Notes: generated by a model not told the origin, from the letters alone. Numbered from the stretch's first letter, positions 1 to 64,000 are shown. The stretch is DNA of 64,000 bases from Octopus sinensis (GCF_006345805.1 NW_021833258.1:84239-148238); one strand, 5' to 3'. A program made the numbers and translations.

Positions 1-465
1 AGAAGTCGAAGAATTTCTTAATTTTGAATATTCTGAAAATGATACATTTCAAGACGTTGAGGATATTGAAAATATAAAAAATGAAGAAGAAGTAGAAGCT
101 GAAGTAGAATCCAATGAAGTAGAATCCAATGATTCAATTGACAAATAAGACATTGTGGTTTAGTTAACTAAAATTGAAAACGACCTCCTAAAAAACATTG
201 AGAACGAACATGAAGTTCAATTGATTACATCCATAAGGCGCTATAAGGAAAATGTCATTAAAACTCAAAAAAAGCAGATGGGCATCCAATTCTACTTTAA
301 GAACATTAATAATGCTTAATTACTTAAAATTTTCTGGATAAAAGTTGTTCTTATTCAAAATTTAATTTACACAAAAGATTGATTTTATTTCTCAAATTGG
401 CCATTTCTCGAATTGACCACAAAAACACGTGGAACCAAAAATGGCCAATTTCAGAGGAGTCACTG
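1..465 (+). mobile_element. pogo/Tigger-type DNA transposon, right end
   Basis: Decayed acidic transposase tail, then terminal tggccaatttcagaggagtcactg (reverse complement CAGTGACTCCTCTGAAATTGGCCA) ending at 465 and followed by TA. Left end lies outside the window. Confidence 0.65.
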
Positions 466-468
466 TAG

Positions 469-2520
469 TTGGAAAAAGGGAACACTACACCAGAGAGTAA
501 AGCTTTGTATTGCTTTTTGAAAAATAAAAATTTGTTCTTTTCTGTGCGTGGTGCGCTGTGTGATCAATGGAAGATAGCTAAGAAGACAGTAGATCACATA
601 ACTACGCAGTGCAACAGAATGCTAAACAGTGACTATGTGAGGAGACAGAACAAAGTTGTGAGATGCATCTATTTGTACGTATGCAGACAGTTTGGAGTAA
701 AGAAAACTGGAAAATTAAAATCCCAATCAGTACAATCTATTTTATCGATTTAAAATGTCGAGATACATACCGATACATCAATAGATAGATACAGTCAAAC
801 CCCGTTTACTCGCCAAATTTGGGACCAAGCCAAAAATGGCGAGTAACTGAATTTGGCGAGTAACTGAATAATCAATATCAAATTTTAATCAAATTTTATA
901 TTCACAAAATTAAAAATAATTAAACTAAATAATAAAAAAATCATTATTTCGAAAATAAAGAGTCAAATTACGAATTTAGACTAAAATAATCGTTCAATGT
1001 TGTTTTTTTAGTAAACGTCGTATCTTCGATTAATTGATTGATCATTTGAATTGCGTTAATATTAAAAATATCGTCTTGAGTATAGTACTTTTTTATATTA
1101 TGCAACATTTTAAACGCATCTTCATGATTTATTTCATTCGCAGGTGTTTTCTCTTCAAAAATACCACGTGTTTGTTTCTCATTTACGTCATCATCGTTTT
1201 TGAGGGATTCTTCCACTTCGTCTATTTCAGTGTACGTGTAATCAAGAAAATCTGTTTGTTCCATTGGATCCAAAATATTCAATTGCTTTATTGTCTCCTC
1301 ATATTTCTCAATCGTATAGTTAGAAGATTGAATTTGCTCTTCACATGGAATCCACTTAGCATGCCTGAAACAATTTTTGATAGTTTCTTCGGTGACTTCA
1401 TTTCAACCAAAATAGGTAAATAAAACTCCATCTTTAAGTGTTAAATTTTTGTATGATTCATGAATGCCATATCCGCATTCAATTTTCTGAAGAACTTATT
1501 GAATTTAGTTTTAAAGGAACGAATTATTCCTTGATCCATCGGCTGCAATATTGTTGAGGTGTTCGGAGGAAGAAAAAGAATTTCAATAAATTTTAATTCG
1601 ATTAATATTTTATGTGATGGGCATTGGTCAATAATTAAAAGAATTTTTCTTTTTTAATTCAATATCCCAATGATAAAGCCATTCATTAAAATTTTTTGAG
1701 TCATCCATGCTTTTGAGGAATGACAGTATTTTAAATATTGCAGGGAATTTCTAGTGCAGGGAATTTTCCGCAAGATAAACGACTGTTTCCCCCAAAAATT
1801 GGATTAATAGAGGCTATTTCGCTTTTATTTATTTTTAGATCGTTTAGGCATCTTCTGGAAATTTTTTTCTTCAAAATACTCGAGAAAATTGAGGCAATTC
1901 GATTTAAGCTAAGAACCTTATTTTCATCAATGAAATTTAAAATTCTTTGCTTTTCCTCAAAAGATAACCGAGTACACTTCCGCATGGTTAATAAATGTGG
2001 AAATTATTTTATTGTTTTAAATTAAACCATTTTATTTCAAATTAAAAATTAAAAATAGTGGCGAGTAACTGAAACTGGCGAGTAACTGAATTCTTCTTAT
2101 AAAATTTGATTTTTCGTTAAAAAAGTGGCGACTAACTGAGGTGGCGAGTAAGTGGGGTGGCGACTAACCGGGGTTTGACTGTATTTAAGTTCAGTTCAAT
2201 AAGTCTGATATTTTTATCCACAAGTTGAAGAATGAGATTTCCATAATTGACTTGGAAATTAAATCGCATGAGAGACTTAACAAACCAAAGTGGAAAAATT
2301 ACATAAATATGATTTTCTAGCTGGGGCACCTGTGAAGATAATTCCAATATGCTGACGTGAGACGGGGTAGTTTCAAAGTGTTACATAGGCTATATGGAAA
2401 AATTATCAGGTAAGGCCCGGCGAGAACATACATCCAGGCACTTGTGATGACAAAGACACTAGAAAACATGGTAGTAGAGCATAGGCATGATATTCATACG
2501 CCTCAAGAAATCATTACAGT
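469..2520 (+). mobile_element. R4/Dong-like non-LTR retrotransposon 3' fragment (CCHC knuckle plus restriction-like endonuclease), split by a Tigger insertion
   Basis: 469-791 reads KKTVDHITTQCNRMLNSDYVRRQNKVVRC...VEIHTDT. After the insert (2184 onward) it continues VQFNKSDIFIHK...VKIIP...RTYIQALVMTKTLENMVVEHRH, matching the copies at 37.6-38.7, 44.6-45.1 and 57-59 kb. Confidence 0.8.
792..2181 (-). mobile_element. Tigger/pogo DNA transposon, internally deleted, both ends present
   Basis: TIRs CAGTCAAACCCCG at 792 and cggggtttgactg ending at 2181. TA on both sides (790-791, 2182-2183). Subterminal ggcgagtaactgaa repeats. Minus strand has a CENP-B-like HTH start (MRKCTRLSFEEKQRIL) and DDE_1 remnants (LFLPPNTSTILQPMDQGII). 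Confidence 0.9.
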
Positions 2521-3237
2521 AGGGGTGACGGCGCATTTCTTGGTCGATCGCCTTCGAATAATTTTTTATTAGATATCCAATGGTTTTTAATATTTCTTTT
2601 TGAATTAAAATACGTCACTTTAATTTTTTTAGAACAAACTCCACTATACATTGATAAAGTAATGGTTCATGCACTTCCAACAAAGTTTTATTCTAAACAA
2701 CTCAAAATATACTTAAATACTATAAAATATGTGAAATACTATCAGATAGTCGAATAAATCAAGGCTTTAGAAATCTGTTAAAACTTTTTATAGACAAATA
2801 TTTATTTTGAAATTTCATTCTTGTATTAATTCGCTAGAGCTACACTAATGGGCCATCTTGTTATTATTACTTTCTGGCATAGTTTCTAGTCAATACTAGG
2901 CGAAAATATTGTAAGAAAATATTTTGGAGTCTTCAAGAGAGCTTTCCTTTCGTAATCTTGTGTAAATGTTTAAACAATAATATAAAAAGTGTAAAGATAG
3001 CAATGTATTAAATGAGACAGGTAATCATTTTCTATCTGACATTTATTCAATTTATTAAGGAATCTAATTTCTGATTGATGGAAATTTATTTTAAGAAATG
3101 ACTTAAGTAACTTGATTGTAAAAGATATCAAAATTACTGTCACTATATAATTGAAAGATTTACATAATGACTTTGAATCAATCAGATCACGAAGTATTTG
3201 ATATCCTTTTTAAGCTGACAGTAATTTCCCGTCAGAA

Positions 3238-4335
3238 ATGCTAAGCGATAATAAGAAGTTTTGTAAAATTGCGAAAAAAGTCCTGGAAAATAATAAAAAT
3301 AAAGTTGGCTTCAAAAATAGCAACAATTCGTTATTTTGCTTCAGTCCGAATAATGCTGTGAGAAAATGGTGTTTGAAACTGATTGATTCAAAACCGTTTG
3401 AGTACTTTGTGTTGATTTCAATAATCGTAAACTGCATTTTACTTGCAATGAACACACCAGCCCCTAACGAAGATACAAATTCTGCAAATATCATTTTGGA
3501 ACGAATCGAATATGTTTTTGTTGTCTTGTTTTCTCTTGCTTTTTATTGACTGATTATTGCTTTTATGTTTCTAAACACGTTTCTAATCTTGTTCGATCAT
3601 CACGGCGAACCTGAATGGCTAACAGAATTCCAAGGTCATCAAATCTTTTAAAAATAGTTTTAGAAATCGGAAATATGTTTTTCGTCACTGTATTTGCACT
3701 TAAAGTGCTGTTTAAAATGTACGGACTCGGAACTCATGAATATTTTACCTCCTACTTTAATCAATTTGACTTGGTCGTTATGATTTGTAGCATTGGAGAA
3801 TTATTTCTGTCCAAATTCCACGTGATGAGTCCTTTGGGATGAGTGCTACCAGACTCCTTCGGGTGTTTAAAGTAACAAGGTTTTGTTATTTTGATATTTC
3901 CAGGTATTGGACACCACTACGGAATCTTGTAATGTCTTTGGTGAGCAGTCTCAAGTCCATAGCAAGTCTGTTGCTGCTTTTATTCCTTTTGATAACAATT
4001 TTTTCGTTACTTGGAATGCAACTCTTTGGAGGGCGCTTGGACACTTCGGAAGGGAAAATTCGCAGCAATTTTGATGGCATTTGGCAGGCTCTGATAACCG
4101 TGTTTCAGGTTGATAGTACATAGTATTGCAGATATTGACCGGAGAAGACTGGAATGTGGTCATGTACGCGGGAATCAACAGCTACGGAGGAATTTATTCT
4201 TCCGGAGCCTTGGTTGCACTTTACTTTGTGGTATTATTTATATGTGGGAATTGTATCAATTTTGAATTTTAATATTAAGACGTACTATTGAATTTATTTC
4301 TTGCAATAGCCGTGCATAATTTTACTGAGATGCAA
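3238..4335 (+). pseudogene. Voltage-gated calcium channel alpha1 (Cav1/Cav2-type) fragment; repeat I S1-S2 fused to repeat II
   Basis: SKPFEYFVLISIIVNCILLAMNTP (IS1); HHGEPEWLTEFQ (IIS1-S2); [12 protein letters not shown] (IIS4); [13 protein letters not shown] (II pore loop with E). GT-AG introns at 3635-3663, 3880-3903, 4109-4131, 4253-4279. TGA at the conserved FYW tryptophan and a frameshift after VMSPLG. Confidence 0.85.
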
Positions 4336-4539
4336 ACTGACTCAGACGCAAAAATCAAAGAAAATAAAAACGTTCAAACAATGTTGATTATTTCTAGGAC
4401 ACTGACATGTCTATCAACAAGAGTCATCAAAACATAGTTTGCCAATAAATAAAATAGAAATAAAAAAATAAATCTATCTAAATCTAGAATAGAAATATTA
4501 AAACAAACAGTAATACATAACAATCTAATTTGCCAATTT

Positions 4540-5560
4540 AAAAAGATCTTAAATTCGTTATTAAATACAAATAAACCCGACAAGAAGAGTATAGGAATTT
4601 TAATCATAAAAATACTCATTAACGTTAAAATGAGTGTCCTTCGAGAAATTGGATTTATTAGGCAAACTGTCACTGACGGATTGGAGAGAGTTGGTGACGG
4701 AATGAGTCACCTCCTTGTATCTACATTTCTCTCTCTTTGGCTGCCTATTCTCTCTCCTTGGCCAGTCTTTAGAGTTTCTCAAAATTCCTAAGGACCTTGT
4801 TAGCCCCCAATCCTTTCGTGGGGAAGTAAGGGATACTTGTGGGACAGTTACTGAAAACTTGCCGGATTTAGCCAAACTAAATCCACTTGCAGGGACTTTT
4901 GTGTGGTGCCGGGAATTGCATGTTTGTTAAAGTAGTGTGCATATTTGTGAGAAATGAAGACTGACTGCTTGCATATTCCTGGTTTGGTTGGAATAGTTAT
5001 ACTTGGTTTCCTGGCTGGTTTAATATTTGTTTAAAAACATCAATTAATTCTTCTTTGGTTGATGCGTTCACAGCACTTTAAAATACACCACGTCAGCAAA
5101 TATGTTTAAATTTTATTTATTTATCAAATAAATTTTAAGTTTGCTATACAAATAATCTAATGATGACATTGAAGGAAATACGAATATTAATAAATAATAG
5201 AATTTTCAAAATCTTTTTCCCTTATAATTAGCCAATAATGTGAAACAAGCCCAAAATGATGAGGTCCTCTAAAAATACAACTTCTAACAACTCTCAGACT
5301 GTACCTCAAACCTGCAAATAAAGAAAGGTTGTATCTAAATTTGAGATAGGCAGATTTTATTTACAAGATAATGCTTTCATTGAAGTTATTGGGTTTTGAC
5401 TTTATTGGCGCTTTATCCACGCTTCCCCAGTCACAATAAACTCCCTCTAAAAACAACGTCAGTTTTCCTTGGTACTATGTTATAGGCATGGATATAAAAC
5501 GGCCCAGTTGACAAATTTGACAACAAACTTGATGTCAGAATTTTCCGATACCTTTTCAAT
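4540..5560 (-). mobile_element. Highly decayed CR1/L2-like LINE remnant
   Basis: Weak RT-like motifs (LFLEGVYCDWGSV; CNSRHHTK..FSL..SFQ) in broken frames. Confidence 0.3.
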
Positions 5561-5699
5561 AGACAATAATGAAAGAAAAAATAATAATTTTTTTTTTAAA
5601 ATTTGATTGAGCTGATGTTAAAAACAACAGAACTCAAAATGGATGACAACGTAAACCCTACACCCGATGTAGCTTCAAACATTATTTTAATTGAAACAT

Positions 5700-6220
5700 A
5701 ATTCTACTTGGATATTTTAGGGCCGAAGGCTCCGGAGGTCTCGAAAGCCAAAAGGACAAAGGAATGCTAGGCAGCGAGAGGAGCCACTGTGTTTGTGTGC
5801 GGCGGGAAGCAAACACGCCATGCGTTGCTGGTCCAGTAGAAGCTGTGGCATGGAAAAAAGTGTCCTGTCCAGATCTCGTCGCAGTCCCTTTCTCAGAATA
5901 TCTCAGAAAAGTTTCGGTGGCGGTCCAAAATTTTTGCAGGCAATCAGTCAGTAAATCCAGAGAGAGTTTGTTTAAGAGGACTAGAGCCTCTCGGATAAGC
6001 TGACGGCTTCTGGAAACTGAGGAGAAGTGAGCAAGTTCAGAACTGCCTCCGTGGACAATTTCAGGGCGGTTTCCATGGAAGATAGCATGGCAGGCAGCGG
6101 AGCGTTTATAGCAGTTTGGGCATATACTGCTTTTCATGAGGAAGAAGGCGATGTCGGGATCTAGTATCGAGGTCAGCCAGGGGCTATTACTTGAATCGAT
6201 AAATTTTGTTTTTCCCAAAT
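5700..6220 (-). mobile_element. CRE-like non-LTR retrotransposon, RT/thumb fragment
   Basis: DIAFFLMKSSICPKLL.TLRCLPC (across a frameshift) parallels TALFLLRNCFSIQKLSYLLRSFPC in the CRE ORF at 60064-60888. Locally raised GC. Confidence 0.6.
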
Positions 6221-6399
6221 ACGTGATTTTGAAGGAATATAGGCACGTGGAGTTTATTTTTTAGAGGTTTCTCAATTTTTAAAGAAAAGCTGTAAATAGA
6301 AAGAGGGAATCTTGTCTGGGAGATATAAAGTGACTGTTCGAGTCTTATTGTACATCAAGACAATCTTTGTAGCTATTTATGTGCCTTCTCAAATGATTT

Positions 6400-6950
6400 T
6401 TATATTTTTAGAGCATTTAGATGTCTATAGAATATTCTAACGCATTTTTTAATAATAGTGCTCGAAATTTCGTCAGGGTTCCATTTCCTGCTGCATGAAC
6501 ATCGTTATGAGGATTATTGTGATTGGATAAATATGTCTTTATCCCACTCTCGAGAATCGAAAAACAGCCTTCGCATGGATTAAGTTCTACTCGCACGCCT
6601 TCAAACTTTGCTTGTTTTTTATGGATTGGAGCATTATCTATTTCCAAAATAACGTTAAGATTCACTCCTTTGCTTGCCCTTGATGCAAAAAGTGTCGAAA
6701 TTGATGAAGAAATGTCAAAATTGATATAAAATCGTCAAACTTGAACTGAAAATGGTATAGTCGTGATATAATTGAGTATTTTGAGGATCTTCGCAAAATG
6801 AATCTTCACAGATACTGCCATGTCAAGACGTGAAAATACATCTCGAGGAATATCAGGACTCTGTGGCATGCATGCCCTTGGTGACGGAAGGACTCCTCTT
6901 GCCGACCATTGGATGTTCTGTGATGTCATAAGTTAACGGAATCTATGGAA
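6400..6950 (-). mobile_element. IS630/Tc1-like (DDE_3) transposase remnant
   Basis: VILEIDNAPIH and ELNPCEGCFSILESGIK resemble the DNA..H and LNPIE..F motifs. Confidence 0.65.
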
Positions 6951-7649
6951 ATTCAATATGCTTTTAACGTATTTTATGTGATCGGTTACTTAGGGTGATT
7001 ATGTGTAGAATACTGATTATTACGGCAATAATGTAAAACTCATTACTGAACTGGGAAGTAGGAACCCCCAAGACCGATGTCTATTCAAGTAGTTCCCAAG
7101 CTTTTAGAAAGCGGGGCACCCTAACGACATTTTCTTTGGCTTACGGAACCCATATATAGTTGTTAAAGTAGAAAAATCCACTTTCACAGAGATAATTCGG
7201 AGAAAACTGAAACAAAACTCTTAAAGCTTTGTTTTGCTATAATAGGATATTCGTTTGATGACAATCACCCAGAACGAATCAATATTCTGCTTTAAATATT
7301 CAATCTTTAATGTTCTGTTAGTTAGTTGGAGTCCTCTCATCGTCAAATGGTCTTCGACCGGAAGGATACAAGATTGCCAATGGCCGGTTGGCACAGTGCT
7401 ACCAATGGTATTGTGCTACCGGCTAAAAATGTCGAATAGTGCCACTCCTTGGTATTGTGAGACCGATTCAATAAAATGGGTGCTTCCCGGGACATATAAG
7501 GAAAAAGATGTCCTTTTTATTAAATGTTAATGTTCTGTCACTTGACATAAACGCAAGTTCTATCTCTTTTAATAATAGCCTGTTTCCAGTTATTTCGTAC
7601 TCACAAATGGATTTCTCACGCATAGAGTTCAACTGATATGGATGGAAAA

Positions 7650-8250
7650 TTATTTTCTGAACCTAAAAATAATGACTCCAAATGATCACTGATTATGAAA
7701 TAATTTGTGGAAATCGGCAGATAAATGGGGCTAAATCGTTTTATTTTCCAACAAGATTTGGCCCCCTGTCATAATTCACGGAGAACAAAACAATTTTTGG
7801 ATGAGAAAAAATTGAATTATTAAATTGGGCACCACAATCACCAGATTTGAACCCAATTGAACATGTGTGGAGCTACATAAAGGAAGAATTGAGTAAAAAA
7901 AAGCTGCATAGTAAAAAGGATTTATGCAAAAATATCATAAAAATTTGGGACGAAATACCAATGAAATTTGTGAGAAAATTAACTAAAGCATGCCAGGAAG
8001 AAGCATTGAGCTTTATAAGGCACACGGAGGACACATTAATTATTAATCATTTGACTTTTTTTCTAATCCGGTTTTTTTTACACAGAAAAAATTTAATAAA
8101 GTTATTTTAGCTGTACAAAAAGATTATTGAAAAATTATAAAAAGAAAAGTTACAAAGATTATCATTATAAATTAAAAAAAGTCTAAAATTAAAAACAGAA
8201 TATCAAAAAAATTAAGCATTCGAAAATCCGGTTTTTTATTACATGGAGTG
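7650..8250 (+). mobile_element. Tc1-like transposon, 3' half with right TIR
   Basis: FQQDLAPCH...WAPQSPDLNPIEHVWSYIK. Terminal ccggttttttattacatggagtg ends at 8250, followed by TA. Confidence 0.85.
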
Positions 8251-8329
8251 TAATTTCTTTACACTTCCTTTCTTGTAATATTTTATTTTTTTTATAAAAA
8301 AACTATTTTGTCCGTATAACTCAACAGAT

Positions 8330-9324
8330 TTTTATTAAGGAAGTTATCCAACTTGTCTTGTATACAAAAGTCGACAATTCGTATCTTAGCTAATACAAAC
8401 AAATTAACATGTTTCCCTTCGAGAGCCATCTTATCTCAGTATGGAAAATCCAAACTGAATATTCTGCATTCTCACAAAGTTTAAAATTTAAACTTTAAAT
8501 AACTGTTTTAATTTCAATGGCATCATTTTGATATAACTGATAATTTTTACAACCATGTGCAAAGCAATAGTTCATAGCCAATAGTTTTTGAGACAAATGT
8601 TTCACGATGAAGAAAATGCGTGTGAAATACGTTTGAATTCATATTCTTCGCAACATAAACAACCCTTTAGCATGCCCCGTCATTGCTGGGGTACCATCAG
8701 TGCAGATGCCCACACATTCATTCCAATTCAACTGTATAAGCTCGAAATATGAATTTATAAGATTGAAATTTCATATTCCTTTGTTGTTTCGGACAACTCT
8801 GTTTAGCAAAAAAAACTTCAACAATGAATTTATCCTTCGTCCATATAGCAAACAAAAACAAGGAGTTGCAAAGCTAATATCTGAGCTTTTATCCACTTGA
8901 AACGCAAAATTTCAGATTTTTTTATCCGCCGAACCAAACTGGTTTCGACGTCATCAATAAAATATTTTTTTATAAAAAGATCAGAATGGTTGGAGGAGCG
9001 ATGAGGTGTAAGTTTCGTTGGAGCCATTGCACTATTCGCATGTTGTTCACCGCAAGAGTAGTATAGCGCAATCCAACTCTCCAGTCCATGTGAAACCAAA
9101 GGAAATATAACTTTCGCCATACGATCTAGCTTTACGATATGCTTTTCGCAAGACTCAATTTAGACATGCGAAAATGAAAATTAAAAATCACAAGTTAATT
9201 TAAAAAAGAAATTTGAAATTTAGTTTTGTAGATAATAGAAACAGATAATGAAAAATTATTCACAATATTTTAAACTTTGCGAAACCTCTAGAATTTTGTG
9301 TGGGACTCAGTTTGGGGAACACTG
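8330..9324 (-). mobile_element. hAT (Buster/Charlie) element, 5' end and fragmented transposase
   Basis: Left TIR CAGTGTTCCCCAAACT at 9324 (minus). ANSAMAPTKL...SNHSDL and ICTDGTPAMTGH motifs. Confidence 0.75.
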
Positions 9325-9487
9325 GGCTATAGAGACAAACCGTTTGAACAACATATACGTATATCATGACTGGGGCAACATTTTGTTGACTAAAAATACA
9401 AATTTCCCTTTAAAAGTCAATTTAATTGACCGTAAAATTTTAAAAATTGACTGAATAATGACATAAGAAATATTATTTATAACTTTA

Positions 9488-9520
9488 CAGTGCACGACAA
9501 AAGTAACCGGACAAGCCAGA
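9488..9520 (+). mobile_element. Orphan Tc1-type left TIR
   Basis: TA followed by CAGTGCACGACAAAAGTAACCGGACA. No partner end seen. Confidence 0.5.
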
Positions 9521-9759
9521 ATTTCCATTATTTTAGCCAATTTTAATGCTTTTTTAAAAAAATAGCTTCTTATTAATTAAAATATTCATTAAATAATATA
9601 TTTACTTTTTTAATTTTTCTTTTTTTTGAATAATCCATTAAATTTAAAGCACTTTCATATATAAACTACTCTTATGAAAATTTAAAGCAATTTTGTACAG
9701 CATTTATCGAGTTATTAACAATCAGGTAATATTTTTAAGATTTCTATCATTTGTTAAGA

Positions 9760-10461
9760 TTTTGTTTAAAATTGAAAATGATGCTCCACTGTCCACGATG
9801 TTACCTGCCATTCAATCAATAAAGAATAATCCAAAGATAAAATAAAATTTCTTCTTATTATTTTTGTGATACCATTAGAATTCATTCTTTTTTAACAATT
9901 TTTATTTCCATATGTCTTTTTTAAAATCCAAATTCTTCAAATAATTGTATGCTTTATTTATAGTAAAATTGTTCAATTCTATATCATCAACAAAATGTAA
10001 TAAAGGTGAATATTGTGATATTATCGTTGTTAAATCTTTTAAAGTTGTTCGTTAAATAAACATTCTTTCGCTCTTTTAATAATAAGCAAAGAATCTCCTT
10101 CTAAGAAAATGCATACTTGGATAACACTAGTCAGGTTTGTAGCATAATAAGAAACAGCTTTAAGCCATCTCCCCCATCTCGTAACTATTGGTTCTGGCGG
10201 TAATCCAATTTCTATCTAGAATTCTTCAATGTCTAACTCAGTCATCTTAATAAATAATGGCTAACAAATTAAAATTAATAAATAATGGCTAACAAATGTA
10301 AATGTCATTTAATATATAATAAAAAATGATTATTTTAATTTTAGTAATTATTTTAATTTGTTTATCTTTTTAAATTAATTAGGAGAAAAAAATTATTCAA
10401 ATTTGTATTTGTCGGCGGCACACTAGAAATCATCTCGCGGCACACCGTTTGACAACCTCTG
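9760..10461 (-). mobile_element. hAT terminus plus CGGBP1-like hAT transposase fragment
   Basis: PPEPIVTRWGRWLKAVSYYA motif near 10140-10200. hAT-type end CAGAGGTTGTCAAACGGTGTGCCGCG at 10461; a related end starts at 29771. Confidence 0.55.
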
Positions 10462-10636
10462 GATTAGAATATAATAATTTGAGAGTACATTCCGCAGAAA
10501 CCATATATGGAACAGCATCAATAATGAGGAGAGAAAAATTGTTTCTTTCAACATTAATTTTCCGAATATGTATCATTAATAATTTGATTGATGATAGAAG
10601 AATTTAGAGAAGAATCAATTTTTTCAAACTAGACAG

Positions 10637-12100
10637 TAGAGGTGCACCGATTAATCGGCCGATAATCGGTAATCGGCATATCGGCCACTTTGCCGATTAT
10701 CGGTAATCGGCAAAATCTGCCGATTATCGGTAATGTATTATTTTTCAGAAATACAATTGTATACAACAAACGTTAAAAAAACAAAATTTTTTTAAAAGAA
10801 TCAATAATAAAGTCTAATGTTTTTAAAATTATATTGAAGGTACATCATCATTTCTCCATTCTCTGGCAAAAGTCTATTTCTTTTCGGTTGATATATATTC
10901 CTCCAGTGCTTAAAACTCTTTCGCTTTCTACAGACGAAGCAGGAGCTGTAAATATTTCAACGCCATTTTACTTAAGCGGGGAAATATATTCGTGAAGTTC
11001 TTCCACCACGTAAATATATTATCAGTTCGTGGTATTAAATCTAGCTCTAAATAATTTTGAAGTTCCGTCAAATAGCAATGTTGGTAATTTTTTCTCTATG
11101 ACTTATTCGGTTAGAAGATGAAATTTGAGAAAATATTTCTTCAAATGTTAATGTTTCCGAATTTTGTATTTTTTGTCAAAGAAATGGCATTTTCAGATAA
11201 CTTCGTGTCAGGAAAATTACTATCCTTCATATATTTAACAATCAATTTTTTAATTCTTTCAATCATACAGTCTTATGAAATTTTGTTTTAAATCTGGGAT
11301 CCAATGTTGTTGTAATACATAGTGATTCGTTTTCAAAATAAAAGGTAAATCTTTTATCAATAGAGGACATTAATTTTCAATTTGTTTCTTTGATTTCATA
11401 AAATTCACAAGATTCTTTTGCCTTTTCAAGAAATAAAGAATTGTTTTGATTGAAGAATAATCATGGAAGCAGTAGCACTCCTTTTGCTCGCTTCAATTGT
11501 TATTTCCTCAAATGGTTTCAAAATTTTAACAATTTTTTCTGCTGTTATCCCTGTATATCTGATAATATTGAAAGATTATTATCAATTGCATATGTTACGA
11601 GAGCTTTTCGTTGTTCGATCACTCTCGATAACATGTAATAAGTAGAATTCCATCTGAATTATTTTTGATTTATGATCGTCAATATTCCACATATTTTTCT
11701 TTTCTATAACTTGAGTAAGTGTTAACTGCTTCAATTGAGCAAAAGGTCGTTTTTTCTGTAACACAATTTGTTCTTCAGCTAATTGTTCACTATGATAAAC
11801 CCTAAGATGATTTATCATATTAGATGTTGTAAATGTCTTTCGCGTTCGTCCTCCTCTTGATATTAAAATATCGCATAATTTACATACGCAAAAAACGAAT
11901 TATCGTCTGAGACATCAAAAAATTCCATACACGCTCGACATGTTAAACAAAATATTTAATTACATTTTTAATAAAATAAATTACATATAAATATATTTTT
12001 ATGTATAATATAATGGCCGATTAATCGGTATCGGTATCAGTGAAATTGGCCGATAATCGGTAATCGGCAAAATCTAAAAATGGTTATCGGTGCATCACTA
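10637..12100 (-). mobile_element. hAT (Ac-type, BED finger) element, internally deleted, both ends present
   Basis: Imperfect TIRs TAGAGGTGCACCGAT / TAGTGATGCACCGAT. Exact 8-bp TSD CTAGACAG (10629-10636, 12101-12108). Subterminal ccgataatcggtaatcggc repeats. BED-finger (SNMINHLRVYH) and C-terminal (TAPASSVESER..KRNRLLPENGEMMMYL) remnants. Confidence 0.92.
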
Positions 12101-12940
12101 CTAGACAGTTAACATATTTGTTTCTCCCAACTTCAGTTTCGTTTACAATCAAAAAAATTTTAACAATTAAATTATTAAAATTAACTTTCACAATTCAAAT
12201 TAAATTAATTCCTTCCTCCGCAAATTCGTGGTCAAATTCTTCATGAGCACTCACGATCCTCGGAACAGTTTAGCGATTTGGCTGAACATCCCATCGGTTA
12301 AAAAAATTAAATATTTTTAAAATTTTTACTATATTGTAAATAACTCTGAATTAAAATTACATTTATTGACCCGAATCACGTCTCACAAATAACGGAAATT
12401 CAGAGTACAAAAGAACATCCGCTTGAAAATCGAAAATTGTCTTGAAAATAGAAATGAACTAAGAGATCAAAAAAGCAGAATCCTTTATGAAATAACAGTC
12501 CGGGTACGTTTAGTATGACGAAATACTTAGATGGAAAAGTCACCAAAATTGAAAAGCACTCGTCTCGGAGTCAAATGTTTATTGCTTTTGGATGTTTACC
12601 TGGGGTTTTCAAAACAGAAAAATATCGATATGGGAAGAATCGGAACACTTAATATTGGATGATGGAAATATAAATTCTCTTTTATCCAGCTCGCGGAAGA
12701 AGTGAGTTTGACACTTATGTGTTGATCGATGAAATTCGTAATTAGACAAAAATAATAAATTTGAAATAGAGGAATTTCTAGAAAACTTCAATATTAATAT
12801 TCAGAAAAACACAAAAATTGAAGATTCGATAATATGAACCGAAAATAAGTTATTTATAATAGTTGAACACAAACCAAGAGATAGCAACGAATTGTCAACT
12901 CTGATAGCCGTCACTTTTCTGCGGAAAATAAAATTTTATA

Positions 12941-13460
12941 AAAAAATTCAGTTACTCGCCACTATTTTAAATTTTTTAGTTTAAGATAAGATTTAATCAA
13001 GATGAATAAAATAATTCCACATTTATTAACAATGCGGACGTGTACTCATTTATCTTTTGAGGAATAGTTGTGCAAAACATATTGAACTTTTTGGCTAATT
13101 TTTTCATTGTGCAACGAAAAGAAAAGGAAATTACTAGATTGTCTCAGAAAATTGAATGAGAATATGGAATTTATGAATGATAAAAAAATTTAACATTTAA
13201 AAGATGGAGTTTCATTAACCTATTTTGTTTGGAATGAAGTCACAGAAAAAACTATCAAAAATTGTTTCAGCCATGCTAAGTGGATTCCATGTGAAGAGCA
13301 AATTCAATCTTCTCACTATACGGATCGAATATCAATAATGCTTTCTTCAAATATGACTGGCAACGATAAACTAGCACTATTCATTATTGGAAAAATCAAA
13401 AATCCTAAGTGCATTACAAATTTTAGCTACCGAAGTTCTGTAACCTATCATAATTTAAAA
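12941..13460 (+). mobile_element. Second, rearranged copy of the 792-2181 Tigger family
   Basis: Near-identical segments (aattcagttactcgccacta; atgcggacgtgtactc; gtttcagccatgctaagtggattccatgtgaagagc) in the opposite orientation, plus an ASNMTGNDKLALFIIGK-type DDE segment. Confidence 0.8.
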
Positions 13461-14375
13461 AAGCATGCCTGGATTTTAAGTTATTCATTCTTGTAAGAAT
13501 AGGATATCAGTTTGGCAAAAGAAAAACGCAAATACTATTTTTAATTGACCTAATGTCCATCTTACAAGATTTTTTAAAAAATTACAGTAAATTTTACATG
13601 TTTTTACATACATTGAGAAGTACTTTAAACAGAAGGATAAAGTTAATTTAAATGTGTTAAATCATCTTGATGTGTTCAAGAATAAAGTTAATTTAAGAAG
13701 AAACATCAAAACAAATATTAAACACTAGCTCGGCAGCTCGCTTCGCTCACCGCGACCTAGCTCCTGCGGAGGGACTGTTTTCATCAAACACTATAAGTTT
13801 ATGTAGATGTATAAACTACCTGGTTTAATGTAACCCTATTCTATCGCCTGTTGATAAACGATGTTTGTCGTCCGTCCTTCCTTGGGCATATATGAATAAA
13901 TTTTCTCTTCTGCCTACCCTCGAGCATCCCACATACAGCTGTCCATGTGAAAAGCACTCACTCTCTAAAAATAACCCACTACCTTTAATGACTGTCCCTG
14001 GGCCTTGTTTATTGTCATTGCAAACTTTTTTTTTCATTTTTTTGTGTCTATTTTTTTTATATTTAATTTTTTCATTTTTTCCTTTGTAATTCCTTTTTTT
14101 TCTTTTTTTTTTTGTTGTTTTTACTGGCGGAATGGGGCAGGGGGAGATGCGGCAGGCAAGAAAAGCGACACACAAAAAAGATTTAATTAATTACCTTATT
14201 AAGCTGACCGTTTTTTCTTCAGCTTCGTTTTTCCTCCTTCGGTTATCTATTTAAAAAATTATTTTTGGAATAATAAAAAAGTTTAGGAAAGAGGCATACC
14301 GAAAATAAATTCTATCTTTACGAAAAACTCAAGTAAATAGTTAATATTTTTACGCAAATTCTTCTGATTGCGCTG

Positions 14376-14578
14376 TCAATTGGTGGTAAATGTGTTAATG
14401 GTTGTGCTAATGTGGTTTCAACTATCAAAGTGTTTTTCAAAATCTGTTAATTGCACACTCTATTCAAGGTCGTGCGTCAATTGTGGTAAAAATTGTGTTA
14501 ATGATTGTGCTAATGTGTTTCAACATCAAAGTGGTTTTTCAAAATCTGTTAATTGCACACTCTATTCAAAGTCGTGCA
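14376..14578. repeat. Two-copy ~101-bp direct repeat inside the Helitron
   Basis: tcaatt(g)gtggtaaa...aaaatctgttaattgcacactctattcaa.gtcgtgc starting at 14376 and 14477. Confidence 0.85.
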
Positions 14579-14796
14579 ATCTGTGATTGCACATTCTGTC
14601 AAAGTCAAATATGATAATAGCTTTAATTTTGATTCATGGTCGATAATGAATATGCATTTAATTTTAAAAGAAAAACATAGGATGAATTGAATTTCTTTAT
14701 CGCGAATAATGGGGAGTTCATCATTGTTAATATTCTCGCTGTCGTTTTCATCAAGGATATTCTTAATACGTGAGATTTTTGCCTTGAAGGTTTTAA

Positions 14797-16970
14797 TGGA
14801 CCTCATCATGAATGTCGAGGACATTCGCGTTGTTCATTTTAATCAAAATGCAGAAAATAATTTTTGATTTTTTGGGGGGAGGGTTTAAGGACTTCATCAT
14901 GTAAGTCGAGGACATTGTAGTTGTTCATTTTACCAAAATGCAGAAAATTTTTTTTTATTTTTTTTGGGAGGGAAGGTTTTAAGGACTTCATCATGTAAGT
15001 CGAGGACATGTAGTTGTTCATTTTAACCAAAATGCAGAAAATTTTTTTTTAATTTTTTTGGGGGGGAAGGTTTTTAAGGACTTCATCATGTAAGTCGAGA
15101 CATTGTAGTGTTCATTTTAACAAAATGCAGAAAATTTTTTTTAATTTTTTTGGGGGGGAAGGTTTTAAGGACTTCATCAGTAAGTCGAGACATTGTAGTT
15201 GTTCATTTTAACCAAAATGCAGAAAAATTTTTTTTTAATTTTTTTGGGGGGAAGGTTTTAAGGACTTCATCATGTAAGTCGAGGACATTGTAGTTGTTCA
15301 TTTTAACCAAAATGCAGAAAATTTTTTTTAATTTTTTTGGGGGGAAGGTTTTAAGGACTTCTCATGTAAGTCGAGGAACATTGTAGTTGTTCATTTTAAC
15401 CAAAATGCAGAAAATTTTTTTTTATTTTTTTTGGGGGGGAAGGTTTTAAGGACTTCATCATGTAAGTCGAGGACATTGTAGTTGTTCATTTTAACCAAAA
15501 TGCAAAAAATTTTTTTTTTATTTTGTTTGGGGGGAAGTTTTAAGGACTCATCATGTAAGTCGAGGACATTGTAGTTGTTCATTTTAACCAAAATGCAGAA
15601 AATTTTTTTTTAATTTTTTTGGGGGGAAGGTTTTAAGGACTTCATCATGTAAGTCGAGGACATTGTAGTTGTTCATTTTAACCAAAATGCAGAAAATTTT
15701 TTTTAATTTTTTTTGGGGGGGAAGGTTTTTAAGGACTTCATCATGTAAGTCGAGGACATTGTAGTTGTTCATTTTAACCAAATGCAGAAAATTTTTTTTA
15801 ATTTTTTTTGGGGGGAAGGTTTTAAGGACTTCATCATGTAAGTCGAGGACATTGTAGTTGTTCATTTAACCAAAGCAGAAAATTTTTTTTTAATTTTTTT
15901 GGGGGAAGGTTTAAGGACTTCATCATGTAAGTCGAGGACATTGTAGTTGTTCATTTTAACCAAAATGCAGAAAATTTTTTTTTAATTTTTTTTGGGGGGA
16001 AGGTTTAAGGACTTCATCATGTAAGTCGAGGACATTGTAGTTGTTCATTTTAACAAAATGCAGAAAATTTTGTTTTATTTTTTTTGGGGGGGGAAGTTTT
16101 AAGGACTTCATCATGTAAGTCGAGGACATTGTAGTTGTTCATTTTAACCAAAATGCAGAAAATTTTTTTTTAATTTTTTTTGGGGGGGAAGGTTTTAAGG
16201 ACTTCATCATGTAAGTCGAGGACATTGTAGTTGTTCATTTTAACCAAAATGCAGAAAATTTTTTTTTAATTTTTTTTGGGGGGGAAGGTTTTAAGGACTT
16301 CATCATGTAAGTCGGAACATTGTAGTTGTTCAATTTAACCAAAATGCAGAAAATTTTTTTTTAATTTTTTTGGGGGGGGAAGGTTTAAGGACTTCATCAT
16401 TAAGTCGAGGACATTGTAGTTGTTCATTTACCAAAATGCAGAAAATTTTTTTTTAATTTTTTTGGGGGGAAGGTTTTAAGGACTTCATCATGTAAGTCGA
16501 GGACATTGTAGTTGTTCATTTTAACCAAAATGCAGAAAATTTTTTTTAATTTTTTTGGGGGGGAAGGTTTAAGGACTTCATCATGTAGTCGAGGCATTGT
16601 ATTGTTCATTTTAACCAAATGCAGAAATTTTTTTTTAATTTTTTTTGGGGGGGGAAGGTTTAAGGACTTCATCATGTAAGTCGAGGACATTGTAGTTGTT
16701 CATTTTAACCAAATGCAGAAAATTTTTTTTAATTTTTTTGGGGGGAAGGTTTTAAGGACTTCATCATGTAAGTCGAGGACCTTGTAGTTGTTCATTTAAC
16801 CAAAATGCAGAAAATTTTTTTTAATTTTTTTTGGGGGAAGGTTTTTAAGGACTTCATCATGTAAGTCGAGGACATTGTAGTTGTTCATTTTAACCAAAAT
16901 GCAGAAAATTTTTTTTTTATTTTTTTTGGGGGGGAAAGTTAAGGACCTCATCATGTAAGTCGAGGACATC
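14797..16970. repeat. Tandem array of ~94-bp units, about 24 copies
   Basis: Unit aaggacttcatcatgtaagtcgaggacattgtagttgttcattttaaccaaaatgcagaaaa-T7-9-aa-T7-8-G5-8-aaggtttt. Inner copies differ almost only in homopolymer length; first and last copies are diverged. Confidence 0.98.
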
Positions 16971-17522
16971 GTATTGCCAATTTGAAGTTGTGTGCACACA
17001 CAGACAGACACAGACAGAACACACCCATACCATTTTATTATTAAGAAGAATAAATGATTTTTTAAAGGAACTTTGTGTCTTCATTTTTATTAACTTAATT
17101 TTCCAATTGATTTTGTTGGTTTTTGCTGATACTCCAATTTGTTCTTTATTTTTAATTTAACAAGTCCCAACTGTTTTCTAAGAGTTTTTGCCTACGGTTC
17201 AAGACTCCTGCAAGTCTAGTGTAGATGACGATACCACATCCTTGCACTTTAATGTCAGGGATTTCAGCTATATTTAATTATTTAGGTAATATTGACTGCT
17301 TCCATTAATAAGTATATTTAATTATCGCAGGGTCGTGGTCAGTCTTTTTTGTTTTTGCAAAGGAAAGAGTCTTTCTTATGTTAAAAAATACTTTCAGTAA
17401 AAATAAATCGTAAACATAATAATGGTACTTTGATCCTATTTCCCGATTAATGCCTCCTTAATTTGATTAAATTCCTTAATATTTCTGACGTAACCCCTAA
17501 ACCCAGGCATCAAAAAAATCTA

Positions 17523-20037
17523 TGTCACCGGCTGGATAATGCCCTGGGTTGGATAATGCCTCCTCAACGTTATTTTAAAAAAATAAATATTTTTTCAAAT
17601 TAATTTTGATTAGATTTTTTGATTTTCTTAATTATTTTAGTAGTTTATCAAAGTTTTTTTTCAAATTAATCTAGCGTGCAAATTTATTTTGGTTATCTAA
17701 GTTTTCCAATTTGAAAAATAATAAGTATAATTGATCAAATCTATATTTCAAAAATGGTTTTACTCAACCTTACCAAAGATGAACTTGAAGTAATCAAAAA
17801 TATTCAAATAGATGTTTTTTATATGGACCGATTGCAGATTTAGTGGATTTAAGAAGGTATGCTAGCCTTAATAGCGATAATGGATGGCTATTTCTTTTTG
17901 TATAAATTGTAGTTGGTTGTGGTTATAGACTCATGTTCTAAATTCGCAGTTGTAAAACTTGCCAGGCGGAAATCAGCGGAGGAAATTAGTAGAAAATTAA
18001 AGAATATTTTTTACATGATTGGTCGCCCATTTATTCTACAGACGGATAATGGGAAAGAATTTAAGAACAAATGTATGGAAACAATGTGTAATGATCTGAA
18101 AATCATACACATAAGTGGACGCCCTAAAGCACCATGGATTCAGGGTCATGTAGAAAGGCAAGTTATTTGTAAATTTATCTTTAGATTCAATCAATCGATC
18201 AAAAGGTGGATTAGCTCAACTAGTGCCTCAAATGGGTCTTTTGGAAGCTATAAAGACTTCTATCAAGAAATCGTTTATAAATATAACATGGCGAAGCATG
18301 AAACGACCAAGAGGACACCTTTCGAAATTTTTATGGGAGGAAATAAGATCGGCGTTATTGTCATTCGATGGAAATGAAGCGGTTGAATCAAGTCAATCGG
18401 AGATAATTGGATCTGATTATTTCGAAAACGAGGACGATTGTTTGAATCAACAAAGTGTGTATGAAAGCCATGTTTTCGCCGGAGAAAAAATGAAAAGGAG
18501 GCGGAAATGGAAATTTAATGAAGATTTATCCGTAGGAGATAATGCCCTACTGAGACATGATATTGATGCAAATCCAAATAATCGAAAATGCCCCTATACG
18601 ATCAGATCGATTCAACTATATATGAAATATCGGAAGTTGATACAGACACGTGCGCACTTAAAGATCTGAATGACGAATCATCCAAAAATGTACACAAAAG
18701 TCCTATAAAAAAATATGAATCTTATAAAAAATTTTTATATAATAAAAATTCATGAATTTTTAATATTTGTTTTTAAATGGTAGACCTAAAAAATTGTATA
18801 ATTATAATAAAAAACGTTATTGATTCGGAAAAATTGGTGATGCCGGTTTTTGCTGACTCTTGGAAAAATTCATTCAATCAAAAAATTGATAAAAAATTGA
18901 ATAAATCGACTTAATTTCATTATCAAGTTATTTTTAATTAATTATCAGGTTATTTTCGTTTGATTTTAATAAAATTTTTAAGGGGGTATTATCCAACCCA
19001 GGGCATTATCTAGCCCAGGTGTTCTCAACCGGGGGCGAATCGCCCCCCTAGGGGCGAAAATTTTGTACAAGGGGGCGATAATTTTGTACAGGGGGGCGAT
19101 AATATATTTAATAAAAAATAAAATTTATATTTATTAAAAATTGTTTAATTAGAATATTTTTAATGGCAAGCCTAATAATTTAGACTCAAAATTTAATGAA
19201 ATTACTATTCTTCTTCAAGGAAATTTTGTCAACATGATTGATTGCAAAAGAATAATGAAAACATTTGAAAAAAATTATTGCTTTATCGACATAATTTTTC
19301 TAAAATCAGTTTGGAAACATTTCACAACTATCTGAGATAAGTAAATATTTTAGTCAAAACAATATTTTGACATATTGTCAACATTTGACGGAACTAGAAG
19401 CGGATATATCTCTTAGATTCAAAGATTTGTTTGATTTGGAATTTGAAGCATGGATGATTGATCCGTTTTCATGTGTGCCAGAAGATATGAACGAAACAAT
19501 CCAAGAAGAGATAATTGAATTTAAATATAATGAAGAATATATTCACAGATTTCAACAGGATGGTATCTCTAAATTTTGGCAATCAAAAGATCTACAAATG
19601 AAATTTCCAAATTTATGGAAGGAAATGAGTAATGTACTATTGACATTCCCTACCACTTATTTGGTTAAAAGTGGATTTAGTTTTGTCAATCATAATACAC
19701 AATGTGAAAAAAATAGACTGGAAGTGTGTTATAGAGGCGATATACGCCTAAAGTTGAGCAGAATTAAACCCGACATAGAATATTTAGCGAGAGTAAACAT
19801 CAATATCAAGGGTCTCACTAATAATTTTAATAAAAATTCAATTTTTACATTTGATTTATAATTTTATATTTTGATTTTTGAGTTATGTACAAAAAACAAC
19901 CAATTAAGGGACAATGCCAAAAAATTTTTAAATTGTAGGTGGACAAGGGGGCGATAAAATTTCAAAGGGGGGCGACAAAATATCTAAGGGGGCGATGAAC
20001 AAAAAAAGGTTGAGAATGCCTGATCTAGCCTGTGACA
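17523..20037 (+). mobile_element. Ginger/TDD-like DNA transposon (rve integrase), internally deleted, both ends present
   Basis: TGT...ACA termini. TIR TGTCAC(C/A)GGCT(G/A)GATAATGCCCTGGGTTGGATAAT. 5-bp TSD ATCTA (17518-17522, 20038-20042). Integrase core VVIDSCSKF...LQTDNGKEF...QGHVER-FNQSIKR with a 27-nt GC-AG intron at 18158-18184. Confidence 0.85.
19016..20022 (+). mobile_element. hAT (Buster/Charlie) deletion derivative inserted in the right TIR of the Ginger element
   Basis: TIRs caggtgttctcaacc / ggttgagaatgcctg. Exact 8-bp TSD ATCTAGCC (19008-19015, 20023-20030). ORF 19367-19861 carries the hAT C-terminus (LLTFPTTYLVKSGFS...RGDIRLKLS). Confidence 0.92.
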
Positions 20038-20044
20038 ATCTATT

Positions 20045-20435
20045 TTTATATATTCATGGGTGTTGAAAATTCTGGAAGGATTGGTGAAAAGGAAATGAAG
20101 CAACTTTTAGCATATGATTTGACGGGATTATAAGAAGCCCGAGAAAGTTAATTAGAAAATTTAATTATTGCTGGCAAAAAATGGTTGAAAAAAGAAAATG
20201 GAGATACCACGAAGAAAATATCAATGTCGGAACGACTGTGCTTTTAAGGTCTCAGCGTCAAATTAATTTTTAGACAGAACAACGATGCCAATGTTCGGCA
20301 GAATCCACTGTACGATGGACTTGATGTTAATAAGTATATTGTTGTCGAGTGAACAAATGATCTCTATGTTATCGAAAAGGAGGACGGGGAGCGGTTACAC
20401 GGAATTCATATTTCTCGAATAGCTAAAATGGATTA
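20045..20435 (+). mobile_element. C-terminal fragment of another Ginger-family copy
   Basis: KRKWRYHEENINVGTTVLLR-(25-nt intron 20249-20273)-QNNDANVRQNPLYDGLDVNKY, homologous to 18490-18640 and 61400-61530. Confidence 0.7.
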
Positions 20436-21239
20436 ATTTTCACAAATCTAGAATAAAAATAATTTTTTTTAATGAACGATAAATTTTTTGTGAAAATTTT
20501 ATTAGGATAACCTAAAATGGACTCTGACCCTGGGACATCGTCGTCTCAGTCCGATCATGTGGGCAGGATCGAACCTTTCAGAAGGATATCCGTCGCTTGA
20601 TTGGGGGATCACGGGGATTATAATTAACTGGTTTACCCTGGTTTTTTGGTCATTAAATAAATAAAAAATGGAATAGCCAACATGGCGGAGAGGATCATCG
20701 AATTGGAGAAGATGGTATGATTTGTGACATATATACTCTTCTCATAATCACTTCTATTCGTACTCACAATTCTAGAATTATTAATTTGGTTTACGAAATT
20801 GGTTGAGCACTCTTCTCTGAGAGGCACATTATCTGTGGCTTAGTTAAATGAAGTCTATAATGAGCCAGTAACCATACGCAATTTGTGCTGGCTTGAATTT
20901 GACAAAATGAAAATTCTATTAAAAGGCATGTATCTAAACTTACAAAACAAAAAGACAAAGAAGAAAGAGATAGAATATAGTGAAGTTTTGGTACTTTTCT
21001 ATTTCACGAATCACGAAAATAGGCACTAAATTAATTAATGAAAATTTATTTAAATATTAGAGGTAAAATTAAAAAAAATGAACTATGCCGATTTTGTAAA
21101 ATTATAATTTTTTTAAAATAAAACTTTGAATTTTTTAATCGGTTGTGTGGATGGACGGTCACGTTGGGATGAGAAAATACGCAAAATTGAAGGACTACGA
21201 ACTCCCTCTCTCTGAGATGGAGTCAGTAGGTTGGAATCA

Positions 21240-22000
21240 TTCCAACCGAAAAGAAATGCGCCAAAAGACATCTGATGACCCTAAAGCGAGATGGTACAAC
21301 TTGGGTGTGCGATAAAAGCGAGTGTCGAATTTAAAGTTCTGTCCAAAACGGTGTAATAAGAGAGTACTTTATTTTTAGGTACGTGGCTCGAAGGCACGAC
21401 AGTGTCCTTAGAATCTTGTATTCGTTTTATTTATATGTGGAGCTTCGACAGACACACCATTTTATGGTGTCAGCGTCAACTGGAATGGAGTGGCCAAACG
21501 ATATGTAATTGGTCTCACTCGCTGCGGGAGGTATGTGCAGCATATTTAGCAAATCGCCCGAACAAACTGATTGGTATTATATTACATTATTAGATTGCAT
21601 AGGTGGAATTGAAAATGTCGTTGAAGTTGACGAAAGTATGTTTTCGAAAAGAAAAAATAATGCGGGACGGATTCTCCCTCAACAATGGGTGTTTGGGGGA
21701 ATCTGTCGTGGAACAAAAGACTGTTTCCCGGAGATGGTACCAGATCGCTCCAAAAGAACGTTAACCGCAGCGATAAAGCGAAATATCGCACCGGGTTCAG
21801 TGATACACTCTGACAAATGGAAGAGTAATTGTAATTACTTTATTCTTGTTAATAGGTTATTCAACCCCAGATCTAAATGCTCTTGCTTATGTGCACCTTA
21901 CAGTTAATCACAAGTTTATTATAATTCATTTATAAATTTGCAGACGAAATTTTGTAGACCCGAAGACCGGTGCACATACCCAGACTGTTGAGATGTTCGT
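21240..22000 (+). mobile_element. Merlin (IS1595/ISXO2-like) transposase, intron-containing, decayed
   Basis: Spliced reading KLIGGIENVVEVDESMFSKRK...QWVFGGICR...IHSDKWKSY...HLTVNHKRNFVDPKTGAHTQTVE, using GT-AG introns at 21574-21602, 21825-21855 and 21914-21943. Confidence 0.87.
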
Positions 22001-22399
22001 GTAGCAAAAATTATATACAAAAATATAGAATGTTCACATCATCATATACAGATTCACATCACAGACAAAGATTTGTTTCTGCCAAAAGAGACATTTACTA
22101 TTTGGTCAGAGTATCGATTCGACAGTAACTAAAATGAGTGGCAATGTCTATTCATTATTGTTATGTTTATTGGTTCTTTTAATCTTCTCTTATATGAAGG
22201 GAGTCGATTTGAAGGCATCCATTAATGCTGATAAACATTATTAACAGTGATTAGTGTTTTATGGTGTGGGACAGATGGGTTTAATGGTTAAAAAGGAGGA
22301 GACATGGACATCATCAGCATTTATTGTGTATGGCGAAGTACCCATTTTTAACAAAGTAGCCTCTCATCAATTGGACGTCAACTCATTCCTCTTCAAACT

Positions 22400-23135
22400 G
22401 TCCTGCTTTCGAAGTTCTTTGAAAATTCCCCTTCGCATTCCAAAGTCAGCAAGGATACAAGTTTCCAAATGTCTTACTTCATTCATCAACGTCTCACGTC
22501 TAATAGTTGGGAAGTATGCCCTCGTCTAATCAGTTTTGCCCCACTGGCGCACGGAACCCCTATCCGCACTGGGAAAATCCACATCCTCTCGCAGAATTGA
22601 TTAAAGAGAACATCAACAGAATCTCTTCACACCCAATAACAACCTTGCCCCATGTTTATCGCAAGCATTCCCAAAATAACAAAAGAACACCTCACAGGAG
22701 GACACCCTGAATGATCATGTTTGTGTCAAACTAGCCGGGCTGCCATTCGCAGTCTCAAACGACGACAATTTCCAAATTGAACAATATTATTCCAAGCCCA
22801 CCTATTTAAGGAAGGTGAAAAGGTCTTCTTAGCCATTCAACAGGACCAAGTGTCAAAAGACCAAGACTTTAGCAACCAGAAGCACATCACCTTTGCCTTG
22901 CACTCCACAAAATCATCGTATTCTCACGGCCCGGATAAAATCCCGGTCATTCTATTAAAAAACCTTGGTGTCAAAGGAGTCAGACTCCTAACATCTATCT
23001 TCAACTATTCAATCAACAATAATGTGATTCCGTCAATATGGAAACATGCCCTAATAAGACCGATACTGAAGCCTGGAAGACCAAGAGCAGACCCGGCATC
23101 TTTCAGGCCGATTTCTCTTTTAATTTGCACTCGAT
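22400..23135 (+). mobile_element. APE-type LINE fragment (start of RT)
   Basis: SHGPDKIPVILLKNL...WKHALIRPILKPGRPRADPASFRPISLL. Confidence 0.75.
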
Positions 23136-23139
23136 TATG

Positions 23140-23359
23140 AAATTCTGTATTTCTGTTATTAACAAATATCCAATCTTAGGTAAAAATGCACTGGAAGTGA
23201 CAGTTCACTTTCCAACCACTTATTTATGTAAAATGGAAAAGTCTTGTTATTCTAACTAAACTGCTTTGGATTAAAATGATCCCGATTTAAAGTGATTTTT
23301 TTATGTTTGAACAGCCTCTGTTTTTGGAACAGTGGATGTTCCAAACGGAGGTTAGACTG
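23140..23359 (+). mobile_element. hAT C-terminal scrap joined to a pogo-type right TIR
   Basis: KYPILGKNALEVTVHFPTTYLC; then gttccaaacggaggttagactg ending at 23359, followed by TA. Confidence 0.5.
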
Positions 23360-23659
23360 TAAACATATTTCTAGATTATTGAATTTTCATACAGTAAAAT
23401 TTAAATAGATATAGAAATCGTCAAGAAATAGGGTTTTGTAGAAAAGTCAAAAAATGTATTGAATAGTTAAAATGTAAAAAAGATTAAATTATTGCAAAAA
23501 TAAGACCAATACAATTACAAAATATCAAATATTTTAAGAAATTCTGTAAGCAAACAATATATTTAATCAATTTTTATACAAAATTAACCATTAATATAAG
23601 AAAATAAATTAACGAAAATAAAACAATAAGCAACAACAAAACAAAATATGCGTTTTTAA

Positions 23660-24230
23660 AAATCAAACTTTACAATATGTTCGTAAAACCAGTCCTGCTG
23701 TACAACTCCTCCTCTTGGGCACTCAGGAAATGGAAAATCTCAATTCCTTCCACAGAATGCAGCTGAAAAAACGGATTTCAAAGGATTAAACAACAAAACG
23801 GATTTCAACATCAATATTCTTAGTAATATTGAAAACAATTGAATATATTGAATAACTTTGGACTTGGAAAAAATGCAGTTTTTTAGAAAAATTTGTGAAA
23901 TTGTAGATGTGGTCTGGCAAATGGACGGTGACGGATGTAATTGTTAGATGCGCAATATGTGATTCAACATAACCACTTGGATGGGCGAACGAAGAAATAA
24001 AGATGGAATGCTAGTCTCTACATACAACCAAATTGATTATATTATATGCCGGATTAATGACAAACGCCCTCTCATAGACGCACGCTCATATGAAGATTTA
24101 GTCAGTGATCAGAGAGTGGTTATTGTCACCTTCACCATGGCCAAACATAAGAAACATAACAACATTACAAACAATGTTATAATTGCAACACATTTTGAGA
24201 AATTTTACAATGTGATTAAACACCCCTAAA
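23660..24230 (+). mobile_element. RTE-like LINE scraps
   Basis: FYNMFVKPVLLYNSSSW (RT thumb) and TYNQIDYII...RSY..SDQRVV (APE C-terminus). Confidence 0.5.
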
Positions 24231-24790
24231 GGAACTAATTACAATTTTGGAAATAAAAACAGCATGTTAAAAACTAAAAAATAACAAAAGCCCTGGACTA
24301 GATACAATAAACCCAGAATTCAAAATATGGCCTTTACTTCCTTTTTGAAAAAATCGCTACACTACTAACTTAATGTTTTCAACTAACTCAACTTATTAAC
24401 CATTGAAAGAATGAATATTTATTTGACCTAAATGACACATTAATTTTACAAAATCATAAGTAATACCCCTATAATTTTATTTTTATAATTAATTTTTAAT
24501 TAAAATCAGACAAATTCGAATTAGAGAGAGGAATTTGTGTGTTTTCGAGATTTCCGCTATACCCAACTGGTCCGCAATAAATCACATTTGCTTTATTCAA
24601 GTCTCATATCGCAGCTCATGCCTGACAAAGTAAAATACGCGCCAAGCGAGTATTTCTCTTGACTCCATCGCTATGAGACAATTGATGAAACTCTGAACCC
24701 GGATCACCTAAATCCACAAGTGGACTACATGATTCACAATACAGCCACGATATGCTCATTAAATATGGCGCTAGCAAGTGAAGAAAAATG

Positions 24791-24862
24791 TCCCCGTTCG
24801 TCTAGGGGTTAAGATACCGGCCTTTCATGCCGGTGACCCGGGTTCGAATCCCGGACGGGGAA
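24791..24862 (+). tRNA. tRNA-Glu (anticodon TTC)
   Basis: Acceptor TCCCCGT/ACGGGGA; anticodon stem CCGGC/GCCGG with loop CTTTCAT; T arm CCGGG-TTCGAAT-CCCGG; 72 nt; T4 run just downstream. Confidence 0.93.
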
Positions 24863-24879
24863 TAATTTTATAAATTTTA

Positions 24880-26090
24880 AATTGAGGTAGCTTTTTTCTT
24901 TCTGCTGATTATATGGTTCTTAAATGATCCAGATTCATCCATAACTATTCCAAGATATTTTAGATTTTTCTCGGAATTTATTACTCCAATGTCAATGGGA
25001 TCACGTTCCCTCTGTAATTACCAATCCAGGCAACAGTATTTTTTTAAAAGATAAAGACAAGCCTTTATTTTTACACCATCTTGCAATCTTTTTAATATGA
25101 CCAAGAGTTTTTTCCATGACATTGATTTGCTCATGGAAAGATCCATAAGTAAAATTTTTTTAGGAAGAAAATATGAAAAAGTTAACACGAGTTTATAAAG
25201 AGCCTGGAGGTCAGCTCAAAGACGCCGCGCTGCGTATCGAATGACAGTTTCCACGGAGCACCGAGACCGAGATTCGCTGGAAGAGCCAGCTCGTCTCCCT
25301 CCGGTCGTTGGTCTTCCTGGCAATCCTCCTGGCAATGTCGGAAAGGATGCGAGTCGCAGACCTGCCGACGATTCCAGATGTTTCGAAGGGGAGGGGGACA
25401 AACTCGTAAGAGTCCGAAATACCTCCATACTTCGACCTCTTAGCCTCCTCAGCCTGAGCACTCGCAGAACCCGGGTTAGTGATAGACTTGAGTAACATCG
25501 TCGCTGAGAACGAGTCAACACAAGTTGCATAAGTAAAATATCATCTACATAAATGATCATCTCCATGTTAGGATGATCCACTTTAGGAATGTAGCACATC
25601 ACACAATTGAATAAAAGGACTGATTACAGATCCCTGTGGAACTCCTCTCATAAGCGAGATTTTCTTCTACAATTGATTTCCTACGTGTATGAACGATTCT
25701 CTTACCGGGAGGAAACTCTTCATCCAAACTAACGCCATCTTTCTGATATTTTAATTGTATAAAGTTTGTAATAACACGGCATGCCAGACACTGTCAAACG
25801 CTTTTGATATGTATAGACATGCGGCAGTAAGATATTCTTTTTTCTTCTGTTCAGTATAAATAGCCTCCTTTAGTCGCGAAAAGCAATTTCCAGTGCCTCC
25901 GTTACGGCGAAAATCCCATTGCGCATGCACACGGTATTGATTATCTTCAATATAAGTTGATAATCATTCAAAATAATTTTTTCCATGATTTTTGAGATTG
26001 CGCATATGAGGCTAATTGGCCTGTAATTCGCAGGATCCGAACTCGGCCTGCCCTTCTTCGGGATCATCCAAACAATTGTTCTCTTTCACG
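24880..26090 (-). mobile_element. APE-type LINE RT (family of 43038-44254), decayed and interrupted by a CRE fragment
   Basis: MIPKKGRPSSDPANYRPISLICAISKIMEKII; IIYVDDIL; SKYLGIVMD. The RT reading resumes on the far side of the 25208-25495 insert. Confidence 0.75.
25208..25495 (-). mobile_element. CRE-like retrotransposon 3' end (endonuclease C-terminus)
   Basis: AEEAKRSKYGGISDSYEFVPLPFETSGIVG...WLFQRISVSVLRGN. Confidence 0.8.
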
Positions 26091-26185
26091 TTTCGGGGAC
26101 ATGCCCGGTTCTCCACGAAGAATTAAATAATTTCCATGGTTAATATAATAAAGGCATTTCACGTGGCGGACCTCATTAGTTGATA

Positions 26186-26275
26186 AAGTTGTTGTTCATT
26201 TTAACTAAAATGCAAAAAATATTTTTGTAATTTTCTTTGCAAGAAGATTTTAAAGATTTCATCATCAAAGATATT
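26186..26275. repeat. Solo diverged copy of the 94-bp Helitron array unit
   Basis: gttgttgttcattttaactaaaatgcaaaaaatatttttg...aagattttaaagatttcatcat. Confidence 0.7.
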
Positions 26276-26559
26276 TTTGATATTCAATTTTTCCCATTTC
26301 ATTTTGGAATAATGTATTGGAGAGAACACTATACTAAACACACGAAGAGATAAGAGTCCGAGTTTTAAAGTCAATAGCACAGGAATTATTGTATTAGTAT
26401 TTTAGCTCTAAACATTATGTTTAAACCGCATGTAAGAAAGTATAAACGTTTTCAGGGAAATTCAGTGTTAAAGTAAGAGGTACATAAACAATTGAAATGA
26501 CATTATTGAAAGGAATATTGTTCGTTATAGGAATTAAAATCTTCTGAAAAGATTTCCCG

Positions 26560-26690
26560 CCCCCATGAAGATACGTATCATTTCTTCATCTCCACTCAAA
26601 CTCAGCCAAGTATAAAGTGAAAAGTTCGCGGGATGTCCCATACATTTTCTTTAACTTTTTTTGGCGTGTGACCACGAAGACTCAATTCCT
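26560..26690 (-). mobile_element. Merlin transposase C-terminal scrap
   Basis: KKKLKKMYGTSRELFTLYLAEFEWR. Confidence 0.55.
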
Positions 26691-26699
26691 TAAGTATAT

Positions 26700-27400
26700 G
26701 AGGAACGATTGTCTGGATCCACAAAATTCGTAGGTGCTCAGAGTAAACGAACGATTCAAGTCCATTGTACGCAGACTATTGGTCGGTGCATACAATTGAT
26801 CCTGGAAGAAACGAAACGAAAAATTTTTATTTAAAAAGGCTGTTAATAGTATAGATATGGGCAAACTGGGACAGGCAAGACATATACCATGGCGGGATGT
26901 GGTTCAACAGACAAAGATGACAAGGAAGGAATAATTCCACGGGAAATTGCCTCAATTTTTCAAAAAATAGCGAATTTTGTATTTGTCTATAATCATTGAA
27001 GGGTTCAAGGTGTTTTATAGTAAAGATATCGTTCATTGAATTGTTTAACGAGGAATTGGTTGATTTATTGTTGAATGAGTCAAACAAATTATATATCTAC
27101 GACGATACTATTAACAAAGAGGCAGTTATCGTTAAAGGAGTTAAAGGAATGGAAATTTCTAGTCTTGATGAATTTTGATGCCTTTTTAAACTAGTAGTTT
27201 TTAAATGGAAAACATGTTCGATCACATCGAATGAGCGATCAAGGTTTTTTGACATGATTTTATAATACAGTCGGTCATTTTTACTATCAAAGTGTATATT
27301 CGGACTGGAAGGTCTAAGGAAATATTGAGAGTCGGGAAATTTAATTTGGTCGATTTAGCAAGGTCAGAAAATATAAATCGAACAAATTCTAATTCTCACC
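26700..27400 (+). pseudogene. Kinesin motor-domain fragment (kinesin-5/BimC-like)
   Basis: P-loop YGQTGTGKTYTM, GIIPR, SFIELFNEELVDLL, VIVKG, SSRS, GKFNLVDLA(R)SENI. 23-nt intron at 26979-27001. In-frame TGA, small deletions and a G-to-R change in DLAGSE. Confidence 0.85.
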
Positions 27401-27559
27401 TAAATGGTAAGGAAACCTTGTTAATGTATTGCAATTTTTATTAAAAATTTATACGTAAAGGACTGAAAAAGGAAAAATTCTCATCGAAAAAATATAAAGC
27501 ATAGAAAACGTCTCCAAGATAAAAGAACACAACATTAGGCACATTATCCCTGTGAGACT

Positions 27560-28930
27560 TGGTCTGATGTGGTCTTCGTGGGGTTGTGGCAATGCAAGAG
27601 TTTACGGACTCTTCTGGTCGATTTGCGTTGTCCGAGCAGGTGGGGTCCGCCACATTGCCGTTGGAAACTACTTCAGAAAGCTAGCAGCTAAAATTGCATG
27701 GAGCCTTGCCTGTTCGAGAATATCTGATGAATTTACCCCTCCCAACTTGGAGTTTGTGTAAAGAACAAGGTGATTTTTCATACAGAAAAAAATATTTAAA
27801 ATTAATTATTTTCAATATTTATATTGATAATTTATGATAGATGTTTTTAGTCTCGCGATCTAATTGTATAGCAAAAATTCGATTAGAATAAATTAGTCAT
27901 TAATAAAAAAATTCTCTCAACAATGTTTACAAATAATCAATGCCATCAATTCACTTCTAAAGGATCAAGTCTTCACTTGTTATTGGGGAAAAGATTATTT
28001 TTCTGAAACTGAAATTTAACAAGCGACCCTCTTGAACACTTCTTTTTGCTTTGGCAATTGATGAATGTTAAATAAACAAAAAATTATTTTTATTGGAACT
28101 TAATAAAGTAACGAATTTTCTTTTTTTGCTTTGGCAATCGACGAAACTGTCCGCTCTATCAGCACGGAGCTGAACCTCTGGTATCTTGATAATGTTACGA
28201 TTGGAGGACCGGGGAAAAAAGTTTTTGACGCCCTGTCACAAGTCGTGACTGCACTACGAAAAATCGGATTTGATGTAAATATAAATATCACATAGAGGGT
28301 GCCCACTAAGCGAAAAGGAACTGCGGTGCCATCTACTGCAAAAAATAAGAAACTTTCTAAGTTACGGGGGAACTCTCCTTACTCAATGTTTATACTGCAT
28401 TTTTCCTTTTGAAAAATAGAATTGGCTTGCCTAAACTACAATACGTTCTCCGGTGATCTACTTGCTTTGAACATCGGGACATCCTACACTTACTGGATAG
28501 GACTTTTAGAAATTCAGCTGAAGCGCTCTTGAACATCCACTTCAACAAATCTGGTTGTAATCAAAGCAAGCTTTCTACACGCGCCAAGACTGTCGAACCA
28601 AGACTGTTTTGTCTGTTTGCTTTCTAGGTCTCAAAACGGGAGGGGTGATGGCTCCACGCATTTCCACAGTACATTCGGTGCTCTTATGGACGACGATTGT
28701 GAGATAATCGATGTTGCACAACGTCTGGGTCTTGACGTTTGTGAGGAACACAGATGCCGGACGTGACAATAGATTACTATTTTATTACTCCGCAAGGTCG
28801 GGGCCAAAATCTCCATTTCCACTCACTATCCTCGGGAGGTGGACTGGGTTCTTCAGTGGTTCTCGATCGCCGTTATCCGGAGGAACAGTTTGGCAATCCG
28901 CCAGGGTGCTGGCCTTTCCTTCGATTATTT
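27560..28930 (+). mobile_element. Fragmented CRE-like retrotransposon
   Basis: GGVRHIAVGNYFRKLAAK (27630-27700); LNLWYLDNVTIGGP (~28170); LGLDVCEEHRC (~28730); C-terminus RKVGAKISI..VDWVLQWFSIAVIRRNSLAIRQ (~28790-28900). Confidence 0.75.
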
Positions 28931-29044
28931 TTTTATCACTTTTGCTTGAACTATTATTTGAAGTTTTTATCACTTAAAATCTAATTAATGCTGTTTAAAA
29001 GAATTGAAAGCTTACTCGTCAAAGATTAAGATACAAAATGAGAA

Positions 29045-29188
29045 TGCACCGAAGTACACGAAAAAAATACGCCGTAGGACAGCCCGTATGGAACCGACCA
29101 CATTCGAAGGCGAGCCAGAGTGCAATGGATGGCCAGCGAATGGCACATTTGCCTAATTGATAACAAACATGCACGACCAGGTAAGTAC
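29045..29188 (-). ncRNA. RNU1: U1 spliceosomal snRNA (divergent, ~144 nt)
   Basis: 5' GTACTTACCTGG; helix H GTCGT/ACGGC; SL1 10-bp stem with loop TATCAATTAG; SL2 CATTCG/CGAATG stem with the U1A loop ATTGCACTCT; SL3; U-rich Sm-site position ATTTTTTT; short SL4 TGTAC-TTCG-GTGCA. Confidence 0.9.
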
Positions 29189-29399
29189 CAGGGTTATGCA
29201 CACATTAGGAGATAGATACAACCAAATCATCAAAATGTATGGATTTTTAATTAGCGTTGAGGTATATAAATTTAAATATATTATCTAATTTTTTATCGAG
29301 TTTTATAATAAATAACAATTTAAGTAATTACAAATGTATTAAATTTATGGAAAAGTGAGTTTCTGAACACAAATTGTTTAATCTTCGATCGCTCAAGTG

Positions 29400-29545
29400 T
29401 TTATATTCTCCATTTATTCCAATACAACATCATTCCAATACAACAATCGGTTGTGGCAATAGATCCAGGAGCGGATGCGGACATCAGCAGGTTCTGAGGC
29501 GAGAAAGAGTCCACAAACGTGGCATCCCAGGTAAGAGGCTTCCCC
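29400..29545 (-). mobile_element. CRE-like endonuclease scrap
   Basis: RGKPLTWDATFVDSFSPQNLLMSASAPGS. Confidence 0.6.
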
Positions 29546-30399
29546 CTGTTAAAATTAAAATACGACTTTCTGTTCAATTTAATGGGAAAATTAATTGACA
29601 TTACTTGACGAGCTTTCCAGAATCCTAGTTTGACGATTTTCTATTATACTTATTAGTCTATTGGTATTTGTTGGCTTTCGAAGGCTTGATTTTTATTTCT
29701 AGTTTATTCTGTTTTAATTCTCTTTTAATCAAGATAGCATTCTGTCCTTTCTTCTAAAAAAAAGTTAAAACTGAGGTTGTCAAACGGTGTCCTGCTTGAA
29801 AAATACAAATTTGAATAAATTTTTTACTAGAATTAAAATAATTTTGTAATACCGTCTGTATCAACGTGCTTTTGGGTGAACCAGTTTGTCGTTATTATAA
29901 AAATTCTTATTTGCCATTTGGATTTAGATGATACAAATAAACTACCTCAATATCTAATTTTCATGGTCTTCTTGGTAAACACATTTGTTGGCATATAAAA
30001 GATTCGTTTATTCTGGGAAAATTATATAACAATTCACGCGGGAATTGTCCCTCAATCCTGCGAGCCAGTACTTAATAGCTCGATTTTTTAACAATTTATA
30101 ACAATTGTGAAAATAAAAAATTTTTTTTTGAAAATTCTTTTTAATTAGCCACTTTTAACTACTACACGAGCAATTGATATGTTCACGATATTAAACGATT
30201 ATTTCAATCCTCGTTTATCCAAATAATTCAAATCGATCTATCCTTCGGATTGTGAAGGAATCTAAAATTTATATGATTGTTAGATAAATAATCAAATTAC
30301 TGATCAAATTCCTAATCTGTTTATAAAGACAATTATTTATTGAAAAATCGAATAAAGTTCTTTGTATAGTGTTTTTTCATTAATTTTTGTAAATAATCC

Positions 30400-30847
30400 G
30401 TGATGTGTTTTAAATTTTTTACAGTATTGTTTGTTATATTTTGAGAAAAGCAATTCAAACAAGAACTTGATTTAATGAGAATTTGAATTCTTCAAATAAA
30501 GTGGTTGGGCTAATATCGTAACTCTCATCGACCTGGCCATCTTAAGCATTAAGTACGTAATCGTCAACAGTTTTTTTTCTAACCATAAAATTACAAAAGG
30601 CGTATTGTTAATTAAATTTTAAAAAATTAATTATAAAAATTAATCAACAAAATTATATTTTTAATAATAATAAAGAAAATTAATCCGAAATTATATTATT
30701 TCAGCGTTCGGATTGCGGATTATTAAATTTTCGGAGCATTGAATCAAATTTGGCAGGAAAAAGTTATAAAATTTATGATTTCAATTAAAAAATTCTAATT
30801 ATTGAAATTTTCAGATTATTGAAGTTCGGATTAACGAGGGTTGACTG
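30400..30847 (-). mobile_element. pogo/Tigger-type left end with decayed N-terminal sequence
   Basis: CAGTCAACCCTCGTTAATCCGAAC on the minus strand at 30847; subterminal ttcgga repeats. Confidence 0.5.
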
Positions 30848-30929
30848 TGTCAATAATATTTCATTCCCAATTATATTGGTATATTTACAGATGGAGCCCC
30901 GTTTATGTTTGATCCTAATAAACCACTTT

Positions 30930-31715
30930 GCCTTTAATTTGGTGCAATCTTATCGGATAAAGCAATGAAACAGTATCGTTTGATTGAACATTTAAAGCGA
31001 AAACATCATAATTTAATTGAAAAAAGCAGACCTTTTTCTAGAATTTATTTATAAACGATATCTTACAGAGAGATTCTTCAAATATTATGAAGACTATTCC
31101 ATTAAGGAACGACACCCTACGAAGAAGAATTGATGAAATTTCTAATGAAATTAATAATCTAAATTTAACTTTTCAGGGAACACAAGTTTTTAGTCAAACT
31201 TGACAAATCAGTTGTCGTTGATAACCAGTCAATTTTTATGGCATATGTAAGCTATTACTTTTTATAAATACTTTTTATAAAGATATTTCTATTATGATTT
31301 TATTTTGCAAGAAGAGTTATTATTTGCAAAATCTTTAATCACGGCTACCACAAAATTGTCAATATTAATAATAATATTTCATTTGAACATATTTTATTGT
31401 TCGAAACTGATGGCGCACTGGCTATAATTGGAAAATATCGTGGATTTTTAGCTTTTCTATAAAAACAAATCTCAAATGTCTACTTCAATTCATTGTATTT
31501 TACATGGCATCATTTAATTGCAAAAATTATCTGAAGAATTGTCTGCGTTAATGCAAATTGTTATCAAAGTAATTAATAAAATTAAGGAAACAGCAAGTAC
31601 GCTCTTATTTTTCGTGAATACTGCACTAATCAAAATAAAAATTATATTAGGTTATTTCTACATACCGAAGTAAGATGGTTTTCTAAGGGTAATTGTTTTG
31701 AAAGATTTGTGATAT
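30930..31715 (+). mobile_element. hAT (Buster/Charlie) transposase remnant
   Basis: AMKQYRLIEHLKRKH; TDGALAIIGKYRGF; HCILH; LFLHTEVRWFSKGNCF, read across frameshifts. Confidence 0.8.
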
Positions 31716-31722
31716 TATTTAA

Positions 31723-31770
31723 TGTCACCTGTTGAGAATGATACCAGGCTGAGAACGATCGCGCAAAATC
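31723..31770. mobile_element. Probable Ginger-type terminus
   Basis: TGTCACC followed by two ~16-bp internal repeats (tgttgagaatgatacc / ggctgagaacgatcg), the same architecture as the 17523 TIR. No matching TSD or partner end found. Confidence 0.45.
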
Positions 31771-31989
31771 GATTTTGCCCAAGTGACGTAACACCGGTAG
31801 TTAACGGCAGCGACCGACAAATTTAAATACAAGTCATTAAGTTTTAAAACCTAATAAACTCTAATTTCTGTCTTTTGGACAAAAAAGCAATCGAGTCGAT
31901 TCGTTTGATAGATAAGCGTTTATTTTGCAAAGGGATATCGGACATAAAAGAAATTAAGGGCCAGTAGTGGCCTTACACACAGGGTCGTC

Positions 31990-32700
31990 CGGGGCTATTT
32001 TCTTCTCTTCTCTAGGAACTTTTGGAATTGGGTTTCAACAAGCTCGCCAATCATAGGAAGACTTCGCGCCAGCTCGGTATTTTCTCTCTTAGATTTACGC
32101 CAAAGGCCACCTTGAGCGCTAATCTCCTCGTTTTCTCCAGCAGTTTTATAATTCTTGCCTTGGAGGGGGACAAAATCCACCCTTCCAGCCCATACATCAG
32201 TACTGGAAGGATAGCTGCCAGAAAGATGAATAGCACAGTATCTGGGGGTAGGCGGAATTTGATCATTCGATCAAACGCAATCAATTTGCACTAATTGCTG
32301 GTGACCTTAATTCTGGCTGTTAAAAAGAAAACCGAGATGGAAAAATCCTGCGGGCTGTATCCGATCAAGTTGGTTTTGATGTTTGGACATCGAAAGAGCC
32401 AAATCATTTTTTCATGCCATGGGGATGATTTCTTAGGGCTGTTCCTAACTTCACCCTCATTGAAGCTCCTATGTGAACCTCCGAGGAAAATCGAAGACAT
32501 CGGCAGCGATCATGCCACCCAGATGATGACTATAATGTTGCATCCGACATTAATGGAGGATATTTTTTTGCACTATAGAACTTCAAAAACGGACCGACTG
32601 ATCACCTCAAAACATTAACATCCAGCAAACTTTGTTTCAAGAGAAACAAACTAAAGAGAAGTTAAATCCTCAAGGAAAAGAACCCAAATAAAAGGTTACT
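31990..32700 (-). mobile_element. APE-type LINE RT C-terminal fragment (family of 43038-44254)
   Basis: ILPVLMYGLEGW...KLLEKTRRLALKVAFG matches VQPLIIYGSEGW...KLEKTRRFAIKLAFG. Confidence 0.75.
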
Positions 32701-32869
32701 TATAGCAAATTAGGCTGTTGAAATGATTGCAGGATTCACAAGTCGATATAAAATGGCGAATAACTTTTTGACTGACACCAATATATTTTTGGGAAATTAA
32801 ATGGCACATTTTGGTAACACCTGGATGTCCGATAGAGTGTTCTTTAGTTAAAATTGAGTTAATTCTAGC

Positions 32870-33524
32870 TTCTTAAAAAGAGCAGACAACAGTACGGAAA
32901 TTTCCATTATGTGCAAAAAATAATTCTCCATTTACTAGTTGTAGATTCTTACATCTTCTGCGCAACGTCCGCTTTCGATTTTCAGTGAAGTCATCAGGAT
33001 AGTGATTATATTCAACATAGTTCATAATGTTCTTTAATTCATCAGGAGTTTTAATGCTGAACGAAGAAGGCATAACAAATATCAAGATAAAGCGTGCAAT
33101 TTTATTTTTTTAAAAATAATTTTGAAATAATTTATCAGTAATACTTTTAACTAAATTAAAAAAAATAAATCGAAAATTTTTTTAGGGAGAGGAGGTCATG
33201 GAAGTGAGGACCACATCTTCGAGGACTTTCTCAGCAACGCTTTTAACTAAATTAAAAAAATAAATCGAAAATTTTTTTAGGGAGAGGAGGTCGTGGAAGT
33301 GAGGATCACATCTTCAAGGACTTTCTAAGTAATGCTTTTAACTGAATTGAGCAAAAATAAGTCGAAAATTTTTTTAGGGAAAGGAGGTCGTGGAAGTGAG
33401 GAACACATTTTCGGGGACTTTTTCAGTAGCACTTTTGACTAAATTGAAAAAATAAGTCGAAAAATTTTAGTTGGTTAATGTTTTCAAATGATCAGTCGGT
33501 TTTATCAGCCCGGACGCTATGACA
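32870..33524 (-). mobile_element. 5' end of a Ginger-like element (terminus, tandem repeats, N-terminal ORF)
   Basis: Minus strand starts TGTCATAGCGTCCGGGCTGATAAAACCGACTGATC at 33524. ORF 32873-33085 (NYVEYNHYPDDFTENRKRTLRRRCKNLQLVNGELFF) resembles the N-terminus of gypsy-integrase-like transposases. Confidence 0.62.
33136..33467. repeat. Tandem repeat, ~96-bp unit, about 3.4 copies
   Basis: Unit starts at 33136, 33232, 33327 and 33424: cagcaacgcttttaactaaatt...cgaaaatttttttagggagaggaggtcgtggaagtgaggaccacatcttcgaggactttct. Confidence 0.95.
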
Positions 33525-33542
33525 TACGACAATTAATATCGA

Positions 33543-34140
33543 TTAATCATAGGGAAAGCCAGAGGCCTGGCGGATCGCCAAACTGTTTTCCCGGATAACG
33601 GCGATTGAGAACCGTTGCAATATCCAGTCCAGCTCCCGAGGATCGTGAGTACGCATTGAGATTTTGGCTCCGAGCTTGCGGAGGAACTTTTCCGTCTTTG
33701 GACCAAGAGCACCCGACGTCTCCACCGCTATCGGAACCACGAAAAACTTTTCCGAAAGGGCAGAATATTTGGAAAGCTTTAGATCTTCAGCCTTCTTAGC
33801 AGCTGATTTAGCCTCCAGAGCACACGAGGTTAGATGTGAAGCAGAAAAAGTGTCCCAGCAGGTTGCGTCCCATACGAGACCTTTTCCGCCCTCAAAAGGG
33901 AAAAGGGTCATTCCGTCGGGACGTTTCCCGTCACCGCGGTCAAGACCTGGTGGTTCGAGAACCGAAGGAAATCCCGCCGAGTCGAGGGCCCTCCGTATGA
34001 TGTCGTTCATAGCAGAGTGCCTCGGGAAACGTCCGGCGCTCCTCCTGCACGATAAAGGATGCAGACCGAAAGGGTCAACAGTGCAGCCACAGCGACACGT
34101 ATGCGGGACACATTGCCTTAGTCCAGGGGTAGGCAAAAGC
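33543..34140 (-). mobile_element. CRE-like retrotransposon C-terminus (CCHC knuckle plus PD-(D/E)xK endonuclease)
   Basis: Open 197-aa ORF: CRCGCTVDPFGLHPLSC...RHSAMNDIIRRAL...KRPDGMTL...WDATC...AVETSG...QRFSIAVIRENS. Confidence 0.9.
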
Positions 34141-35095
34141 AGGCTCGCGAGCCTTTGAAGGCTCTTTAACTCTTACGGTAGGCTCTTTCAATTTTTAACT
34201 ATTTTTTTGTTTTGTTAATAACAAAAAATCTTTGCACGTTTAACATTAATTTTTTGTGGTACATCGATATATGCCTAGCAAGAAAAAATTAATAAAAAAT
34301 CGATAATGCGCGACATTTTCAATCAAAATGGACTGAAACTTTTGCATTCACGTCTAATTCAGAACAACTACCGAAATGTCTCATTTGCCAGGAAACTTTG
34401 AATCAAAATAAAAAGTCAAATTTAGAGAGACACTTTAACACAAAACACTCAAATTTCGCCAAAAAATATCCAATTGATGATTCCCGAAAGAAAGCTGTAG
34501 AAGAACTTGCAAAGAATAATCAGTTCGAGAATTCTGCTTTTAAATGTTGGTCTGACAATGCCAGGACTGCAAATATTGCCAGTTTTTTGATAAGCCACGA
34601 GATCGCATAAAGGGGAAAACCATTTACCGATGGCGAATTTATAAAGGCATGTTTCATTAAAATTTCCGAAGAACTTTTTCACGATTTTTCAAATAAGGCA
34701 GAAATCGTGAATAAGATAATGAATATACATTTATCTGCGAAAATAGTAGCCGACAGGACTTTTAAGATGTCTTCGAATGTATCTGTTCAACAAGTTTCTG
34801 ACATGAAATTGTCTAATTCAATTTCAATAGCAATAGATGAATCATGTGATATAAATGACATTGCACAAGTATCATTGTTCATGTCATACTTCGGTGTCTC
34901 TGTTTGTTCGTTATGTGTCTCGAGGTTTCCTGAGGCAAGAACTTTTGGCATTATTGCCTCTAAAGGGTCAAACCCGTGGTGAAGATCTTGTTGGCGCAGT
35001 CGTAGAATATTTTGAAACGAATTATATTCCTCTTAATAAAATCGTTTCAATTTCAACTGACGGTGCTGAAAGCATGCTGGGATCGAGAAAGGAAT
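34140..35095 (+). mobile_element. hAT (Spin/GTF2IRD2-like) transposase 5' half
   Basis: KCLICQETLNQNKKSNLERHFNTKH; GKPFTDGEFIK; SIAIDESCDINDIAQ; ELLALLPLKGQTRGEDL; SISTDGAESMLG. Ends at a junction with a CRE 3' scrap (35095-35160). Confidence 0.88.
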
Positions 35096-35249
35096 TCAAA
35101 GGATCCTGTTGGCCGTTGTGCGTGGGAACAGCTGTTCCATCCGGCTTGCTGGCCGATTAATTTCTGATTAATTTAACTTTCCTTGTCTTGTTGAATGTCT
35201 AAAAAAATGTCTATTTAATTTTATGAATTTAAATTTTTGACAAGTGGTA

Positions 35250-35460
35250 AAAGGTGGCTCTTCAATTTTCGAAATTTCCAAAAATGTTCAAAATTGGCTT
35301 AGTCCGAGGCGCAGAGAGACTCCGATCCTTACCGCTTCATCGTCAAGGAGAGTGCCAGATGGGGCGTTCGGGAATGCACAAAGCCAAGCTCCACTGGCCG
35401 GGGATGCTGCCGAAAGAAGACAAGCGCGACGGTGCTGGTTGGACGACTCGAGCAGCAGAT
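35250..35460 (+). mobile_element. RTE-like LINE 3' scrap
   Basis: RRVPDG...RRQARRCWLDD resembles the RTE C-terminal RMPD..R..GR..RWLD motif. Confidence 0.4.
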
Positions 35461-36139
35461 TAAAAGTTTGCTTGCATTACTGAATTAAGTATTATATAAT
35501 AAGAATCGTTAAAATCTTTAATAGATACATTTCAAAGATATGTTTTGATACATTTTCCAATACAACAGTATGCTTTCCTTTTACTTAAAATCTTCACTTA
35601 ATCTATAATTTCATTCTATAATTTGTCATTCTGTAAGCAAGTCTTCTAGTGTTAGTACTCCTTAAAAATCCCCAACATATTTAGTGATTAGAGACAATCT
35701 TTTCTGATATTTGAGACTCCAGGTCACAATTGGGAGAAACTAAATGACTGACAACTTAGAGATCAGAAAGCCAATGTCCGCAACTTGTCCTTCTCAACCA
35801 AGGCTGACATATCCTTTCGGAGTTATTGGGCTCCTTCGGTGACAATGAACTGTCGCCAGAGGTCCTCGTTGGCTTGGAACGTCATATCTCCAGTTTTTCA
35901 TGATTGAGAAAATGAAGAATGATTCCGCATTCGTAATCCTCCTATTTGTCCCCAATCATGTCCCATAAAATCTTCTGTGAGTTGTCCTTCTTCGCAGACC
36001 CAGTCATTTTCGTTTAAATACTCCAGAATGTGTACCATGAGATGTATATCTTAAGGTTACTCAATTTGTGCACTGTTTTACCCCAAAAAGAGGTGTGAGG
36101 GTTTTTCTACCATTCAAAAGGTTCATTTAGTTCTCTCAT

Positions 36140-36960
36140 TTGGGTAGACTCCACTTTCAGGATGAACATTTTTGAGTTTCCTAAACTCAAATCCTGGCTT
36201 GCTTCGCCTTCGAAATCATTGGTCACCTTATTTTCTTCCGACAAAAGACAATCAAACCTTCACCCAAAGTTATCTTTCTTTGGTTCTGACCTCCCACTAT
36301 GCAAAAACCCTACTATCCTCGGACTTACTTTTGATCCAACTATGTTCTTCAACAAGCATATCTCTAACATTTCTGATAAGGAAAACAGACCCACAAACAT
36401 ACTAAAAACAATAAGTGGTCACATTACAGGCGCCCAGAAGTTACTCCTCAAACGAGCCCAGAAGCCACGAGTATTAAGTTATGCGAGTCCAAGCTGGGCG
36501 CCCTGTCTATCCATAAACTCGACAATGGCACTTCAATCAGTACAAAACAAGGCCATGCGCACAATATCTGGGTGTCTGAAATCAACCCCAATTGATAACC
36601 TCCACTGAGAAACAAACCTTTTGCCAATTGAAGATAATCTAAATATGAGAGGAGCCCAATTTTTATTTGCATCTCGAATGTTCTGCTCTAAATGTGCTAA
36701 ACGGAAATTCTCGTTCAGTGAAGAACACGCCAGCGAATCTATATTCCCGGATCCTTGCCAAAATCGATGGCTTGCACCAATGCCCATATCCGATGAGAAA
36801 AATTCACAATTTGATATCCACGTCAGCTATTCTTGAGCTGACGCCCAACTCTGTACTCAATAAACCTTCTCCTGACGTTCACTATTCTGAATTACTTCTC
36901 GACCGTTCGGCTCACACAAACTTAGCTCGTTTCCGTTCTGGTCATCACTCCTCATTAAAC
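36140..36960 (+). mobile_element. I/Jockey-group LINE, RT C-terminal region
   Basis: KNPTILGLTFDP...LSYASPSWAP...LQSVQNKAMRTISGCLKSTPIDNLH.ETNLLPI...LARFRSGHH. Confidence 0.8.
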
Positions 36961-37069
36961 CACTTGCACATAATAACAAAATGTTTAATTATTAAAAATA
37001 TAAATTTTTTTACTAATTTGTATAAACAAAACCAACCACACTCAATTTACGCAGTTAACATATAAGTTT

Positions 37070-37400
37070 GAATATTGTTATTCCACTGTCGAACATTGGC
37101 ATCGTCGTCCTGTCTAAAAATTAATTTGACGCTGAGACCTTAAAAGCACAGTCGTTCAGACATTGACCACCGAATATCTTCTAAGGTTAATTAAATCCGT
37201 AATGTATCTATCCCTACATCTCCTTGCAATGATTAGCGTAATTGAAGGCTTTGTAGACAATAATTTTTTCGACTAATAATATTTACTGAAAAGAGTTATT
37301 ACCTGACAGAAAGCACAAAGCGGAATCATTTTAGAGATTTCTTCTCTATTCAATCCATAATTGAGATTTCTTAATATTGAAAATAGCCGGTCTCTCCCAA
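37070..37400 (-). mobile_element. Ginger-family C-terminal fragment
   Basis: Carries the same 25-nt intron (37114-37138) as the 20045-20435 fragment, followed by QDDDANVRQ. Confidence 0.7.
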
Positions 37401-37609
37401 AGTGGTTATGTTCCGCCTAACTTTTATTTTTTTTCAGCTATTTGTGACAAGTGTAGATTATTCGGCGTGTATTTTATTCGGACTGTGACATTTTATCATA
37501 AATGATCGAATTGGTGATTCTTTTTGTTTCTACAACTACAAAAACTACATTAACCAATTGTGAAATGTCAAAAGGCAATATCTCCAGAAACAAAATTTAA
37601 CTTAAGCTA

Positions 37610-38700
37610 GACTATTTAATTTAGATTCTCAGTCCCGATTATTGGGAATCTCTCTGCTCCTTTTAGAAGAAAAGTTTTCAATCAGTTTCTCCACACTCTC
37701 CATCTCTTCGTCAGATAGATTTTCTGTTTGTCTCATATCTTTCACCGGCGTGTCACGGCAGCATGCCACTTCTGCAAGCTGGTAAGCAGCAGAGGTGTAT
37801 TCTTCGGCAGATACTCTCACTCCATGTCTGTGTTCAACTACCATGCTTTCTAGAGTCCTTTTTAGAACAACAGACTGAATATAAGTTCTTGTGGCTTTTT
37901 CAATTGATAATTTGTACATATAGTTTTTGAAGTATCTTGAAACAACGTCATCCCACTTCAAGACAACCGGGATAATCTTTACCTTTGCATCATAAAGTAT
38001 TGAAAGTTTGTTTGCGAGCAGATCATATTTATGAAATTTTTCGATTTCGACTTGTTTGAGGCGATCTTGTGAAGAGATGTAATTTCGATTAAGGTCATCT
38101 CTTGCTTAGTTTTGTCATACACGAAGATATCTGGTTTGTTGGATTGAACTTTAGTTTCCGTCATAATACATATAGACTCGGATTTCAGCATTCTGAGTCG
38201 ATATTATGGACTGAACAGAATGTGCCTTTAATTTCCTTCCTCTCTTAATCCCGTAGGTTTGGCACAAATGAAGGTGAATGCACTTCACAACTTCATTGTC
38301 TCTTTGCAGATAATCACTGTTTAACATCTTCCCGCACTGCGTGCCAAATGATCAACTGTTTTCTTGCATTTTTTGCAGTGACTGCATAAAGATCCCATGG
38401 ATGTGAAAAACAAATTCCTATCCTGCAAGAGATAGTACAGTGCTTTACCCCGTGGGCCATTATTTCCTTTAGATACCACTCTGAGGACGTAGCTAGATCA
38501 GCATTTTGTTCGTCCATGCATTTGAATAGCACCGAATGCAGCATTTTACAATTAATGTTCTTAAGCAAATATTTTCTTTGGGCATCTTTGATAAACTCAA
38601 CACCTAAATTCTCCATGTCAAGAATTGCATACTTGGAGGCGAGAAATCCTGCCATATGCCATTTATTTGTGTGTATCACACGCAGGATCCCCGATCGCCG
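37610..38700 (-). mobile_element. R4/Dong-like retrotransposon 3' region
   Basis: LQDRNLFF...CSHCKKCKKTVDHLA; QSNKPDIFVYDK...TLIE; VKIIPVVLKWDDVVS...TYIQSVVLKRTLESMVVEHRHG. Confidence 0.88.
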
Positions 38701-40386
38701 TAAGCATACTGCCGACTGTCTTTCTAAACTTTTCAGGAACTGGAAGAGTATCAGTTCACTTATGAAAGAAACTGAAGCAAGTTGTCTCCCAAAAGATTTC
38801 CGATTTAAATATAATTTAAATATTTGCAGGTTTTAGATGGAGTCTGAGAGTCGTAAGAAGTTGTCGTATTTGACGGCCAATACAATCAAAAGGCAATAAT
38901 TTATTTTTCTACAAAATTTAAAATGTTCGTTGCGCTCTTCAAAATTGAATTTATAAAACAGACGGAACTGTTAATTCAAATATAACAAGACTTAAGATAT
39001 ACAAAATTTTTAAATTTCTGTTTATAATTGTCAATATATTTTGTAGTGACTGTTATGGTTCCTTGATGTATATCATGAATGATACTTTTCATGATCTGGT
39101 ATTATTAAATACAGTGTAATGACTTAATTAAATTGATTTTTTACAACAGGTGATTCCTTAGCTGCCTGGAATTGCAATATTTTAGTCGTTCGGCATTTTT
39201 GACTTATTTAAGTTTGTCTGTATTTTTAACTATAAAAATTTTAGTTTGTTGCCGAAGTACAAAACGTTTCGTCCGTTTATAAACATTCAATACAAAATTT
39301 ATTTTGAAAGGTTTATAATGTGCCTCCAAATTGATGAATCACTGCCAATATCGTATTTATTTCGATCTTCAAGTGTAGACTACTTGGAGGCAAGAATGCT
39401 TGATTTATGCTAGAGTATGTCCATATCTATTTAATAGCCTAGTAGTGATTCTGAGTGGCGGCTGTATGCCGGAACTTTCACATCGACCACTTATCCAAGC
39501 ATGAGTACCTTCCATACGATGAAGACAACGCCGTATATTAGATACTAAGAAATGACACAAATATTAACATTCTTTCTTCTAATACTAATATTCATTTCTG
39601 TACTTAATATAGCTCATTTCCGTTATTGAATTCTTTGTCTGTCAATTCAGTTTTTTGCAAAGTTTAATATTTTGCCTCAATTTTTATTCAAACCTTTCTA
39701 CCCATTTAAGTGAGCGACTTCGTCTAAGATACTCGAATATTGTGGATTAGTGTATTCTAAAGGAACTTCATCATCATTATTGCTAAAACCACCAGAAAAC
39801 CAAAGCTATGTGCCGACTGAGTCATTTTTATATTACTTATGCAAGCTTGCAATGAGTCGAATGTGAGGGATAACGTGATATGTTGAGATATCAGGAAATG
39901 ACACAAATATGACCATTCTTTGTGTATTATTAATATTCATCCTCCTAATTAATTAAGATATTTATGTTCTCAACTAAGAAATTATCTCCAGAATAGTGAG
40001 GTATTCCTTCGAGGCGAGTAGTCTCGTCAGTAAGAAAGAAAATGTATAAAAAGTGCACATTCCGTTCAGTGCAATTAATTGAAAAACAAATAAAAATTAA
40101 ATCAGTCTTGTATTAGTAGCAACTTCTTGGGTGAAAAAACCAAAATGGACGCCGAATGAATAAATCCGTCAAGAAATAAAGTGAACGAGTGATAGTTTTG
40201 TTGCAAGACTTTCCTCCACTCTTGGGTGGAGATTGGGGTTACCAGGATGATAAAATCAGCAGAACAAGTCAATCGGATTTTGATGATTTTGGCCAAGAGA
40301 AAAAAATTGCTTTTTAAAACTATTGTTGTGTTAATATTTTTAGCAAAATTCTTTATTAATCAAGGAAATCATTAAATTAATAACAT

Positions 40387-40705
40387 TTATTTTAAATTCT
40401 TTTTTCTAAATAGTTTCTCCAATTCTGATTCTTGGTTGAGTTTCCTCTCCTCCTCGGCATACTTAATTATAAGTAGAACGATACATATTCCATAAGTTTT
40501 GACCTTTTCGCAAACATTGCTGCGACTTCCGGGTCAACTGCCGCTTTTTTATCTTCGTTCTTAGCTTTGTTCAGTTTTTTCAATTCAAAATGTTTATCCA
40601 ATTCAGTTTTGGAAGAGTTGACTCCACTCGTACGTTAAATGATTAATTCTACGTTTTAACTGACACTTTAATTTCGGATTTTAAATCTTTCGGTAGGTGT
40701 GCCAT
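40387..40705 (-). CDS. 89-aa coiled-coil protein, possibly FAM107-like (3 exons)
   Basis: ATG at 40705; GT-AG introns 40652-40627 (26 nt) and 40484-40462 (23 nt); TAA at 40389-40387. The spliced 270 nt is fully open: MAHLPKDLKSEIKVSVKTGVNSSKTELDKHFELKKLNKAKNEDKKAAVDPEVAAMFAKRSKLMEYYAEEERKLNQESELEKLFRKKNLK. Family call from remembered similarity only. Confidence 0.62.
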
Positions 40706-40865
40706 TAAAAGTGTTTTTTATTTGAATAATTTATTATTTAAAAAATTATAATATTTATTAAATTATATATTGAATAATTGCTATGATAGAAATTTTTTTT
40801 AATGAGATAGATTAATTAAATTAATTGGAGCAAATTAAGATAGGAATGAACTAAAAAGGAATCTC

Positions 40866-40932
40866 AGAGGGGCTAAAGCACGCGCCCTCCTGCGGTAAGT
40901 ACCGCATGCGTGTTGCCACGGAGAATGGCAAT
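40866..40932. other. GC-rich structured island (candidate ncRNA or regulatory element)
   Basis: Perfect hairpin TGCGGT-AAGT-ACCGCA; stem GCACGC/GCGTGT; possible pseudoknot GGGGC/GCCCT; second hairpin TTGCCA-CGGAGAA-TGGCAA. Flanks are very AT-rich. Confidence 0.3.
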
Positions 40933-41169
40933 GAAGAAATTATTAAATATTGATATAAATTTTTTTTTGATAGAAATTATCAAATATTTTAGAATAACAA
41001 TTAATGTGTCATGTTTCACAGTATATTCTCAATTGAAATTAAATTTATTGAAAAACCTAATTTAAATTAAGTAATTCTTTAAAAATTGTTGTGTTAAGTC
41101 ACAATCGTTATAGATCACAAATTGACAAAAATATGACAAGTAGAATCATTATAATTAAAGGTCATATTC

Positions 41170-41440
41170 TATCGTGAATAGAAAGAATAACATCCAAATT
41201 TTACAAGCACTACCAAAACTCCCTAGAGTCCATGATTCAACGCGTACATATGTTCAGACGGTCGTGATCAAAAAAACACTGAAGAGCATGCGTCCGGAGT
41301 ACAAACTCTTATCTACAACGGCGAAAAATGCAATCAATGAACGACTAAGTGAAGGAAGCAGCTACCACGAGACACCAGAAGAACCTTTCAAGGATACCGA
41401 TGCTGTATTCCGGCCCGAGAAGGAAGCTCGAACCAAAGTT
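41170..41440 (+). mobile_element. R4-like C-terminal scrap
   Basis: TRTYVQTVVIKKTLKSMRPEY. Confidence 0.6.
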
Positions 41441-43037
41441 ATCATAAGATATTTTTTCCACTTCAATGAATTTGCTAATTTGAATTTAAATAATTATTTT
41501 ATCAAGTTAATAAGGATATAATGATGACGGAGTTAGACATTGAATATATATTCGAAACGTACTAGTTTATCAAAACCATAATGACCATAATTTTACAGTT
41601 TTCGACGACCTATTTATTTATGCGAAACAAGTTTTTCTACGCAGCATAATATGAAATATAACAAACGTGAAAGCTTGAGATCATTGATGCTAAAATGCGG
41701 GTGGATTTGTCAACTATTCAATTTGATATTGACGATATATGCAGCCACAATAATTATTAAGATTTCATTTTTGTTATTAATAAAAATTTGGGCAGTAAAT
41801 TACCAATTTTTATACTTAGTTTTAACATCTTAAAAATTTGATATTTTTATTATTTAATGTGTGCCGTGGATTATTTTTTTACTTTTAGTTTTTACTTTTT
41901 CAAGTAAGACGTTTTCAACAAGTCAATTCCTCTGTTTTTGAGTTATTTTTTATTTTATTTTTATGGAAAAAAGAGTTGTTTGTTGAGGACCTGACTGTCC
42001 ACGTCGTTGCTATAATCGGAATCAAAGTCGAATAAAAAATATTTTGAATTTAATTTTCTTAGTTCTATTTCATAATTTGATTTGGCATGACTATATTACA
42101 GTCTATAAATATTTTAAGAAATTATTAATTGCACTACATGACTAAAAATGTGAGTCCTCGGAGATCAGTTAAGTAGAAGGTGACTATGTCGTGATAAGAT
42201 TCATAGAGGTGCATAAACTTAAACTTATTAAAAAATAAATTAATTCCAAAAACGGAAAAAAGCAAATTAAAAACAAAATTAGTCATAATAATCATAAAGT
42301 ATTGTTGTTTCTTGGTCTGTATTGAGAAGAGTTTGTTTTAAGGAGTTCTCCTCGAAACAATACAATGAATCAACTGTATAGAATTCATCCGTTTTTTTCT
42401 TTATTTTAAGATTACTTCAAGATTTAATGAGCGCCGATAAAGTATTTATATAGTTAATTAGGGGTGGTTTATGTTCGCTGTTGTAATTTTTTTTCAATAC
42501 CTTCTCTTTCTTTCTTGTAAGCAATATTTTGTGAAATACAATTGTTTAGTAATTAATGATTAATTTGTTATTTACGACTTGCCTTTTTTAATTTACTGTT
42601 TTCAAAAAATATAATTAGACTAAACTAAGTTAACATAGATTCAGATCATTCGAATAATTCATTTTAATTCATTTTTTTGATAATTTAGATAAATTTATTT
42701 TTGCTTGGAACTTTTGTAATTCTGATTGTTTATTGCTATTGATTTAGTATTCATTACATCTTTTTAAATAAATAATATCCAAATATATTTTATAATCTGG
42801 CATGAAAATTGGAATCATTCTCGAATGGAATTAATATTGATTGTAAAACAGAATCATTATGGAGTCATAATCTAGTTTCTTTTTTTAATTATATAATTTG
42901 ACCAGTTAATAACCGAATTTGATTATGTTTGTATCTTACAAACTCTTTGATTATTAAAAATATTAGAATTTTAAAAAAATGGTTTTTGTGTCAATAAGTT
43001 GCACAGATCACAAAATTAACTTTATATTATCCAAAAA

Positions 43038-44254
43038 CCTGGAAAACCAAATACGCAGGCAGGAAGTTATGGGCCAATTAGCCTTATCTGCACAACGTCG
43101 AGGATAATGGAAAGAATTATTTTCAATCGTTTATCGGCTTACGTGGAACAAAATAATATACTCGCGGAGGAACAGTGGGGTTTTAGACCTGGTCGATCAA
43201 CCGGTCACTGTTTCTCGCTTCTTGAGGAAGAACTGACTCGGGCCAAACAACATAAAGCCTGCATAACGGTGGTCTGCCTGGACGTCTGCAAGGCCTTTGA
43301 CAGTGTCTGGCACTTGGGGTTGTTAGATAAAGTAGCGGAGTTGGGTGCTGGGCGAAAAACTGTCGGATGGCTTAAGGACTTCTTGTGCGAGAGAAAATCG
43401 TTCATTCGTTGTGGAAATTTGCTATCGAAGGCCGTGAATCTGAGGAGAGGTGTTCCTCAGGGATCGGTTCTCAGCCCCTTGCTCTTTAATATATTTCTGG
43501 CCGACGTCCCGAAACCACATTTTCCTACGAGCAAACTAATTATCTACGCAGACGATATCTTGGTTACGGATGTCTCGATGTGGGGACCCCGACACAGAAG
43601 AAGGCTGTCCTGGAGCAGACTAGAACCGTACTTGGAGGAACTTGAAATCTGGTGCAATGGTAAAGGCTTGAATCTCGCTCTGGACAAAAGTACCATTTGT
43701 TGGATTTCAATGGGTCGTGACAAAAAACCGACTTTCGAGGATTATGGGAACCTGATTATATCGAAGAACCTACGTTACCTGGGAGTAACTATAGACCCCA
43801 CCGGGCCATACAAACCCCATGTGCATGCAAAGCGGAAACAAGGAGCGAAAATCCTAAAAGGACTGAGGCGTTTTTGTCTAAGCGCAGAAACGTTTCTACA
43901 CATCTACCAGACTTGTGTTCAGCCACTAATAATCTATGGCTCGGAGGGCTGGTACCAAACTGATGAAAGGGACCTTCTAATCGCCAAACTCGAAAAAACC
44001 AGACGATTTGCCATCAAACTGGCATTCGGCCTGGAGCTCAGCAGTCCGCTGGAAGACCTGCATGAGCGGAGTGTTGACACGATTGACGCGATCCTGGCAA
44101 AAACTCGAACTCGCTGAGGGAGATAAGACAGTCTCGTGGGGCAAAACCGAAGTTGAGACCTTCGTGGCTCTCGTTATCAAGCCCCCTAAGCTCTAATTCC
44201 TCGGCCACTTTTCTTTTGGACCTATTGTAATAAATAAACCATATTCATTCATTC
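43038..44254 (+). mobile_element. Young 5'-truncated APE-type LINE with an open RT ORF
   Basis: 336-aa ORF (QWGFRPGRST, LDVCKAFDSV, GVPQGSVLSPLLF, YADD, YLGV); aataaa plus (CATT)n tail; 12-bp TSD ATTATCCAAAAA at 43026-43037 and 44255-44266. Confidence 0.92.
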
Positions 44255-44619
44255 ATTATCCAAAAAGATAGAGCTTACATTTCGGCCCTTTTTCATGGTC
44301 ATAAAACATTCGATAACGAGCATTCCAACAATGATCGAGAAATTTAACCCCCAATAGAGACTTTTTCCAGAGTTTTCTTAAGGAAGAATGAATGGATATA
44401 AGAATATATGCACTCATATATACCAGATTCGTAAGTATCACATTTAGTGATCAAACATTTAAACTAATATTCAATTGAAATTGCTTAATTAGAGTCAACT
44501 AAATTATTTAAACTAGATCTTCATAATCTAGATTCATTTATAAAGAAAAGAAGTAGAAAGAGCACTAATTACCCATAATATTATTATTTCTCTTAAAAAC
44601 TCACTCAATTCAATCTTTT

Positions 44620-45135
44620 TTCGCCAATAAAGTTGTGGAAATTCGAGTGGACACAACTATTTCTACGGATACGGCTGTTTCAAATAATAAACCAAATATT
44701 TTTGTCCACGACAAGATGAGGAATACAATTAAACTCATTGAAGCTGGGATTACTTCACAAAATTGTCTAAAGCAAGTTGAAGTGGAAAAGTTCCACAAAT
44801 ATGACCTTTTGGCAAATGAATTAGGGGCGATTCATCGGGCTAAAGTGAAGATAATCCCTGTTGTACTTACTTGGGATGGAATTTTCTCAAGATTCTTCAA
44901 AAGTCATCTGGATTCCATGGAAGAAAGAGTGAAGACATATATCCAAACACTCGTTTTAAGAAAAACATTGGAGTGTATGCAGGTGGAGACAAGACATGGA
45001 ATATCGGTTCCCGAAGAGGAGCATGCAGTGATTGAGTGTCAATTGAAGGATTCTTCTGAATCAGGAATACGAGTGGACGAGGACCTCTATGTACCGACTA
45101 TGATAGTTGGGCATAAGAGACGAAGATTGTCCTAA
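44620..45135 (+). mobile_element. R4-like restriction-like endonuclease C-terminus
   Basis: VEIRVDTTISTD...NKPNIFVHDK...LIEAGIT...EKFHKYDLLANEL...IIPVVLTWDG. Confidence 0.88.
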
Positions 45136-45877
45136 AAAGAATATAGATGCTTAAAAAATGCTATTATAAATTTTTATTACTCAATAAACCGGATTATTAT
45201 TTCTCAATATTCTTCATGAATTATATTAAACTTATTTAATCCAAAAAAAGTCAATTCATATATTTAAACCACATCATTAAAATAACTTTCCAAAACATTC
45301 TTGTCAATTATAATTATCATTTTGATAAATCACCACATCGATAAAATAAAGTTCATCATTCAGTAAACAAATTTTCTCCCATAAATATTTTGACACAAAT
45401 GAATAATTCAGTGTCTAATAATTCACAATGTTCTGTAGGCCAAAAGGCAACGAAAATTTAAAAAAAAATTGTTTATGAACTAGCATTAAGCAAATGAAAA
45501 ATTTGTTACTGTAATGTAAAGTAAATCTTTTAAAAATTAATTTATTCACAGCATGTATTATTTTTTAAATTATTACTCATCCTCATCGATCATTAATAAC
45601 AGTCTACATCACAAATTTTATTTTATTGTTATACCTACTTTATATAAACCCCAAATTGACAAAAAGTATAACAAAAACAATTCTCTAATCGACACTAAAA
45701 ACTTACCTTTTTTACAATCCTCCTTCTAAGCTATAATTAGTAACTAAATAATAAAATCCTCTTCTATTTCAAAGTTATCCTTAACTTCTAAAAAAGGCCT
45801 AATTAAACCAATAACTCAATCCAAAACATATTTGATTAAAAAAGTGAATAAAAGATGAATAAATAAAACAAACAACG

Positions 45878-46396
45878 TCAAATTGTTGCCCTACAATATG
45901 GACAGGATAATTGAACAGTCGGACATGCAGACAACCATTTTTTAATACAAGAATAATGAAACACGTGTCCACATTTAAGTACGCACACATTTGAAGTGGA
46001 TTTATAATCTATAAGACAAATAGAACAAGAATTTTCATCCTCGTAATTCACAAGTTGGCTAAAAATGATCTTTTTGATTTCATTTCCCGGGTATTCTGTC
46101 ATTTCGTCCGAACGAATTTTAAGAATAAAAGGCAAATTTTCCACGTGTCTTTGATCGACGGTCGAATAGTCGGACACTGCGAGATTTGGAAGGATTATTG
46201 GAGTATAAACGTAATAAACTGGATAGGAATTCGCATAACGAGTGTAAAAGCCACGAATTGAGGTAGTGCTACGTGATATTAAACCTGACTCATAATCTCT
46301 ATGGTTGTATTAAGAGTTTTGAGGGAACCTTGATAGATCGTGAAGAAATTGGGAGACAGCATCGTTAGAAAGAGGAGTAAAACGGTGACGAGGCAT
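45878..46396 (-). CDS. RING-H2 E3 ubiquitin ligase, 162 aa, 2 exons
   Basis: CSIC...CVLKCGHVFHYSCIKKW...CPYC (C3H2C3). ATG at 46396. A 30-nt GT-AG intron (46328-46299) removes the only in-frame TAA. Confidence 0.85.
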
Positions 46397-47639
46397 GACA
46401 CGTGAATATGACAACAAAAACAAATTTGAGATTCTTTATTTTTATATATTTATAAATTGCTTCTCCAAAAAATATTTTGAATTTAAATATTAATAAACTT
46501 TTTATTAAATTAAATATAATAAAATATGGCATAGAATTTAATTTTAAAATGGTAGATTCATTAAATAAGAGAATTTTGTGGTCACTCATACTATTGAGTA
46601 AAATTCTGATTCTAATTTTTAATTATGCTGTTTTTATCTTTCTATGATGAAAAAGGCCGGCAGTGAAAAGACAATCAGCAAAATGACTAGAATCATTATC
46701 GACTTTAAATTTGAAAATTATAAACCGTGGAACTAAATAAGAGCTACTCGACAAAATTGTATCTACAACTATATTTTTAAAGAAGATTGAAGGAGAGCTC
46801 CCAAAATAGTGGAATATGGTTTTGATATTATTTTCGTCGTGAGAGGACAGTCCGGAAGAAGCCCAGTCAAATATTTTAGCAGTCCAGTTAGCAGAGAAAT
46901 TATGCCCACACAGTTAATCAATATAAATGCCAAATTTGTCCATCATCAGAAAAAACTGGCGATCGGAATGTCTGAGTATTCTGGCCAAAACTGAGAAAAG
47001 AAAGCGGAATTGCTTTGGAAGGTTGACTAATGAATGTAGATTGAAAAGAAAAAGCTTGGAAATAACAAATAATTCACAAAAAAACAGATAAAATATTTAA
47101 ACTAAAAACATCCAGAATATTGACAGCAAAGAAGTAATTATCAGTGTATAGAGAAATGTGCAATCTCCACAGAACTCTGCGAATTTTGGAGAGGATTGTA
47201 CTGTTTTCTTGCCTGTCCTTTCTAGAGTGTGCTTGAAGGACTTGGGGGAAGGCTTTGCACTGCTTTTGGCACGTGGAGAGATTTTGCAGAGAAGGAACTT
47301 GGGGATAAGAAAATTCTAGAATTTTCGATTGAATTCTATGAGAGAAATAGTTAAAAAACATTTTTTTGTTTTTTTGGGCTAAATATGTAAACTATAAGAA
47401 AAAATTGTATGTTAATATTTTTAGTTTAATATTATAAAAAATTGTATATTAAAAATGCAATTATTTAATCGTTTTAATTTATAAAGGGAATATTTTGATC
47501 GACATTTGTGTTTATGTGGCGCATTTGAGCTTTCAATCGAAAACACTTACATATTAAATTATCAATAAACAAATAATGAACAGTAAATATTTAAACGAAT
47601 AAAAATATTACATAAAATTCCTCAAAAATCAGATTATCA

Positions 47640-49130
47640 TCATTTGTTCCTACCAAGAAGCCAATCTCGTATCCAACCTATTAAAACTTAAGGCAATCAT
47701 AGAGTGGATGCCTGGAAGAGTATGCCTGGAGGGGATTGTACCGACTAGCCCGAGAAAGGACGTTTGAACATATCAAAAATTGATACTCTATCCTCCTCAT
47801 TACTCAGATAGACACTTTGATAAGTTGCGTCTTTTCTACCTTCCAACAATATTTTATGGAAAATAGTATTAGATGTAGTATATGCTCTATTACGTAATAC
47901 AGCCCTCGACTAGTCTCCCTCGACCACTTGGTGGAGTTACTATCACAATCCCCCAACACAATACTCCGACTTTATTACATTCGGGAATGTGTCCAGATAT
48001 TTCTTGGACTGGATACATGCCAGATGATCTCTGCGTCCTCTCTGTTTGATAACGAGACCCTCGACTTGTTTAGAGACAATGTTGATTTACTAACTTATTA
48101 AAGCTTTCGTGTGTTGGAATTGAGGAAATGACTCAACCCGCTCTAAGTCTGATCAATTTGTTATGTCAACGCATTTTGATCTCGACAGTGCCTCCAGAAG
48201 TGACTTCCTTGGTGTATTTTGGTTAGTTTGATAAGATTGTGTATGCCTTGTGGAATGTCGCCCTTAACTCTGTGAATAATCATGATTGGTTGCAGGCGAA
48301 TGCTATTCTGAGTGATATTTACCTGAGCTGTTGATTTGCTTATTCCATTATAGACGGCCGTGGTTCACTCGACTGGGAGGAGAAGGATAATGGACGTTCT
48401 CAATGAGTTCGAATTTGTGAGTGTCCATTCACCCTTAAATGAGTAGGTCAATTCACCAGTCTGCAACTGCAATTTTAATTTGGAGAAATTTGACAAAGTT
48501 GGGCGGCTTGTGGCATTACTCGATGAACATTTGAACCTGTTTAAGAGGAGATACGCCTACCAGTTGAAATTGATCGAAATTGACTATAAAAGTCATTGGC
48601 CGCCTGCCGTCTCCGTCAAGAGTCCTACAATCAGGCTGAGATTGCAATATGATAATCACTACGCCAGGTTTCCCTTCCCCAAATGAGATTAGGCCACGGT
48701 TATGATTCCAGTCACGGCTACGGTGGGGGAATTGAGAGCAGATATAATTAATTTGTGGAATTCATATGAGCACTCAATGTCCTCGTCCAGAATTGGTTGT
48801 GTTGTTCTCAATTAGATTTAAGCGTCCGTTGCAAGAACTGTCAGAACAATTTTGTCTAACATATTATTTGTTTTGAACATAAAAGGGTGCCAAGTCCCTT
48901 TTTCTGATGACGACAAGACAATCAAGCATCTTGGTCTAGTCCATGATGAGGTTGCGTTTGATTCTGACTTTAGATAATCACTATTTCCCCATTTATTGGG
49001 AGGTTTGACTGGAAATCCCTCTCAATGAACCAAGTTCCCACTTCCTGTCTGCCGGAAATCCCGAAGGATAAAAATCCATGATAACTGTGGGGGATCGAAT
49101 CGAACAATTTATAGACTTGATCGCCATTAT
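47640..49130 (-). mobile_element. Decayed LINE (APE to RT start)
   Basis: Raised GC with weak APE/RT-like motifs (LLTET..GG; SGL.G.IPSR) in broken frames. Confidence 0.4.
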
Positions 49131-49189
49131 TTCCAAATTTTCTAAATCAGTTGTGAATTAGATTAATTAATTAAGACGGAGTATAATTG

Positions 49190-52100
49190 TCACAAACAGG
49201 TCTATGTCTTAACCCGGAAAATGTGGCTGTTTTGTATGTCCTTGTCCACTGCTGAGTCGACAAGGATGTTTGTTAAAGAAATGAATGATCTAAAATATCA
49301 CTCCATTGTTCATTGGAAAGAAATACTGAACCCAAATCACCTCCTCAAAATGATTTATTGACTACGGGCTATTCTAATTGACAATCAACGACAAGCAAGT
49401 GTAGTAAGAAACGGAATAATAAAGACGGGGTCTTTCTCAACTCTGTTAATGGGCTTATTGAGTTGTGTTGAACTACGACCATCGATGGAACAATTTGATA
49501 TGGCTGACTGCTATTTTCGACAGTTTGGTCAATTCATGCGAAATTGTTTCGGAAGATCGGCCGGAAATTGTATAACTTATTATTATTGAACACAGTTGTA
49601 TACTATCGAGAATACTGACATGTCTTCCGCGGAGAGATGCAGAAGCTCCTGTACAGGCTATTTTTTTCTTTTTTGACAAACTTATTCCGGAATTGAAGGC
49701 ATCATTCACTATATTTATTATAGGCTATGGATGTATTACTGGAATACTCAGATCTTTTTTTTAAAGTGGTTAATACACTCATGGAGATGGACTTTACGGC
49801 TTTAGTCTATGCTGAAGAAGATCCCCGACTTGCCCATCTTCTCGGTTTGGCTTGCAAATTAATTAAACATTTTCATTTTGAAGATTGCTTCAGCTCGAAG
49901 GTCTTTCTTAAACACGAAAAATAGGAATTTATTTCAAAACTAATTGAACTGGTCTTTACTTTTCCCACAAAAGACGTCAAAAATGTTCCAAAATGCAGAA
50001 GCAGCCCAAGTCGTCTCCTTACCTTCACTTTCCTGGCCAGAAAATAAATATTATGCTTTGTTCCGAGATTTGCAGAGGACGTTTATAATTCTAAAGGTCA
50101 GTTTTATTGGAAATTTGGCAGGAGAGTTGGAAAAAGTCTTGCAATATTGTCAATTTATGTAAGGCTTATATATACGAGAAAATGCCCCTGAATGTATACG
50201 ACCCGAAGGATATGACTGAGATATTCAACGACCTCTTGACAAAAATGGAATGCATGTGCCCATCTCTAGTACGTCGATATTAACTAAATTAGAACGAATG
50301 TGTCAAGAAAATGTTTTTCGGGACCATTTCCAATTCGATCGTATCGTTGTGTCGAGTATTTTATTTACTTAGGACTGTCCTCACGTGAGTATTCGTCATG
50401 AAGAGTTTTATAACATTCAATGTCAGGTCATGGATGTCGAAAACTTATATGTATAATAATCTACTACAATAAGCAATCAAATCTTTTAGAAAGTTGGGCT
50501 TTCTGTTTATTTGTCAGATCAGATGAGAACGTGTCAAGACATTTAATTTGAATTGATAGGGGTTATTGTTCATTCTGGCAATTCGGAAGCGGGCCACTAC
50601 TACTGCTTTATCAAAGAATTGACTCACCCCTTTCAGTGGTATTCATTCAACGATTCAACAGTGACCATGTTCAACCCTAATGACATTCCTAACGAGTGTT
50701 ATGGGGGAATGGGAGGATCCGCTATTAAAGTTCGCTTTATCCTCCACTCTTAGGGCAACAACGCTTATATGCTTTTCTATAAGAAAGTCGGTCAATCGGT
50801 TGATGCAATTGTTCTAACGGATCCCCCAATGGACAATATTCTGATTTGGTGGAGGTTGGACTTTTCATATCTTTTTAGTTCGTTTGGAATGATAATAAAG
50901 TGCTGGATAGAGAACTATTGTTATTCGAACACGATTACTTTCTGTCAGTTCATTTATTTAAATCTGCTAGTTTTGTCGAGAAAATTTGTTTTCTCCTCCA
51001 TTGCAGAATCAAACAAACTACTCCTCCTGTGTCGGCCCAGTCTTGTGTTCCCTTTTTTGATATTGTGACAAATTCGACTGCTGAACATTATTTGCTTCAT
51101 TTTTGTCAAAAAGTGCAAAATGCATATTCTGCGAATCCACGTATAGCCGAGGTGGGGTTGTTTCCAGATTTTTAGCCGTTTTTCGATTATTTTGTATCTG
51201 TTCCGAGGTGGATCGCCAGACATTCGGTCTATTGCAATGTTGGACACATTCGACAGGTTGATTTCTCTTTTCACCTTTTAGACATTTATTGAATTTATAT
51301 CGAATATTATTTTATTTCTTATTCCAAGACAACGCTCACAGTTTTACAATCAGAGGTTGCCTTCTTTATACTAATTCCAGTAATGAACTTAATCAGGAAA
51401 ATAGACTTGTAAAGTTTTTTATTATTACAGTTTAAAATATTATTCATTATATCACGCAGCGTCCGATGAAAGGATTGTATGTTTTCCATTTTATCACGAC
51501 AGGGTCAAGTCACCGAGGAAATTGTTGCCAATGTGAACGAAACTCTGACTATTATGATTAAATTAATATTCATGACACTCAAAGACAACGCGGAATGTAT
51601 AACTACTCAGGCTGTCCAGGGCTTGGCATCCCATTTGAATGTATTGGGCGTTCTGGCTTGTCTACTTAGGAGAGTACTTTTTGTCAATCCTGACGTGGTG
51701 GATATTTTTGCTTTGCTGATTAAAAGGCTTCCCTCCGTTTGGGATTTGACTAAGGATGTGTTGGAGGGATTTGTGAAGGGACTCCGATCGTATATTTTCG
51801 ATGTGTTTTCTTTCATTACTTATCTATAGGGTTAATTGGTTATAGTTAGTGTAGAATTTGATAAAATATGGTGAATGAAGTTTTCATTCTCAATCTACTT
51901 GATTGTCTCAGGGCTAACCCAATTCAGGTGGCTCAATATTACTCTTGTGGGGTGTCCCGAGTTCATATCGCAGTTCAATTACGAAGAAATGTGTTCGTAT
52001 TCGACTTCCCTTCTTTAGGAATGTATTTTGTCACTGCATACAATTTTGGCAAATCTTTTCCAATGCATGCAATTCGTGAAAAACATATCGAGTAGTACGA

Positions 52101-53130
52101 ATGTATAATTTGTAGAGACCAATTACGAGTTTTTGTTTTATTACTTTAATCTGCTCACCTATTTCTCAGTGACGAGAGTAGAGAAGGAAATGATTATATT
52201 CAATATGTAGTCCACGGAATATACAACTATATTATATGATTTATTATATCCCGATATATTCCACTCTGAAATGGCCTGTGACTACTTCAAATGTGCAATC
52301 GTGGTGTATTGGGTGCATATTTGTGCTCCCCAGTGTCCTTTACTCTGCACCACTATTGACCAATGCAACATTTTGTCCACTTTTCGTGATTATTCGTAGA
52401 ATTGACGAGGATGAGTCGAATCAAGTCGAGTTTAATTTGTTTTTTATTTATCGCTATTGTCGACTATTGTTGCTTTTTGCCGAGAAATCTGAGACTGTGG
52501 CTGTGTTGTTGGCTCAATCAATGGCAATTCGGTTACTTTACCAGATAATTATCCCTCTCATGTCATATCCCGAGGTTTGATGAATTGATCTGATCCAGGC
52601 CATCGACGAACTGTGCTATCTCGTGATTCTACTAACTGTTGACTATCCTCAACAATGCACTGACAGTTGCCAATTTAATGAATTTATAATTTACATGACC
52701 ACCACCATCCTGCCTCTATATGCTTCAAAGCAAGTGTGGGCTATGTTTATAAGGTTGTGCACCAATAATAGATTTTCCAATATTCTCTTCACTACGAACG
52801 CGAATCTAAAGTTGTTTTTGAATAATGGAAGCCTAATGAAGATTTTTAAGGTTTGTCTCAGATTTTTCAATTTCAGATGTTCAAGGACGCCAGGGACGTG
52901 TACTTTCACTATCCGGCGAGGCTGAGGGGTTGGTAAACATAATTTTTCTGTTTTCTGATTCACTTGTTGTAATCAAGGAAATGGTAGGCTTTTGCTGTTA
53001 TTGTTGGTCAAAGAAGAACAGCACATTGTGGAAATATATCAGAATTATATTAATTTTCTCTTTTTTAGTAGATCAAAGAAATTTTAATTCACTGTCGATG
53101 AACCATTTATACGGTTTTTCTAGCATTTAG
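49190..53130 (+). pseudogene. USP34: USP34-like ubiquitin C-terminal hydrolase, multi-exon, internally deleted
   Basis: LLGLACKLIKH...FPTKDVKNVPKCRS; PKDMTEIFNDLLTKME; DCPHVSIRHEEFYNIQCQVMD; His box GVIVHSGNSEAGHYYCFIK...FNDS...AYMLFYKK. Introns at 49901-49924, 50097-50121, 50269-50292, 50730-50753. Cys box not found. Both ends approximate. Confidence 0.85.
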
Positions 53131-53641
53131 CTATCATCCCTTTAACATAATTACGACAATTTTTATTGATTGTATAAAATTTTCAATTTACTATTTTCTT
53201 CACAAATCATAATGTAGCTTTTCCACTCAACCTGTTTTATTGTCTTCTATCTGTAAAATCACGATTTTATTTTTCATTCTGCCATAAAAAATTGTGTTTC
53301 ACTTGATTGTGAATCACAATTGAAGATTTTTAAGGTTTGTCTCAGATTTTTCAATTTCAGATGTCGTAAAAATCGATCAAACTGAATTTGTGTTGGTAAA
53401 TTTGAATAATCTTGACGATAACTTTGATGAATTTTTATACATTTAAAAAGAAATTCTCAGCTTTTTTACTTCTAAAATTAAATTAATAATTAAGAGTTTC
53501 TTTGTGGGTCAGACAAAAAATATTTTTTTAATTTACAAACTCACTGAAATAAACATCACTATCTATTGTTGATTACAGTTTTAATTAATTTCATTAATTA
53601 AACATTATAAAAGTGTCTATTAAATTTAAATAAATAACAAA

Positions 53642-55059
53642 ATGCTTGCAATCAGTGCTCCTTGTTGGTTTTCAATTCAACGATTCATTTCTACTACCAC
53701 CGGGACAATTTACCGAGAAAGAAGACGTCGACTCATCCAAAACATCAGTCTGACTCACAATGGAGACATCATGGCCATCATCCCCTCATCCACAACTCAA
53801 TACTCCGCCCCCGACGTACCCCATCCCTTCAGACAGAACATGAATTATTTTTATCTAACGGGACACGACCAACCAGATGCACTCCTTGTATGTACTCTCA
53901 CAAATAACACATTCAACGACTATTTGTTCCTACCACCATTCTGCCCTAACAAACTCCGCTGGGAAGGACCTTCTCTCACATCGAGGAACTCAGCAGAGTC
54001 ACTGGAACTCAGCAAAGTTTTGGATTTTTCAGAAATAAAATCATTTTTGTGGTCACATGAACATTGTCACGTTTTTATGGACAATTTAGAATCATCCTGG
54101 CTACTAATAGCCCATGATTTGAATGTGGGGGACAAGAAATGTATTTCTCCCTTTATTAGTGACATGCGGATAAGAAAAAGTGACTGGGAGGCCTCAAAAA
54201 TGGCCAAATCCTCGCATATTTTGGGAGAGGCATTGAAAATAGTGATGAACAAATCAGTAAAGGAAATGGTTGGATTATTAAGTCAGTAAAAGATGTCGGA
54301 ATATCGAATAAAAAGTGAATTGAGTTATCAATGTGATTTACTGGGGGGTGAAGGATTTGCCTTCCCGCCAGTGGTGGCATGTGGGGATAATAGCACAATA
54401 ATCCATTATATGAAGTATAAGGGAGAGTTCAGACGGGGGGAGTTGATATTGGTGGATAGTGGATGTGAGGTGGGTCACTACTGCAGTGATATGACAAGAG
54501 TGTGGCCTTCTTGTGGTGAATGTGGTCAAATATTAAAGGAGTGTTTTCCCGTGCTCAGAGGGAGGTGTATGAATGTGTGTTGGAGGCCAATTTGGAGTGT
54601 ATTGAGGCATTTAAAAGACAAAATTCGCTTAATTTTGTCAATGATTTGATGTATCAGGTCTTGGCTGATAATTTGATCAAAAGGAAGGTTATGAGGACAT
54701 CCAGTCATTTAGTCCCCTCTGTAGTAATAGTTATGAGGAGGGCTAGATTGTGAAGAATGTTTTGTGTCCTCATCATGTGTCGCATTATTTGGGGTTGGAT
54801 GTGCATGATACGGATTCTGTGAGTAGGAATGTGCCTGTCCAACCAGGATTTGTTGTGACAGTCGAGCCTGGTTTTGTGTTTGTTGTGGATGTGTTTAGGA
54901 TTGTACATTTCTCGGGATTGTGGTTATGTTTATGACGAATATAGGGGTATAGGTATAAGGATTGAAGATGATTTGTTGATCACACAGAATGGAGGTCATG
55001 TGCTTACTAGTAATTGCCCTAAGTACGTGGATGATATTGAGGACTTGTTGTGTGTTTGA
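53642..55059 (+). CDS. XPNPEP3: Xaa-Pro aminopeptidase 3 (Icp55 orthologue), 438 aa, 5 exons
   Basis: Introns 54269-54292, 54516-54538, 54721-54746 and 54871-54898 give a 1317-nt open frame. [12 protein letters not shown]; metal ligands in LVDSG...[25 protein letters not shown] and IRIEDD. Confidence 0.95.
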
Positions 55060-55569
55060 ATAAAGAATTGATTAATTGATAATTAGTGGTAATTAATGTA
55101 TTTTGAGTAGTGTTGAGTAATGGAATTAAGGTGATATGATTTTTGAATTTCATGGAACTGGTTTATTTAGAGTACCATGTATTCTTTACTGTTATTTACA
55201 GCTATTAATGCAATTTGTTTTGTATCAATTTTAGTTATACTCCACAAATATAAGAATTGTCGGAATATTCTTAATTGTCTAAATTCAATAAAAATATACT
55301 AGAGAACAAGATGTTAAATAGTGTTCTGATAGCAAAATCGGATTTTAGAAAATGTTGACCTGAAGAAAAATGCATTAGATTGTTTGGCACGATTTCGCAT
55401 ATTACCAGAAGCTACTAGAAAAACTGCACGACGAACAGAAAAGCGTGTCTTTTCGACCATCGTCGCTTAAGCGTCAAGAAATATTTTAAATGAATGAGGC
55501 TCGAAAAGTGCATTTCAATTTCAACTGTGTTAAATTTGCCTTAATTTTTGCAGAAAAAATAGAGAAATC

Positions 55570-56030
55570 AGCAAGAGCTCAAACAATAAGAAATACAGTG
55601 AAAAATTAGTCTGAATGTTTATCCGCCCACGAAAAGCCCATTTTTTACCAAAAACAAAAAATTCGAGGATTGATGTTATGCTAAAGATGGAATATACACC
55701 CAAAATATTTTTGGAAGCGAGTTATTTTCACTCATTAAAGTAAATTTAACATGTACAATAGTGATGAAAGAACTTTTGTATGGAGAAAAAGCAAAGAAAA
55801 ATATTTGAGAAAAAATGTGACAAAAACAGTAAAATTCGGTAAAAAACAATCATGGTATGGGGTGCCATAAGCATTATTGCATTCAATAATTTGGTTTTGA
55901 TAAAAGCGAAGATGGATGGAGCTTTGTATGTTAACATACTAATGAATAATCTTTTCTCATTTCTGAACAAAATTGAATAAATGTTTCTACAAGATATCCA
56001 TATTCCATTACTTTCAAACAACCATCAACG
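55570..56030 (+). mobile_element. Tc1-like transposase remnant
   Basis: SKFNMYNSDERTFVWRK...TVKFG..IMVWGAIS...MDGALYVNIL. Confidence 0.8.
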
Positions 56031-56810
56031 ATATATTATCGTGAAATGTGACGTTTAATTAATTGAAAGATGTTTATAACGTTTTTTGAATTCCTCTGAA
56101 ATCATTTATTAAGTTTAATGTACAAAATAATTCCACGTCAACCAAGCAGAATGTTTTGACTATAAATTTATAACTACTTAGTAACAGAAATATGTCAATG
56201 TATTATAAAAAAGCAGTTAAATAGTGGGAATATATATTTTTTTGGAAATGTATATATTTAGAAAAGTGGGATTAGTCGTCTATTATCAGCTAAGTCTTCA
56301 TTCGTTTTTACTAAATTTTTTTGACATATATCATTTACAAACTATATATTCTTTTTATTAAGTAAAATAATTCAATCCTCTAAAGAAAAATATGATTAAA
56401 TAACTTATTTTTTATATATGGCATTTTTAAATTTGTATAAGTTTATATAATTAATAATTAAAAATAATAATTATTTCTAATAAAAAAATTGCACGAGATA
56501 AATATTTTTTGTTTTGTTACTGGTTGTTGATTGACATGGGCGTAATTAAAAACTGTCTTTTTTGCTGAAAAATTCATAGTTTTTGTTGTAAATTTTTTGT
56601 TTTATTATTATACATAAAATATTTTTATCTTTTTTATTTATATTCATTCGATTTTTCAAATTTAGAGTTTTGCTGATTTTAAATATCGAAATGATTTTAA
56701 TAAATTACGTTATTTTAAATTTTTTAAATATTTTTAACACGAAATTTGTAATTATCGAATGAAAAATTTATTATTAATAAATGGTTGAAATTTATTTTAA
56801 AATCACAATA

Positions 56811-56845
56811 CAGTACGACCTCGGTTGGAGTCACCATTTGTATCA
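56811..56845 (+). mobile_element. Orphan pogo-type left TIR
   Basis: TA followed by CAGTACGACCTCGGTTGGAGTCACC. Confidence 0.5.
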
Positions 56846-56959
56846 TTTTTTTATTTTATCCTCCATACATTTTTATTGCATTATAAACAATAAATTAAAA
56901 TTATTTAATTGTAGTAAAATTTAAATCAACATTTTTCATTACATTTAAATTAATAATTG

Positions 56960-59000
56960 GACGATTCTCAAATTTTTGTTTTCCGAGTTCCTTATGACTC
57001 CACTTTGATCGTCCCTGCCATGATCCTCAATCTCCTCCTGGGGCGTAGAGTCTCTGGGTCTCTTAACGGACTTGTTGATCTTCCTAGAGAAATTATATTT
57101 CAGCCAGTCCCCATTTACGGAATTTCAGAGTCCAGAATTTCACTGAAGCCATGTTTGTACTCGACAAACATGCTCTCCAAAGTGGTTTTCAGCGTTACAG
57201 TCTGGATGTAAGAACGAACAAGTTCTTCATTCCCAAGGAGCTCCATGTACTTGCAGTAGAACGTCGAGACGATTTCATCTCACGTAATAACTATTTGCAC
57301 AATCTTCGCCTTAGCTTTGTGAATCAGTTCTAATTCACTAGCTAAAATGTCGTATTTGTGCAATTTATCTACTTCCACACTCTTTAGGTTGTCTATTGAA
57401 GTTACACCCACTTAAATAAGCCATATTAGGTTCTCTTTTTTGTCGTAGAGGAAAATGTCGGGTTTGTTATTTTGTATTTTCAACTCTGTTGGAATTGTTG
57501 TATCAACTCGTATTTCTGCCAAGGTGTTGCACATAATACTCTGGACAGAGTGATTTTTCAGTCTTCTGGATTTTTTGAATCTAAATCTACGACACAAGTG
57601 CATGTGGATGCATCTTACAATTTCATTGTGTCTTCTTGTATAATCCGAATTAAGCTTCCTGTTGTATCTAGTTGCCATGTGATCAACTGTCTTATTGGAA
57701 GATTGACAGTGTGGACATTTTGAATTAGGGTCTCTGAAAAAAATATTCCTGTTTTGAAGAATTGAAGACATAGCTTCAGATTTAGGAGATATATTCCCTT
57801 TCTTAAGCCATATTGAAGACGATTGAATATAAAAATTGTTATCATCAAGGGATTCAAATAGATTCGAGTTTCTTTTGAATTCAAATTCACTTGCAAAATA
57901 AACTTTATCCAATAGATTCGAGTGGAGTGTTTTCTTCTTAATATTGGACAGTAAGGACTCAATCTATTCAGTGATTTGGTTATCTCTTCTTGGGTGTTTG
58001 ACTTGAAGGTAATCGAGGCAAGCCCTCTTCCAAGTTTATCCTTCGGCAAATATAGCCTCTCCTTACAGGCTGGTTTCATGTGAATATTTAGATCCATTAA
58101 CAGCTTCCTGACAAATTTGTCAATTTCATCAAAAGCGGACGGTTCCAAATCCAGAAGGCCGATATAATAATTGTACAAGGATAAAGCATGTTCATTAATT
58201 GCCTTAAACAAATTCACCGAATTTAGTTTCGTCTTCCAAAATCTTTTGATACGTTGTTGAACCTCAATCCGTAATTTTTTCAAAACTTCTTTAACAATTT
58301 GACTAGACTTATTTTCCAATACACCCAAATTACGGTAACTATCCAGTACATCCAGCCGTTTGGCATCTTTTTTCAATAAACAACTATTTGCTGCCGACTT
58401 CTCACATTTTTTTTCCAAACCCGAAGGTTTAAAAAATTAATCCACGTCTTCCATCATACATCCAAGTTTGACCTCATCTTTAGCGAGCAGTTTCAAATCA
58501 TCAATGAATAAAAAATGATTTGTAGAAAAAAACATTGAATTTTCTTGATCGGTATTGACTGATAAATTTGGGTATTTAGCTGATGACAATCTGCTCAACG
58601 GATCCAAAGTCAAAATAAACAACTGAGGAGGCAGGGAATCTCCTTGGGGTATTCCACGTTCTATGTTAACAATTCCCAGTTGAAATTTGTAGTAGATTTT
58701 TAAACCTTGTGGAAATGTACTAAAAATATTATTTTCGAGACAATTTGTTCTGTTGTGATTTCGTTAATTGATGATTTTTTTGGATTCATATTCATCATGA
58801 GTGATTTTGTCCCGAATAATATTTGTAGAATTAGTTATTATAACATCTGCTATTATTTCTTCGTCCAACTGTACATTTTCCGAAGTTTTTTATCTGTTTT
58901 TGTTAATTTTCTGCCAACAATTAATTGTTGTTGTCTTAGGCATAATTTTCCATGTCTCCTCGACAACTGTAATGACTTGTCGAGATTGATATTATTCTGA
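56960..59000 (-). mobile_element. R4/Dong-like retrotransposon, longest copy (RT, CCHC, endonuclease), frameshifted
   Basis: RGIPQGDSLPPQLFILTLDPLS; NHFLFIDDLKL; YRNLGVLE; NSVNLFKAINEHA; CPHCQSSNKTVDHMA...RRHNEIVRCIH; NKPDIFLYDK; TLESMFVEYKHG. Confidence 0.9.
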
Positions 59001-59014
59001 TTATTTATTTATTT

Positions 59015-59520
59015 ACCCCCGGCCCCTTCAATTGAAGGAAGCCGGTGGCTAACAAGAACGTTAGGGCCAATGTCGGACGCTCCCAAAGATCCCCGATCGT
59101 GATCCGGTGTTCCGAGAAGTAGAAGGCGGGCCTGGACAGGAGAAAAGGTCGTTGAGGGAATAGGAAGGGGTTATTTCACCAAGACCGATTTTTATGCGAT
59201 AATCGTGTAGGCCAGTATGGTGGCCACAGCGGAGACGAGCCAAGTTCACTCGGGCTTCTCTTGAGAGGGAGGATTCGATCTTATTAATTGGCGGCGGAAG
59301 GCGTCCCAGAAGCTTGTTATTCCAAGACATCTGATTGCCCTCGTAGCCACCAGGTCGTGAATCCCCTTCTGGTTAATGTCCGGAGGGGATCGTATAAGCT
59401 TGCGGACTTTGTCCGCGAGGGTCGGAAAACTTCTCCTGTTGTTAGTGGAGTGCCAGAGGAAGTAGCCAGGGTGATTTAGGGTTCGGCATTTGTCAAGAAA
59501 TTGCAGCCCGAGCATTTCAA
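59015..59520 (-). mobile_element. I/Jockey-group LINE 3' end (family of 36140-36960)
   Basis: NKLLGRLPPPINKIESSLSREARVNLARLRCGHH; 3' hairpin ccggcttccttcaattgaaggggccgg; (TAAA)n tail near 59015-59030. Confidence 0.75.
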
Positions 59521-59999
59521 AATGGTCACTGATTGGAAGGATTTTCGATTCCCAATGTAGGTGGTCGGTAGGTGTCGTTTTTAGACAGCGGTAATAATTC
59601 GTAATGCTGAGTTTTGAGTTCTCTGAAGTTTTTCAAGGTTTGTATTAGATAAGCATCTTTTTTCAATAAACAACTATTTGCTGCCGACTTCTCACAACTT
59701 CTCACAACTATTTCAATAAACAACTATTATTCTGATTCAAATCTGAAAGCTGTTCTTTTTAAAATATTGCAAATATTTTCATTTTCTACAGTTTCAAAAC
59801 AGTTGTTATAATCATAGAAAAAATTGGATAATAAAGAATAGTCAGACGAATTCTTTTCTCGACTTACAATAGTTTTGAATAGCAATTCGTGCCTTTTATT
59901 GCACCGGTCGAGCAATAAATTTGACGCCTTAAATGATGCGTAAAGAATTTTTTTGCAATGAGTTTCAATATATTTCCAGAAATTGGAAGAAATTCATCT

Positions 60000-61320
60000 C
60001 GCAAACGTAAAAACGTCATCGAGATACCAAAGATTTAGTGGGGAAGATATAAGTTTGGTCACCTCAGAGATTCCAAAACAGAAAAGGAGTGGTCCCAGAG
60101 GGTTTCCATATTGAACTTGCCTGTCTCCAACCCATGTCGTCGAAAGGGGAATTGCATATGTTCTGAGTACAGGTGCGGATAAGGTGGTCAATGGCGGAAA
60201 GTCTCTCTGGAAAATCAAAACACGGAAAAGAGCGTAGCAAATAGGAGAGCTTTTGGATTGAAAAGCAATTCCGTAGGAGAAATAATGCTGTGTGTGAGTC
60301 CAGCTGTATGATACGATCAAAAACTTCCTCGAGAAAGAGTTCTTTTTTGCGTAGGGCCACATCGATAGAGTTGCCAGCCACCGGGGCTCCGAGGATAAAA
60401 AGTTCGTCTATGGGAGTAGATTGAACTCCCGGGATAAGATTGCAGAAAGAGGAAACAGCGTCTTCAAAAATAGATTGCGAGCATCCGAGGTTGGAAATTT
60501 CACATTTGGAGAAATTTAAAATGAGGCCGATTTTCTCCAGAGCCGGAATGATTTTAATTATGTCCTGCAGGACGATGTCCGGAGGGCCACCGAGAGTGGC
60601 GTCGTCGAGATACCAGAGGTTTAATGGAGAAGATAGAAGCTTGATCACCTCGGAGATTCCAAGACAGAAAAGGAGTGGCCCCAGAGGGTCTCCCTGTTGG
60701 ACTCCCGAAGCAGACGGGATAGTGTCGGAATCAAAGATAAGAGAAGATGGTTGGCCGTATGATTGGAAAGTTAGCCCAAATAAAGAAGGACAATACTCAG
60801 AGCAGTCCTCCAAAACTCGGTCCCGTCGAATACTGTTGAATGCATTTCTAAGCTTGATCAATATGTTTGGATATGGGGATTCCTGCACGCATCTGAGAAT
60901 GTGCGGATTGCATGAACTGCATATTCACATCCTCCTGGCACGCCGACTTCGAGTTGGACTGGGCTGAGTTTTGGTGGGGATTATTTTCTTGCATGTGATC
61001 ATGGCTGCAAGCCGACTGCAATTGATTGCTTCGGTCTATGCCCAGACATGAAGAACAATTCCAGATGGAAATAGCAGACATTGCTCTCTTGGTCATTTTG
61101 GCACAGGACATGTGGGAATGATTTGAACAAGTTGCGCAGTAAATCCATTGTTTTCGACTGTTTGAAATGCTGCAAGCTCTTCTTATAACGAGAGCTCTTC
61201 TTATAACGTCGTTGAGAGCTGAATGCCTCGGGAATCTACCAGCGCTTTTTCGATAAGAAAGATAGTGAAGTCTAAATTGATCAATCGATGCACCACAGCG
61301 GCATTTGTGTGGTTCACAAA
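60000..61320 (-). mobile_element. CRE-like retrotransposon mosaic (CCHC scrap, PHD finger, RT)
   Basis: [17 protein letters not shown]...WNCSSC (PHD); NAFNSIRRD...GVQQGDPLGPLLF...WYLDD. A second related RT piece lies at 60000-60125. Confidence 0.88.
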
Positions 61321-61324
61321 CTTT

Positions 61325-62600
61325 GAGATGCACGTTTGATACTGTTTCTCCATTATCTTTATTAATAGTACACGTAGTTTCAAATTTTTCTGAAACTGTG
61401 TACTTATTTATATCCAGTTCGTCATATAATGGGTATCTACGGTTACCAGTGTTATCATCCCTGTCGTGTTTCAGCAGCACTGTATCTTCAATTTCAATGT
61501 CTTCTGCGTCATATTTCCACTTACGACGTTTTTTAATTTTCTCTCCAGCTTTAACAAGGTTTTCATGCACTTGTTTCTCAGTTCTTTTATCGTCATTTTC
61601 AAAATAATTCGAACTTGACTCATCACTTTGTTCTGGATTTGTTCCGTCGAACATTAACAATGCATTTATTTGATCTTCTGTTCTCTACGAATCTCTTTTA
61701 TCCCCCATAAAAATTTTGAAGGGCGCCCATTTCGTAGTTTCATGTTGTGTAGTGTTATATTTGTATACAATTTCTTGATAAAAATCCTTGAATTTCCCTA
61801 GCATTCCGTTGTATGCACTTGTAGAGCTAATCCATCTTTTAATTGATTGATTAAACCTACAAATAAATTGACTATAAGGAACCTCTCCACTTGCCCCTGA
61901 ACCCAGGGTGCTCTAGGTCGTCCACATATATGAGTGATGTTTAATTCGAAGCACATTATTTCCATGTATTTATTCTTGAACTCTTTCCCATTGTCTGTTT
62001 GCAAGATAAACGGGGGTCGGATTGAGAAGAAAATTTTTTTAACTTTCTTGTTATTTCTTCGGCTGATTTCGTTTTTGCAAGTTTTACCACTGCAAATTTG
62101 GAAAAGGAGTCGATTACAACAACCAACTATGACTTATTCAAAAAAAGACCCATCCATAATTTCTGTTAAGGTTTGAATATCTTCTTAGATCCACTAAATC
62201 TGCAATATACCGATCTCTAGGTCCTTTTGCAATTATGGGGGTGATAGTTGGTTTTGTTGCCATGAAATTTTTGACTAACACTGATTAACAACATTACTTG
62301 GCAATAGACACATTTTGCTATCACACTACAAATTTCTTCCCGTGTTATCGAATATATTTGGTCTCTTAGTAACGAGAGCATTCTGTCTCTACCAAAATGA
62401 GTATTCATATGCTCGATCTTCAATTGTTTTGAAATGGATACCTCAATAATTTTTAACTTTAGCTCACTTTCTTCTAGAGTAAAAAACGCAGTTTTTTATT
62501 TCCGACTTTTATATACGTTTTTTCAGGAACTTTGAAGCAAAAACGATTTTTAAGCGTCTTGAGCCTTCTCCTGTTCTCTTTATCGTATATAGTAGTGGTG
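61325..62600 (-). mobile_element. Ginger-like integrase/transposase, most complete copy, intron-containing
   Basis: HMNTHFGRDRM...CVYC (H2C2), IADLVD, VVIDSFSKF, QTDNGKEF, QGQVER-FNQSIKR. Microintrons at 62297-62275, 62149-62127 and 61882-61857. Confidence 0.87.
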
Positions 62601-62631
62601 TCATCAAAATTTTTTAATTATTTAATTGATG

Positions 62632-62840
62632 TTAATCCGACCGTTTTCCGCTGGAGATTAATCTCCTCCTTTTAGAGGAGGAAGTAACTAAAATCACTCT
62701 TTGATCCTCGGTCTCCAAGTTAGTTAAGACTCTTTTTCCCTTATTCTCCATTTTATCTTTATACGAATGACTTGTTTCAATTAACAGGCTACTGGCTGAA
62801 TTCATCAGTGATTCCGATTCCGTGCCTATGCTCAACAATC
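62632..62840 (-). mobile_element. R4-like extreme C-terminal scrap
   Basis: Acidic tail ending SKRRRLISSG, like HKRRRLS near 45120. Part of it is repeated at 63240-63295. Confidence 0.4.
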
Positions 62841-63101
62841 ATACTTTCCAATGTTTTCCTTAATACAACTGACTGTATATAAGACTGAGTTGCGTCTTTG
62901 ATAGCCAACTTTGCAATATATTCCTTAAAAAAACTTGTGGAATTATTTTCACTTGAGCGTCGTAAAGAATGGACAACTCTTCTACCAATAGATCATATTA
63001 ACATGTTTTATATCTTTATCAATTTTAATTTTTGTATTATAATTAATCTTAGAATTTTTTTACGAAACATACAAGCGTAAAAATAAACACGTGAAATAAT
63101 A

Positions 63102-63150
63102 CAGTCGAATTCCGCCCAAACAAAAACCTTTTCTTGAAGCACCCTTGCTT
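63102..63150 (+). mobile_element. Orphan pogo-type left TIR
   Basis: TA followed by CAGTCGAATTCCGCCCAAACAA. Confidence 0.5.
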
Positions 63151-63575
63151 TTTAAGGCGATTTTATTTGTTAATACATTTTCCAATAATGATTTACTTTT
63201 TTCCAATAATGATTTATTCAAATGAATTAATTAGGTTAATATTATTTAATTGATGTTAATCCGACCGTTGTCAGCTGGAGGTTGATCTCCTCTACCTTAC
63301 TAATTTATTTTAATATTATTACTAGGGCAACCAAAAGTCAATAAAGTCAACTCAACAATAAATAATTATTCTTTCATACAAATACTAGAAATACAATTTT
63401 TATTTTAAAAAAACTTTTATTTTGAAAGTTTTTTAGATCAACTTTGTCAATTTTTCATGTTTTAGGTCAACTTTGTCAATTTTTGTGTCATTTTTTAATT
63501 TTCCGTTTAAAAATTTTTAAAAAATATAAATATCAAATTTTCAGCCACGCTGATTATTATTTCATTGTTGTTGTG

Positions 63576-63900
63576 ATGCCTAAGTCGAAAAAATCTATCT
63601 ACTCGAAAGCCTTGAGAATTATCTAAGAATTTCCCAATGAATTTTCAATTACCCCGGGTGGAGCATTATATTGTAATTTATGCGATATTTGTGTAACATG
63701 CCATAAAAAATGGTTTGTTGAAAAACACAGATTTACACAGAAACATATTTCACATATAAACGAATCTAAAAAGGCGATTAAAACGTTTCTTCCCACCACT
63801 GTTAATACCAATGATTTTTCACTAAATCTGACTGAGGCATTTGTTCCAGCAAATATTCATTTATATAAACTAAGGAATCCTGCATTAATCAGTAGAGCGC
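63576..63900 (+). mobile_element. CGGBP1-like hAT transposase N-terminus (decayed)
   Basis: MPKSKK...EFPNEFS...LYCNLCD...VEKHRFTQKH...FSLNLTEAFVPANIHLYKLRNP, with an early TAA. Confidence 0.7.
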
Positions 63901-64000
63901 TTGTTTTCAGTTCTTCATAAAATTTTGGCCAAAGACCGAAATTTTAAAACTGAAAACGTCAAATATTATATGATTCTATATAATTCATGTTTCCAGAAAA

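What the first reader, a model, noticed from the sequence alone, without database searches (positions are those of the whole stretch)
33136..33467. Same ~95-bp repeat module at the 5' ends of two unrelated transposon superfamilies
Seen: the 96-bp unit in the Ginger-like 5' end (33136-33467) and the 94-bp Helitron unit (14797-16970) share period, orientation relative to their elements (both minus strand, subterminal 5') and layout: T-run, G-rich run, AGGAC, TCGAGGAC, exactly 14 nt, then TTTTAACYAAAWT and an A-tract. Sequence between the motifs has diverged. A solo copy lies at 26186-26275. Inference: a portable cis-module (promoter, host-protein site or nucleosome-phasing unit) exchanged between or captured by different TEs, with motif and spacing under constraint. 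I know of no description of this.
Basis: partly seen in the sequence, partly recalled or inferred. Interest (0 to 1): 0.7.

Follow-up and report, generated by a model that had tools for sequence, protein, structure and literature searches.

The report
Related 95-bp repeats in two transposons
Two tandem arrays of about 95 bp, one inside a rolling-circle (Helitron-type) transposon remnant and one just inside the end of an integrase-type (Ginger-like) transposon, are probably distant relatives, but nothing shows that the shared motifs are a selected "module" rather than leftover similarity between satellite-like repeats that ride in transposons.

Summary
The sequence-level observation holds. Array A (14786-16973, 94 bp x 23) and array B (33131-33468, 95 bp x 3.5) lie in the same orientation. 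They align over the whole unit at about 60% identity and share TCGAGGAC-N14-TTTTAACYAAAWT. The match beats shuffles (0/400, 3/600, 1/600), and the two arrays are reciprocal best nhmmer hits (E 0.03 and 0.13). Homology is probable, not proven.

Array B really sits in a Ginger-like element. It abuts a 62-bp terminal inverted repeat (TGTCG...) that recurs at both ends of a related element in an Octopus sinensis assembly contig. It lies 57 bp upstream of an integrase-like ORF with an H2C2 zinc finger.

Array A looks like the central repeat of a Helentron-type non-autonomous element. A (GTCT)n microsatellite lies 25 bp from one end, and a Helitron helicase tail with a CTAG end lies nearby. Its termini were not found.

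The "module under constraint" reading is not supported:
- The related Ginger-like copy has no array.
- TCGAGGAC is intact in only one of three B units.
- The solo copy (A-type) has lost the motif.
- The lengths of the matching blocks fit uniform divergence.

Best reading: diverged members of one satellite-like repeat family carried or captured by transposons. This is a known kind of thing with a modest cross-superfamily twist.

The parts
33131..33468 (-). Array B: 3.5 tandem units of 95-97 bp, 84-88% identical to each other. It lies between the Ginger-like 5' inverted repeat and the integrase-like start codon.
   Evidence: TRF; the repeat finder D5/D6; sequence; nhmmer.
33470..33531 (-). 5' terminal inverted repeat of a Ginger-like DNA transposon. 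It starts with TGTCG (the TGTNR pattern), 12 bp after the stop codon of an upstream LINE ORF.
   Evidence: blastn to L006 19286-19332 (83%) and, on the opposite strand, L006 27632-27677 (85%); alignments; TGTNR rule from PMC2836005.
32699..33074 (-). Integrase-like N-terminal ORF (ATG at 33074) with an H2C2 zinc finger and an in-frame stop at 32873-32875. No DDE core follows.
   Evidence: Pfam Integrase_H2C2 E 2e-6. HMMER relatives start at the same N-terminus and carry H2C2 + rve without RT. 86% nt identity to L006 19540-19881.
32593..32619 (+). Probable remnant of the 3' inverted repeat (inner 27 nt). If real, this copy is an internally deleted derivative of about 970 bp.
   Evidence: blastn-short, 89% over 27 nt, inverted relative to the 5' repeat, E 0.003; sequence. 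The outer 30 nt are not recognisable.
14786..16973 (-). Array A: 23 tandem units of 94 bp, nearly identical to each other. Most differences are homopolymer-length indels.
   Evidence: TRF; the repeat finder D1-D4 (42 of 55 indels are homopolymer-type).
16998..17023 (-). Eroded (GTCT)n-type microsatellite, 25 bp from the high-coordinate end of array A. This is the position of the left-flank microsatellite in HINE / DINE-1-like elements.
   Evidence: TRF; sequence; (GTCY)n in HINE left flanks per PMC7492417 and PMC4067079. It is the only microsatellite of this type in the window.
14375..14577 (.). Second tandem repeat (102 bp x 2, 91%), 200 bp from the low-coordinate end of array A.
   Evidence: TRF.
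14201..14225 (-). Candidate 3' palindrome, AAGCTGA-N11-TCAGCTT, downstream of array A.
   Evidence: Script. It is a candidate only. The flanking inverted-repeat candidate (17024-17066 / 14250-14287) is not above chance.
13828..14004 (-). Helitron helicase C-terminal fragment (...FSHGQLYVGCSRV...).
   Evidence: Best PDB hit is Helraiser residues 1430-1461 of 1496, E 0.07, followed by PIF1 helicases. It is below the Pfam reporting threshold.
13725..13765 (-). Helitron-like 3' end: a GC-rich hairpin ending in CTAG, followed by T.
   Evidence: Sequence; DNA fold -12.2 kcal/mol, z -2.2.
26168..26270 (.). Solo, decayed A-type unit (about 1.1 units), lying beside a 5'-truncated LINE RT fragment.
   Evidence: RVT_1 fragment.

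Best explanation
Arrays A and B are two old, diverged branches of one family of satellite-like tandem repeats with a monomer of about 95 bp. The family travels inside transposons.

Array A is the central tandem-repeat block of a non-autonomous Helitron/Helentron-type (HINE-like) element. It was amplified or homogenised recently.

Array B is a short, older array (units 12-16% apart). It lies directly inside the 5' terminal inverted repeat of a truncated Ginger-like (integrase-type) DNA transposon.

The sharing arose at the DNA level. Possible routes are capture of neighbouring sequence during rolling-circle transposition, template switching or repair synthesis, or recombination between arrays. 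Local expansion by unequal exchange or slippage followed.

The common blocks (T-run/G-run, AGGAC, TCGAGGAC-N14-TTTTAAC) are residual identity. No function is needed to explain them.

Shown: the arrays, their similarity above chance, the Ginger-like terminus, and the absence of the array in a related copy. Inferred: common descent, the HINE assignment of A, and the transfer route.
For: Similarity of A and B:
- Full-length, collinear, same-orientation similarity at about 60% identity that beats three kinds of null.
- Reciprocal best nhmmer hits.
- Near-equal periods, 94 and 95, among only three long-period arrays in the window.
- The flanks of the two arrays are unrelated, so the unit occurs in two different carriers.

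Ginger-like carrier of B:
- The inverted repeat is shared with both ends of the L006 element.
- The ORF carries an H2C2 zinc finger.
- Its relatives are stand-alone H2C2 + rve proteins.

Helitron-type carrier of A:
- Array A is flanked by a (GTCT)n microsatellite, as in HINE left flanks.
- A Helitron helicase tail and CTAG end lie nearby.

No sign of constraint:
- The related Ginger-like copy has no array.
- The motif is degraded within B and in the solo copy.
- Match-run lengths fit uniform divergence.

The literature describes tandem repeats as regular cargo of Helitron/Helentron elements, with the same array types inside and outside elements and across different Helitron elements (PMC7492417, PMC12628747).
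Against: - Homology rests on one pair of consensus sequences with marginal E-values (0.03 and 0.13). blastn sees nothing.
- No intermediate monomers were found.
- No other genomic copies of either array could be fetched. The metagenome scan gave only chance hits, and protein searches on an array-A-encoded ORF and on the integrase-like N-terminal ORF next to array B found nothing.
- The termini of array A's carrier were not identified. Its candidate subterminal inverted repeat is at chance level.
- There is a weak, non-significant trend for shared positions to vary less among B units (P 0.086). That trend is in the direction expected under constraint.
Confidence: 0.55

Rival explanations
1. Chance resemblance. 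Two unrelated AT-rich repeats of about 95 bp, each with T, G and A runs, happen to align. The motifs were picked after the fact.
For: - Individual nhmmer E-values are only 0.03-0.9.
- blastn finds no A-B match.
- A few nulls reach the observed score: 3/600, 1/600, 1/600 and 4/600.
- The motif was defined from the two arrays themselves.
- Block lengths are as expected for randomly placed matches.
Against: - The score lies 3-3.8 sd above every null, including shuffles that keep homopolymer runs.
- The hits are reciprocal best, full length, in register and in one orientation only.
- The best hit falls in an array of the same period, which covers only 3.4% of the window.
- An exact TCGAGGAC-N14-TTTTAAC match is expected about 1e-4 times per window (own estimate: 15 specified bases against about 128,000 positions on both strands).
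Confidence: 0.2
2. The unit is a portable cis-acting module: a promoter, a host-protein binding site or a nucleosome-positioning unit. The TCGAGGAC-N14-TTTTAAC core is kept by selection, and different transposons acquire the module because it helps them.
For: - The spacing is exactly 14 nt in all three complete B units and in the intact A units.
- Array B lies between the inverted repeat and the ATG, where a promoter would be.
- There is a weak trend to fewer changes at shared positions within B (P 0.086).
Against: - A related Ginger-like copy (86% identical ORF, same inverted repeats) has no array.
- TCGAGGAC is intact in 1 of 3 B units, and the solo copy has lost it.
- Run-length and variability tests are not significant.
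- Array A's carrier has no ORF to drive.
- The two transposon types use unrelated enzymes, so a shared transposase site is unlikely.
- No RNA family matches either array.
Confidence: 0.1
3. Array B is simply a piece of a Helitron/HINE array that landed in this one Ginger-like copy by nested insertion or repair filler. It is not a feature of the Ginger-like family at all.
For: - The related Ginger-like copy lacks the array.
- The window is a dense graveyard of nested transposons.
- Helitrons capture and spread tandem repeats (PMC12628747).
Against: - No HINE left or right flank, microsatellite or Helitron terminus accompanies array B. It abuts the inverted repeat within 1-2 bp and runs into sequence homologous to L006 about 50 bp before the ATG.
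- B is about 40% diverged from A. Any donor was a different, old subfamily.
Confidence: 0.1

Closest known systems
HINE / DINE-1-like non-autonomous Helentrons with central satellite-like repeats (Cg_HINE and pearl in oysters, DINE-TR1 in Drosophila)
   Same: - Array A is a central head-to-tail array.
- A short, eroded (GTCY)n-type microsatellite lies just upstream of the array in the element's sense.
- A second tandem repeat follows in consecutive order.
- Palindrome candidates lie downstream.
- The host is probably a mollusc: the nearest relative of the neighbouring transposon is in an Octopus sinensis assembly.
   Different: - The subterminal inverted repeats and the termini could not be shown (the candidate is at chance level).
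- The monomer is 94 bp. (From memory, not checked here: many oyster families have monomers of about 150-170 bp.)
- A canonical Helitron 3' remnant (helicase tail, CTAG) lies next to it, and its relation to the array carrier is unclear.
Ginger DNA transposons (Ginger1 and Ginger2/TDD; Bao, Kapitonov and Jurka 2010, PMC2836005)
   Same: - The transposase is integrase-like, with an N-terminal region and an H2C2 zinc finger.
- Relatives are stand-alone H2C2 + rve proteins without RT.
- The terminal inverted repeats are about 60-80 bp long and begin with TGTNR (TGTCG).
- The insertion site is AT-rich.
   Different: - The window copy lacks the DDE core and most of the 3' inverted repeat.
- A 4-bp target-site duplication could not be confirmed (TTAT against TTAA in L006).
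- Neither the Ginger paper nor the GingerRoot paper mentions tandem repeats in these elements.
Transposon-borne tandem repeats that seed or share satellite DNA (Tetris in Drosophila virilis, DTC84 in Donax, the Cg170/HindIII-pearl link)
   Same: - A short array sits inside a DNA transposon next to its inverted repeat.
- Related monomers occur in arrays of very different length and as single monomers elsewhere.
- The edge units of the array are more diverged than the inner ones.
   Different: - The described cases link arrays within one transposon family or superfamily, or to free satellites.
- Here the two carriers belong to mechanistically unrelated superfamilies: rolling-circle against DDE integrase-type.
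Subterminal transposase-binding repeats of hAT, CACTA and Mutator elements
   Same: Repeated units lie just inside a terminal inverted repeat.
   Different: - Those motifs are short (6-20 bp), present at both ends and conserved across copies.
- Array B is at one end only, has 95-bp units, and is absent from a related copy.

Membership tests
Ginger DNA transposon | Integrase-like transposase with an H2C2 zinc finger | tested here: met
   Pfam Integrase_H2C2 E 2e-6 at 32699-32872. 124 HMMER relatives.
Ginger DNA transposon | DDE (rve) catalytic core in the same ORF, with no RT or RNase H | tested here: inconclusive
   The window copy stops after the zinc finger, and no rve domain follows. Relatives P0004, P0007 and P0008 start at the same N-terminus and are H2C2 + rve only. 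L006 has an rve gene inside the same inverted-repeat pair.
Ginger DNA transposon | Terminal inverted repeats of about 40-270 bp | tested here: met
   L006 19256-19335 and 27600-27690 are inverted copies of window 33470-33531. Only a 27-nt remnant of the window's own 3' repeat is found.
Ginger DNA transposon | Termini follow TGTNR | tested here: met
   TGTCG at window 33531 and at both L006 ends. Rule from PMC2836005.
Ginger DNA transposon | 4-bp target-site duplication | tested here: inconclusive
   The L006 flanks read TTAT and TTAA, a 3 of 4 match. The window's 3' end is not defined.
Canonical Helitron | Rep/helicase ORF | tested here: inconclusive
   Only a helicase tail of about 60 aa is present. 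The best PDB hit is the Helraiser C-terminus at E 0.07. There is no Pfam hit and no Rep domain.
Canonical Helitron | 3' CTRR end preceded by a hairpin, with insertion before T | tested here: met
   CTAG at 13725-13728 followed by T. GC-rich hairpin, z -2.2. The support is weak.
Canonical Helitron | 5' TC terminus after A, with array A lying between the two termini | tested here: inconclusive
   No 5' end could be located in 16974-17522, and no second copy was available for comparison.
HINE (non-autonomous Helentron) | Central satellite-like tandem repeats | tested here: met
   Array A, 23 x 94 bp.
HINE (non-autonomous Helentron) | Short (GTCY)n-type microsatellite in the left flank, upstream of the array | tested here: met
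   GTCTGT/GTCT run at 16998-17023 on the minus strand, 25 bp from the array. Criterion.
HINE (non-autonomous Helentron) | 11-15 bp subterminal inverted repeats, plus an internal complementary repeat in the left flank | tested here: inconclusive
   The best candidate, 17024-17066 / 14250-14287, scores no better than shuffles: 229 of 500 reach its score.
HINE (non-autonomous Helentron) | Palindrome near the 3' end | tested here: inconclusive
   Perfect 7-bp stem at 14201-14225 and 8-bp stem at 14574-14592. Without a defined terminus, their position cannot be judged.
Satellite-like repeat family | Head-to-tail monomers at several loci, with diverged subfamilies | tested here: met
   Two arrays and one solo monomer lie in 64 kb. 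The A-B relation holds at P of about 0.002-0.01.
Satellite-like repeat family | Genome-wide abundance and long arrays | not testable with these tools
   The source genome is not in any searchable DNA collection. The metagenome scan gave chance hits only.

The most novel reading that the evidence does not exclude
A unit of about 95 bp with a conserved TCGAGGAC-N14-TTTTAAC core is a genuinely portable cis-element. It would be a binding platform for a host or silencing factor, or a promoter or insulator. It would have been acquired independently by a rolling-circle element and by an integrase-type DNA transposon, and kept by selection next to their 5' ends.
Probability: 0.08. Interest if true: 0.6.

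Novelty: new variant of a known kind. Interest (0 to 1): 0.3.

Why it matters
If the homology is real, this is a concrete case of satellite-like monomers crossing between two mechanistically unrelated transposon superfamilies: rolling-circle Helitron/Helentron-type and Ginger-type. In that case transposons spread repeat families, and also pass them to one another. It also records a Ginger-like element with a subterminal tandem array, which the Ginger papers I checked do not mention. It does not, as it stands, reveal a new regulatory element.

Tried and rejected
Searches that gave nothing:
- blastn self-comparison sees no A-B match.
- A harsh local alignment picks up only T-runs.
- The two arrays' flanks are not alike, and they match nothing else in the window or in L006.
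- Word-indexed protein searches with the integrase N-terminus and with the array-A reading frame found nothing.
- Exact-protein look-ups of two window ORFs found nothing.
- The metagenome scan for TCGAGGAC-N14-TTTTAACYAAA returned 5 single, non-repeated matches in GC-richer contigs. All are chance.
- Rfam gives no family for either array. A whole-window scan finds only a tRNA.

Ideas considered and rejected:
- Array B as the 3' UTR of the upstream restriction-like-endonuclease LINE. The Ginger-like inverted repeat begins 12 bp after the LINE stop codon, and a second LINE copy has no array.
- The LINEs as site-specific inserters into the unit. No unit sequence lies on the far side of either LINE.
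- The solo copy as an A-B intermediate. It is A-type, 20 sites against 6.
- Both arrays in one element family. The flanks are unrelated, and no Ginger inverted repeat lies near A.

Left unresolved:
- The empty site of the Ginger-like insertion could not be reconstructed.
- The HINE subterminal inverted-repeat candidate is at chance level.

Full report
THE WINDOW

The window is AT-rich (about 33% GC) eukaryotic DNA packed with nested transposon remnants:
- reverse-transcriptase fragments, a pogo-type DDE_1 domain and a hAT dimerisation domain;
- integrase cores;
- a few host-gene pieces: an aminopeptidase-P N-terminal domain, a kinesin motor exon and a tRNA-Glu.

OBSERVATION

TRF finds exactly three long-period tandem repeats: 102 bp x 2 (14375-14577), 94 bp x 23.4 (14786-16973, array A) and 95 bp x 3.5 (33131-33468, array B).

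On the + strand both units read: T-run, G-rich run, AGGAC, TCGAGGAC, 14 nt, TTTTAACYAAAWT, A-rich tail. The pattern TCGAGGAC-N14-TTTTAAC with up to 2 mismatches occurs 20 times. All 20 lie inside the two arrays, against 0.15 expected. A solo, decayed unit lies at 26168-26270.

IS THE A-B RESEMBLANCE MORE THAN CHANCE?

- blastn does not see it. A strict local alignment only finds T-runs.
- A cyclic global alignment of the two consensus units gives 59-61 identities in about 100 columns, score 6.
- Dinucleotide shuffles give -7.7 +/- 3.6; 0 of 400 reach 6.
- Shuffles that keep every homopolymer run intact reach it 3 of 600 and 1 of 600 times.
- Random genomic 95-mers reach it 1 of 600 and 4 of 600 times.
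- The reverse, complement and reverse-complement controls score -13, -9 and -5.
- With nhmmer, the B profile's best non-self hits in the whole window are all A units, nearly full length and in register (E 0.03-0.5). After the solo copy, the A profile's best hits are B units (E 0.13, 0.9).

With only three long-period arrays to compare, and near-equal periods, I take common descent as probable (P of chance about 0.002-0.01). The identity is only about 60%.

WHAT CARRIES ARRAY B

Read on the minus strand, the region has this order:
1. the end of a LINE ORF with a restriction-like-endonuclease type C-terminus (stop at about 33543);
2. 12 bp;
3. TGTCGTATGTCATAGCG...;
4. array B;
5. 57 bp;
6. an ATG (33074) that opens an integrase-like N-terminus with an H2C2 zinc finger (Pfam E 2e-6), one in-frame stop, and no DDE core.

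A full HMMER scan of 1.8 billion representatives found 124 relatives. Several are stand-alone proteins that begin at the same N-terminus and carry H2C2 + rve and nothing else. That is a Ginger-type transposase.

The top hit (76% identical) is the C-terminal exon of XP_029653923.2, 'clathrin heavy chain 1-like [Octopus sinensis]'. I made an alignment that included this protein, which allowed it to be retrieved. Its locus L006 was then fetched.

Comparison with L006 (blastn):
- Window 32715-33056 is 86% identical to L006 19540-19881.
- Window 33474-33520 matches L006 19286-19332.
- In the opposite orientation, window 33470-33515 matches L006 27632-27677.

L006 therefore holds a related element with both terminal inverted repeats, and window 33470-33531 is the 5' inverted repeat (alignments). 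It begins with TGTCG, the TGTNR pattern given for Ginger termini (PMC2836005). A 27-nt inverted remnant at 32593-32619 (E 0.003) suggests that the window copy is a deletion derivative of about 970 bp.

Array B is truly subterminal.

The L006 copy, however, has no array. About 190 bp of AT-rich sequence lies between its inverted repeat and its ATG. TRF finds nothing there, and nhmmer finds no unit.

WHAT CARRIES ARRAY A

On the minus strand, downstream of the array, lie:
- the 102-bp doublet;
- an A-rich tract;
- a 60-aa helicase tail (FSHGQLYVGCSRV), whose best PDB match is the C-terminus of Helraiser (E 0.07);
- a GC-rich hairpin ending in CTAG followed by T.

Upstream, 25 bp from the first unit, lies an eroded (GTCT)n microsatellite (16998-17023). 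A short (GTCY)n microsatellite just upstream of a central satellite-like array is the signature layout of HINE / DINE-1-like non-autonomous Helentrons in molluscs and insects (PMC7492417; PMC4067079).

I therefore read array A as the central repeat of a Helitron/Helentron-type non-autonomous element. The weak points are these:
- Its termini were not found.
- The best subterminal inverted-repeat candidate is at chance level.
- The palindromes cannot be placed without a terminus.
- The flanks of A and B share nothing, and no Ginger inverted repeat lies near A.

A second, unrelated Ginger-like piece (rve core 17913-18374, + strand) lies 550 bp away, inside its own inverted-repeat pair.

IS THERE CONSTRAINT ON THE MOTIFS?

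I found none.
- Within B, TCGAGGAC is intact in 1 of 3 units (the others read TCAAGGAC and TCGGGGAC). TTTTAAC reads TTTTGAC in one unit.
- Positions shared with A vary among B units in 7 of 61 cases, against 9 of 34 for unshared positions (Fisher P 0.086).
- Given the overall identity, identical blocks of 8, 8 and 7 are unremarkable. P is 0.48 for the longest block and 0.08 for the two longest.
- The solo copy has lost TCGAGGAC and the G-run. It is A-type, not an intermediate.
- The related Ginger-like copy does without the array.
- Array A's carrier has no ORF to drive.
- The open frames through A shift every unit, because 94 is not a multiple of 3. They are not coding.

MECHANISM

The best-supported reading is a satellite-like repeat family with a monomer of about 95 bp whose branches ride in transposons.
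- A is a young or homogenised array. Its units are nearly identical, and many of the differences look like homopolymer-length noise.
- B is old (units 12-16% apart).
- The A-B split is older still (about 40% divergence).

Transfer between carriers is inferred. Routes named in the literature include capture during rolling-circle transposition, aberrant rolling-circle replication and recombination between arrays (PMC12628747). That review also reports the same array types inside and outside elements and across different Helitron elements.

Rivals are chance (0.2), a selected cis-module (0.1), and a one-off landing of a Helitron-borne array piece in this single Ginger-like copy (0.1).

COMPARISON AND NOVELTY

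Tandem repeats as transposon cargo are well described. What is less usual is that the two carriers belong to unrelated superfamilies, and that a Ginger-type element has a subterminal array. Neither Ginger paper that I searched mentions tandem repeats. I rate it a new variant of a known kind, of modest interest.

LIMITS

- The source genome could not be searched at the DNA level.
- The key tests are genome-wide monomer phylogeny, flank classification and per-site rates. They remain to be done.

Noticed in passing
L006 19538-19885 (GCA_006345805.1, VCDQ01000492.1): The RefSeq model XP_029653923.2, 'clathrin heavy chain 1-like [Octopus sinensis]', ends in an exon that is the N-terminus of a Ginger-like transposase. 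It is a transposon-derived chimeric gene model. Its clathrin part also looks diverged from bovine clathrin by eye in the alignment and is shorter (1380 aa against about 1675).
   Followed up: partly
window 33531-33546: The Ginger-like element is inserted only 12 bp after the stop codon of a LINE ORF with a restriction-like-endonuclease type C-terminal domain (CCHC ... RPDG ... WD.T). That domain has no Pfam match. Diverged copies of it lie at 25214-25540 (-), 28773-28946 (+), 12213-12263 (+) and 60848-61660 (-).
   Followed up: partly
window 17523-19022: A second, different Ginger-like remnant: an rve core (17913-18374, +, Pfam E 8.6e-8) and a C-terminal region, lying inside a 52-nt inverted-repeat pair (17530-17581 / 18964-19015). 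It starts about 550 bp from array A. A 74%-identical copy lies at 61694-62206 on the other strand.
   Followed up: partly
window 14786-16973: Most length differences between array A units are single-base changes in homopolymer runs (42 of 55 indels). This looks like long-read assembly noise rather than real variation. The first unit, at the low-coordinate edge, is clearly more diverged than the inner ones.
   Followed up: partly
window 14375-14577: A separate 102-bp x 2 tandem repeat (91% identical) follows array A after 200 bp. This is reminiscent of HINEs that carry two consecutive arrays.
   Followed up: no
window 34296-35157 (+): A hAT/ZBED-like fragment (weak BED / C2H2 zinc-finger hits followed by a transposase-like stretch) is nested in the LINE upstream of the Ginger-like element.
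   Followed up: no
window 53642-54286 (+), 26993-27441 (+), 24791-24862 (+): Host-gene pieces among the transposons: an aminopeptidase-P N-terminal domain ORF (AMP_N, E 1e-21), kinesin motor-domain exons with rather diverged sequence, and a tRNA-Glu(TTC).
   Followed up: partly
L006 19256-19350: In the L006 copy, the 5' inverted repeat is followed by an inverted duplicate of its own first 20 nt or so (CCGGACACTATGACATACGA). This would form a long hairpin at the element's end. The window copy lacks it.
   Followed up: no
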